Assembly: GCF_009914755.1 (NCBI RefSeq)
Contig: NC_060933.1
Length of the DNA: 64,000 bases
Reading direction: 5' to 3' (one strand)
From: the human T2T-CHM13v2.0 reference genome, Homo sapiens
In this document: in pieces, positions 1 through 64,000 of the stretch
Layout of the letters: each line of letters opens with the position of its first letter
Position numbering within the stretch: position 1 is the stretch's first letter
Position numbers and translations under genes: made by a program
The notes under the pieces: model-generated
Databases searched by the model: none
Told to the model about the DNA's origin: nothing
What the model saw: only the letters and a program-made list of their open reading frames with translations

Positions 1-48
1 AATACGAAATAATAGAGTTAAGGTGAAATGGCTATTAAAATGAATCAA

Positions 49-457
<409 letters not shown>

Positions 458-1239
458 TCAAAAATGAATCAATTATTTTAAATAAATCCTTTATTTTCAA
501 AAGCAGCTGAAAGGAATAAGAAAAAAAATTTTATTCATTTGAGAAGAAAATGAGTCCTTTGGGGAACTTTGCATGGGGGTTTTCATGGGTATAAAGAGAC
601 AATCAGGGCCCAAAGCAGGCTTCTTAAACTTATTTAAAATATTTCTTTTTGCATTTTTTAAAAATTTTGAAGCTTTCAAGTTTTAATCATTACCATATGG
701 GATTTAGTAAGAAATTGTTAAAAAATAATTGCTTAAAATAATCATAAGTGGTCTGAATTAAATTAGAGCAGAGAGTGAGAGATGAAGTGGTGAGTATAAA
801 TTTGCTTTTAAAGACAAATGCTTAATGGAAGGACACATTTAATATTGTATATAAAAGTATTTGTCACTGGCAAGAAATCATAAGCATTTTGAGTTCAAAT
901 GAATAATATTACTATTTGGATTCAGTTATCACTCATGCATTTCTCATTTTTTTTCTAATGCTATTAGTCAATTCACAGAGTATTAGGGAAGATAGTTTTT
1001 ATGTGTACAAGCTCTATAAAGACAAAAGCTTTGTGTAAATAATGTTACGTTATTTTGACAAGAATGTTCAATGTATTTTCCTTTATTAAAAAAAGGTAAA
1101 GCAAAGGACCTTAAGAGATCAAAAATCTGCTTGCATAGACCTAAAAAAAAGTGAAAAGATGACAAATGCATGACGAAAGCAATGCACATAAATCTCAATG
1201 AGATAAGACTTTTCACCTTTCAAGTAAGCAACAATTCAG

Positions 1240-2849
1240 AACTTGAAGTTGTGGAGAAATACATATTTTCCTACACAGCTGGTCTGATTTCAAAATGGTA
1301 CAGCCCATACAAAGAGAAATTAGTCATAATGTAAATGAAATCATTTATGATTTTTGCCCTTTAATCCTGCAATCCTACACCTAGGAATTATCCTTAAGAC
1401 ATACCTCTCCAAATATGAAACAACATATGCAGATATTTATTTATTATTACATTATTTGTAATAGCAAAATATTAAAAATAACTTTTACTAGGTTCTAGCT
1501 CAATCAATTATTGCATATCTTCAAAACAAAGTATTAAGTTCATCAGAGGAATGAAAACTATTAACCAATGTGGAGAGATTTTCAGGCTATCATAAGTTAA
1601 AGAAAAAAGAAAGAAAAAAAGAAAGGAAGAGAAAGGTACAAAGAATGTATATTACATTATTACATGCAGCCATTGCTGAAAAGAGAAAAAGATAAAAATA
1701 AATATATCAAAAAATCAATTTGTTTAATTCAGTAATACTTAGTAGCATTGTGTTTTAAACTCTAAAATTATTTTCAATGAATTGAGGATTAGAGCAAATG
1801 AGTGAATATACTGATGTTTTTGGGAAATTATGGGAAAGAGTGATACAGCTTTGGAATAAAAATAGAAAACAATCATACTGTGATGTTGAATTTGATTCAG
1901 AAGAATCTGTAAGAACTTGTAATTTTATATGTATATAAATATGGACATATGTATGTGCAGACACACACACACACACAAACATTTTCCTGCTCTAGTCTTT
2001 AAAACTATACAGAAACAGTGACATCACAAAAGCAAAGAGCATGTTTATCTTCAATTGTGAAATCCCATTTCCCCCTAAAAAGAAGTCAAAGCTAATGGAG
2101 AAAAATGGTGGATTTTATGTCTAGGATAAGGAAAGTTCTAGGTGAACTTGGAGCGTCTTATTGTCCAGACAGTATAAAAAACATGTTCAAAGACGTGTGT
2201 ATCACGTCAAAAGGAAACAGAAACTAGCTCAAAAGTGCTCCTCTGGCCACACTTGTGATTAGTATCAAAAAATAAAAACAGATTGCAAAACAGTGCATTT
2301 AAATACAAAGATCCATGGGTTCCTAATAATACTAAATGAATAAGTAAGAAACAGATTTAAAAAGAAAAAAAACACATTTATTTCACAGAAGAACGACCAC
2401 TAATAAAAAAAAAGGGGACTAATAGAAATAGAACCCCACCATTTTGTTACCTCCAGAAAAAAAAAATGGATGCAGGCAAAGTCAACAATGGATGCAAAAG
2501 CCATGTGGTAGAAAATTGTCAGGGAAATATTGCCTCAGAAGGTATGCTTTTGCAATAAAGAGGTCTGGCTGTCACTATCTCAATCAGGTGGTCAAACAAC
2601 ATTGCCAATAGTGAGATGGTCTGACTTGATATGCCTCTTGATGTGAGGTGATGTGCTTCCTAAGGGGTACAACATCATCTATAAGATGTGAGATTGTTTT
2701 TATACTGTTTAACTAAATTTTATCCTAAGGAAGCAGTCAGACAATCTCAGGCTATGGGATGATCTGCAGGACAATTTGACTAGACACTTCAAATGAATAA
2801 ATACGATGAAGAAATGAGGCAGGTGGAGAGTCTTTCAGATTAAGGTAGG
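1240..2849 (+). mobile_element. Ancient L1M (L1MC/L1ME-type) ORF2-end/3'UTR fragments
   Basis: CCTGCAATCCTACACCTAGGAATTATCC and ATTATTTGTAATAGCAAAAT motifs typical of L1M 3' ends; appears to resume at about 5240-5436 after the ERVL insertion; boundaries approximate. Confidence 0.6.
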
Positions 2850-3383
2850 TGTAATGATTAATACTGAGTGTCAACTTGATTGTATTGAAGGATATAAAGT
2901 ATTATTCCTGGGTGTGTCTGTGAGGGTGTTGATTAATATTTGAGTCAGTGGACTGAGAGAGGCAGATCCACCCTCAATCTGGGTGGGCATCATCTAATCA
3001 GCTTCCTGCGAGACTATTATAAAGCAGGCAGAAAAACATGGAACGAGCATACTTGCTGAGTCTTCTGGCCTCCATTTTTCTCTCGTGCTGGATGCTTCCT
3101 GCCCTGGAACATCAGACTCGAAGTTCTTTAGCTTTTGGACTTTTGGATTTACACAAGTAGTTTGCTGGGGTTTCTCGGGCCTTTGACTGAAGGCTGCACT
3201 GTCAGCTTCCTTACCTTTGAGGTTTTAGGACTCAGACTGGCTTCGTTGTTCCTCAGCTTGCAGAATGCCTATTGTGGGACTTCACCTTGTGATTGTGTGA
3301 GCCAGTTCTCCTAATCAACTCCCCTTCATGTATACACATATATCCTATTAGTTCTGTTCCTTTAAAGACCCATGACTAATACA
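2850..3383 (+). mobile_element. MLT2A-type LTR (5' LTR of HERV-L)
   Basis: TG...CA termini; TGTAATGATTAATACTGAGTGTCAACTTGATTG start and ...CATGACTAATACA end match recalled MLT2A; followed by PBS-like GGTACCAGGAGCGG. Confidence 0.9.
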
Positions 3384-5232
3384 GGTTTAGGTACCAGGAG
3401 CGGTTTTAGAGGAATAGAATTTTAAGGATGGATTTCTCTAGTTGGTTTTGAGATTTCTGGAGTTGGCTGCTTAATATAATTAGACTCCAAAATGCTAAGG
3501 ACACTACTTCTAATAGTATGGAGGACACTGATAGTCCTTGGTGTGAACTCTTTAGAAAGTTATACAAAATAAATGCATTTGGTACTCCTGATTCACCACT
3601 TGTGAGAGGCAAGCAGTTAGCGACTCTATACATAATATCTTTGACCATATGTGGAGAACCAAGGAATATAAAGAAGTTGGTTGATTGCTCCTAATTTCAC
3701 TGGAAAAGTGATGAAAGAAAAGCATGAGCTCAGGGATTCTAATTTCGGGCTCCAGAAGCACATACTGAGGCTCAAGTTTTCTAAGACTGCTCTTAGTGAG
3801 AGTCTTATCTCCTATAGACAAAGGGCTGAAAATGAGGAAAATCAGACATAAGCTCTTATCATGTGAGTGGCTGAATTGCAACGAAATTCGCACACTTGGT
3901 CTTGCCAGGTGTCTACAGTTAAAGTGAGGTCATTGATTGGAAAAGAATGAGACCCTGCAACTTGGAATGGGGACATATGGGAGGATCCTGATGAAGCCGG
4001 GAGTACTGAGCTTGTAAACTCTGATGAGCTTTTCTTGCCCTAGGAAACAGCCTCCCCATCCCCATTCGTGGCAACATCCCCTCCTGGACCCATCAGCCTT
4101 TTCACCTTTGTCTGAGAAGATGAATCCTGCACTGCCTGAGGCAACAGTGGTGGCCTTCCCTGAGGCAGTTGCCAGGCAAGACAATGCTGATTGTCCTCAA
4201 GGACCCATCCCCAACACCCCTCTTTGCTTCTAGGCCTATAACTAGACTCAAGTCTTGGCAGGCCCCTAGAGGTGAGGTTCACAGTATGACCCATAAGGAG
4301 GTGCAGCACTACACTTCAAAACAACTGCTAGAGTTTTCTAATTTATATAAGCAGAAATCAGCACCCAATATATGGTACTGTTTCTCCCATAACCAGGATT
4401 CCCAGATTCAGGAATCAAGGTGTGGAAGTGGAAGTGGCACCACTCACCATCACTCCTAGTGTCCCACTAGCAAAATTTTTGCTTCATGTTCCTGTGGCAT
4501 TCCATTCTGCTGGCCTAGAGGTTTTAGTTCCAGAGGAAGGAATACTGCCACCAGGAGACACAACAATGATTCCATTAAACTGGAAGTTGTTGTCTGGACA
4601 CTTTGGAATCCTCCTACTTCTAAGTCAACAGGCTAACAAGGGAGTTAGTGTTGGGTAGGGCCCAAACTATCAAGATGAAATCAGTCTACTAACCCACAAT
4701 GGAGGTAAGGGAGAGTATGCATGGAATACAGGGGAACTCTTTGGGCATCTCAGTATTACCATGCCCTGTGAATAAGATCAGTAGGAAACTACAATAACCC
4801 AATCCAGGCAGAACTACAAATGGCCAGACCCTTCAGGAATGAAGGTTTGGGTCACTTCACCAGGTAAAAATTCACAACCTGCCGTGGTGCTTGCTGAAGG
4901 CAAAAGGAATACACAATAAGTAGTAGAATAGGGTAGTCATCAATACCAGCTATGACCACGTAACCAGTTGCAGAAACAAGGACTGTAATTGTCAGGTGTA
5001 TTTCCTCCTTATTTTGTTAAGACCATGTTTGTGTGTGTATAAACTTGTACTAAGAAAATATCTTCCTTTTATTTCCTTTCTTTTTCCTTTATTACATGAC
5101 ATAAGATTTATTGACTTCATATCAGTATTTAAGTGTCATTAACTTTAGGTAATAGCATTGAGGTTATGGATTGATGAATTTCCAGTTGTACAAAGGATAG
5201 GTATATTATGTTAGGCATAATTATAACCTTAC
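3384..5232 (+). mobile_element. HERV-L internal region, deleted: 5' gag fused to integrase tail/dUTPase; no 3' LTR
   Basis: Gag-like peptides in ORFs 4024-4233 and 4169-4459 (RPITRLKS..LLEFSNLYKQKS); dUTPase-region peptide in ORF 4422-4658 (EVAPLTITPS..LPPGDTTMIPLNWKL..GHFG); many stops and frameshifts. Confidence 0.9.
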
Positions 5233-5438
5233 ATGTTATGTGAAGTGTTATAGCCTCAGCTTACCACTGTGCTTTGGCCAAAAGGCATTGTGTGTGCGTG
5301 TGTGTGTGTATGTGTGTGTTTGTATAAAGATGAAAAGATGGGAGCATATGTGACAAGGTTTTAACAAAGGATGAATCTGTTTAAGGGGTAAGTGGGTTTT
5401 CATTAGTATTTTATAAAGTTTTCTGTGGGTTTAAGCTA

Positions 5439-5930
5439 CAGTTGACCCTTGAACAGTAAGGATTTGAACTGCCCAGGTCCACTTGTCCACAGATCTCTAT
5501 GCTGAATGTGTCTGCCTCTCCTGCCTCCTCTTTCACTTCCTCCACTTCTGCCTCTGCCACTCCTCAGGAAACAAGTCCAATCCCTCCTCTTCCTCCTTCT
5601 CAGCCTATTCAACATGAGGACACCAAAGGTGAAGACCTTTATGATAATCTATTTCCACTCCATGACTAAAAAATATATTTTATTTTTCTTATGATTTTCT
5701 CAACAACATTTTCTTTTCTCTAGATGACTTTATTGTAAAAATACAGTATATAATACACATAACATACAGACTATGTATTACTTGACTGTTTATGTTATCA
5801 GTAAGGCATTTGGTCAACAGTAGGCTAATAGTACTTAAGTTTTTGTAAGTTTTGGGGAGTCAAAAGTTACATGTGGATTTTCAACTGCACAGGAGTTGGC
5901 ACTAACCTTACATTGTTCAAGGGTTGACTG
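5439..5930. mobile_element. Tigger2-family (TcMar-Tigger) non-autonomous DNA transposon
   Basis: TIRs CAGTTGACCCTTGAACA / TGTTCAAGGGTTGACTG; TA on both sides (5437-38, 5931-32). Confidence 0.9.
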
Positions 5931-6754
5931 TATTTCAAAATAAAAAGAAAATAAATATGATGCATATAAATAAACTTTAACATCCTCCTCTCTTTAATCT
6001 TGCAATTTACCATAGTAAAAATTATAATATGATCATCTGTGGTTATTATTATTTATAAGTACAATTTCAAATTGTTTAGACTTATTGAGACCACTGTTGA
6101 AATGCAAAATAAAATATAAGAAACTATCAAGAAAAGCAAAAATTACATTTTATGTTAGGGAGGTGTAAAGGCAAGGGAGACTATTGGAGAGAGGGATATT
6201 GTTCAATGTATTAACTGAATCAGATGATATGTGTAATTAAACAATATATATGCTTTTCAGAGTAACAAAGAAGATAGAATGTTCAATTTCTTTGAATTGC
6301 ATTATTTCCTTGTTCAAGTTTTTGTTCGAATAACAGTTCAATTTTAATCATCAACCTTATTCAGAAATTTAAAACAAAAAAAATTGGAATTTATTTCAAC
6401 AAATGTTTTTTGAAAGCCTACTATGTGCAAAACAGAAATGCATGTTATGAAAGCAATGATGCTCAACTAATGTTTTTACATGATATTATTTTCAGTATGT
6501 ATTTTGGAATTGGACACTAAATGAATGATTACTTAATATTTTGTGCTCTGCTTACAAAAAAAGTGATTCTGTATACATAATTTATATTTAGTTAGCCTAA
6601 AACATGATCAATAGTGTTTCAAAGTAGAACTATCATGAAAAATTGGGCATATTTGTTTAGGAAATTTTCTGTGATGCAGTTACTTATTGTAATATTTATC
6701 AATAAATACATGAAGTAAACCAAAACAAACAGTCACATTTGGTATCTTGCTAGA

Positions 6755-6970
6755 AAAGTATGTATGATACTAAGAATACCAGCTTTAGAGTAAGATTTTG
6801 CATTCAGATTTTAGATCTCTCTCTTATTATCTGTGTGATCACACACAATCTACCTAACATCTCCAAGCCATAGTTTCTTCTTCTGTCAAAAGGAATAAGA
6901 TAATACTTCTAAATTTCTTATCATGGTGTTTGGCATGTAAGAAGCACTGCATAAATGTTATGACTGTTGC
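6755..6970 (+). mobile_element. MIR SINE
   Basis: Degenerate MIR core ACCTAACATCTCCAAGCCATAGTTTCTTCTTCTGTCAAAAGGAATAAG and MIR-like tail. Confidence 0.7.
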
Positions 6971-9900
6971 TAACCTTGTTAAAAAAAGTAACCTTGAATT
7001 GTTAGATTCAAATTATAAATAAGGAGAGTTTCTGGAACTATTTATGTATCCATAATAATTAGAAATAAAAAAAAAACAAAGAGTTTCAAAGGAGATGATA
7101 TAAAACTAGTTAATCAGCACAGAAACTGCTTTACACAATAACTATAAATAATTTATTATAAAAGAAAGCATTACATACCTATAAAAATAAATACTTCCTA
7201 ATTTACAGAGATCTAAAGGCAGGCACAAAACTTTCTCCAGGTTTTCCTGTTATCATTGTCAAAGAGAAGAAGTGAAAGATGAGAAGTTGTGGAACATGCA
7301 TGGACATTTTAGCCCCAGACTGGAAGCCTACATTTGGGTCTGCATTTGTCCACTTACAGGAGCCTGACCTACTAATGGGCATTCCTTAATGTGGCAGGAG
7401 AAGAAAGCTTCCCAAGGCTTCTTTTGTTTCATGAGGAAATTGCAGACGCTTCCCTTAGATTGCTATTACGTGTTTATTTTGACAATAGTGAATATACAAA
7501 AAGAAACCAGCTTTTGTTAGAATGATTTAAATTAATCGTTTATAGCTTCTTAAATTAGTTCAATATTGTATTTTTCTTATATTTAATAATCTTAGAGAAC
7601 CATATGTCTTTTTCTATTTGAATGATAGTGTAAGAAACAACTAGAGATAAACACACATTGAGCTAGACTGTGAGATTTTTCTTCCATCTCCTCAGTATCT
7701 ACGACAGGCAAGAATTTACCTCTTATGATTATGTACCTTTTGACTAAGTTTTCAGACTTACCACATAGAAGAGAAAAATTAACTGTCTATGGTATTGATT
7801 TGCATTTGTTGTAAAAATGTTAATTGACATAAACTTTACAATATCCCTCATACTCACACTTAGCTCATTTTCTCCCACCAGATTCATTGGAACCAATAAC
7901 ATGATCAGTGAAGCTACAGTAAAGAGAACAGTGGGCCAGTTTCCCATGGCGTCTCCTCTTCTCATTTACGTGGATATAGATCCAGATCCAGCAGAGAATC
8001 ATTGTATTTATTCGATTCCCAAATATTTCTTTTTTAACATGTTAATATTCTGAAATCACCTAGTATATTAATATTTCAAATAAACTTGTTAGCCATTCTT
8101 TTTTTTTTTTTCAAAAGACTTGTTAAATCTATGAGACGTCGTGCAATTGATGCTGTCTTAGATTCCTCAGATCCAACTGTGGCTTTATAGCTTTTAGGTT
8201 TTACGATTGCTAGTGAATCTTATCATAGATGATACTATAGAGACGTAGTTGCTTTGTATTTTAGAGAATTTATCAGCTCTCATCTTTTAGGCAGCCACAT
8301 CCAAGGTACTCTTCTGAATGATCCCTAGATTGTTTCTCTAGATTGTTTCATGTACCTATGATGCTGTGGTTGGTGCCTCACGGACCTGTTTCCTTGGACA
8401 GATGAGTAGATGACATTTGATTATTAACCTAAGAGTAGCCAACTTCAGGCAAGCCTTCAGTTCTTATGATGACCAGGCATGACCGGTCTGCCCCCAAATT
8501 CTTTATGCTGAAGGGTAATCAAATCAACTGCCTCCAAATTATTTACACTGAAAGGTAATCAGCTGAACCAATCATACCCTCTCTCTTTTCCAGTTCAAAG
8601 GGCAGGTCCTATGGAAACAGCACAAGGCCAAAAACCAGGCAATAAGCAAAAGATGATGTAAAGAGGAGAGTAGAAAGAGAAATGAAATATCAGGTAAAAC
8701 CAGATAAGTACCTGAGCCTGACAGAACAACAGAAACTTTCTTCTGAGGTGGCAACCACTAGTATGACCACCAGGTCATTTGTAACATTTTGGACTACCAT
8801 AGTGACATGTGTCCTGAGTGACATTCCAGTTCTCTGTGACTTCTGTGTGAAGATTGTGCAAATATTCTGAATGGTGCTTTTAGTTTCCATGAAGCCCTTG
8901 GAAATACTTCTCTTCCTTCCCTTTACTATTTATCCCTAAGCTAAGGCCTTATCACCTGAGCTGTCTAGTTACAACTCCAGAGAAAGAAGAGTTTGAGTAA
9001 ATAGTATAGTTAACATACATAATGAAACAGAGTTAAAGTGAGGAATACTAATATGTGCCCAAGAGTTTTTATTCAGTCTCGGAACTCTTAAACAATGGGT
9101 TATATCATTATGACATGTTCTGGTTAGGGCATGCAACACAACACTGGCCTAAGTCCATCAACACTTTCTACCCATATCTTTGTTGCCTGTAACTGACAAT
9201 CAGGGTTATAAAGTTTTGATTTTCCCTCAGGCTATTAACTAGATACTATTGTCCGAGAATTTCAGATTGGGTTCCTAAACAGAGAATAATAGGAGACAGG
9301 TGTCTTTACGTTTTAGAGAGAGTTGCTACATCAATCAGTGTTTTGCAAGAAAGAAAAAGCCACTTTAGGAGTTTGGAGTAGAAAGAGATTTAGAGGTTTT
9401 TACAGACTTCACAACTGTTGGCATGACAGGAGAATAATGTTCAAGAGGGCCACTATTGACTTTCAGCAAATTTGAAAGGGCAAAGATTGCAGGGAAGCTG
9501 ATGTCAAAGACTCCAGCTACCTATAGCACCGAAAGGAAAAGGAGAATGCCTGAAGCTGGTAGAAAACCCTTTTGTCTGCCACCTGCCAATACCATATACC
9601 TGCTTGCAGCTCTCACCAGAAAATAATGGCTTTGGGTTTCTTCAGTTTTCCTAACCTTTTGTATCTGTAATTGGCAAAGTTAAGCCCACACTATGCTGAC
9701 AAAAGATTCTGAAAAATATGTTTCCCAGATTTCTTCTTTAAAATCTACAGGGCAATGTAACAAGAGATTTGATAATATACAATCTTGCACAGCGGCTAAG
9801 GAGCTTCTAGACTTCAGGGCTTAATAAGCCTTATAGGGTTTCTCAGAGGTCGATACGATGTTCCTGAGATGATCACCTCATCAGTGGTCTTGAGCCTTTA

Positions 9901-11099
9901 GAAAAGCTAATTATAGGCTTATGGGGGAAATACTTTCTTCTTCCCTACCTAGTCAGGAAGTAAAGTAAGTGCTCCCTCCTGCCCCACATACACGTGAGGA
10001 GGCACTTGTAAAGGTGGACGTCGCCGCATAAACATCTCAAACCCTGTTCCAGAGCTTGCTGAGCAGCTGAAATTAGTCAACCCTTACTGGGTGCCATTTG
10101 AGTTGAAAAAGTGAAGTGAGATAATTTTTTTTTATTGATATGTTCGGCCCTCCTCCTCAACCCTGTCTTTGAGGGCATGCGCCTGCTTCCCATCACAATT
10201 CTGAATGTAAGGTATTAATTGGAGCAACAGCAGAAAGATTTGGGAAAGCGATGGTAAGACAAGCCTGTGTACCCACTGTGTGGTGCAGCAAAGACACGTG
10301 AATTTCTCATGGGTTCAAAAAGGGGTTATAGAAGTTGACCAGGTTATGAGCCATCCTGTAGGAACTCTTCACTGGAGGGTAGCCTGTGTGGTTAGGGTAT
10401 ATCCATAGCACAAAGTCATGGGTAAGTCCTGGGAATAGAACCTGAGGGGGTTCCAATATATCGGGCAAAGTGTGCATTATACACATCAGGCATGTGTGAC
10501 CTATGAGAAATCTACAAGCGAGCATGTTAGCCCACTCTACACGAAGGACCAAATTATACATGATTTTTCACTTTTTTTCCCCATTCCTCCTCCTTAGCCT
10601 CAACACATTAAAGAAGGAAGGGGAAAGAAGAAGAGGGAGAGGCACAGTGAAGAAGAAAAGTAGAGTTAAATAGAGTCCTTAGCCACTTGCCCACGATGGG
10701 TCTTGTAGCCACGTGTTAGACCTAAGCCGGGGTGAGAAGGGTGCGAGTGAGGAGGGAAAGAAGTTGAACTGAATGCCTTCAAACTTAAATTTGAAAATAT
10801 TAGGTCTTTAATATTTAAACTGAATTTAAATCATAAAATTGAAAGTATTCCCATAACTGAAAGGCCTGAAAGCAACGGGATCCACTCAAAAAGTAATTAA
10901 AGAGAGAGGGAGGTATAATTGAGAGAGCATATTTGAAGACAGTAGTTGAAGAAAAATAAAAACAGTTCTTGTTTACTCTCCACTGCATTCTGTGCCTTCA
11001 ATATTCCTTTTATGTCTACAGTGCAAAAATATCTACTCTTGCTCTGCCATACATTTTTCTTACTTTCTTCTTCATAACTCCCAATTCCATACATTTGTC

Positions 11100-11610
11100 C
11101 ACGTTTACTGAGGTAAAATTCCCATACAATAAATATCCCAATTCAGGTGAATTTTGGCAACCGTGCGCAGTTATGTAAGCACCAGCATAAACAAGCTACA
11201 AGACATTTTCAACATTCTGAAAATTTTCCTTGTGCACTTTATTCCCACCCCTGACCCCATCCCCCACAACTACTGATCTGCTTGCTATCACTAGAGTTTC
11301 ACCTTTTCTAGAGTGTCATATGTATGGAATCACAATGCACGTAGCATTTTGTGTTTGACTCCTTTCACTTAGAAAAATGTTTTCAGATTTGTCTATGTTG
11401 CTGCATGTGTCAGTATTTCATGTTTTTTCACGGTTGAGCATAAATATACTGCAATTTGTTTATTCACTCACCAATTGATGAACAGTTGGGTTCCTTCCAA
11501 GATTGGATGATTAAGAATAAAGCTCTGTGAACGTTCATATACAAATCTTCGTGTGGATGTATGTTTTTATTTCTCTCGGGTGGGATTGCGCATCATATTG
11601 CTAGCATATT
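11100..11610 (-). mobile_element. L1MB/L1ME 3' fragment
   Basis: CAACTACTGATCTGCTTGCTATCACTAGAG..TATGGAATCAC..TTATTCACTCACCAATTGATGAACAGTTGGG, antisense L1M 3'UTR. Confidence 0.8.
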
Positions 11611-13044
11611 CCCTTTATTTTGTGTTTATAATTAAATCCAATATCTATCATTATTGCTTTTACTCCCTTATAGTAGAAATCATCTGCTTCTGAAAATACA
11701 AATAATTATACAAAATTGTTCCCTTATCTTAAAATAATGGTTTGTGTGTTTGTTTCTATTTCAAACTTTCTGAAGTATTATAATTACTGAACCTATAGAC
11801 ACCGTTGAGTGGGTCTTTATTTTATAACTGCAGTATCACATTTATTCTAATCAGGTATTTTAGCTGACAAAGAGAATTTGCTTTTGATTAAATGACCTTT
11901 GCATGACAAGTTATATGTTTGTTTTTGGTGAATTAATCTATATTCATTAAATGTTTTGAAAAGTATGATAGGAATTGAGCATCATAGAAGTTTGTAGGCT
12001 TCCTGAAGACTTAGGTGGCTCAGGAATACTCACAAAGGTTAGAAATAACTTTGCCACAATATGCCCAGGCTGATGTGGTACACTCAGACTGGAAAAGAGG
12101 TATTTCTAACTTCCTTCAAGGAAAAATGTTTTGAACTGCTCATGTCATGCCACTTATTAGTTCTCCTACATGGATCATCTTAAGTTGTCTTAAGAAACAT
12201 GCAAGATATAAATGGTAATCCATTTTTAAATAGGCAAAAACATAACAGTTGGAATGAAGGAGCTAATAAATTACACAACTCTTCCTCTTGCAGGATTTTT
12301 GCATTAACTGAGAATGACAGTGGTCACACAGTTGGATGAAGATACAAATGGAACCTTTATTACTAATTATGGCCAGTGCAAATGCATGGATTTGCACTGT
12401 TATCTATATGAATTTGCCAATAGTATATACCCGAAATAGACACATGCAAGCTCAAAAACTAGTCCTTTCCTTGGTAGAGCTTTTGCTGCTAAGCTTAAGT
12501 GCTCCATAGCAGGCCAAAGCTCAGGCTTTCTGAACTCACAAAGAGAAAGCAGCAGGAACATCTAAGCTACACCAATCAGATAACCAATGTCTTCTCCCCT
12601 GGAAAAGTACAAGCAAGTGGGCAGAGCAAAAACAAAAGAAAACAAAATCCTCGTTTCTATATTGAAACATGAAGCTGGGGAAAGTGAATTGCCTGTCTCA
12701 AGTTTCTCCAGCTTTACATTCTCATTACCTTTTAGTCTATGTTAGGCAAAAAGTAGGACCATCACTATTAGGGGAAAAATCAGCAGGCTATTAGTACAGC
12801 CCTAAGACTATTTTATCAGACTGTTCTTATAATTGTTACTACTGTTTCTGTTTGTATGCTCTTGGGCCCACTATTAGACAACTTTGATTTTGCTGCCAGA
12901 AGGCTTGGAAATAAGCCAAAAGGGCACTTTTATGAAATTAACTACAAGGCCACTGTACCCTAGGCTGAACTTCCATTCCCTATTTGATTTCCCATCTCAA
13001 TTTAAGTCTATCTATGCTGGCCAACACATTTTGAGAGGTCTATT

Positions 13045-14180
13045 TATTTACCATTTCATCAAATACATGCTGGGAGCCCATGGCAGACACTGTTATAGCA
13101 CAGGTATTGAACAACAAATAAAGCAATATCCTTGCTTTCATGAAATGTGTATGTTGTAGAAGAGAAACAAAATATACCTATATAAATATAAACCTATAGT
13201 GTGTCAGGTTATGATTAATGCAATGGAACAAAAAGCAAGACCCGAGACCAAAGTAGGCCCTCTTTGAAAAAATAACATTAGAGAAAAGACCTGAGGGAAG
13301 TAAGAAAGAGTGCTTTGAGGGTGTCTGTGAAAAGTTCATTCAAGATGGAGGAAACAAAGTACAAGGGTACAAGGTGGAGGAAGCAAAGTACAGAGTGAAT
13401 GACTGGACCAGAGAAGCAAGAAGATGAGATTGAGGAAGTTGAGAAAAGAAATATTACCATACAGCCTGGTAGGCCATAGAAAGTACTTTGGATGTTAATT
13501 GGAGTAAAGGTAAAAAGGAAAGCCACTGGAGAATTTGAGCAGAGAGTAAGCCTTATATTTTAAATAAACAGTAAGACTCACGTTTTAAATGAATCATACT
13601 GACTTTGATGTGAAAAATAGAATATAATGAGGCAAGTATAGGAATAGTCAGAAACTATTAGAATATTGTAAGGATTTGGTGGCTAGATGAAGATAGTCAT
13701 AGTAAAGGCAGTTGAGAAGTGGTGAAATCCTGGATATATTTTGAAGATAAGGGGACAGGATACTCCAATTGATTTGTATGGAGGATAAGAGAGAAGAATT
13801 TAAAAGTTTTGGACTGAACAATGGGCTAAACAGAGCTGCCATTTATAAGAGGGAGACATACTGTAGGAGAGGTAGGATGGGCAAGGCCGGTAGAGGGGTG
13901 GAAATCAGCAGTGTATTTTCAGATATGCAGTATTTGATGCCTATGGTATATCCAAATCAAGATTCTGAAGAGACCATTAGATACACAAGCCTGGAGTTCA
14001 GTGGAGAAGTAATGGGACTTTAAAGGAGATGGCCTTTAAAGATGTGAGTCTAGATGAGATCCCATAAGCAATGAATGGAGACAGAGAAAATAACAATACG
14101 AATCAAAGAGCCCTAGAACACTTCATCATTTACGGGTTAGATTGAAGAGGGAATCCAGCAATGGAGACTTAGGAGGACCT
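13045..14180 (-). mobile_element. L2 LINE 3' fragment
   Basis: Begins with reverse-complemented L2 tail (CATTTCATCAAATACATG..GGCAGACACTGT); purine-rich L2 body (CTGGATATATTTTGAAGATA, CCTGGAGTTCAG). Confidence 0.75.
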
Positions 14181-14544
14181 CAATGTCACATCTGCTTTTT
14201 GTCTCAAGTTTCCCAACCTAATAAACCAGCTGAGGCCTGAAGGAGCTGACAAATAGCTCTAAGAGACAGAGGAGTGAGACATATTGAAATAAAAATTATC
14301 TGAGAGAGTTGAGAATGTTGCTTAAATATGTACAAACAATGTACTACCTAATTTTGACCCATTGTTACTGAAAATCCACGGGTTTTTGAGGCCAAAGTTT
14401 CACCACTAAATTTACTGCAGGATTAAGAACAAAACAGTTCATATTCTCTGTGAAAGCAAACAGATCCTAAAGAGGAGAAAATAGAAGCTGCCACCTTTTC
14501 TCCAAACTCACAAATTAGACAAGTCATTGCCATTTCCTAATGCT

Positions 14545-14766
14545 GATCACTGAGGGTGATTCTGACAACCAGAAAACACGTTTAAGAATATTTGGAAACA
14601 TTTTTGGTTGACATAAATGGGTTGAGGTGCTATTGGCTTTTTGTGGGTAGAGGCCAAGGGTCCTGCAAAGCACCTAATGCACGAGGTACCCCTCTTCACA
14701 TGCACACACACAATAAATAATTATCTGGCCCAAAATGCCAATAGTGCCGTGGTTGAGAAACTTTGC
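14545..14766. mobile_element. MER20 (hAT-Charlie MITE)
   Basis: GTGGGTAGAGGCCAAGGG..AATTATCTGGCCCAAAATGCCAATAGTGCCGTGGTTGAGAAAC matches recalled MER20. Confidence 0.85.
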
Positions 14767-14884
14767 CTTACTGGGACTGTTTAGAGAGTTATGCAGAGAT
14801 GTTTTGCACAGTTATATTTTTAACGCATACGATTTGTTAAGATTTTAATTTGTGTCTTTTTCCCCACTTAGCACTGTTTTATTA

Positions 14885-15043
14885 TGATTATAATTATTAT
14901 TGTGGTAAAATATACATAACAAAATTTACCACTTTAATCCTTTTTAAGTGTACGCTGTAGTGGCATTAAGCATATTCCTTAAATACATTGTTATTGCATT
15001 ATTTCACTTACATGAGGTACCTAGGGTCGTCAAATTCAGAGTC
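14885..15043 (-). mobile_element. Short L1MB 3' end with an inverted 5' piece
   Basis: 14899-14985 antisense L1MB terminus (TTGTGGTAAAATATACATAAC..GTGGCATTAAG); 14992-15043 sense L1MB (TTCACTTACATGAGGTACCTAGGGTCGTCAAATTC). Confidence 0.7.
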
Positions 15044-15362
15044 AACACTTTTGATACCTTTTTTTCAAGAAATATCACACTTTTAATTTCACATCATGGG
15101 ATATAATAAAGGGAGTTAGTTACAACATTTTTGGAAAGCTAAAAATGCACACAGAAAAAAAACTGAGATAACCCATATTTAGGAACTATAGCAAGAAGTT
15201 ATGAAGCTTAGGACTGAAACAACAAAAGGGAAGAAGAAACTAACTGCTTAGAGGAAAGAATTTTGTGGAGCTGGTGCTCAGACCTCTTGGGAGAGGGTGT
15301 CATCTAGCTCTTGCTGATACCTCTGAAAGAGCTCAGATTCTGAAGATGCTTTAAAAAAGCTA

Positions 15363-15430
15363 TCAGGTTGGTGCAAAAGTAATTGCGGTTTTTGCCATTT
15401 AAAACCTGCAATTACTTTTGCACCAACCAA
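15363..15430. mobile_element. MADE1 (Hsmar1-derived MITE), centrally shortened
   Basis: GGTTGGTGCAAAAGTAATTGC...GCAATTACTTTTGCACCAACC inverted repeat; TA at 15361-62. Confidence 0.93.
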
Positions 15431-15500
15431 AGAAATGCCTGGTCTAATTGCTGCTGTTTGAATGCCTCTGAAAAATATAGAAAAAATCAAGAAAACAGGG

Positions 15501-15827
15501 TGTCTTAATTCATTTAGGCCGCTACAACAAAATGCCATAGACTAGGTGGCTTAACAAACTGGAGACTGGGAAGTCTAAGATCAAGGTGCTGGCAGATTCA
15601 TGTCTGAAGAGGATCCATTTCCTTATAGACAGTTATCTTCTCACTCCAACCTCACATAGTGGAAAGAGTGCTGGGTCTGTTTTACAAGGGCACTGATCCT
15701 ATTCCTGAGGACTCTGCCCCTGTGACCTTAACACCTTCCAAAGGCTCCACCTTTTAATGTCATCACCTTGAGGGTGAGGATTTTAACTTATATATTTTGG
15801 AGAGACACAAACATTTATACCATAGCA
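15501..15827 (-). mobile_element. MaLR solo LTR (MLT1A/MLT1A0-like)
   Basis: TGTCTTAATTCATTTAGGCCGCTACAACAAAATGCC...ACCATAGCA; TSD-like CAGGG/CAGGA. Confidence 0.85.
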
Positions 15828-16399
15828 CAGGAAACTTTTCATTATCTTTTTATCCCTGCCTGATCATTTATTTTAGTGCCTCCTATCGACAGAGCAGAAG
15901 AAAGAAAAATGTCTTTCTGAGATAAGCACTTTGTAAGATCCCAGTTGCAGCACAGCAGAGATTAGAGAACAGGTGTGGAGGTGAATTATGAGTTATATAA
16001 CAGCATGATACTTGTAACCCATCGCTGTTTGCTACACAACAGACATTATGATTTGCACCCACATATTTTACCTATGGATTCACCTATCACTCTCTCAGGT
16101 TGTTCCCAATGAATTGCCACCACAAATTATGTTGTGAAGGTTACTCTAATATATCTAGCTATTAGGTTATAGGTATCTTAAATATTTATTTTACTGAGTA
16201 GTTCCAGATTAATCTTTAGATTGTTTGATCTTCTCTAAAATCCTACCAGCTGTCTGTAAATTTGAATCTTCTCATGGCATTTAATTGTAGAAGTATCTCA
16301 ATGGTTGTGTTTGATCTTTCAGTTTAGAAATCAATTATTTGCAACTACTGAGACCAAAGATTGATTGATCTTACAACCTTTCTTATGTTCAAACTACCT

Positions 16400-16630
16400 T
16401 TTCTCCACCCCTCAGTTTCATCCTTACCAAGAAAACATTCCATGTTTATCATCGTAGCCACTCCCTTGAATACAATGAACCCAGGACCCTTGCCTTGTAT
16501 TTGTCAGTTGGGTTAAATCCAACTCTGTCCACTGCATGCCTGTGCCCAGGCAGCTGCACACAGCAGAGGAAAACATACAGCCATGGTTATAGGTCTCAAT
16601 TTAAATCTGGGTCAATAACTCAAGTAGACT
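16400..16630 (+). mobile_element. L2 internal (ORF2) fragment
   Basis: GGTTAAATCCAACTCTGTCCACTGCATGCCTGTGCCCAGGCAGCTG resembles recalled L2 ORF2. Confidence 0.55.
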
Positions 16631-16816
16631 GGCTAACAAAAGACATGGAGAGAACATTTACAAAAAATTGCTAACAATATACTAAAATGAACAATCTGAT
16701 CATGATTAAAGACAAGGAAATTAAAATTACAAGGTTATCATTGTTATCAAACTGGCAAAAGGCTACAATGTTTGATGATACCCAGTGTGGAAAACAAGTA
16801 TCCTCCCACACTGTTG

Positions 16817-17290
16817 ATTCATTCAATTAATAACGTATACTTGACTGAGTTTCCTCTATATCATATCAGACACCTTTCTAGGAAATAAGAAAACAGCAGG
16901 AACCAAAATGGAAAATGCCTGTGATTCAAGAAGTTAACATTTTAGAAGAGAGAAGGGAAGCAAATATATAAAAAATATAATGTCCATTATTAATAAAAAG
17001 CAATAAATTAAAGTAAAAGGGTAGGTAGTGATTATTAGAGTGATATTTTCTCATAAAGGGCTCCAGGCATACCTCTCTAAATCAAAAACCTAAATAAAGT
17101 GAGGGAGCAAGTTGTGCGAGAGTATGGGACAGGGTACCCCAGACAGATAGGACAGCAAGTGCCAATGTCCGGAGGGAGGGTTATTGGTCTATTGACAATT
17201 GTGTGGTTACAGCAAAAGAAATAACAGGGAGAATGGAATTTGATGGGATAAAAGAAGTAGAAAAGTGTCAGGTCAAGAAAATGATAATGA
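16817..17290 (-). mobile_element. L2 3' fragment, flanked by old L1M-like pieces (about 16700-16815 and 17370-17560)
   Basis: ATTCATTCAATTAATAACGTATACTTGACTGAG antisense L2 tail; AAAACCTAAATAAAGTGAGGGAGCAAG; CAGCAAGTGCCAATGTCC. Confidence 0.6.
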
Positions 17291-18364
17291 ACTTATTTTT
17301 AATTAGAATTCTTCTGGATTTTAAAAATTCGTATTCTTCTGGAGTTTATACTTTTGGTCTTAGAAGAAATAGACATTGGTTCAATCGTATTGAAGGGTCA
17401 TTTAGTAATATCTGTCAAAATCAAAAGGGCAGAAACTCCAACCCAGTAGTTTCAGTTACTGAGGATAATTTCTTATACTCAGAAATATTCTCCTAAGTGT
17501 GAAAGTGTGTAAACAAATATGTTTATTTCAGTAATTTGAGTAATAAAAAACGAGGAATAAACTAAATAAGCTACATAATTTCATTTCTCCATATTATATC
17601 ATTTATTCAAAGCATGACATTCATTCAGTCTTCCAGAAAATATTCACTGAGTGCCTACTACATACGAGGAACTGTGCTGTAACCTTGAAAAACAATGGTT
17701 GAAGTCCCTCAAAGATTTTACAGTTTAGTGAAGGAGGCAAATAAATGAATGATAGTTACAAAAAAGTGAGTGTTGCTACAAGATGTGTAAGTATCAGCTG
17801 CTGGGGGAAAACACAGAGAGGGCCTCTCTACATATCTCTGCCCAGGCATGTCAACAGAATGCATCCAAACCCACATCTGCTGTTGCAGCTCTCTTCCTCC
17901 GTAATTATATATCCAAATGAAGTGTCCCAAGGTCCATCCAGCTGCTCACAGCAGAAAGCTACACACCCAATCACAAACCATACTCTGTAAGTTTTATTAC
18001 TTAAGAGTTCGTTATCTCATTCATCTCAACTCAAAATCTTTAATTCTGTCCTCATCATTTCTCTCCCTAGATTAATAAAATAGACTCATCTACCTTTTTC
18101 AAATTGAGGTTCTTCTGATACATTCTTCTCCCTAGTCCTGGGACTGTCCTTTTAAAAAGGTATACCTGGGCATGATGAAGCCCTGTTTTTTTCTTCTGCA
18201 ACTCCTCATTTCCTTCAGGATAAAGACCTACCTCATCTATGACCATGATTCCACTTGTATCCTTTCCTTCTAATAATTGTATCGTAATCTGATGAAGAAT
18301 TGAATTTTGGAGCAATTAAAAAGCAACTATGTTCTTTAAAGAATGTTTTAAATAGTTTCTTTTT

Positions 18365-19240
18365 TTCATTTATTCATTCAATTAATAAATAGTCATTGAA
18401 TTTTTAATAATGTACCAGGTACTATGCAAGGGACTATAAGGAGATAGTGAACAAAAAGTAAAAATAATTCCCTAGCCCTTACCCTCAGAGAACTAGCAAT
18501 CCAATAAAAGATGGATTTCACTTAATTTCCACTTTTTCACTTAATTCAGTGAAAAAGCACAATGATATTAAATGCTTTAATGTGGAAATTTATGATGCTG
18601 TAGAAACACTTAACAATTGGATTTTATCACATCAGGATTGGCCAGAGAAGGCATACATAGGAAAGTGACGACTGAGCTTAGATCCAAAGGGTGGTTAGGA
18701 GTTTATTAGGTAGAGAGGAGGGAAGAGTGTCTTCCTAACAAAGGGAACAGCTTGTACATGAGCCCCATGGTAGGTGGCAACATAAGAATACTTAGGTCCT
18801 GGAAAGGCAATCTAGTTGGAATAGAGAAGAAAAGAGATTCAGGTATAGAGCAGGTTTTGAAGGACCGCTGAAAGGTTTTAAGCAGGGATAGGACAACCTG
18901 GGGGACTGAGTCTGGACAGAATAGAATGGAAGGATGAATGCTATAACCAGACGTGTTCTGTAAAGATAACTGACTACCCTGTGGAAAACTGACTGGAAGA
19001 GACAGCAGTGACTATGGGGAGACCTTCAGCAGGGTTTTACAAGGGTGGAGGTGTGAGGTGATGACACTGTGCAATGGGATGTACTAGTGTGGATGAAGAA
19101 AGGTTGAAACTACGAATATGGTTAGGAAGTAACATTCTGAAAAGTTGTTGGCAAATTAGTTATAGACAGTGAGAATACAGTAGATGTCTTGTTTTCTGAT
19201 GTGGGTAACCTGGGTGAATGGCGTCACAATTCACTGAGAT
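18365..19240 (-). mobile_element. L2 3' fragment
   Basis: ATTCATTCAATTAATAAATAGTCATTGA..TGTACCAGGTACTATGC antisense tail; AAAGGTTTTAAGCAGGG. Confidence 0.7.
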
Positions 19241-19314
19241 TAAAAAAAAAACACTATATGTAAAAAATATACTTTACGATGTATCTGTCAGAACCCTTTT
19301 TCTCTTTCTCTTTT

Positions 19315-20470
19315 TAAAATAGCCTTTGGGTTTTTTTTAGAGTAGTTTTAGGTTTGTAGCAAAATTGATAGGAAGTTGCAGAGATTTTCCATATACTCCA
19401 TGTGCCCACATACACATAGCCTCTCCCGTTATTAATACCCTTTACCAGAGTGGTACCTTGGTTACAATTGATGAGCCTACATTGACATATTATTATCATC
19501 CAGAGCCCATCATTTATATTAGGATTCCTTCTTGGCGTTGTACATTCATCCTATGGGTAACAAATGTATAGAATGACATGAATCCATCATTATAGTGACA
19601 GAGTAGTTTCACTTTCCTAAACATCCTCTGTGCCCTGCCTATTTATCCCTCTCTCCTCCCTAACCCCTGGCAACCACTGATCTTTTTGTCTCTACCATTT
19701 TGCCTTTTCCAGAATGTTATATAGTTGGAATTATACAATATGTTGTTTTTTTCAGACTGGCTTCTTTTATTTATTAATATGCATATAAGTTTACACCATG
19801 TTTTTTCATGGCTTGATAGCCTGTTTCTTTTTAGTGCTGAATAATGTTCAATTATCTGGATGTACCACAGCCTATTCATTCACCTAATGGAGGACATTTG
19901 AAGCTACTGAAGCAACTTATGTTTGTTTCCAATTTTGGAAATTATGAATAAAGCTTCCATAAACATCCATGTGCTGGCTCTCGTATGGATATAAGTTTCA
20001 CCTCCTTCAAATAAATACCAAGGAAAATGATTGCTGGATCTTATAAAAGTATGTTTAGTTTTATAAGTAACTGCCAAATAGTCTTTCGTACTGGCTACAG
20101 CGTTTTGCATTCCCACCAGCAATGAATGAGAGTGTTCCCGTTGCTCCATGTCCTTGTCAGTATTTGGTATTGTCAGTGTTCTTGATTTTGGCTATTCTAA
20201 TAGGTCTGCGTGGTGGTATCTCATTTCAATTTGCATTTACCTGATGTCATGTGATGTGGTACATCAATTCATACACTCATTTGTTACCTGTATATCTTCT
20301 TCAGTGAGATGTCTGTTAAGGTCTTTGGCCCATTTTTTAATTGGGTTGTTTGTGTTCTTATTGCTGCACTTTAAGAGTTCTTTGTATATTTTGGATATCC
20401 ATCTTTCATCTGATATGTCTTTTGCAAGTACTTCTCCCAGTCTGTGGCTTACCTTTTCATTCTTTTGATT
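19315..20470 (-). mobile_element. L1MC1-like 3' fragment
   Basis: AGTAGTTTTAGGTTTGTAGCAAAATTGA..ACCAGAGTGGTACCTTGGTTACAATTGATGAGCC; ORFs 19643-19879 and 19904-20149 are ORF2 C-terminal remnants. Confidence 0.85.
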
Positions 20471-21070
20471 GCTTGTATGTCAAATGCCAAATAAGGTTAA
20501 AACTATATTTGTAAATATTAAACTCAATATTAACCTAATTTTATTCTTTTAACTTGTCTTGTAAGAAATTAAATTAATCAACTATAAAACATTAAAAGCA
20601 CTTAATGTAAACATTTGTTTGGAAGAGGAACAGGCAAGTAGCCTATCATGGCTTGGCATCTGAACAAACCCACAATCACATCTGAAGTTCACTGGTATGA
20701 TATGATCCAAACGTAAAATATCTAGAAGATGATGCCAGAACTTTGATTGCTAAACATAGGATTCTTAAACAAGAGTGATGACTTAGAGACAAACTTATGT
20801 CTTGAGCTCTGTATGCCAAGAGTTTAAAGACGGAGCTGAGGATTGAATTGATTAATATGTCAGCTCTTATTAAGGCAGTTTAAACCTCTCAAATGATGGT
20901 GGTTTTAGGAGATATGTTTTGCTTCTAGGGAATCCACAGTTGCATTAAGCACAAAATGAATTACAATGAATGTTCCTCATGTTGCCACTTAAAAAAACTA
21001 TAATCTGTTTGAAGGAAAAATTTAATTTCCAAATCCAAAGGCAAAAGCATCCTATAAGTTAACAGTATCA

Positions 21071-21390
21071 GGCCAGGTGCAGTGGCTCAAGCCTGTAATC
21101 CCAGCACTTTAGGAGGCCGAGGTGGGTGGATTACCTGAGGTCAGGAGTTCAAGACCAGCCTGGCCAATGTGGTGAAACCCCATCTCTACTAAAAAAAAAA
21201 AAAAAAAAATACAAAAATTAGCTGGACGTGGTGGCGCACATCTGTAATCTCAGCTACCCAGGAGGCTGAGGCAGGAGAATCGCTTGAACCCAGGAGACGG
21301 AGGTTGCAACGAGCCGAGATCACGCCACTTCACTCCAGCCTATGTGACAGAGCAAGGCTTCATCTCAAAAAACAATAAAAAAAAAAAAAA
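21071..21390 (+). mobile_element. AluS (AluSx-like), full-length, expanded central A-tract
   Basis: Canonical dimer; 16-bp TSD TAA(G/C)TTAACAGTATCA at 21055-21070 and 21391-21406. Confidence 0.95.
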
Positions 21391-21629
21391 TAACTTAACA
21401 GTATCAATGGTAAAGATTTTGCAAATGGGTATTACATTTCTGGAAAAAGTTTTGAAAAGTAATTTAAATTTTGATATGGAATCATTCTTCTATGTTAAAG
21501 AAGCTGAACATAAAAATTATTTGAGACTAATTTTAGATTCTTCTGGAAGAATGGATAAGGTGAGCTAAAGTGAGGGAAAATAACTTATGCTGCTGCTGAT
21601 GACTATGATGATACTGATGTTGATAATAA

Positions 21630-21870
21630 CAATGAATAATAAAAAGGAGTTTCCTAGGTGCCAGAGTACTGTACATGAATTAGGTTATGAATCTTCCCAA
21701 GAACATTTGGGGTAAGGTACTGTTGTTATTTTTATTTTACAGATGAGGAAACTGAGGCACAGAGACATTAAGCCTCACTAATTGCCTTAGGTGACATTGC
21801 TTGTGTTGGTGAGCAGGGTCTTGAATCCAAGAAATCTAACTTCAGAATGTGTGATCTGAACCATTATCAT
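21630..21870 (-). mobile_element. MIR SINE
   Basis: ATTTTACAGATGAGGAAACTGAGGCACAGAGA core. Confidence 0.9.
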
Positions 21871-22389
21871 TCCTATTAATCATAACTTTAAGAATTGATT
21901 AACTTTTCTGGTGTTATTATCTGTTAGAAGTTTTAAACGGAAATGAGGAAAGGGACAAAACATTCCTTTCTTTGATGTATCCTACTGAGAAAACCCTGAA
22001 AAAAAAGTAAACAAAAAACACTCTACTAATGCAAGCTTGAGGTGATTTTGACCCCTTCAAGTCAAAATCTCCCCTATAATTCACTACTAGGCAGGGATTC
22101 TAGTAGAATTCAGAACATAAATATTTAAATGCAATAATTGAAAATTTAGAGTTGACTTTTTATCTCTGTGGTACACTCTGCACTGTGAACTGAAACGCAA
22201 AATCATGCTGAGAAGAATTTACAAATGACTTTTCCTCTGGAAAAAAAGAAAAAAATGCAAATTGTTGCAAAATCCTAAATGTAACATATAATTCCCAAAG
22301 GTGGCTTTGGGCTGTTCTTCTTTACACTGTTAACCTGAGCTCATTAATTAGCGTTTCATTATTTTTTTTGTTCCTGGGGAGATGAGGTT

Positions 22390-22615
22390 ACAGTGTGGTG
22401 TAGTGGAGACAAGAAAGGCAGTTCAATTCCACCATTTAGCAGCTACATGACTTGAGTCAGTGATGCTCAAGGGGTAACTTTCCTATTCCTTGCTAGCCTC
22501 ACATGCAAAATGAAGGTTTTAATTGTTACTATAGCCAATCATTGTTGCGAAGATTACATAAAGCTCTTAAAACAGAGCCTGACACATAATAAATGTTCAA
22601 AAGGTGGTAACAATT
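22390..22615 (+). mobile_element. MIR SINE (degenerate)
   Basis: CAGTGTGGTGTAGTGG start; AAAGCTCTTAAAACAGAGCCTGACACATAATAAATG tail. Confidence 0.65.
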
Positions 22616-23541
22616 ACTTTCATTCTCTGACCTTAAAATAGCAGATTGTTAGTGTCTACAAACAAGGACAATATTTATGTATTAATGAATCCTGACTTTT
22701 GGAGAAAATGAAAATGTGTCTTTTAGATTTCCAAACTTTTAAAGAAAGCATTATTGGTATTATAAAATACAGCTGGTTATTTAAATTTAGCTATTTTATT
22801 TTTTAATTAAAAATCTCTCATGGGTTATATTGACTACAAACAGGGTAAAGAGAGACTGTTTTCCAGACAGCAGCCTGGAGGCTATTGCCAAATGGGTACC
22901 CATGATCCCAGGCTGTGCACTAACTCTCTATGACTGCTTTGTGTCAAAGCAAAAGAGTAATTGACATGCTAGTTAACACAGGCTGAAAAATGACCTTGAT
23001 TTTCACATTGTCCCTGGCTTAGCTAGATAGTTAAATCTGCCATCTTTTACCTGTTTAAATAAAGGCCATAAAATACTATTTTAAAACAAAACCAGTAATA
23101 TCCTCACGGATTTATCCTGAGCAAATACTTCAAATGTTTATATTACTCATTTTTAGTATTGTAATTTTGTTTACTGATATGAGTACGTATGAATACAATT
23201 TCTCAGATAGTTTGCCTCTGTTCCAGATAAAATGCAATATATACATATGTGTATTAATGTATAGCTATATATATATGTGTGTATGTGTGTGTGCATACAG
23301 CATTTAAGTGCTTTTTTTGGTAAAATGAACATAAACTCAAAAGACATTATTATAATATTCATTATTCCACTCAAACCTACATACCAGGAATTCTGACATT
23401 TTACTGCTAAAATAAATGGTTTTTGTTTGTTTGTTTTTAGAGCACTTAATTTAATGACTTAATCATTTGTCTTTTTTCTTCTATGGCCCAAATTCCATAT
23501 TTTATGGTAGTTTTCTCGTTGGTTTATATACATGAACCAAA

Positions 23542-23832
23542 TTTTTTTTTTTTTTTTTTGAGACAGGGTCTCATTCTGTTATCCAGGCTGGAATGCAGTG
23601 GTATGATCTTGGCTCACTGCAGTCTCAACCTCATGGGCTGAAGTGATCCTCCACCTCAGACTCCTGGATAGCTGGGACTACAGATGTGCGCCATCACACC
23701 TGGCTAATTTTTTATAGAGATGGAGTTTTGCCATATTGCCCAGGTTAGTCTTGAACTCCTGAGCTAAAGCAATCCACCCACTTTGGCTTCCCAAAGTGCT
23801 GGGATTATAGATGTGAGTCACTGTGCCCAGCC
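23542..23832 (-). mobile_element. AluJ
   Basis: Poly-T then GAGACAGGGTCTCATTCTG..CTCCTGAGCTAAAGCAATCC..CCCAAAGTGCTGGGATTA; J-type diagnostics. Confidence 0.92.
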
Positions 23833-25809
23833 AGAATTCTTACGGATAAGGTATAATGAAATTTTTCTAGTATGAGATTTATAAGGCCAAGAACTTACTA
23901 TCTTAATATTTTCCCCTGAAAATAACACATTAGCCAACCATATTTACATATATCTTTATATCTCTGATCTCTTTGGCATCATCTTATGTGTTCCTGGTCA
24001 CTGGGTGCTGCTGCTGAAGTCTACAGCTAATAAATTTATAATTGGATTTCTTGCTGGCAGGGCCTTTGCTGGCATGTAAAATCTAGCAGAAAGCAAATAT
24101 TTTATTACACGATATTACATATCATCATCATTGCATCAGATGTGAATTGGAAACAAACTTGAAAATATTCATGCTCTTAATATACTAGTAAATTTGACAC
24201 GAGGTAGTTTAAATTTTTTAGCTAAATTTTTGTCATAGTATCTATTACCAACTTTGCCTAGTAATTTTTAATCTTTGTTTTAATAGCAAAATAAATAAAG
24301 CACTAAAAAGAATACATTTAACATTGTTAATAGACCTGAATAAGCAAATATTTAAAATAGCATTTTTGTGGATAGTTATTAGGCATATACTGTTAGCATT
24401 CATAGAAACATCAGACATGATTTAGACCAAGAGAAGCGAACTCAAAGAGGCAAATTACCCAACAAGTGATGTAATAGCAGGTAAGTGGCCCTACTAAAAG
24501 GTGAGGTAGAGACTGTGGCAAACAGCAGAGTTCATGCCCCTGGAGAAGGGACAACTTCTATTCGGTTCCAGTTAATTGTTGCCAAACAGACATGGCAGCT
24601 CAATATGGCCAGTTCATTCAATGTTTTGAAAGAGCGATAACTTTTGATTTTATGTGAAATCACATTTTGAGAATTGGCAACTAATTTTAAAAAATAAACA
24701 CTGTGAGTGCTAAAGAAAGTAAAGCAAAACAAAATATTCACAGGCCTGATAAAACTCATAGTCTGACAGTTACTCATCCTTTTTAGAATAACATGTTATT
24801 GTCAAACATGAGGTTACTGATGCCCAGAGAAATTTAGTAACTCACCCAAAGTTAAAAATTACATTATGGCAACCTAGGTTATCCCAAATTACCATATTCT
24901 CCTAGTATGAATTCATATACTTACCCTATCATTCCTGAAACAATTTGTAATTAGGTTATAGCTATCCAACCTGAATTAAGTAATTTTGCATGTGTATGTG
25001 TTGCACACTTGTATGTTGGTTAAGTACTTTTATATACATTGTGCTGAGTTCCTATACATTGCCTCATTTAATTCTCTCAATTAGCATCTTCATATGAGAA
25101 AGAAAACCTGGAAACCAAATCCTCGTGTACTATAAAACAATGAATAAAAAAGAGTATCAGGAACAAAGTAAGGAAGTTGTTAAGTTTAGGACCTAGAATT
25201 GGCTCTAATATGCTCTTTAGGTGAAAGCTTGTTATATTTTTCATACGTGGAATTCATTAATTTCTTATCTGAAAGCAGAATTTGGTAATTATCAATAATT
25301 AACCTCCATAAAGTTACTGCTGCTGATTATTTAACCTATCTTTATGTTGATTTGCTTTGATGACTAAGAGTTAACCAAGCTGAGGCAGTTATAATGTATC
25401 TTTTCTTCTGTAAGAACAAGTCACCCTTCAATGATTCATTCATATATTCCCATCTTAATAGCCTTCTTACTTAAGGCTTCATCATTGGTCTGCTTCTCTA
25501 GTAAATACTGTATACTCACTTATGTCATCATTTAGACAATCTCTCAAACTTTAAGTTAATTTTTTATCATACATTTTCTTAACTCATCAAAATATGCATT
25601 ATATTGATTTTCAATTAATTTATGTTGAAATGAATGAGATAAAAATGTGGAAAAAATGTTATCTAAAATGAAACAACAGTATAGGATGATTAACATGATT
25701 AACGTATTAGTCAATTTAAAATTCCACTGCTATATTGCCATAGCTATGGAAATGTTGTGATATGTTCATTCTACTAAATCCTAATATTTAAATGTGTTTC
25801 CTGGAGTAT

Positions 25810-26229
25810 TGTGTTAGGCCATTCTTGCATTGCTATAAAGAAATACGAAAGACTGGGTAATTCACAAAGAAAAGAGGTTTAATTGGCTCACGCAGTTCCA
25901 CAGCTGTACAGGAAGCATGATGCTGGCATCTGCTTGGTTTCTCAGGAGATCTCAGGAAACTTACCATCATGGCAGAAGGCAAAGTGGGGGCAGGCAACTC
26001 GCATGGCCAGAGTAGACGGGAGAGAAGCAGAGAGGTGCCATACACTTTTAAATGACCAGATCTTGTGAGAATTCACTATCATTAGAAGAGCACAAAGAGG
26101 ATTGTGCTAAACTGCTCATGAGAAATCCACCCCCATAATCAAATCACCTCCCACCAGGCCCTGCCTCTAACATTGCAGATTATAATTCAGCATGAGATTT
26201 GGATGGGAACACATATCCAAACTATACCA
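25810..26229 (-). mobile_element. MSTA-type MaLR solo LTR
   Basis: TGTGTTAGGCCATTCTTGCATTGCTATAAAGAAATAC...CCAAACTATACCA; TSD-like AGTAT/GGTAT. Confidence 0.9.
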
Positions 26230-27962
26230 GGTATGAATCAACTACACATAAAAATACAAACTTTGCAGTCACAACTTCATAGCACAGAACAATACCTCAC
26301 ACCCAATTTGCAAATCACAAAATTTGCTGTATGGTATATACTTTCTGGTATATAGTCTACAGGTATTGCTGAGAAACACTCTTGGTATTGTTAAATGACT
26401 GGTAAAAGTAATGCTTAGGAATTTCTCTCCCATTATAGAATTATTTGCTATTCATACAATATTATGGCTCATAACAACGTCATTTGGTATTCAAGCATGT
26501 CATATGGTCCTTCGTAGGTGTTCATACACACCTAAAATTAATTACTCTTTTTCCTCTTTTTGATGATAATTTAATGTGAAATACATTTGCACTAACAGAG
26601 CATCTACAATCCACCTGGTACGTGGGAACAAACACCATTCTCTAGCATCTGGATTACTAAGGCAAAGAGTTGTCTTTATAAAATTGTAATCTGGTTATGA
26701 GGATGAGCAAAAGCCTACAGAAAAATTGCATACCATTATAATTAGGATTCACTTAAATTAATATGAACTATATAAGTGAGATTTTGAAATGTAATATTGA
26801 GTGAAATAAAACGTGAGATGATGAAGTTTGAAGCTATTTATGTAACCTTAACATAAAAACACACATAACAATAATAAAACTTTGTAAGATTATAGCCACA
26901 TACACACACATATATAATATACACGCATATAGTACCTAAAAATAGATTGGAAGGGTTGAGGTTTTTTTTTTTAAATTTCAACTTTTATTTTAGATAAATG
27001 GAGATGTACAGGTTTTTTACGTGAGTATACTGAGTAATGCTGAGGTTTGTGGTACAAATCCCATCACCCAGATAGTGAGCATAGTACACAATAGGTAGTT
27101 TTTCCACCCATGCTCACCTCCCAGATCTCCCTCTCTAGTAATCTGAACTATCTATTGTTCCCATGCTTATGTCCATGTGGTACTCAATGTTTTTTTCCCC
27201 ACTTATAAGTGAGAACACGTGGTATACTGCTTTCTGCTCTTGCACTAATTCACTTAGAATAATGGCCTCCAGTTGCATGCATGTTGCTATAAACAATGTG
27301 ATTTCATTATTTTTTATGGCTGCGTGGTATTCCATGGTATATAGGTACCATATTTTCTTTATCCAATCCACCATTAATGGGCACCTAGGTTGATTCCATG
27401 TCTTTGCTATGGTTAATAGTGTGGTGATGAACATACAAGTGTATGTGTCCTTTGGATAGAATGATTTATTTTTATTTGGATGCATACACAGTAATGAGAG
27501 TGCTGGGTTGAATGGTAGCTCCATTTAAGTTCTTTGTGAAATCTCCACACTGCTTTCCACAGTGGATGAACTAATTTATGCTCCCACCAACAGTACATAA
27601 GTGTTCCCTTTTCTCTGCAGCCTCTCCAGCATCTGTTGTTTTTTGACTTTTTAATAATGCCATTCTGACTGATGCGAGATGGTGTCTCATTCTGGTTTGC
27701 ATTTGCATTTCTATGGTGATTAATGATAATTAGCATTTTCTCATATGTTGTTGGCCACTTGTAAGTCTTCTTTTGAGGAATGTCTGTTCATGTATTTTGC
27801 CCATTTTTAGTGGAGTTATTTGTTTTTTGCTTGTTGATTTCAGTTTCTTATAAATTCTTGATATAAGACCTTTGTTAGAAGCCTAGTTTGTGAACATTTT
27901 CTCCCATTCTGTAGGTTGTCTGTTTACTCTGTTGATGATTTCTTTTCCTGTCCAGAAGCCCC

Positions 27963-28082
27963 CCTTTATTTTTTGAGATGAAGTCTCACTCTGTCATCAA
28001 GGCTGCAGGGCAGTGGCGTGGTCTTGGCTCACTGCAACCTCCATCTCCCCGATTCAAGCAATTCTCCTGTCTCAGCCTCCCT
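27963..28082 (-). mobile_element. 5'-truncated Alu (part of right monomer) inserted in L1 ORF2
   Basis: TTTTTTGAGATGAAGTCTCACTCTGTC..CAAGCAATTCTCCTGTCTCAGCCTCC; GAAGC on both sides. Confidence 0.85.
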
Positions 28083-31000
28083 GGAAGCTCTTTAGTTTAA
28101 TTAGATTCCACTTGTGAATTTTGTTTTTCTTGCAATTACTTTTGGGGACTTAGCCAAAAATCATTTGCCAAGGCCAATGTTGAGAAGGAGATTTCCTAGG
28201 TTTGCTTATAGCATTTTATAGCTTGAGGTCTTCTATTTAAGTCTTTAATACATGATGGGATAATTTTTGTAGATGCTAAAATGTTAGGGTCCAGTTTCAT
28301 TCTTGTGTATATGGCTAGCCAGTTATCCCAGCACCATTTATTGAATACAGTGTCCTTTTCTCCATTACTTGTTTTTGTTGACTTCATAAAATATCAGATG
28401 GTTGTAGTTGTGTGGCATTATTTCTGAGTTTTCTATTCTGTTCCATTGGCTTATATATCTGTTTTTGTACCAGTAGCATGCTGTTTTGGTTACCGTAGCT
28501 GTATAATATAACTTGAAGTTGGGTAGTTTGATGCCTCAGGTTTGGTCTTTTTGCTTAAAATTGCTTTTAGTATTTGGGCCCTCTTTTGGTTCTATATGAA
28601 TTATAGAATTTTTTTCTGATTCTATGAAGAATGACATTGGTAGTTTGATAAAAATAGCATTGGCTCTGTAAATTACTCTGGGCAGCATTGCCATCTTAAT
28701 GATATTGATTCTTCCAATCCATGAGCATGGAATGTTTTTCCATTTATTTGTGTCATCTCCGATTTCTTTCAGCAGTATTTTACAATTCTCCTTGTAGAGA
28801 TTTTTCATCCCCTTAGTTAGATATATTCCTAGATATTTCATAATCTTTCTGGCTATTGTAAGTGTGGTTGTGGTTTTGATTTGACTCTCAGCCTGGACAT
28901 TATTGGTGTACAGAAATGCTGCTGGTTTTTCTACATTGATTTTGAATCCTGAAACTTTACTAGAGTCATTTATCACTTCTAGGAGCCTTTGGTAGAGTCT
29001 TTAGGGTTTTCCAGGTATAGAATCATATTATTGGTGAAGATAGATAATTTGACTTCTTTTTCTATTTAGAGGCGTTTTATTTCCTTCTCTTGCCTGATTG
29101 CCCTGGCTAGGACTTCTAGCACTATGTTGAATAGGGATAGTGACAATGGGCATCGTTGTCTTGTTCTAGTTTCTAGGGGGAATGCTTCTGGCTTTTGCCT
29201 GTTCAGTATGATGTTAGCTGTGGGTTTGTCATAGATGGCTCTTATTATTTTGAGATGTGTTCTTTTGATGTTGCATCTGTTGAGGGTTTTTATCATGAAG
29301 AAATGTTGGATTTTATGGAAAGCTTTTTTTGTACCTATTGAGATGATCATATGGTCTCTGTTTTTAATTCTGTTTATGTGGTGGATCACATACATTGATT
29401 TGTGTAGGTTGAACCAGCCTTGCATCCCAGGAATAAAGCCTACTTGATCATGGTGAATTTGGATTTTTGATATGCTGCTAGATTCATTTTGCTAGTATTT
29501 TGTTGAAGATTTTTGTATCTATGTTAACATGGGTATTGGCCTGAAGTTTTCTTTTTTCTTTGCGTCTATTCCAGACTTTGGTTTCAGGCTGATGCTGGCT
29601 TCATAAAATAAGTTAGAGAGGCGCTCCTCCTCCTCAATTTTTGGGAACAGTTTCTGTAGGATTGGACCAGCTCTTCTTTTTATGTATGGTAGAATTCAGC
29701 TGTGAATCCATCTGTTCCAGGGCTTTTTTTGGTTGGTAGATTTTTTATTACTGATTCAGTTTCAGAGCTTGATATTGGTCTGTTTAGGATTTCAATCTCT
29801 TCCTGATTTAATCTTGAGAGATTGTATGTTTCCAGGAATTTATCCATTTCCTCTAAATTTCTTAATTTTTGTACTTAGAGTTATTCATATTATTCTCCAA
29901 GGATCTTTTGTATTTCTGAGGAATTAGTTATAATGTTATCTTTGTCATTTCTGATTGTCCTTATTTTAATCTTCTCTTTTTTTCTCTTTTAATCTAGCTA
30001 GTTGTGTATTATTCTGGCTATTTTTTTTTCAAAAAACAAGCTCTTGTTTTCATTGATCTTTTGTATGGATTTGTACATCTCAATTTTCTTCAGCTCTTCT
30101 CTAATTTTAGTTGTTTTTCTTCTACTAGCTTTGTTCTTTTTTTTCTAGTTTCTTTAGGTGCAAATTAGATTGTTTAGATCTTTCTAATTTCTTGATGGTG
30201 TTTAGTGTTACAAACTTTCCTCTTGACATTACTTTAGCTGCATTCTAGAGAGTTTGGTAAATTATGTCACTATTTTTTTAGTTTCAAATAATTTTTTGAT
30301 TTCTGCCTTAATTTTCATGTTCGCTCAAGGAGTTATTCAGGAATAAGTTGTTTAATTTCCATGTATTTGTTTAGTTTGGGGAGATCTTGATATTGATTTC
30401 AATTTTTATTGCACTTTGGCCCAAGAGTGTGCTTGGTATTATTTCAATTAGAAAATGATTTTATTGAGACTTGCTTCATTGTTCAGCATGTAGTCAATCT
30501 TAGAATATGTTTTGTGTGCAGATAAGAAGAATGTATTTTTTATGGAGTTTAGTAGAGTGTTCTATAGATTACTATTAGGTCCAATTGATCAAGTGCTAAG
30601 TTTAAGTCCAGAGTTTCCTTGTTAGTTTTCTGCCTCAGTGATCTGTTTAATGCTGTCAGTAGGGGGTTGAAGTCTCCCATTATTATTGTGTGGTTCTCTA
30701 AGTGTTTTCACAGGTCCAGAATGACTCGTTTTATGAATCTGGGTATTCCATTATTGGGCATGTATATATTGAGGATACCTAAGTCTTCTTGTTGGATTAT
30801 CACTTTATCATTATACAGTGCCTTTCTTTGTCCGTAATTTTAATTGATTTATAGTCTGCTTTATCTGATATAAGAATAGCAACTCCTGCTCTTTTTTTTC
30901 CCATTTTCATGGTAGATCTTTCTCCATCCCTTTACTTTGAGCCTGTGGGTGTCAGTGTCAATATGTCTGAGATGGGTCTCTTGAAGATAGCAGATTGTCG

Positions 31001-32330
31001 GGTCTTGGCTTTTTCTCCAGCTTGCTCCTCTATTTATTTTAAGGAACTGTTTAGGCCATTTCCATTGATAATTAGTATTGATATGTCAAATTTGATCTTG
31101 TCATTGTGTTGTTAGATGGTTGTTATGTAGACTTAATCATGTAGCTGCTTTATAGTGCCTGTGGGCTATGTTCTTAAGTGTCTTTTTGTGGTAGTAGGTG
31201 TTGTTGTTTTGTTTTCTGGCTTAGCTTTCCCTTAAAGACCTCTTGTATGGTTGGTCTACCTGAAAAAATTTCCCTCAATGTTTGCTTGTCTGAGAAAGAT
31301 TTTATTTCTCTTTCACTTACAAAGCTTAGTCTGCAGGATATGAAATTCTTAATTGGAATTCCTTTTCTTTAAGGATGCTGAAAATAGGATTCCAATCATT
31401 TTTGTCTTTTAAGATTTTTGCTGGGACTCCCTTTGTACATAACCTGATCCTTCTCTCTAACTGCCCTTAAGAAGTTTTTTCCATTGACCTTGGGGAATCT
31501 ATGTGGTCTGTGGATGGACCTCTTGTATAGTATGTAGCCAGGAATACCTGTATTTCTTGAATTTGAATGTCAACATCTCTAGCAAAATTAGTAAAATTTT
31601 CATGGCCTACATCCTCAAATATATTTTTCAGGTTGCTTATTCTCTCTCCTTCTCTCAGGAATGCCAATGAATCAGATTTCGTCTCTTTACAAAATCCCAT
31701 ATTTATCAAAAATTCTGTTTATTTTTTAATTTTTGTCCAGCTGATTTGATTTAAAGAACTGATCTTTGAGCTCTGAGTTTCTTTCCTCATCTTGGTCTAT
31801 TCTACTATTGACACTACTGATTGTATTATAAAAGTCTTTTAGTTTTGTAGCTCTGGAAGTTCAGTTTGGTTCTTTCTTGAAATGGCAATTTTTCTTTCCA
31901 CTCTTGGATTATTTTACTGGATTCCTTAGACTCCTCGGATGGGGTTTCAAGTTTCTCCTGAATCTTGATGAGCTTCTTTGCCATCCAGATCCTGAATTCT
32001 ATGTATGTTATTTCAGTCATTTCAGACTGGCTGAGAACAACTGCTGTAAGCTAGTGGACTTGTTTGGAGGTAGAGGGACACTGGCGTTTTAGGAATTCTT
32101 GCACTAATTCTTTCTCTTCTAGGAGGATTGGTGTCCCTTAAACTGAGGCATACATTGATTACAGTCAGTAGGCTTCATTTCTTGATGTTTTCAGAAGTCC
32201 AGGGCTTTGTACAGGATCATTTGAGGCTGAATTATTGTCCTTGGTTTCATAGAGAGGTATATTAGCAAAATATTTTTGGTATTATAGTTTGGACTATGAT
32301 CCAGTAGATGGCACTTAATAGTAACGGGTG

Positions 32331-32453
32331 AGATGAGATCCAGTGCGTTCAGCGTGGTATGGCCGTAGACAAACCTACAGCACCTAGTATTCCCAGGTGG
32401 TCTCCCATCCAAGTACTAACCAGGCCCAACCCTACTTAACTTCGGAGATCAGA
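32331..32453 (-). pseudogene. 5S rRNA retro-pseudogene, circularly permuted (nt 38-120 followed by nt 1-40)
   Basis: 32371-32453 = reverse complement of 5S nt 38-120 (8 mismatches, ungapped); 32331-32370 = reverse complement of nt 1-40 (5 mismatches); compared by hand to recalled human 5S; then GG+A10; TSD-like AACGGGTG/AATGGGTG. Confidence 0.93.
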
Positions 32454-33704
32454 GGAAAAAAAAAATGGGTGGCAGGTAGGGTTTTATTCAGCCATGTGGC
32501 TCCTTTGTATCTCCTCATGTTTGCAGCCATGTTCTGTGGTGCAGGGGGTAGAGAGCTGATACCCTCACCAGGTCAGCTCCTGGGTCTTGGGGAGCACCCT
32601 CCAATCACTGGCACTGCACCCACATTTCTTCTGTTAGGTGTCCAGTCTGCAGGGATCCCTTGGCAGAGACCACAGGAAGGAAATAGGCAGGCCCTACAGA
32701 GGGAGACATGCCCTGCTCCCATTCCAGCCCACGAACCTGCACGTCTCACTCCTCTCAGTCCTCTGAGAGTATGGACTCCTCTCCTGCTTGAGTGCCAGTC
32801 ATAGATATTGGCTCAACATTCCCAAACTATGTGCCACAGACCTGGGACGCTGGGATTGGCTCACAGATCCATCCTCTGGACTGTTGCAGATGAGTTCACG
32901 GTATGCTGGGGAATTCAAAGTGCTCCCAGACCACTGGGAAAGTAATCAGGTAGAGCAAATCACCAAGGCTGGGCAGCAGAGGCTGTGCTATGCTCATACT
33001 CCTGCAGGGTGGCCAGATAGTGACTCTGAAGAGGGCTGGAGGGCAAGAGGCCAAGAGGGCCTAGAGAACAGATGTGTCCCAGTCCCATGAGGAAGTTGGC
33101 TCTGCTCTCTCCTGGCCTAGCAGTCAGCTGGGCTAGAGCTTCTTGGAGGAAGATGGAGAGCCTTGGGGAATGGGAGCCTATGGCCACACTCCACCAGAGC
33201 TGCACCATTCACAGAGGCCAATGGTTCCACACTGGCTGAAACCATGTCTCTGCTTACTCTCTGGGAAAATCTCTCTGTCAGCTCAAACATCGATGGACCA
33301 CATGGGGCCTCCTGTAGCCATAATCCCAGAGGTCTGTGGAGAGGATAGGCAGTACCACAGTCCCTTCACTCACTCATTCCTCAGGGGCATTTCAAGGCTA
33401 GGAACTAGATTCAGTGTTTGGGTACCCCATGCAGGGTTCCCAGATTCCTCTCTCCTTAAACTCAGTGTCTGCATCTCCATCCATTTTCAGTGTTTTCTCT
33501 CTGAAGATCTGTCCAAGTTATTAATATACTGGCTTACTCAAAACCTTGGTCTCTCTCAGTTGGAGCAGCACCTCCTGGCTGTGTCTAGTTGACGATCTTG
33601 TTACCCTCCTTTCCCAGAAAAGATTAAATTACACTCATGGTAAGGATTATTTGAAAAGGGAGAAGGAGATATGGGTTTAGCATGATAATAAAAGGGGACT
33701 TCAG

Positions 33705-33751
33705 ATATATCTACATCTATGTATCTATCAATCTATTATCTATCTATCTAT
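33705..33751. repeat. Degenerate (CTAT)n microsatellite
   Basis: ATATCTACATCTATGTATCTATCAATCTATTATCTATCTATCTA. Confidence 0.7.
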
Positions 33752-34502
33752 TTTAAAAGACTAGAAACAACTATATGAATATGATAATAGTTAATTCTTG
33801 ACCATAGGAATATATATTTATAACTTTTATGTTTTTACAACTCTAAAACCATACAACTTTCAGAAACTTCAGTCCTATTATTTCCACGCAAGTTTTTGTT
33901 AGAACTAAAATAACTCAATAGCACTAAAAGTAACCAGACAATAGTTAGACATATCTTTAGCTATGGCCATGAAAACATCTTTGTATGAAGCTGTATCCAG
34001 ATCAATCTCTCTAATGTGATATTTTGGACTTTATGTATAAAGGTTGGAGACTCAGATATGGTAATGCCTTTCTTGCACCTAAATATTTATAAAAGATAAA
34101 AATATACTAGTTGCAAGAAAAAATTTTAAATGTCATAACACTTAGGAAGCCTGAACTCTCACTCAAGCCATGCTTTCACTCTTGTACACTGGGAGGTGGG
34201 CCCAATCACTGATGGTCTCTAAAGGCCTTTTCCAACCTGTGTTATGCAATAGTATTCATGGAAGATTCCATTCCACCCTTATCCGGGATTAGGGGATTCT
34301 TTATAAATTTCCCTAGAATTTGATAGGAAGTAGAAAAGATATGATCCAACATATTCTAAATACTGTGAATCTAACATTTTATATATGTTACTTATTTGGT
34401 GTTTAAGGCAACCCTAAAATGTAAATACTGTTTTCTTCATTATTGCAATAAAGAATGGAGAAGTATGGAATTCAAACAATAACTAGAATACAGTTATTGT
34501 CT

Positions 34503-35195
34503 GGGGTTTCTCAAAAAGCTAAAAATAGAACTACCATATGATCCAGCAATCCCACTGCTGGGCATATATTCAAAGGAAAGAAAATTAGTACCTCAAGGAG
34601 ATACCTGTGCTCCTGTACTTATTGCAGCACCATCCACAGTAGCCAAGATATGGAGTTAATCCAGTGTCCAACAATGCATTAATAAGGAAAATATGGTATA
34701 TATATATATACACACACACACACAATGGAATGCTATTTAGCCATAAAAAAAGAATGAAAGCCTGTCATCATGGCAACATGAAATGTTATGTTAGGTGAAA
34801 TCAGTCAGGCACAGAAAGATAAATACCACATGTTCTTACTCATACATGGAAGCTAAAAAAGTTGATTTCATTGAAGTAGAGAGTAGAGTAGCAGTTACTA
34901 CAGGATGGAGGGGCAGAAGAAAAGGGGATTAGGGAGAGGTTAGTTAACATATACAAAATTACAGATAGATAGGAGGAATCAGTTCCAGTGTTTAACGGTA
35001 GTGTAACTATAGAAAACAATATTGTATTTTTCAAAATTGCTAGAATAGGGGATTTTGAATGTTATCAACATAAGAAAATGATAAATATTTGAGGTGATAT
35101 ATATGCTAGTTACCCTTATTTGATCACTGTGTGAGTGCACTGAAATATCATACGGTATCCTATAAATATGTACAATTATTATGCATCAATTAAGT
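34503..35195 (+). mobile_element. L1MA (L1MA4/5-like) 3' fragment
   Basis: AATAGAACTACCATATGATCCAGCAATCCCACTGCTGGG..AAAATTACAGATAGATAGGAGGAAT..ATAAATATGTACAATTATTATG. Confidence 0.88.
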
Positions 35196-36259
35196 ATATA
35201 CATATATATTTAAAAACTGTTAAAAATGACAGGTCTTGTCTAACTCCCAAGCCTATTATACAGGAATGTGCTTTCAGAGTTCACATTTATCAAGCTGGTT
35301 ACTGGAATTCATAGAGAGATTTGAATGTAATATAATGTTATCTTCTTACCCCTTCTAATTTAGCTGCCTATGAAACAATGGTGACATATTTCAGTATAGA
35401 GAAGGTGTTCAAAAAGAGGGCAGTAGAGTTGGTTTAAAAAAATATTTTCATGTCATTCTGATAGACCCTCCTCCTGCTTCTACACTATTGAAAATCTCTC
35501 TTTCAAAGAAAAAAGTTAGAAGCAGGGCTCTCTAAACACATTATAATCATCTAGTGGCACTGGAAATAGGTAAATGACAAGGTGACTGAGCAAATGCAAG
35601 ACCTTCCAGTTCACTGAAAGCTGATAGCTATTTTGCACACTTTTGCCCACCATTTGCACAAGCCAAGGGAGCAATTGATGACTTAAGTGTAATCTGCTTG
35701 GGTACCAACCCAGACACATACCTATTCCTCATGAGTGTAATTGAACCTCATTTGATGGGCAGAGTGGGGAAACAGTTCAGTAAAACTTATGGGACTCATC
35801 TCTACAATTAACTTCAAAGATAACTTTACATGGAGACAGGTAAAATTATGGCAAGATAATTGGGTCAATTCAAGTTGTTGGTTTCTGGAGCAGGTATTTA
35901 AGAAAGCAAAATAAAATCATAATTTAACTGTATCATTGAAAGGGGGCTATTTGGAATGTTTTGAATTTGACTTTTAACATAAAATTCTTGCAAATGTATT
36001 ACAAAACCTTATAGGTGGCCATTTTAACTAACGATGTAAAAGAAATACATAAGTTTATGTTTTTAGCACTTTACATTTTTATCTAAATAAAAAGATTTAT
36101 TGAACTTAGGTTCAAATTTTATTCATCCTTATTGAATCATGTCATGAGTTCTCCAATGTTATATGATTTAGGTTTCCTTTATTATTGTTTTCATATTTTA
36201 CTTGAAAAGTTGAGGTTATTAAATATAGCTGTTTTCCAGTGAATAATCCAGCTCTCAAT

Positions 36260-36392
36260 ACATGTCTACATCTTGGCTAGTTCCCAATCTAATTAAATCA
36301 GAACCCCTGCAGATGGAACCCAGGCAATTGGCCTTTACAAATGACACCAGGTGCAGCCAATTCTAATGTGCAACCAATGTAGAGAACTACTG
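36260..36392. mobile_element. MER5-type hAT MITE fragment
   Basis: AATCAGAACCCCTGCAGATGGAACCCAGG..ATTCTAATGTGCAACCAATGTAGAGAACTACTG. Confidence 0.65.
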
Positions 36393-38516
36393 TTGTATTT
36401 ATCATTGCACTGACTATTTGAAGCTTTCCACCTAGCTAGTGTTTACATTGTTGCTATTCTCTCCACAAGCATCTCCAAGCAGCTAACTTTGTCCCATTGA
36501 AAAGATAAAGGAAAGTAACTAAAAAGCACCTAACTATAACTAGCTTCACTGGAGTAAACTTAAAGAGGTGGACAAATCCCTAAGAAGAGATCCAATGTAT
36601 TGTTTGATTTCTCCTCTAGTAGTCTATTTTACTAGTAAAGTATTTTAACACATTGTTTAATAACCCAACATTTCTCTACTGAAGGTAAGCAGTATTTCTG
36701 ACATAAGAGACACTGTCCTCTCCCAATATTTTATATTTAATTATTAGCAGCTGTAAAAAGTATGTACTTCAGATGCTGTGTTTCAAATGACCCTTACAGT
36801 GGTATATGAAATGTACTATCTACTATCCAGCCAAAGTGAATCTCACCTTATTCCATAAGAACATTAAGCTACACATAACATATGTTATTACATGTGTACC
36901 ATTCTTAGATTAGAATTTTCTATTTGTTTATAATTATCCCAAGCACCACTGGCAAATTAAACATTATATTATGTTTATATATTATTATAATTGTAATTAT
37001 AAAGTTTTAAATTTTTTTGAAAAGTGGATAACTGACATGTTATTACTATATTATCAGATATACATATAAGTATATGCAAAATACATATTAGCTCAATACA
37101 ATTGTGAGAAAAATTTATTGAAGAGTAGATATGGCAGAGTCACATTTCTATGACAGAGAGTAAAATCATGGCGGGAACATCATAAATAATATACACCAAA
37201 ATATTACCAAAGTAGAGAGATTCGAATAATTATTTCTTGTGTGTATTGCTTCTCTGTGATTTCTATTATTTCTACAATCTTAATTATTGTGTAGTTAAAA
37301 ATTTTAAGTCTTTCTTAACTAATATAAAGAATTACATTGGAAACATTCTGTGTTATATTTATCTCTGTTTCTTGGTAAAAACAAGATTTAGATGTTGTTT
37401 GTAGAAATCAAATTAAATTATACATTATTTAAATTAAAGAATATTCCAAAACTCAATGTAATGCTTCCCTATTCTTCTAAGGTCCACCCCTATTTATATG
37501 ATGCCTAACACTGGAAATTAATGAAAAGTCTATGATTATTACTACTATTTGCACACACCACACACATTAGCACTATTATGAAAGAAGCCTCAGTGTTTTT
37601 GTCAATGGAGTGCATAATGCAACCAGTCCCTTGAAAATTATTTGTAATTCTCTGAGTTCTTCAAAAAAATGTTTAGTTACATACACAAAACTCATTTCAA
37701 AGCCCTTCTTGCTCATGATTTGAGTTGGCTGTACAGTAGCTGGCACAATATTCAGAGAATAAGAAAGATAATTCTTAAATTTTTAGCATTCTGCTTTATT
37801 TTTGCAGATATATAAAATATTTTTATATATCAAATATCAGTATAAATTCTGATTGCTCACCTAACATGCAAGGACTGCCTTGAGTGACAAAAACCATAAT
37901 GGTCTCTAACTTGCATAAGATTTTCTATAATTTATGTTTCTAACCAAGTAAGTTTAAGATCACTACCTAAACATCTACCTTTGATTTATCTTTCAGAGAA
38001 TTCCTCACTCGTGCATTGCTGGAAACCCCTTTGAATCCACAGATACCCTTTTGATGTCTATACATCACTATTTTAATTGCTACTAAGTCAATTATCCTAT
38101 GAAAATACATTATACATACAGAGCTCACTTTTCCTCTTCACTCTCATATTAAATTGGTGGAGGGGAGGGGAATGGACTATATTAGGAAATCATTCATGAA
38201 ACACTGAAAAATGCAGTTACTGTTGCTGGGCATCCGAGCACTACAGACCTTAAACTGATCCCCAAATTGTCATCAATAACCATTTTCTAAAGACACTTTA
38301 TTTATCTACCAATAAGTTAAAAATAATATTTATTGGGAGGTGGAGACAACATGGTTCACAGTCAAAACTCACTAATAGAGGTGCATTGTTCTCCACTGAA
38401 ATGCAAAGAAGTGCGAAAAGTACAGTGAGACAACTTTGATAAGTTCAGCCTAAAAGAGAGATGGCCATACTATTAAAATACACATGAAAAATCAATTCCA
38501 AATAAAATTAAATATT

Positions 38517-39134
38517 TGTGTTTGGGTTTCTTCCAGAGTCTGAAGCAAAACTTACTTGCTAATCTTTTGTGAGGTATAATTACAGGGGATAAAGAATGAA
38601 GTACAAAGAGAAGTGAGGTAGGCATGCAAGGAAATTAAATGAAAGGTGGTAGGTTACTAAATTTACTATAATCATATGAACATCACAGCTCCCATTCTGT
38701 TATATAACATCTCTGGAGGAGCTGTATGAAAATCACATGCCACCGAATAGTCAAGTCCATTAGGGGAGGAAGGTCATGGAACTTCCCTGTCATCTTTGTC
38801 CAGCACTGGTCAAAATACAGTCCATGTTAGGGCATTCTACCATGCTTCTTGATTGTGTTACCTGGCTCTTTCAGGAAGACTTTGAAGAAGCCATTGTCTC
38901 TGTGAATCAAGTTAGATTGGTCCAGATGCTAAAGTTGCTACAAATTCAGACATAATGAGTACTATGAAGCTTTCACGAGAGGCTGAGGCATCTGGGACCA
39001 TTTGGAAGTCAGCCAGTGATGATGGTGGATAGATACATACAGCAAGGAAACAAGGATAGTATGGATGCTGCAGTCATGCCAAACAAAATCTAGATAAGCA
39101 AATCTAGATTAGCAAAACCTCCACTGAGGGGTAC
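38517..39134 (-). mobile_element. Ancient ERVL-class LTR (LTR33/LTR16-like)
   Basis: TGTGTTTGGGTTTCTTCCAGAGTCTGAAGC start and CTGAGGGGTACA end resemble antisense LTR33/16 family; subfamily uncertain. Confidence 0.45.
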
Positions 39135-39274
39135 AAAATATAGATGAATTATACATATATTTGTATGTGTATGTATATAATTACATATATATATAATTCA
39201 CATATTATTGTATGTTATCTAACTTTGCTTTTCTACCCATACTACAACAAATTTAATTTCTCCTTTGTGTTCTC

Positions 39275-39300
39275 GTGTGTGTGTGTGTGTGTGTGAGTGT
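39275..39300. repeat. (TG)n microsatellite inside an inverted repeat
   Basis: About 10 GT units between TCCTTTGTGTTC and GAACACAAAGGA. Confidence 0.9.
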
Positions 39301-39828
39301 GAACACAAAGGAAGAATAATTTAATTCTGCTACAGTAGAAGTAGAAAAATTGGGTAAATTTAATGACAACAAATATTTAATTGTACACTGGAAAAATAAA
39401 GGTTATTCCAAGTGGAGGGATTGGAGTGCTCAAAGGCACAGAAGCTTGAGAATATATGAGAGATCAACTATGTATCTCTTATGGATAAAGCTTAAGAAGA
39501 GAGGGGAATAAAAACTTTAAATTAGGTTAGGAACAGATGAAAGAGAACATAAAATATCAAATTTAAGAATTGGACTTCATCAAAAGAAGTATGGACATAC
39601 TAGAATTTCATGGCATAGGATTAAGCCATTAATCCTGATGTATTATTATCAGGTAACTCTACTGGCAATATGTTAGAAAGATTAGAAGTCAAAGTCCGAA
39701 AGCAGAGAAACCAGTTTATTCTTTTCCTGGGAGAAAATAATTAAAATTTCTATCAATACAGAAAAGTTTACAATGATTAGGAAAGAGTATATTTCAGAAA
39801 CATTTAGAGCTAGAATTGACAAGATCTA

Positions 39829-39990
<162 letters not shown>

Positions 39991-40569
39991 AGTTAAAGAT
40001 GTTTTATGTTTTTTTTTTTTTTTGCATTAAGTGGTCAGATGAAGGCAGCACTATTGGTTCATTTATGGGCTATATTATAATGCAGACATTTTATACATAC
40101 ATATGTACAGTACATGTATATATATGGCACATATAAAATTGTACCATCTACAATTGTAATAACTTCATTTTAAATCACATAATACTGTTTGGGATAAAAC
40201 TACCTTAATTTTAATATATTCTTGGTTTATTTCTGAACTATTTTTTTCCTGGTTTCTCAGGGTTCCTGCTTCACTAATTATCTCTAAAAGATATTTTAGG
40301 TAGTAATGATTTGATACTAAGTTGGGTATCAAATAACAAGAACTGGCTTTTCCAACTGCTAGTTCCTATTATTTAACAAAAAAAAAAATTTTTAAAGATG
40401 GTTATGTATGAATCAGCAATAGAAGTGTGGGATAAACCAACCATTCTGAATAATCCATCTGTTCACCTGAGGAACAATTACAAAATGTAAGCAAAAAAAG
40501 AAATAAAAGCATCTTCCCATAGTTATTTAAATTACACTATTTATTTGTTTCCATCCTAACATAAAACTA

Positions 40570-42560
40570 GTTTTCCACCTGTGTAATGAACTTTATTCTC
40601 TCTTGCTTACCCCAGAATTTAAATGCCACAAATATTTCATCTGTCTTTCAATTATTATTCCCATTTGCACTAAACTATTCTCCTAAACCTACACATATTC
40701 TATATTATGTCCCACTGGAAAAATCAAGAGATGCTCCCTTGATTTCACATCTGCCTCCAGCTAGCCTTACATTTCTCTGAAGCACTTTGTAGCAAAACTC
40801 CTTTTAGAAATTTTCTTGTCTTTTGAACTGTCTCCAGCTAGTCCCACCAGTTCATTAAAATCACCCTCATTTGACATTTGTATTGCCAAATATAATGGTT
40901 ATTTATCTATCCCTATTCATACAAACTCTTACATAGTTGAAAACTCATTCCTGGAGAGTTTCTTTTGGTTTTTAATTTGGATCTGGGATATCTCTTTTAG
41001 CTTCCCTTCTGCCTCTTGTCTGTTCCTTGAAGTCTGAATTTCATATTTCTTTACTGATTCTGGACAAATAAATGTCAAAGTATTTCAGCCAAAGTCTTTT
41101 CTCCCATCGTCAGTGTCTCCCTTCGTAAATTAATCCAGGTCTATAATTTTACATGCTATTGGTATGCTAATGACTTCTAATTTATATTTCTAGGCTTAAT
41201 CAAACCCTGAATTCCCAGAGTCATATATCTGTTTCTTGGAGATCGCTGCTGAGTAGTTATCCTAGACTTAACATGTCCAAGACAGAACCACTGATAGCTA
41301 GCCACAAAGGGTTAACCTTTTCTACTCTGTCCCATTTCTGTAAAATATGCTTCTGTTTTACAAGCTGTTCAGGCCATACGCATAAGCTTTGCATTCTTGA
41401 TCCTTCTGTCTCCCTTTGGCCCTATATCTGTTAGCAAATCCTGTCAACTCTATCTTCAAATTTTAATTCCGATTCTAAACTTTCCCAACACCTCTACCAT
41501 GACTTTAATCCAAATCTCTGTTCCTCTGGCCTGGATTTCTGCAAAGTTATCTTTTATCTCTAATTTTCTGTGTTTACACCATTGTAGCAGCCACAACCAT
41601 CCTCTAATTGAAAAATCAGATCACTTCACAACCCTGCTCAAAACCCCTCAGTGGTTCTCTATCACAGTTAAAGCACACGCTCCTCATGATAATTAATGAC
41701 CTCCTCTACCTCAATGATGGCTTTTACTACTCTAACCCTGTCTGGATTTTTGCTCCCTTAAAAAGAGCATTTTTGCTATCTCCTCAAGGCCTTTAAACTT
41801 GTTGTTCCTTCTTTCTGAAATTCTCCTCTTTCAAATATTTGCATGATATTTTTCTTTTTATACTTTATATCTTTGTTCAAATGTCACTTCCCCAGAGAAA
41901 CCTTTCTGAACATCTGTCTTAGTTCATTTTCTGTTGCTTGTAACAGAATATTTGAAACTGGGTAATGTATAAGAAATGAAATTTGTTTCTTTCATTTCTG
42001 GAGGCTGGAAAGTCCAAGGTCGAGGGGGTGCATCTGGTTAGAATCTTCTTGTTCGTGGGGCTCCTCAATAGTCCCTGGGTGGAGCAAAGTATCACATAAT
42101 GAGGGGGCTGAGCATGCTAATGTGTTATGCTCAGGTCTTTCTTTATCTTCTTATAGCCATTAGTTCTGCCACCATGGTGACCCATTAATTCATTAAGCTT
42201 TAATCCACAAACCCAAAAATGGATTAGTCCATCCATGAGGACTCTGCCTTTTAAAGGTCTCATCTATCAGTACGGCCACACTAAAGATTAAGCTTCAACA
42301 TCACTTTTGGAGGCAACATTCAAACCATTCCACCACCCTATCTAAAATATTAACCCACCTGCCTTTCTGTTTCCTTTGGCCTTGCATTATTTTTTTTTCT
42401 TGAGCTTAATGCTATTTGAAAGCACAACATTTATTTGTTTACTTTTCTAGTGTATATCTCCTCCAACAAAGTTCAGGTTCTATGAAGAAAGTTTGTTTCC
42501 TGTTCATCCACGAACTAGCATAAAAACTGATACATAGCTGGAGTTTAATATAATTTTACA
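40570..42560 (+). mobile_element. L2 LINE 3' portion, interrupted by an MST LTR
   Basis: CTTAACATGTCCAAGACAGAACC, AGCAAATCCTGTCAACTCTATCTTCAAA, ATCAGATCACTTCACAACCCTGCTCAAAACCCCTCAGTGG; resumes after 42333. Confidence 0.8.
41915..42332 (-). mobile_element. MSTB1/B2-like MaLR solo LTR
   Basis: TGTCTTAGTTCATTTTCTGTTGCTTGTAACAGAAT..GGAGGCTGGAAAGTCCAAGGTCGAGGGG..ACATTCAAACCATTCCA. Confidence 0.85.
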
Positions 42561-42583
42561 AAATAAATAAATAGATAAGTCAA

Positions 42584-42678
42584 TGCAGCACACCAACATG
42601 GCACATGTATACATATGTAACTAACCTGCACATTGTGCACGTGTACCCTAAAACTTAAAGTATAATAATAAAAAAAAA
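42584..42678 (+). mobile_element. Very short 5'-truncated young L1PA 3' terminus
   Basis: GCAGCACACCAACATGGCACATGTATACATATGTAACTAACCTGCACATTGTGCAC..AAAACTTAAAGTATAATAATAAAA. Confidence 0.9.
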
Positions 42679-42728
42679 TTGAAGCATATGATAAATTGCA
42701 CTTTCTATTGGCAAAAATAAATAAACCA

Positions 42729-45550
42729 GGGGATGGGGGAATGACCAAGGCGGCTTACTAGAAACAGCTAGTGTGGGGGTGTGTGTGTGGTGGTCACAGG
42801 GAGGAAAGAAGGGGTGAGTAAACACAGTACCTTCAGCTGAAATATCCAAGTACTCACTTTGAGACTTGGATATTTCCAAGGTGTGCCTTATCCACACCTA
42901 CAACAAGCTGCAGTCAAGCCAAAGAGAGGAGGTCAGTTCATCTTCCCTGGGTCCCACACACTCCCAATGGTTCATAATCAAGGAAACAATTCAACCCACA
43001 GAGAATAGAGAAAAGCAAGGCAGAACGACAGCCCACCCAGGAGAAACATGGTGCCAAAGGAACCTCCCCTGCCCAGGGAAGTGGTGATTGAATTTGTGAC
43101 TCTGGGAACCCTTGTTTCACCCACGGATATTTGCATCCTTGGTTCAGGAGATCCCCTCATGAGCCCACTCCATCAGGGCCTTCAGTCTGACACACAGACT
43201 TATGTGGAGTCTTGGCAGAGCAGCCACTCAGGCACGGGCAGACACAGGGGAGCTTTAGGTACTTGGGCTTTCCGAGCTTCCCAGACAAAGTAGCAGCAAC
43301 TCTGGCAAACCAGGTGATTAGCCCCCAATATATGATCCTAGGAAAGAGGCTGAAGCCAGGGGGTTGAGCAACAAGTCTGCTGCCCCCACTTCCATGGCTG
43401 GTCACATGATAAAACTCACTGGCTTGGAATTCCAGCCAGCCACCTGTAGCAGCATTGCACCTCCCTGGATTGAAGCTCCCGGATGGAGAAGCGGGCCGCC
43501 ATCTTTGCTGTTTGGGTGACTTAGCTGTTCTGGTCTTTGGGCTTTGAAGAGTCTAAGCTGACCAGGGGCAGAAGCGTCCCCCCAGCACAGTACAGCTGCT
43601 CTATGAAAACATGGCCAGACTGTCTCTTGAAATGGGTCCCTGAGCCCCCCTTCCTCCTCACTGGGAGGAACCTCACAACCAGGGCCTTCAGCCACCACCA
43701 CTGGTGTTCTCTGGCCTACACAGATTTGAAAACTCCTTGGGACTGAGATCCCAGAAGGAGGAGTGGACCACCATCTTTGCTGTTTGGACTACTTGGGCTT
43801 TGAAGAGTCCAAGCTGATCAGAGGTGGAAGCAATACCCAAGCACAGCATAGCTGCCCTACAAAAATGTGGCCTGGCTGCTGGCTGCTATTTTTAAAGCAG
43901 GTTCCCAATCCTGTTCCTCATCGTCAGGTGGAGCCTTCCAACCAGGGTCTCTGGCTACCCCCGCCAGTGTTCTCCAGCTAACAGGTTTCAGGCCTCCCTG
44001 GGATGGAGTTCCTAGAGGAGGACCTGGCAGCCATCTTTGCTGTTTGGGCAACGTAGCCATTCCAGCCTTCAAGCTTTGGAGTGTCCAAGGTGACCAGAGG
44101 CTGAAGCAGACCCCCACAGAGCATGGCTGCTCTACAAAGATGTGGCCAGTCTGCTTTATTAAGTGGATCCCCAATCCCATTCCTCCTCACTGGGTGAGAC
44201 CTAGCCACCTCCTACAGGTGTGTTCAAGCTGGCATTAGGTCCATACCTCCCTGGAACGGAACTCCCAGTGGGAGGAGCAGGCTGCCATCTTTGCTGTTTT
44301 GTAGCCTTCACTGGTGATACCTTCAGGTACTGAAAAATCTAAGCTGACTAGGGACTGGAGCAGATCCCCAGCATATCACAGCAGCTCTATGGAAAAGTGG
44401 CCAGACTGTTATATGGATGTCCATTCCCATATCTCCTCACTGGGCAGGTCCTCTAGGCCTGGGCCTCTAGCCACCCCCAACAAGAGCTCTCAAGCTGGTA
44501 TCAGCTGTTACTCCCTGGACAGAGCCTCAGAGGGGCAACTGAAAGCCTGTCTGCCACTGCCTCTGCAGTGGAACTGTCCTTGCTACCCTCAGGCTAATGA
44601 AGGGGCAAAGACCCTAAGTGCCTTATCCATACCTCCAACAAGTTGCAGTCAACCCAAAGAGAGGAGGTCAGTCCATCTCTCTCAGGTCCCACACACCCAC
44701 AACTGCTCATCATCAAACAGGGAGCCCCTGGCTTGGGCTCATAGCACGAACTCTCCCTTCTGGGCTGATTGCAATAAGTGATTGCTGACCTGGTCAGTAT
44801 CACTAATCATTAGACAAATGCAAATTAAAACCATAATGAGATAACATCCCACACTAGTCTCAATGGTTATTATTAAAAAGTCAAAAAAATAATAATAGAT
44901 GCTGAAGAGGTTGTGGAGAAAGGGGAACACTTGTACACTGTTGGTAGGGGTGTGAATTAGTTCACCCAGTTGTGGAAGACAGTGTGGAGATTCTTAAAAG
45001 ATCTAAAGACAGAAATATCATTCAAGCCAGCAATCCCATTACTGGGTATATACCCAAAGGAATATAAATTGTTCTATTATAAAGACACATGCACACTCAT
45101 CTTCATTGCAGCACTATTCACAACAGCAAAGACATGGGGTCAACCTAAATATCTATCAATGCTAGACTGGGTAAAGAAAATTGGTACATATACACCATGT
45201 AATACTATGCAGCCATATAAAAGAATGAAATCATGTCCTTTGAAGGGACATGGATGAAGCTGGAGACAATTATGCTTAGCAGACTAACACAGGAACATTT
45301 TGCAAATCCCACAAGTTCTCACTTATGAGTGGGAGCTAAATGATGAGAAAACATGGACGTTTAGAAGGAAACAACACATCCTGGGACCTATTGGAGGGTG
45401 GAGGGTGGGAGGAGGGAGAGCATCAAGAAAAATAACTAAAGGGTACTAGGCTTAATATGTGGGTGATCTGTAAACAAACCCAATGACACAAGTTTACCTA
45501 TGTCACAAACCTGTGCATGTACCCCTGAACTTAAAATAAAAATTATGAAT
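42729..45550 (+). mobile_element. Internally deleted primate L1 (L1PA11-13-like): about 2 kb 5'UTR joined directly to ORF2 3' end/3'UTR
   Basis: G-rich start and CCAAGGCGGCTTACTAGAAACAGC 5' end; junction near 44792; ORF 44970-45257 = ORF2 C-terminus (WKTVWRFLKDLK..PAIPLLGIYPKE); AAATAAATAAAC at 42715-42726 and 45551-45562. Confidence 0.88.
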
Positions 45551-46167
45551 AAATAAATAAACACTGTTACTACGATAGAAGAACTAGCTGCTTACCCAGA
45601 TCAATTCCCAATTCTTCCTGGATTTCCCTGGACTTGAACTCCTTTGGACTATTTACATAAGTGAGAAATAATTTCTTTTTTTTTTTAATTGACTTTTTAA
45701 AGTCTACTTTTGCAACAGTTTGACTAACCAAGTTAGTATGGAAACTGTCCAAATTTCAACCTGAGTGGATAAATGCCAGACACAATATTCCCAGTGTCAG
45801 ATGCAGAAGGCAACTAAGATTCCAACACAGAATATGAATTTTATTATATATATATATATGCTTGCAAATTTGAGCCTTGTGCTAAGATGTACAAATAGCA
45901 ACAGATCATTTGCTCAAATCTATAGCTTTTTCAATTAATTCTATTGCTAGGGGTGAGGTATCCTAATAACCTATTGGGATTGGAGGAGTGGCCTCCTGGT
46001 TGATCACAAATGGGGTGAGCACCTGGAAACATAACCACTTCTAATTAAAATTTTCAATAAATTCTACAGTGTTTATCTCTGTGCGTCACACACCTTCTGA
46101 AATACCTTTGGTATTTTAAATATTTTGGTGGTAAATTGGTTATATATCTTTGAGGACAGTTAAATTA

Positions 46168-47764
46168 TGGATATGAAATTCTGAGTTGAAAATTATTTTC
46201 TTTAAGAATGTTGAATATTGGCCCCCACTCTCTTCTGGCTTGTAGGGTTTCTGAAGAGAGATCCGCTGTTAGTCTGATGGGCTTCCCTTTGTAGGTAACC
46301 TGACCTTTCTCTTTGGCTGCCCTTGTAGCCTATACTACATGGCTGCAGTAACCAAAACAGCATGTACTAAAACAGAAATATAGACCAATGGTGCAGAACA
46401 GAGGCCTCAAAAATAACACCATACATCTACAACCATCTGATCTTCGACAAATCTGACAAAAACAAGCAATAGGAAAAGGATTCCCTATTTAATAAATAGT
46501 GCTGGGAAAACTGCCTAGCCATATGCAGAAAACTGAACCTGGACCCCTTCCTTACAACTTATACAAAAATTAACTCAAGATGGATTAAAGACTTAAACAC
46601 AAAACCTAAAACTATAAAAACTCTAGAAGAAAACCTAGGCAATACCATTCAGGGCATAGGCATGGGCAAAGACTTCATGACTAAAACACCAAAAGCAATG
46701 GCAACAAAAGCCAAAATTGATAAATGGGGTCTAATTAAACTAAAGAGCTTCTGTACAGCAAAGGAAACTATCATCAGAGTGAACAGGCAACTTACAGAAT
46801 GGGATAAAATTTTTGCAATCTATCTATCTGACAAAGTCTAATATCCAGAATCTACAAGGAACTTGAACAAATTTATAAGAAAAAACAAATAACCCCATCA
46901 AAAAGTGGGAAAAGGATACAAACAGACACTTCTCAAAAGAAGACATAAATATGTGGCCAACGAACATATGAAAAAATGCTCATCATCACTGGTTATTAGA
47001 GAAATGCAAATCAAAACCACAATGAGATACCATCTCACGCTAGTTAGAATGGTGATCATTAAAAAGCCTGGAAACAACAGATGCTGGCAAGGATGCAGAA
47101 AAATAGTAACATTTTTACACTGTTGGTGGGAGTGTCAATTAGTTCCACAATTGTGGAAGACACTGTGATGATTCCTGAAGGATCTAGAACCAGAAATACC
47201 ATTTGTCCCAGTAATCCCATTACTGGGTATATACCCAAAGGATTATAAATCATTCTACTATAAAGACAGACGCATGCATAGTAGTAATGTTTACTATAGA
47301 AACAGTAAATACTGCTGTTTATTGCAGCACTATTTACAATAGCAAAGACTTCGAACCAATCCAAATACCCATGAATGATAGACTAGATAAAGAAAATATG
47401 GCACATATACACCATGGAATACTATGCAGCCATAAAAAAGAATGAGTTCATGTTCTTTGCAAGGACATGAAGCTGTAAACCATCGTCTTCAGCAAACTAA
47501 TGCAGGAACAGAAAACCAAACACCGCATGTTCTTACTCATAAGTGGGAGTGGAACAATGAGAATACATGGACACGGGGAAGGAAACTTCACACACCAGGG
47601 CCAGTCGGGGGTGGGGGGCAAGGGGAGGGAGAGCATTAGGACAAATACCTAATGCATGCAGGGCTTAAAACCTAGATGATGGATTGATAGGTACAGCAAG
47701 CCACCATGGCACATATACACTTACATAACAAACCTGCACGTTCAGCACATGTATCCCAGAACTT

Positions 47765-47795
<31 letters not shown>
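46168..47795 (+). mobile_element. L1PA7-like insertion with 5' inversion (antisense ORF1 piece 46168-46324 + sense ORF2 3' part/3'UTR/poly-A)
   Basis: Antisense ORF1 (GAATGTTGAATATTGGCCCCCACTCTCTTCTGGCTTGTAGGG); ORF 46905-47168 MKKCSSSLVIREMQIKTTMRYHLT; long pure A tail; TSD-like AAATTATG/AAGTTATG. Confidence 0.92.
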
Positions 47796-48153
47796 GTTAT
47801 GTCTTTCCCTAATCTTCTAACTCAGTAATCACCACAATGTCTCTTTTCTGGGTTCAGAAAAACTACTTAAATTGCTCATCTGTCCATGTCTATTCCACTG
47901 TTTTCTTTGTCCTTTTGGAGTTTGTATCTCTTTTGAGCCTTTATTGCCACTGTTATTTTAGTAATGTTTTAGGAGAGTGAGGAAAAGAATCTCAGGTAGT
48001 CAACCTTATGTGGATAATTGGACACTACTCTGCCAGTTTTAAATATATACAAGCATCCTTCATCCTAAGCAAAACAAAACAAAACAAAAAAACTGAAAAA
48101 AAAGGACACCATACCCCTCTCGTGATAATGCCTAATTTCTCTTCTCTCTAGGT

Positions 48154-48364
48154 CAGTAGCTCTCAATTGCTGTCAATTTTATCTCCCATGGGACATTTAG
48201 CAATGTTTGGAGTTATTTTCAGCTGTCAAAACTGGGGCGAGGGGGAGCTGTCAGCATTTAGTAAGTAGAAACCAGGAATGCTGCTAAACTTTCTACCATG
48301 CATAGGACAGCCACACGCCCTAACTGGCTCAAATGCCGCTAATGCTGAGGGTGAGAAAACTTGC
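48154..48364. mobile_element. MER20 (hAT-Charlie MITE)
   Basis: CAGTAGCTCTCAA..GGGACATTTAGCAATGTTTGGAG..GTAGAAACCAGGAATGCTGCTAAAC..GAGGGTGAGAAA. Confidence 0.85.
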
Positions 48365-49015
48365 TTTGGAGCCAGCCTTTTCAAAGAGTAGGGCCTAATT
48401 CTTTACCATCTCAATTCAGAGCAATCTGAATTTTGCCTTCCTTCTCTGTTCTTCAACTGTTTTCATCTGACCTAGTAGGTCCTTATTAATTAGAGATTGT
48501 TCAGAAGAAATGGAACCGGCAGAGTTTCTGTGCCTTCAAACCTGTGCTTAAAAAAAAATCTTCCTCTAATAAACAAAATCAACCTGATTGGCTCTCCCTT
48601 AATCCCACCATCTTATAGCCACAAGGCACTCCCAATTCTACCAAGATCTCACAATCCAAAAGGCGCAAAGGCAAAATATGTAGGCCTGGCTTTCCCACTT
48701 TATGAAAACGTCCCTCTCTAAGGAGAAGACACTTAAGATGTGAATGAAAGTGCACTTCCATATAACTTTATCTAGAAAAATCACAAAGGTCAGCCCTGCA
48801 GGAGGAGGGAAAATAGGTAGTCTTACACGATTTGTTTTCCTGGAGTGCAGGGTGAGAAGACATCCTGATGAAAACACATCATCTAATCTTATATGTCTAT
48901 GAACTGAGATATTTTCATAATATTAACTGTGTGAAATATCCCTTACCCATCCCTCAGTCACTGCCCAGCTTTCAGTCTTAAAGGGACTCCCAAATATTGA
49001 ATCTGACATGCCACT

Positions 49016-49392
49016 TGTTATGGACGGAATTATGTTCCCTCAAGCATCACATGTTGAAGTCCTAAGCTCCCAGTGTGACTGTATTTGAAGACAGAACCCA
49101 TAAAAACGCAGTTATGTTTAAATTAAGTCACATGGGTGGGTTCCGAATGCACTATCACTTGTGTCTTTATAAGAAGAAGGAGAGATATCAGGGATGGGTA
49201 CATACGGAGAAAAGGCCATGTGAGAATATAGTGAGAAGGTGGCCATCTAAAAGCCAGGAGAAAGGCCTCAGGAGAGATCAGACCTGCCAAGATGACCTTG
49301 TACTTCCAGCCCCTAGAACTGAGAGAAATAAACTTCTGTTGTTTAAGCCACCTAATCTGTGGCATTTTGTTATGATATCCCTATCAGTCAAC
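49016..49392 (+). mobile_element. MLT1A/B-type MaLR solo LTR
   Basis: TGTTATGGACGGAATTATGTTCCC..CTAGAACTGAGAGAAATAAACTTCTGTTGTTTAAGCCACC; accounts for ORF 49075-49542. Confidence 0.85.
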
Positions 49393-50864
49393 TTCCTAGG
49401 TTCATTGTTGCTTGGGAAAGAATGGCTCTTTACATGCTATAGCATCTCTACAAAAATATTAATGAAAATCCTGTGTCATTACATTATTCGTATCTGTGTT
49501 TTAAGAGCAGCTTCATCTGTCATCAGTAATAAGAAAAAATAAATAAGCACAGATTTTGCAATAGTAAGTCAATTTTACAGGATAGAAGTGAGAGAAATTT
49601 TTAATGATAAAATTAAAATGAATAATTATTAAAAAGCAAAATTTTACCCAGTAAAACAATGCCAAAGACTTCAAATGACAATGTAAAGAGATTTGTTCCA
49701 AATGAGCGCCAATGTTTAATGTTTTCCGCTACTGTATTTTTGGAGATTTTTGGGATATATTTCTAATTTCTGTTATTCTCCTCTCAGATGGTTTCCATTT
49801 AGTCTATTTCCTGATGTTTCAAATCCATATTTTCAAATGTAAGTGATTTTCAATGAAGCCGGTTCATAGCTTTGTTTTTGGAGTGTTGGAGCTATCATCA
49901 TTTAAACCAGTATTGTTCTTTGAGATTTTCTAGCCATTCTCATGCCTCCTCAAATTTCAAATAGCACTGCATAAACATACATGGAGTGCTTTCTATGCAT
50001 TCACTCGACCCTAATAATTTTGGCCAACATATTCTGTTCGGTTCTAAGGTTTATGGGGTTGTGATGTGTTTGTGCCAAAATGTCTCAGTGGTTGTTGAGA
50101 TACTTCCCATTTATTTTCTGTTGTTTTAGAGATATCCAAATACTTTTTCATTAAACTCAGTAAGATGAAAGTGTTCATGGTTGAGTTAACATTTTATATT
50201 CGGATACATAAGCTCTTTCCAAATACATCTTGTAATTTTGGTTTGCATCAGACTTCATAGTTCACTGTAATTCTTGTGCAAAGTTTCTGGTGGTACTTGA
50301 CTTTTTCTCTATAAAAACAATTTTAGATGAAGATTACTATTGCTTAGTCCTTACCAATGCAGTAGCCCAGGGCTGAGTCCATTTCAGATATGTCTCTAAC
50401 ATGATCAAAATTATCTACCTTGTTAGAAGTCAATTACAGAGGCCCCGGAGGTACTCTTATCCTTGTGAGGACAACATGGAGCCCAAATAACGAAATTTTT
50501 ATGTTTAGTCTCTTCTCATGATTGATTATGTAACCCACTATAAATTAATTGGATCAAGTTCCTAAACCTCCTGAGCCTGCTCTGTCTCTTTTTTGGCCCT
50601 TTAGAGGAGGAAAGTAAAACATGTTTGGTTTCTTTAATACAGTTCCGTTTGTCTACTCTGGGATATTGCTCTATCAATACCCTGCATTTTAAATCCAACA
50701 TTTTCCTCTCTATTTTTTTTATGTTAACATGTTTACACTATTTTAAAACAATTCTCCCTTACCCTTATCTTTTTCCTAGATCTTTCTCTTTGCCCCTGTC
50801 AATCTAGATAAGCTCCTATAACATTTTTTACAAACATTCTTTCTATTAATGTTTGTTTCTTTTC

Positions 50865-51420
50865 CCTTTTGATTAAAGAAGAATTTACATATGATGAAAT
50901 GTTAAAGTTTTATGAATTTTCATAAATGCATACAATTGTTTAGTCGACACCCATATGAAAAAACAAAGCAATACCCTCTCCAGAAAGTTCCTTTGTTATC
51001 CCTTTCTAGTCAATCCCTCACCACACCAGAAGCAAACAGTTTTTATTTCTAGCAGCATAGTTTAGTTTTGCCTGTTGTAAAACTTTATATAAATGGTATC
51101 ATACAATAGTGGTTGTATGTGTACTTTCCCTCAGCATAATTTTTTTGAGATCTTCCCTGTTTGTTGTTGCATGTATCAATACTTTGTTCCATTTTATTGT
51201 TGAGTATTATTCCATTGTTTATCCATTGTCTACTTGATAGGCATATGGGCTGTTTTCAGTTTTAGCTGTTATGAATAGCTGCTATGAACATTCATGATCA
51301 CATCTTTTTTGTGGACATATGATTTTATTTTTCTTGAATAAATATGTAGAAGTGAAATAATCAGGTCATAGGGTAAAGGTTAGAGGTGTATGTTAAATTT
51401 TATAAGAAACTTCCGAACAT
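50865..51420 (-). mobile_element. L1MB/L1ME 3' fragment
   Basis: TAGTTTTGCCTGTTGTAAAACTTTATATAAATGGTATCATAC..GCTGCTATGAACATTCATG. Confidence 0.8.
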
Positions 51421-51439
51421 ACTTCACATTAATTTTTAC

Positions 51440-51757
51440 TTTTTTTGGTTTTGTTTGTTTGTTTTTGAGACAGAGTCTCACTCTGCTGTCCAAGCTGGAG
51501 TGCAAAGGCTTGGTCACAGCTCATTATAGCCTCTACCTACTGGCCTTAAGTGATCCTCCCACCCTAGCCTCCTGAGTAGCTGGGACTACAGGCACATGCC
51601 ACCATGCCCAGCTAATTTTTTTTTCTTTTTGGAGAGATGTGGGTCTCGGGTCTTGCTTTGCTGCCCAGGCTGTTCTCAAACTCCTGGGCTCAAGCAATTC
51701 TCCCACCTTGGCCTCCCAAAGTGCTGAGACTATAGGTGTGATACACTCTGCTCTGCC
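51440..51757 (-). mobile_element. AluJ
   Basis: (TTTG)n tail; GAGACAGAGTCTCACTCTG..CTCCTGGGCTCAAGCAATTC; AATTTTTA repeated on both flanks. Confidence 0.92.
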
Positions 51758-54700
51758 AATTTTTAAGTTTTTATAACCTACATAATCCTTTCAATTGAAA
51801 GATATTAGACAGTTTATCTTACAAAGCAAAATATATATATATATTCTCCAGGACATCGTCATATGAAGACACTACACTTCTCCTCCTCTTGATAGGACTG
51901 CCAATGATCTCATGTGGTCACATTTAGTGTATCATCCCTTGAAATTCTCTTCTTAGACTTTGGTACAACTGCTTTCCGTTCCTTCTTCAACTTCTTCAAT
52001 TTTTTCCTTACCTCTTTAGATATTCCTTAAAAGCTTGAGTTACCAGGGCCCTCTGCAGTGTCCTTCTCTTCTTCTCTCTCTCTATTTCTTTCTGTTTCTC
52101 TCCTTAGGAAATCTCATATACAAACCTGACTTTAATTGCCATGTATATTCTTATGATTTCCAGATTCAAACCAGACGTTTTTGGGGAATTTTTGTTTTTG
52201 AGCTCTGGACTTATATTCTGTTTATTATCAGTGGTTATCTTTGTGTCCTGTGAAGGACATCATTCTCATTTTAATACTTGCTCTTTAGTCATAAATGGAT
52301 TTTTACTCCTAATATGTGGAATAGGGTCAATAATATAAAGTCAAAGGGCTGGTTCTTTGATGATAAGACATGTGTGGATACATCGTCAGGGACTCTGATG
52401 ACTCCAACTGTTGCTTTGTTTGTCCTTGACTTATAGTTTCTATGGAATTGAAAAAATGCTGTTCATAATCTCTCCTCATTTATTCACTGGTCAATGAAAA
52501 CATGTAATTCAATGAAACCTCTAACAGATAATGAGCAAGATTGACAAGGATTGGAAGTTAAAACAGTAAATGGCTAAACTGCTACTTTAGGGGGAACAAA
52601 CTGAGAGACAGATTCCTAGCATTTCCTTTGACTGGGATGGGGTAACTTTTCCTGTTGACAAAGACAGGTCAGTCTGAAATGTCAAATTAAGACTTTAGAA
52701 AGAAAGACGCGAAGCTTGTTTGTGTATGTTTACGTGCGTCCATGTGTATGTGTGTGGTTGTTTGTGTTAAGCCTTGAAATCGACCTTGCAGATTATTTCA
52801 GTGATAACCCTGTCAATACGCTTGCTCAAACTAAATTTTCTTGACTCATTTCTCTTTTCTCCACCCATTGATCAATTTTGTTTGCCATTTCTAAATTTTC
52901 CATATCCGGTGGGTCAATTTTAACTATAAAATATCTGGTAAGTCTCTCTTGCACGCTCTGTTCCCATTCCTAAATCCTTACAGAGCATATACATTAGTCT
53001 TTGTATATGACATTAAAAACAATTCATTACTCTACATCAGGACTCCAGGTGCCTTCCTCTGTGACCCATAACACATTGTTGACAGGGTAAATTCTCTTAT
53101 AATACAATTCTTATTATGTTACTGCTCTATACATCCACTTTTGGCCAACCATTACCACCAAGCTTCAAAGATAGTCTCTTGTATCCTTTGTAGGATACAT
53201 GAGGTTTATTTTGAGAGCAATGTCTCTGTGTCCATTGATTCTTCAGCAAACAGTTGCAGTGTCCATCACTCTCTCACTATCGTTTACTTTAGTCTATGAT
53301 AAAAATGCTTTCTCTTCCTGAGACATAGCGTACCTTTCACAGCCCTATGCCTGTGCACACGCTGCTATCCCCACCTAAACTAACTTTTCCTTGTCTACTT
53401 TACATCCATGTATTCAGTTTTCATAATTCAAGTCAAACATGAATAATTATGCACAGCCTTTATTTTGACTGGCACTACAATTCTGAATGTATGATATGAA
53501 AACAAAAGTGCTGTTAGTCCTGGTATCTGTTTATAGAGAATATAATTAAATTTAGATAAAATGAAATAGACTTTAAAGCATATTCTTCATAATTACAACT
53601 ATTGAGGTAAGTCAATTGAATTGCATTTATAAAGCATCTTACGTGAGTATGTATAAATAGAAGAATTATAAAAAATTGTCCCCTCTTCCCTCAAACGCAT
53701 AAACAGAACTTCTTCTACATGAGGGAGAACTTGTCCAGTATCCTAATCAAATTTTAAATGCAGTCATTTCAAAGCTTTGTCTTAGGTTTTCAGGTGCAAT
53801 CATTAAGAGGAGTCTAAGGAACCATTATACTTTTTCTAGGCAGAGATAGACAGGGAAAAAGAGAGGAACTAATTATGAAGTAGTGCATTTTATTAATGTC
53901 ACTGTGGAAAAGGCAACTCTGCATTTTCCACAGTGCAATTAATAAATTATATTGCAATTATCAGGCATATAGAAAGATTTATTTTTATCAGCATAGGTTA
54001 ACCAAATCTCAACCTACAAGGAGAAAAAAAAAATGTTTTAAGGACCAAGAGAATGAAGTGACAGTTAGCTGGTCAAGAGGGCATGCACATACATTGTGTG
54101 AGTAATGAAGCTGTCAAAATGGAGAGCTCAAGCCTAGTGTACAACTACTTAGATCCATCTGCTTGCTATCGCTGAAAATGTTATCACAATGCAACATAAA
54201 ATTTAAGAAATGCCACTAACCTGACTTTCATGTGAAATTTCTGATTTTTAAACCTCTATTTGATTCTTTAGAATCATATGAGATTAAATAAAACAATCTT
54301 GAAGTTCATAATTGGACTTTTTTGCACTCTGGTTTAGACTGCAGCATCTCTAATAATTAGTTTTTATTTTTGAGATTTGTGTGTTTGTGTGTGTGTGTGT
54401 TATATTGTATGTAAAGATGTGGTTTAATAATTACCAGCTAAATACTTAAAAAAATAAAGGGACCCATGTGACAATCAGAAAACAAAATAAATGTCTACCA
54501 CTCATGCTATATCTTTGTCCTGCTTAGACTTCCATGTGAAACTTTGTATATCAAATATCCCTCTGGAGCCCTCTGGAGCCCTCTGGGATATTTATTCTAG
54601 ACTGAAAATCCCTTAGCTTTGGTTAATACACCCTGTAGAATGAAGAATCTGTGTGGCTACTTGTATGTATAGTTACCTGAAAAGTAGGGCATAGGAGGGA

Positions 54701-57351
54701 AGTTAAGAACAGGAGTATTTCTATAAGAGAAAAAAAATCAATGAAGATAGCTCCATTATACTAAGGAGAGAAATGCTGCGACCAAAGAATTTCAAACAAT
54801 GGTTAGCACAGTATCTGTGGCCCATTCAGAGTAAGGAAGAGTACTCAACTCCCAAATTAAACAATAAAGAAGCATTTTTTCCCCTCACTTTCTAAAATCT
54901 GTTTGAGCAAACACTCTCCTTAAGGGGAAAAGGGAAAGCTGACCCTTGATTTATATTTAGATTTCTATTGCCTTTGAAATGATACATGATAGATACAATA
55001 ATTCATATTGATCCTGTAGATAAATATAAATTTTATGTTATCTTGGGTCATAATCAGGCTTGGGTGACAAAACAAAACAGAAAAACATAAATTTGAATAA
55101 TTCTGATGTCTTAGAAATTAGAGTGAAAATATAAAGAATTACACAATACAAAGTTCACAGTCCTGATGTTTTAAAAATATTGCAATGTGCCTCACAACTA
55201 GTTCAAACTCAACTAAAATAATATTTACTCAAATGTAGGACAATGAATTTTACAATCCCAAATTAAGTTACCATCCTCTCCAAGCTGTGAAAATACCTAA
55301 AAGTTAACTCATTACTTCTAGCATTTGTTGGCAAAATTACTAATTAATAATGTGAGAAAATTTAATGAATTTGATACATTTTCTATGTCAAAAGAATAGC
55401 CATATCTTCCAGCAAAAGTTGCTTTGGATTTTTGTAAGATGAATCAGTTTTGCAAGAAGAGGTAGCAAGAGTGAGCCAGCTAAAAGTGCTATAGAGTTTA
55501 ATGTGTTTTCCTTTATCTTTAGTGCCTTTATTCCTAAGGGGAACATTGTTCAAATAAAGCAGGATGTACTTTCTCATTCCAGGAGCAAAAAAAGTACTCA
55601 TATTAAAAAGATGAAAGTGGAATGTTCTCCCTTTTTACTGCTTGCGGGTGGAGAAAATAACATTTGGCATTTTCTCTTATTTCCCTGCTTGTCTTTGTCA
55701 TTCTGCCAATTTGTTAGTACATAAAGATCAGCTGAAAACAAATTGGCAAAATGCAACCTGGAAGATACATGAAAGGAAACAAAGGTAAGAACTGGTACCA
55801 GTAGAAGTTTTTAAGGCGCTCAGAAAAGAAAACCGGAGTTAGAAAGAAATCAGTTGCCGTGTTCCCTTTTTTCACTTAAATGAGTTGTGTCCAGGATCCC
55901 AAACAGAAACATGAAATAAAATTAAATTTTAAATTAAATGGCACTGCTTCGTGAATCCACTTATTTTTCAGACTTTTTATTGAGTCTTTCACAAACATAT
56001 GGCACTACACACCAATGAAATCAGTCATTCAGTTTCCATTCATCATCCATCCACCCTTCCACCCATCCATCCATCTAGCCATTCAATATCTGCTCAGCAA
56101 ATTGAAAACTTCATTTTAATTTTCAATTTAGTGTTAGAATGAAATCTGAGAGGTAGTTTTTAGAAAGTAGGTAATTATTTAAAGGGAAGCCTGTGAAGAG
56201 ACCAAGATTTCAACGTCTTTTCCACAGTGAAACTTTGGGTGGGTTCCTGTCTCTTTAGTAAGATTCATTAATATCTTCAGCTCTGGAGTTTTAACTGAGC
56301 CTTGCTAAAGTTTATGGGAATAGTTAAATTTCTAATTAGATGTCTAATTAGATATTTATTTTATAGAAAATAAAATGTCAATACTGATGGTAATTTTAAG
56401 AATAAGTTTATGAATGATTGAGATCTAAAAGTATGTTTTCTCTTTTTATTGTTCATTTTTCAAATCCTTTTTCTTGATTTAATGATCATTCTATCTTAAA
56501 TATTAAGCAGTACTGGATTTGGCCATTTTTCCCTGCAACCTCCTACATTTTATGTTCCTTAGAGCAACCATTGCTATAATATCTGAGAAATGATATTTTG
56601 TAGCTGTGTATTTGAAAATATTTAACAAACTATGCTGGAAATAGTGGATGGTTTGTTTTTGTTTTGTTTAATTTTCTGCTGCCTGTTTGTTTTATAAGTA
56701 ACATGAGATTTTGAAGCTGAAAGGGATCTTTTAGCTAATTTGATTCCCACACTAATTTTATAGATGATCAAAGTTAGCCACCAAAAAGGAAAATTTGATC
56801 CTATCGGTCACTGAGTATTTTACTGGAAAAATTAGGGCTAACCAGAACTTAAAAAAAATATATCTACCACACTCTTGGTTTTCTTTGGAAAATATAATCC
56901 TCTTCAAAGAGAAGTAAGGCAAAAGTTTAAAGTTTTCTTTCCTTATTCCCTCTAATTCTGGTCTATGGTTGTGTTTACGGTTAATTTGCCCATTCATTTG
57001 AAAATTCATTTTTTCTGTCAGGTTTAGCTTGGCTTTCTACTGAAGTTCTTACAAATGAGGCACAAGTAAAAAAACCGTCCTATAAAGTGCTTTTGCTAAA
57101 ATTGACTTAAATTGGAAAATTTGGTAAACGGGTTAATGGATAAACCACCCAATTGGTGGGTAAGAAGTCAAATCCGAGGCTCACACCCAAACATGTGACT
57201 TCTGTGTGTTGCTTTCCTAACTAAATAAAAATATTGTAATAGAACATCTATATATTATCTTGTAGGTCACAAATCTTGTATTCTCTGAGAATCGACACAA
57301 ATATGAGTCACTGCTCTTGAAAACATAACACTTTATAAAATAAGATTTATG

Positions 57352-57495
57352 AGCCAGGCACAGTGGTATGTGCCTGTAATCCCAGTTACTCAGGAGGCTG
57401 AGGCAGAAGGATCATTTAAGCCCAGAAGTTTGAGAGCAGCCTGGGCAACACAGTGAGACCCTGTCTCAGATAAATAAATAAGTAGATAAATAAAT
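57352..57495 (+). mobile_element. FLAM (free left Alu monomer)
   Basis: GCCAGGCACAGTGG..GAGGCTGAGGCAGAAGGATC..CAGCCTGGGCAACACAGTGAGACCCTGTCTC + (TAAA)n tail; monomer only. Confidence 0.85.
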
Positions 57496-59186
57496 GAAAA
57501 GACCTAGCTGTCATGCCAAAATAATAATCTATATTTTTCCTAATTATCAAAGTAAAGAAAAATAAATTCAACAAATGATTAATATTAGTAAAATTTTGGA
57601 GTAAGAGAAGACTCCTTTTACTATAGCATTTATTCAAATCCATATTTATGGTTTACTCATAAAGATTTGTCAGCTATAAGAATTTTTTTATTATGCTTAA
57701 GATTCACAATTTAAGGAAAGAATGCATAGAAGCATAGAAATGCTACCATTGTTCTTCAACAGACTAAGGCACAAAAGCCAGAAATTCCAATAAAAAATGT
57801 AAATATGCTTTTTATGTAAATACTGAAAATTGAGAAAAATTGAAAAATAAAATTTGGTTTGAAATAATTGTAGCAAGTATCGAAGTAATGTGATTAGTTT
57901 ATTGTTGTTCAAATCTGAATTTCAAAATCATGTGACCAATTTCCTATGAATAAAAAGGAAACAGAGAAAAGGAGAAAAATTATATAGAAAGGGGTTGAAC
58001 ATTATATAGGAGGGGTTGAACATTTAAGGTGTTAATTTTAGTCATTGTTTGTCATTTGTTCCATTCATGCCTTCCACATGGAAAAATACTTATTTATCAG
58101 AAAAAAATACCATGATTTAAACTACTAATAATTAAGTACTTACATTAATGCTATTTTCCTGTTTCAAAACCCTAGTTAATTTTATAGGACAATAAATAAT
58201 CTTTCTCTGAATAGAAAGCAGCAATGATTATACACACTCAGGTGTAAATAATCACACAGCAATGGTGTTATTATAAATTATGATGAGAAAATTATAAAAA
58301 TATTTTGATTTATCAAAGGACTTAAGGAAAAGAGAATAAAAATATTTCCATTTAAATACTTCATGCAATAGTAAAAGCATGCACCACTCAATTAACTTCG
58401 AGATTTCTCCTCCTCACTCTTTAACTCTTTTTGTTAAAACATGAATATTTGCTTTAATGAAACAGTAGTTATGTAAGCAATATACAAAAATTACCACATA
58501 CCTCAAATATATTTGTAAGACAGCACAAAATGTATCATCAAATTTAATTTTATTTCAACTTCAAAATTTTTACTCATTTAGAATAAATATTTATGATGCA
58601 GGGTTGAAACAATGCTGTTGACATTTTTCCACGTAATAATTTTATACTATGGATTTAACATCAAGAAAGAAACAGCATTGACTACAGTGTTGTCAAATGC
58701 CTAAGAAAGAAGAAACAGGAATAATTTTATTTTGATAGAATCTAAAAATTAGTCTTAATTAAATTTTAATATTTCTCTTTAATAAATTAATCATCACTTC
58801 ACTTTCTACTTATCTTTCTTTTTTAAGTTATTTAAGCTAATTAATTATGTATTATTATTCAACATCATTCATATCACAGTTACTATCTCTGCTTTTAAAA
58901 CATATTGCAAAGCTTCATAGCTTAAAACATTAATTTGTTATGTCCATGGTTTCTGTGGATCTTAATGATGTTTAAGTCTTCACGAAAGGCTTGTGATGAT
59001 TCAACAGCCAGAGGCTGACATTATCTGAATGCTCATTCATTCACCTATCTGGCATCTAGAAAGGGGTGAATCTAAAACTGGAATTGCCAATCAGAGTACC
59101 TACATGTGACTTCTCCACATGGCTTGGCTTACTGACAGCATCAAGCTTCTCATATGGTGGCTCAGGGAAAAAACTACACACATGCA

Positions 59187-59222
59187 TAGACACACTCACA
59201 CACACACACACACACACACACA
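59187..59222. repeat. (CA)n microsatellite
   Basis: About 13 uninterrupted CA units at 59197-59222. Confidence 0.9.
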
Positions 59223-60402
59223 GAGGAAGAAACTACATTGTTTTTTATGAGGCTAGCTCAGAAGTTGTATTCCATTACTTTGGTCATATTCTATTTAGGG
59301 AAGCAGCCATGAGCCTTTCTAGAGTCCAAGGGAGAGGTCACAGGTCCTCAACTTTTGAGCAGAGGAGTGTCTGACAATTGGGACACATGTTTAAAATATC
59401 CAGAGTTTGCTTCCTGAACACAAATTATTTTCATTTTTCCACAGGCATAATACACTCACCATTTTCCTCATATTACTCAAGTTTTGTCCCATTTTAGAAT
59501 CAATTCAAGGTCCAAGATCTTGTCACCTAAATCATGTCCAGGTATAGATAATGCTCCAGAGATACATTACCCCTGTACAATTTCTCTGAATATGAAGACT
59601 CATGAACTGAAAAGAGAAGATACTTTCCATCACACACACACCGTACAATGATACAATAACAGAACACATATAGGACAACTTCATAAATATTGTCATTCAA
59701 AAGGAGAGAAACAAAACATGGCAGGTACACAACAGTTAATGGTCCATAGCAATTGTGAAAGCTAGACAATTACACATCGCCAGTTTCTTGATTAAAACAG
59801 TTCCATTTTGTGAGTGTTGCTCTCCATGGCTCCTGGTTCCACATTTTGGAATCTTGGTTCTGTCCTCTATTTATTCTTTTTCTTTTTCTTTTTTTTCATT
59901 AGAATTGACCACTGTTTGCAACTAAGTAGACTTCTCCATTGACTTTTTGCAAATAAAAGTTAGGGAGGTCAAGAGAGTCTTTTTTTAAAATAAATTTTTC
60001 ATAGTTTCTGCCCCTTTCAGATACAAACTGAAATAAAATTACTTTAAAATCTTTATAGATCTTTTGCGTATCAATTAGCAATTTATATATCTACTCCATT
60101 AGACAAATACCTCTGAGACAAGCCTTTCTGTGTCTTGGAACCTCTGTGAGAAAGCTATTGTTTAACAGAGAAAGTGGGTACAATATGCCGTTAATGTTCT
60201 TAGAAGCCCTTTATCTGTTCAATAGTTTTATGAAGACTGTTTGACTTTATTAGGGTTTTTTGATCATTTCCCAAGTTCAATCTTTATCTCAAAACTTTTT
60301 TTGACATTGCTGTGGATTTGATTTTTGCTCTGAGACCCTTCTTTGAGAATTTTGTTATAGAGAGAATGGAAATGAGAAATCTGTTTTCTAACATAGTCAG
60401 TC

Positions 60403-61911
60403 TGATATGGTTTGGTTCTGTGTCCCCACCCAAATCTCATCCAGAATTGTAATCCCCCAAATCCCCATGTGTCAAGGTAGGGACCTGATAAGAGGTGACT
60501 GGATCACTGTCGTGGTTCCCCCCATGCTGTTCTCATTACAGTGAGTGAATTATCATGAGATCTGATGGTTTTATAAGTGTTTGGTGGTTCTTCCTTTGCA
60601 TACTCCCTCCTCTTGCTGCCTGGTGAAGAAGGCGCCTGCTTCCCCTTCCACCATGAGTGTAAGTTTCCTGAGGCCTCCCCAACCATGAGAAACTGTAAAT
60701 CAATTAAACATCTTTCCTTTATAAATTACACAGTCTCGGGTATGTCCTTATAGCAGTGTGAAAATGGACTAATACAGTAAATTGGTACTGTGGAGAGTTG
60801 GGCACTGCTATAAAGATAAACTGTAAATGTGGAAGGGACTTTGGAATTGGGTGATAGGCAAAGGTTGGAACAGTTTGGAGGGCTCAGAAGAAGACAGGAA
60901 AATGTGTGAAAGTTTGGAACGTGCTAGAGACTTGTTGAATAAGGTTTTGACCAAAATGTTGATAATGATGTGGACAATGAATTCCAGGAAAAGGTGGTCT
61001 CAGATGGAGATGAAGAACTTCTTGGGAACAGGAGCAAAGATCACTCTTGCTATGCTTTAGCAAAGAGACTGGTGGGATTTTGCCCCTGACCTAGAGATCT
61101 GTGGAACTTTGAACTTCAGAGAGATTTAGGATATCTCATGGAAGAAATTTCTGAACAGCAAAGCATTCAAGACATGACAGAGCATAAAAGTTTGGAAAAT
61201 TTGCAGCCTGATGATGCAACAGAAAAGATTTATTGAATGCCCCACTGGATTTCAGACTTGCATGGATTCTATAACCCCTTTGTTTTGGCCAATTTCCCCC
61301 ATTTAGAACAGGTGTATTTACCCAATGCCTGTACCTCCATTGCATCTTGCAAGGAACTAAGTTGTTTTTGATTTTACAGGCTCATGGTGAAAGTAACTTG
61401 CCTTGTCTCAGATGAGAGTTTGGACTTTGGACTTTTGGGTTAATGCTGAAATGAGTTAAGACTTTGGGGGACTCTTGGGAAAGTATGATTGTCTTGAAAA
61501 TGTAAAAATGATGTGAGATTTGTGAGGAGCCAGGGGCAGAATGATATGGTTTGGCTCTGTGTTCTCATCAAATCTTAAATTGAATTGTAATCCACATAAT
61601 CCCCACATGTTGAGGGAGGAATCTGGTGGGAGGTGAATGGATTATGTAGGTGGTTTCCCCCATACTGTTCTCATGATAGTGAGTGAGTTCTCAGGAGATC
61701 TGATGGTTTCATAAGTGTTTGGAAGTTCCTCCTTTATTCACTTCTTCCTCCTGCCAACTTGTGAAAAAAGTGCCTGCTTCCCCTTCTGCCATGATTGTAA
61801 GTTTCCTGAGGCCTCCCCACCATGCAGAACTGAGTCTATTAAACCTCTTTCTTTTATAAATTATTTAGTGTTGGGTATGTCTTTACAGCAGTGTGAAAAA
61901 GAACTAATACA
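60403..61911 (+). mobile_element. THE1D-type MaLR provirus: LTR 60403-60776, shortened internal region, LTR 61542-61911
   Basis: Both LTRs TGATATGGTTTGG..CTAATACA; TGGTAC after 5' LTR; purine tract GAGGAGCCAGGGGCAGAA before 3' LTR; TSD CAGTC/TAGTC. Confidence 0.93.
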
Positions 61912-63193
61912 TAGTCCTACATCCTTTGTTTCCTCAAATTTTGCTTGTGAATCGAAAGGTTCTTTCTATCCATATGATATTATAAGCAGTTTAAAAAATT
62001 AGTTGGCACTTTCCACATTCAGAATGTACTTCTAATCAACTATGTGCATTTGATATATTTTCTCTTTTTCACAACATTGGTGAGTTGTGGCAAACTTTTT
62101 GCCCCTTCTTAATAAGGATTATTTCTTTTTTCAGTTCTCAGAAACAATTTTTCTCCCTGTCTTTGCAGACTTCATCAATAGTTGCATTGAACCTTTTACA
62201 ACTTTCAGTAACAGATTCCTCAAGATCCTTCAAGTTTCAGCCTGGCACCCAGCCCAAAGCCAATGGTAAATTTTTAAGTTTTTATTACAGGAGAACACTA
62301 TGTTCAGGTACCAATTTTTTGTTCTAAGAAACAGAAATTTCTGTTTCATAACAAACCACCCCAAAACTTTGTGGTTTAGTATAAGAATTTTATTATGTTA
62401 ATGGATTCTTCTCAGGTCAGGATTCAGATCAAGCTCAGCAGGGATGACTTGTTTCTATTACACAATTTCTGTGCCCTCAGTTAGGAAGCCACAAAACCTT
62501 AGGATGACTCACATTTCCAGTTCCTGGGTTTAGTGCAGGACATAAGGCCCACTCTAGGAATTTCCAGCTGAAGGAATGGACTACAGAGAATTTGTTGCTA
62601 AAGAATTGGGAGAGAAAAAGTAAGGGGGTTCCAATAGACTTTGAGTTTCTCTACCACACTTTGCTAGCTGTAGTTCAGAGGTCAAAAAAATGCTGCTGCT
62701 GCTACTGCTGCTACCACTATTTCCCCCACTCCCAAAAACCCCAGCATAACTGCTTCCCACCGAGTCTTGAATCCAGAACATGAGATTTTGGGGTAACTTG
62801 CCAATCAGCTGCTACCACTATATGTGTCTGTCCCCCTTCCACCTTTATAATCTCCCAACTGCAAGAGCATCTGGTAAATACATATTTTACATTGTCTAAT
62901 CATTTTAACTAGAAGTAAAAGAGAAAAGTTAATTTCAACTAAAGCAAATCTACAATCAACACTGGGGCTCTCATCTGCTTTCCCTGAAACTGCCTTTCTT
63001 TCTCAGAACATTGAGTTATGCATAAACACTTAATGTTATCCATTTGTAAGACTGAACTACTGTATTCTCAGTACTTCTGAAGATTTTTCATATTTCATTT
63101 ATTGATGGCATCTCTTCTCTCTTCTTTATTTACTAATTTTTAATATCTTACTATTCATTGTATTTTTAACTTGTAAGCTAAAGTGTGCATAAG

Positions 63194-63195
<2 letters not shown>

Positions 63196-63226
<31 letters not shown>
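63196..63226. repeat. (TG)15 microsatellite
   Basis: Uninterrupted TG run. Confidence 0.95.
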
Positions 63227-63228
<2 letters not shown>

Positions 63229-63589
63229 TTGGAATGAGAGAATAACCTTTATTCTTTGTGAACTTTGCTATGTGTACTAGGATTTTCTACCACTTAGATT
63301 TTTTTGTTGTTGCTCTAATCGGACAACATCATAAAATTGTGCTTTTAAAAATTTAAACATTTTACAGAAATATAAAGTAAAAATTCATTCACAATTCAAC
63401 CATAGGCTTAATCAACTAATTTATAGGCTTTATCCTTCTATCATTTTCTATACCAAAATAACCCTATTGTCATGTATGTTTCTTGTGTTGGTGGTGTGAT
63501 GCTTGAAAATATAATAGGGATTAATATGTCAAACCAATTTATAATTTATTATACACAAATGCACCCAGAAAACATGCAGGTAGACACTA

Positions 63590-64000
63590 CAGTAACCCCC
63601 TCCTTAGCTGAGGTTTTATTTTCCACAGTTTCAGTTACCCACATAAACTGCCATCTGAAAATATTAAATGAAAAAATGTTGGAAATAAACAATTCATAAG
63701 TTTTAAATTGTGCAACATTCTGAGTAGTATGATGAAATCTCACACTGTCCCATTGCATCCAAGCCAGGATGTGAACTGTTTCTTTGTCCAGCATATAAGA
63801 CCCTGTCTATGTACTGGCCTGTTAGTCAGTAGCCTTGTAGCTTATCAGTTAAACTGTCATTGTCTCACAGTGCTTGTGTTCAAGCAACACCGATTTTACT
63901 TAATAATGGCCTAACGCCCAAGATTACTGTACCTAATTTATAAATTAAACTTTAATATGGATATGGATATGTAGGAAAAAACATGATATGTATAGAGTTC
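63590..64000. mobile_element. MER44/Tigger7-family DNA transposon (runs off window end)
   Basis: TA|CAGTAACCCCCTCCTTAGC TIR-like start; AAATAAACAATTCATAAGTTTTAAATTGTGC..TGATGAAATCTCAC. Confidence 0.85.

What the first reader, a model, noticed from the sequence alone, without database searches (positions are those of the whole stretch)
32323..32471. Circularly permuted, one-revolution 5S rRNA retrocopy, antisense to its poly(A): possible fossil of a circular 5S RNA template
Seen: on the minus strand the insert reads 5S nt 38-120, then with no spacer nt 1-40 (junction ...CTGTAGGTTT|GTCTACGGCC at 32371/32370). It covers the whole molecule once plus about 3 nt of overlap (AGA at both ends). Both parts are ungapped (13 mismatches in 123 nt vs recalled human 5S, several at CpG). 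On the plus strand it is followed by GG+A10 and bracketed by AACGGGTG (32323-30) / AATGGGTG (32464-71), so the 5S is antisense to the poly(A). Established: genomic 5S units are separated by kb-scale spacers, so a mature 3'-to-5' end join is not a copy of the rDNA array. Ordinary L1-made 5S pseudogenes and U6-type chimeras are colinear and in sense with the tail; L1 twin priming yields antisense cDNA next to the upstream TSD. Inference: the top-strand nick primed internally at nt 40, RT ran to nt 1, crossed onto nt 120, and stopped on returning to its own start. That implies a covalently circular 5S RNA or an intramolecular end-to-end jump across helix I, where the two ends are paired. Stopping after exactly one turn favours a single template molecule over two independent insertions.
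Basis: partly seen in the sequence, partly recalled or inferred. Interest (0 to 1): 0.9.

Follow-up and report, generated by a model that had tools for sequence, protein, structure and literature searches.

The report
Permuted one-turn 5S rRNA retrocopies
Two places in the human genome hold a dead copy of 5S ribosomal RNA that starts and ends in the middle of the molecule with its two ends joined, likely because the LINE-1 reverse transcriptase hopped across the paired ends of one RNA, or less likely because the RNA was a closed ring.

Summary
Observation confirmed. The minus strand reads 5S nt 35/38-120 then nt 1-40, ungapped against the genome's own 5S genes (13 mismatches in 123). The 8-bp target duplication is real: 23 of 29 paralogous L1 sites carry it once, with no A-run. 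A second, independent copy lies on contig C11: nt 35-119 then 1-40/41, 14-15-bp duplication, no A-run. Eight genome-wide junction patterns found only these two. Priming at nt 40 is ordinary, the commonest tailless 5S class, and antisense 5S/L1 chimeras are published, so only the end crossing and the stop one turn later are special. Ordinary copies start in that zone 3-9% of the time, so one template molecule is favoured, not proven. Best reading (0.6): L1 ORF2p jumped from nt 1 to the freed 3' end of the same linear 5S; covalent circle 0.2; second molecule 0.15. The sequence cannot separate jump from circle. Read-through of open, structured RNAs was already suggested in a line of Dong 2016; I found no 5S case in print. 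No sign of function.

The parts
32323..32330 (+). Target-site duplication, left copy (8 bp, one CpG-type difference from the right copy)
32331..32370 (-). 5S rRNA nt 1-40 (nt 1 at 32370, nt 40 at 32331); first stretch copied; not covered by the RefSeq pseudogene row
   Evidence: 35 of 40 identical, ungapped
32370..32371 (-). Seamless join of 5S nt 120 to nt 1, no base lost or added
   Evidence: only period 120 fits
32371..32456 (-). 5S rRNA nt 35-120 (nt 38 at 32453; nt 35-37 match 2 of 3); annotated as RNA5SP286
   Evidence: 77 of 86 identical
32457..32463 (+). A-run of 7 (8 with 32456), antisense to the 5S; not in paralogous empty sites
32464..32471 (+). Target-site duplication, right copy
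31174..32600 (-). Part of the older, decayed L1 element that received the insertion in its 5' untranslated region (ORF1 fragments at 31174-31718); full extent not mapped
   Evidence: Pfam PF02994 and PF17490 above cut-off in 3 of 5 fragments scanned; paralogous copies

Best explanation
This is a dead, circularly permuted 5S rRNA retrocopy, likely made when the L1 reverse transcriptase (ORF2p) primed in loop C of one intact linear 5S RNA, copied to nt 1 and then likely jumped onto the 3' end of the same molecule, copying on until just past its own start. Shown: single insertion with target duplication, order 35/38-120 then 1-40, seamless join, 3-6 nt terminal overlap, and a second independent copy. 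Inferred steps: (1) the nicked target primes at nt 40, as in hundreds of ordinary tailless copies; (2) copying nt 9-1 strips helix I and frees nt 110-120 beside the active site; (3) an untemplated A would pair with the terminal U and give a seamless jump; (4) finishing the turn would need the first RNA:DNA hybrid to be cut or peeled, probably by RNase H2, leaving a short stub so that the enzyme runs off at about nt 35; (5) at this locus the other nicked strand likely primed on a poly(A) for 7-8 bases (twin priming) before the two ends were joined.
For: Two unrelated loci (no flank similarity, different join, 120 versus 119) share priming point and stop point. Loop-C 3' ends are the main class: 205 matches, about 80 of the 100 listed ending at nt 36-46 by eye, against 137 ending near nt 90. 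5' starts at nt 19-42 are uncommon among ordinary copies: 21 against about 390-400 dispersed copies, i.e. 3-9% after correcting for sensitivity, 0.0006-0.008 for two in a row; no longer-than-one-turn dimer was found by the junction patterns. Helix I pairs nt 1-9 with 110-118 and leaves 119-121 free. ORF2p shows untemplated addition and template jumping in vitro, and RNase H2 recruitment is part of the authors' model (PMC10830420, passages). With recalled helix and single-strand lengths, a 40-bp hybrid (11 nm) is within reach of the 80-nt remainder (48 nm) while a 90-bp hybrid (25 nm) is not within reach of 30 nt (18 nm), and no nt-90-primed permuted copy was found. The overlap is real on C11 (at least nt 35-39; the two copies of one CpG decayed in opposite directions), which rules out a single pre-nicked molecule.
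Against: Only two copies. The in vitro jumps described are onto a new incoming molecule, not the same one. Nt 31-34 is itself a minor start zone (8 of 21 truncated copies; two more 3'-complete copies start there without a detected join), so a stop there does not need a collision with the first hybrid. The lack of nt-90-primed copies is not significant (about 0.3 expected by class shares alone). A covalent circle gives the same DNA. The RNase H2 step and the source of the A-run are inference only; the nick site here matches the L1 consensus at 3 of 6 positions.
Confidence: 0.6

Rival explanations
1. The template was a covalently closed 5S RNA ring (nt 119 or 120 ligated to nt 1) present in the germ line; ORF2p primed in loop C, read through the join and stopped after one turn when the ring was cut or strained.
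For: Both joins are seamless, with no base lost or added; one turn plus 3-7 nt in both copies; retrocopies of circular RNAs exist for mRNA circles and mostly lack a tail (PMC4897178, whole main text).
Against: No paper on circular eukaryotic 5S turned up. Recalled: mature 5S has 5'-triphosphate and 3'-OH ends, which RtcB does not join, and closing helix I with a 1-2 nt linker needs fraying (pairing). No multi-turn and no nt-90-primed copy was found. A jump needs no new RNA species.
Confidence: 0.2
2. ORF2p jumped from nt 1 of one 5S molecule to the 3' end of a second molecule or loop-C-cut 3' fragment (or read a ligated dimer), and stopped in loop C for reasons unrelated to its start.
For: Intermolecular jumps are what was shown in vitro; 5S is abundant; 8 ordinary copies start at nt 31-34 and two 3'-complete ones start in that zone.
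Against: Most ordinary copies reach the 5' end, so most such jumps should give 1-120 plus 1-40 dimers; none of the 2 joins found is of that kind. Chance of two stops in the zone is 0.0006-0.008.
Confidence: 0.15
3. The permutation arose at DNA level: a full-length cDNA closed on itself and was reopened, or two separate insertions or a later deletion in a dimer produced the order.
For: Not excluded without orthologues; tandem duplication between target duplications does happen to 5S copies (L098).
Against: One target duplication brackets both halves directly; both copies open at the RNA-structure-defined priming site used by ordinary copies; halves are similarly diverged; the same outcome twice.
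Confidence: 0.05

Closest known systems
Tailless retropseudogenes (Noll et al. 2015, PMC5322556; passages and first part of Results read)
   Same: L1-made, target duplications, 3' end in a 5S loop, internal priming, no templated tail; the C11 copy has TT then T at the break and a purine-rich run, close to their target consensus
   Different: Theirs stop at the RNA's 5' end; these cross it and copy the rest of the molecule. 'permut', 'circular' and 'jump' do not occur in the main text; supplements not seen
Antisense 5S/LINE-1 chimeric insertions by twin priming (bioRxiv 10.1101/2025.02.02.635956; passages and one section read)
   Same: 5S antisense to the A-tail, cut at loop C, target duplication
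   Different: Here the sense partner is only A7-8, and the 5S continues past nt 1 into nt 120; 'permut' and 'circular' do not occur in the main text; tables not seen
circRNA-derived pseudogenes (Dong et al. 2016, PMC4897178; whole main text read)
   Same: Non-colinear join preserved in a retrocopy, little or no tail; the paper notes that reverse transcription might pass through open-ended structured RNAs with close ends
   Different: Back-spliced exons of mRNA genes with known RNA circles; no splice sites and no known circle here. Their Figure S1D was not seen and may show a related case
Permuted mitochondrial 5S rRNAs of brown algae (Valach et al. 2014, PMC4267664; passages read)
   Same: 5S ends joined across helix I and new ends elsewhere
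   Different: Functional, expressed genes opened at the three-way junction; these are decayed nuclear copies opened in loop C with terminal overlap. A jump of this kind is a possible route to such genes (inference)

Membership tests
L1-mediated (tailless) 5S retropseudogene | Flanking target-site duplication of about 7-20 bp | tested here: met
   8 bp here, single in 23 of 29 paralogues; 14-15 bp perfect repeat on C11 (empty site not checked)
L1-mediated (tailless) 5S retropseudogene | 3' end at an internal single-stranded hotspot, no sense poly(A) | tested here: met
   nt 40/41 in both; main class
L1-mediated (tailless) 5S retropseudogene | Colinear copy beginning at or near nt 1 | tested here: not met
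   Order is 35-120 then 1-40
L1-mediated (tailless) 5S retropseudogene | L1 endonuclease-like nick site | tested here: inconclusive
   3 of 6 consensus positions here, 4 of 6 on C11 (consensus)
Antisense 5S/L1 twin-priming chimera | 5S antisense to an A-tail inside one duplication | tested here: met
   A7-8 absent from empty sites; not so on C11
Antisense 5S/L1 twin-priming chimera | Recognisable L1 3' end between 5S and tail | tested here: not met
   Only the A-run lies between 5S and duplication
circRNA-derived pseudogene | Non-colinear end-to-start join in the genomic copy | tested here: met
circRNA-derived pseudogene | A covalent circular RNA with the same join exists | not testable with these tools
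   No RNA data; no paper found
Functional permuted 5S gene | Conserved and expressed | tested here: inconclusive
   Mismatches are scattered and CpG-rich as for neutral decay; expression and orthologues not testable

The most novel reading that the evidence does not exclude
Germ-line cells of primate ancestors held covalently circular 5S rRNA, and these two loci are its genomic fossils, the first trace of end-ligated nuclear 5S RNA in a mammal and of L1 copying a small RNA ring exactly once.
Probability: 0.2. Interest if true: 0.8.

Novelty: new variant of a known kind. Interest (0 to 1): 0.52.

Why it matters
The two copies record, in the germ line, a reverse transcriptase crossing the ends of a structured RNA, an activity of ORF2p so far shown in the test tube. 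If one molecule was read, the overlap shows that the RNA was intact across the priming site, direct support for internal priming, which Noll et al. accepted only by default. They warn that a non-colinear pseudogene need not come from a circular RNA, and they show a one-step route to circularly permuted RNA genes. If the template was a ring, there is an undescribed circular 5S species. The test is cheap: ORF2p on linear versus ligated 5S. The loci themselves look like neutral fossils.

Tried and rejected
Junction patterns gave only the two copies; other hits that were cut as loci (L012, L014, L017, L050-L060, L063-L067) were chance matches or ordinary colinear copies. The 19 three-mismatch rows could not be opened as loci and were judged from the printed match only. 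A 63-base DNA query across the join found only itself. The internal 7-base repeat of 5S (nt 31-37 and 41-47) does not explain the overlap, but it explains a common 10-nt deletion that made up most of the 36 rows dropped. A single pre-nicked molecule was rejected because the overlap is real. The idea that nt-40 priming is special was rejected, and the absence of nt-90-primed copies is not significant. The 5' ends of the 12 ordinary copies were not used as background because most were found through a 5' motif. A flank-level survey of many ordinary copies could not be done; background counts rest on printed pattern matches classed by eye. No orthologues, reads or RNA data were available. No supplement of any paper was seen; those of Noll 2015, the chimera preprint and Dong 2016 (Figure S1D) may bear on novelty. 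Paper searches without a relevant hit; one search gave only plant rDNA and organelle papers; the library lacks most subscription journals.

Full report
Observation. On the minus strand the insert aligns without gaps to a doubled 5S unit taken from the genome's own array: nt 35-120 at 32456-32371 and nt 1-40 at 32370-32331. Only a period of 120 keeps the register. Rfam scores only the 3' part, and the RefSeq row covers the same part, so the permutation is not in the annotation supplied. The insert sits in the 5' untranslated region of an older L1 on the minus strand (Pfam ORF1 domains in 3 of 5 fragments scanned). A search with the left flank listed 39 other copies, 29 of which were cut as loci; in 23 of the 29 the two flanks overlap by exactly 8 bases and none shows an A-run in the bases printed. 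The duplication and the A-run therefore came with the insertion. The A-run outside the duplication is 7-8 bases, and the overlap of the two 5S parts is 3 bases, or 6 with one mismatch.

A second copy. The best non-self match to the insert crossed the join. At G000:C11:21121472-21121596 the order is nt 35-119 then 1-40/41, inside a perfect 14-15-bp duplication and with no A-run. Its flanks do not match ours, its join is one base shorter, and it shares no derived base with ours, so it is a separate event. Its overlap is at least nt 35-39, and the CpG at 36-37 decayed in opposite directions in the two copies of it. Non-CpG divergence is 5 of 106 here and 2 of 105 on C11, with wide intervals: both are old, roughly of the age of primate L1 activity (inference). 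Eight patterns with different anchors, seven of them allowing 3 mismatches, found no third copy; more diverged copies can have been missed.

What is ordinary. Copies that end in loop C are the main class: 205 matches, about 80 of the 100 listed ending at nt 36-46 by eye, against 137 ending near nt 90. Noll et al. describe such tailless copies and infer internal priming by default (PMC5322556). A 2025 preprint reports 5S antisense to L1, cut at loop C, and proposes twin priming for such antisense partners. So the priming point and the antisense tail need no new mechanism, and the C11 copy shows that the tail is not part of the permutation.

What is not ordinary. About two in several hundred loop-C-primed copies go on past nt 1 into the 3' end and stop just beyond their start. 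To see whether that stop means anything I searched for copies holding nt 41-65 but lacking nt 17-23. Of 58 rows, 36 kept their 5' part (indels, mostly a 10-nt deletion) and were dropped, one was the C11 copy, and 21 were truncated (4 doubtful): 7 start at nt 19-29, 8 at 31-34, 6 at 40-42; our own locus was missed by this pattern. Against 513 matches to nt 41-65, of which about 110-125 are array units, that is 3-9% after a sensitivity correction, and 0.0006-0.008 for two independent stops. This tells both ways: loop C is a minor start zone on its own, yet two stops there, and no 1-120 plus 1-40 dimer, still favour one template molecule. Of four copies seen to start in loop C and reach nt 117, two are the permuted ones; the other two showed no join in any pattern and their flanks were not read.

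Mechanism. Helix I holds nt 1-9 against 110-118 with 119-121 free. Copying nt 9-1 would release the 3' strand next to the enzyme. ORF2p adds untemplated bases and jumps templates in vitro, lacks its own RNase H, and is modelled to recruit RNase H2 (PMC10830420, passages); top-strand nicking during first-strand synthesis supplies a second primer (PMC7617806, passages). An added A would pair with the terminal U and leave no scar, and the 119 versus 120 joins fit the recalled 3' heterogeneity of 5S. A rough geometry with recalled lengths says that a jump in cis is reachable after 40 bp but not after 90, and that neither a cis jump nor a ring can finish the turn as rigid hybrid (stall near nt 53; ring limit about 82 bp). 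The first hybrid must be cut or peeled; a cut a few bases in would leave a stub and a run-off near nt 35, which would explain the shared overlap. These steps are inferred. The same release would work on a ring, so the DNA cannot decide between jump (0.6) and covalent circle (0.2); I prefer the jump because it needs no unknown RNA and no ligation of ends that, as recalled, RtcB does not join. A second molecule (0.15) and DNA-level routes (0.05) remain.

Comparison and novelty. It works like a tailless 5S retropseudogene with one extra end-to-end crossing; it fails that family's colinearity. It has the join of a circRNA-derived pseudogene, but the circle is unshown; Dong et al. note in one sentence that reverse transcription might pass through open-ended structured RNAs with close ends (their Figure S1D not seen). 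Permuted 5S genes exist in brown algal mitochondria but are functional and differently opened. Searches for circular or permuted 5S retrocopies gave nothing relevant, within a library that lacks most subscription journals and without supplements. Verdict: real, recurrent, a new variant of a known kind, probably without function; interest 0.52, or 0.8 if the ring is shown.

Noticed in passing
L002:1469-1623 (G000:C11:21121457-21121611): Second permuted 5S retrocopy, nt 35-119 then 1-40/41, with a 14-15-bp duplication and no A-run
   Followed up: yes
G000:C1:227961640 and about 25 dispersed copies: A 10-nt deletion between the two 7-base repeats of 5S (nt 31-37, 41-47) recurs in many dispersed copies and in one array unit; either a variant source gene or reverse-transcriptase slippage across loop C
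   Followed up: no
8 loci, e.g. G000:C12:83044333, C5:33249855, C15:43361728: 5'-truncated 5S copies cluster at nt 31-34; cause unknown (loop-C cleavage or a protein block); one has a T-run just upstream like this locus
   Followed up: partly
L098:38-161 (G000:C2:164607457-164607580): Tailless 5S nt 1-40 copy duplicated head to tail at 54-base spacing, with three copies of its target duplication, as by recombination between the duplications
   Followed up: partly
G000:C1:142511706 and six near-identical loci on C1, C2, C4: A 5S copy preceded by six bases that match nt 112-117; could be a very short end crossing with a 2-base overlap or a chance match in the target duplication; the seven look like one event in duplicated segments
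   Followed up: no
G000:C23:8974010-8989626: Tandem array of diverged 5S-derived copies at 2.0 and 2.9 kb spacing
   Followed up: no
window 32413-32914: A RefSeq enhancer row overlaps the 3'-part copy and the L1 5' region; no link to the insert tested
   Followed up: no
window 29500-33600, minus strand: Long decayed L1 with 5' region, ORF1 and endonuclease-like fragments; largely outside the masked stretches listed
   Followed up: partly
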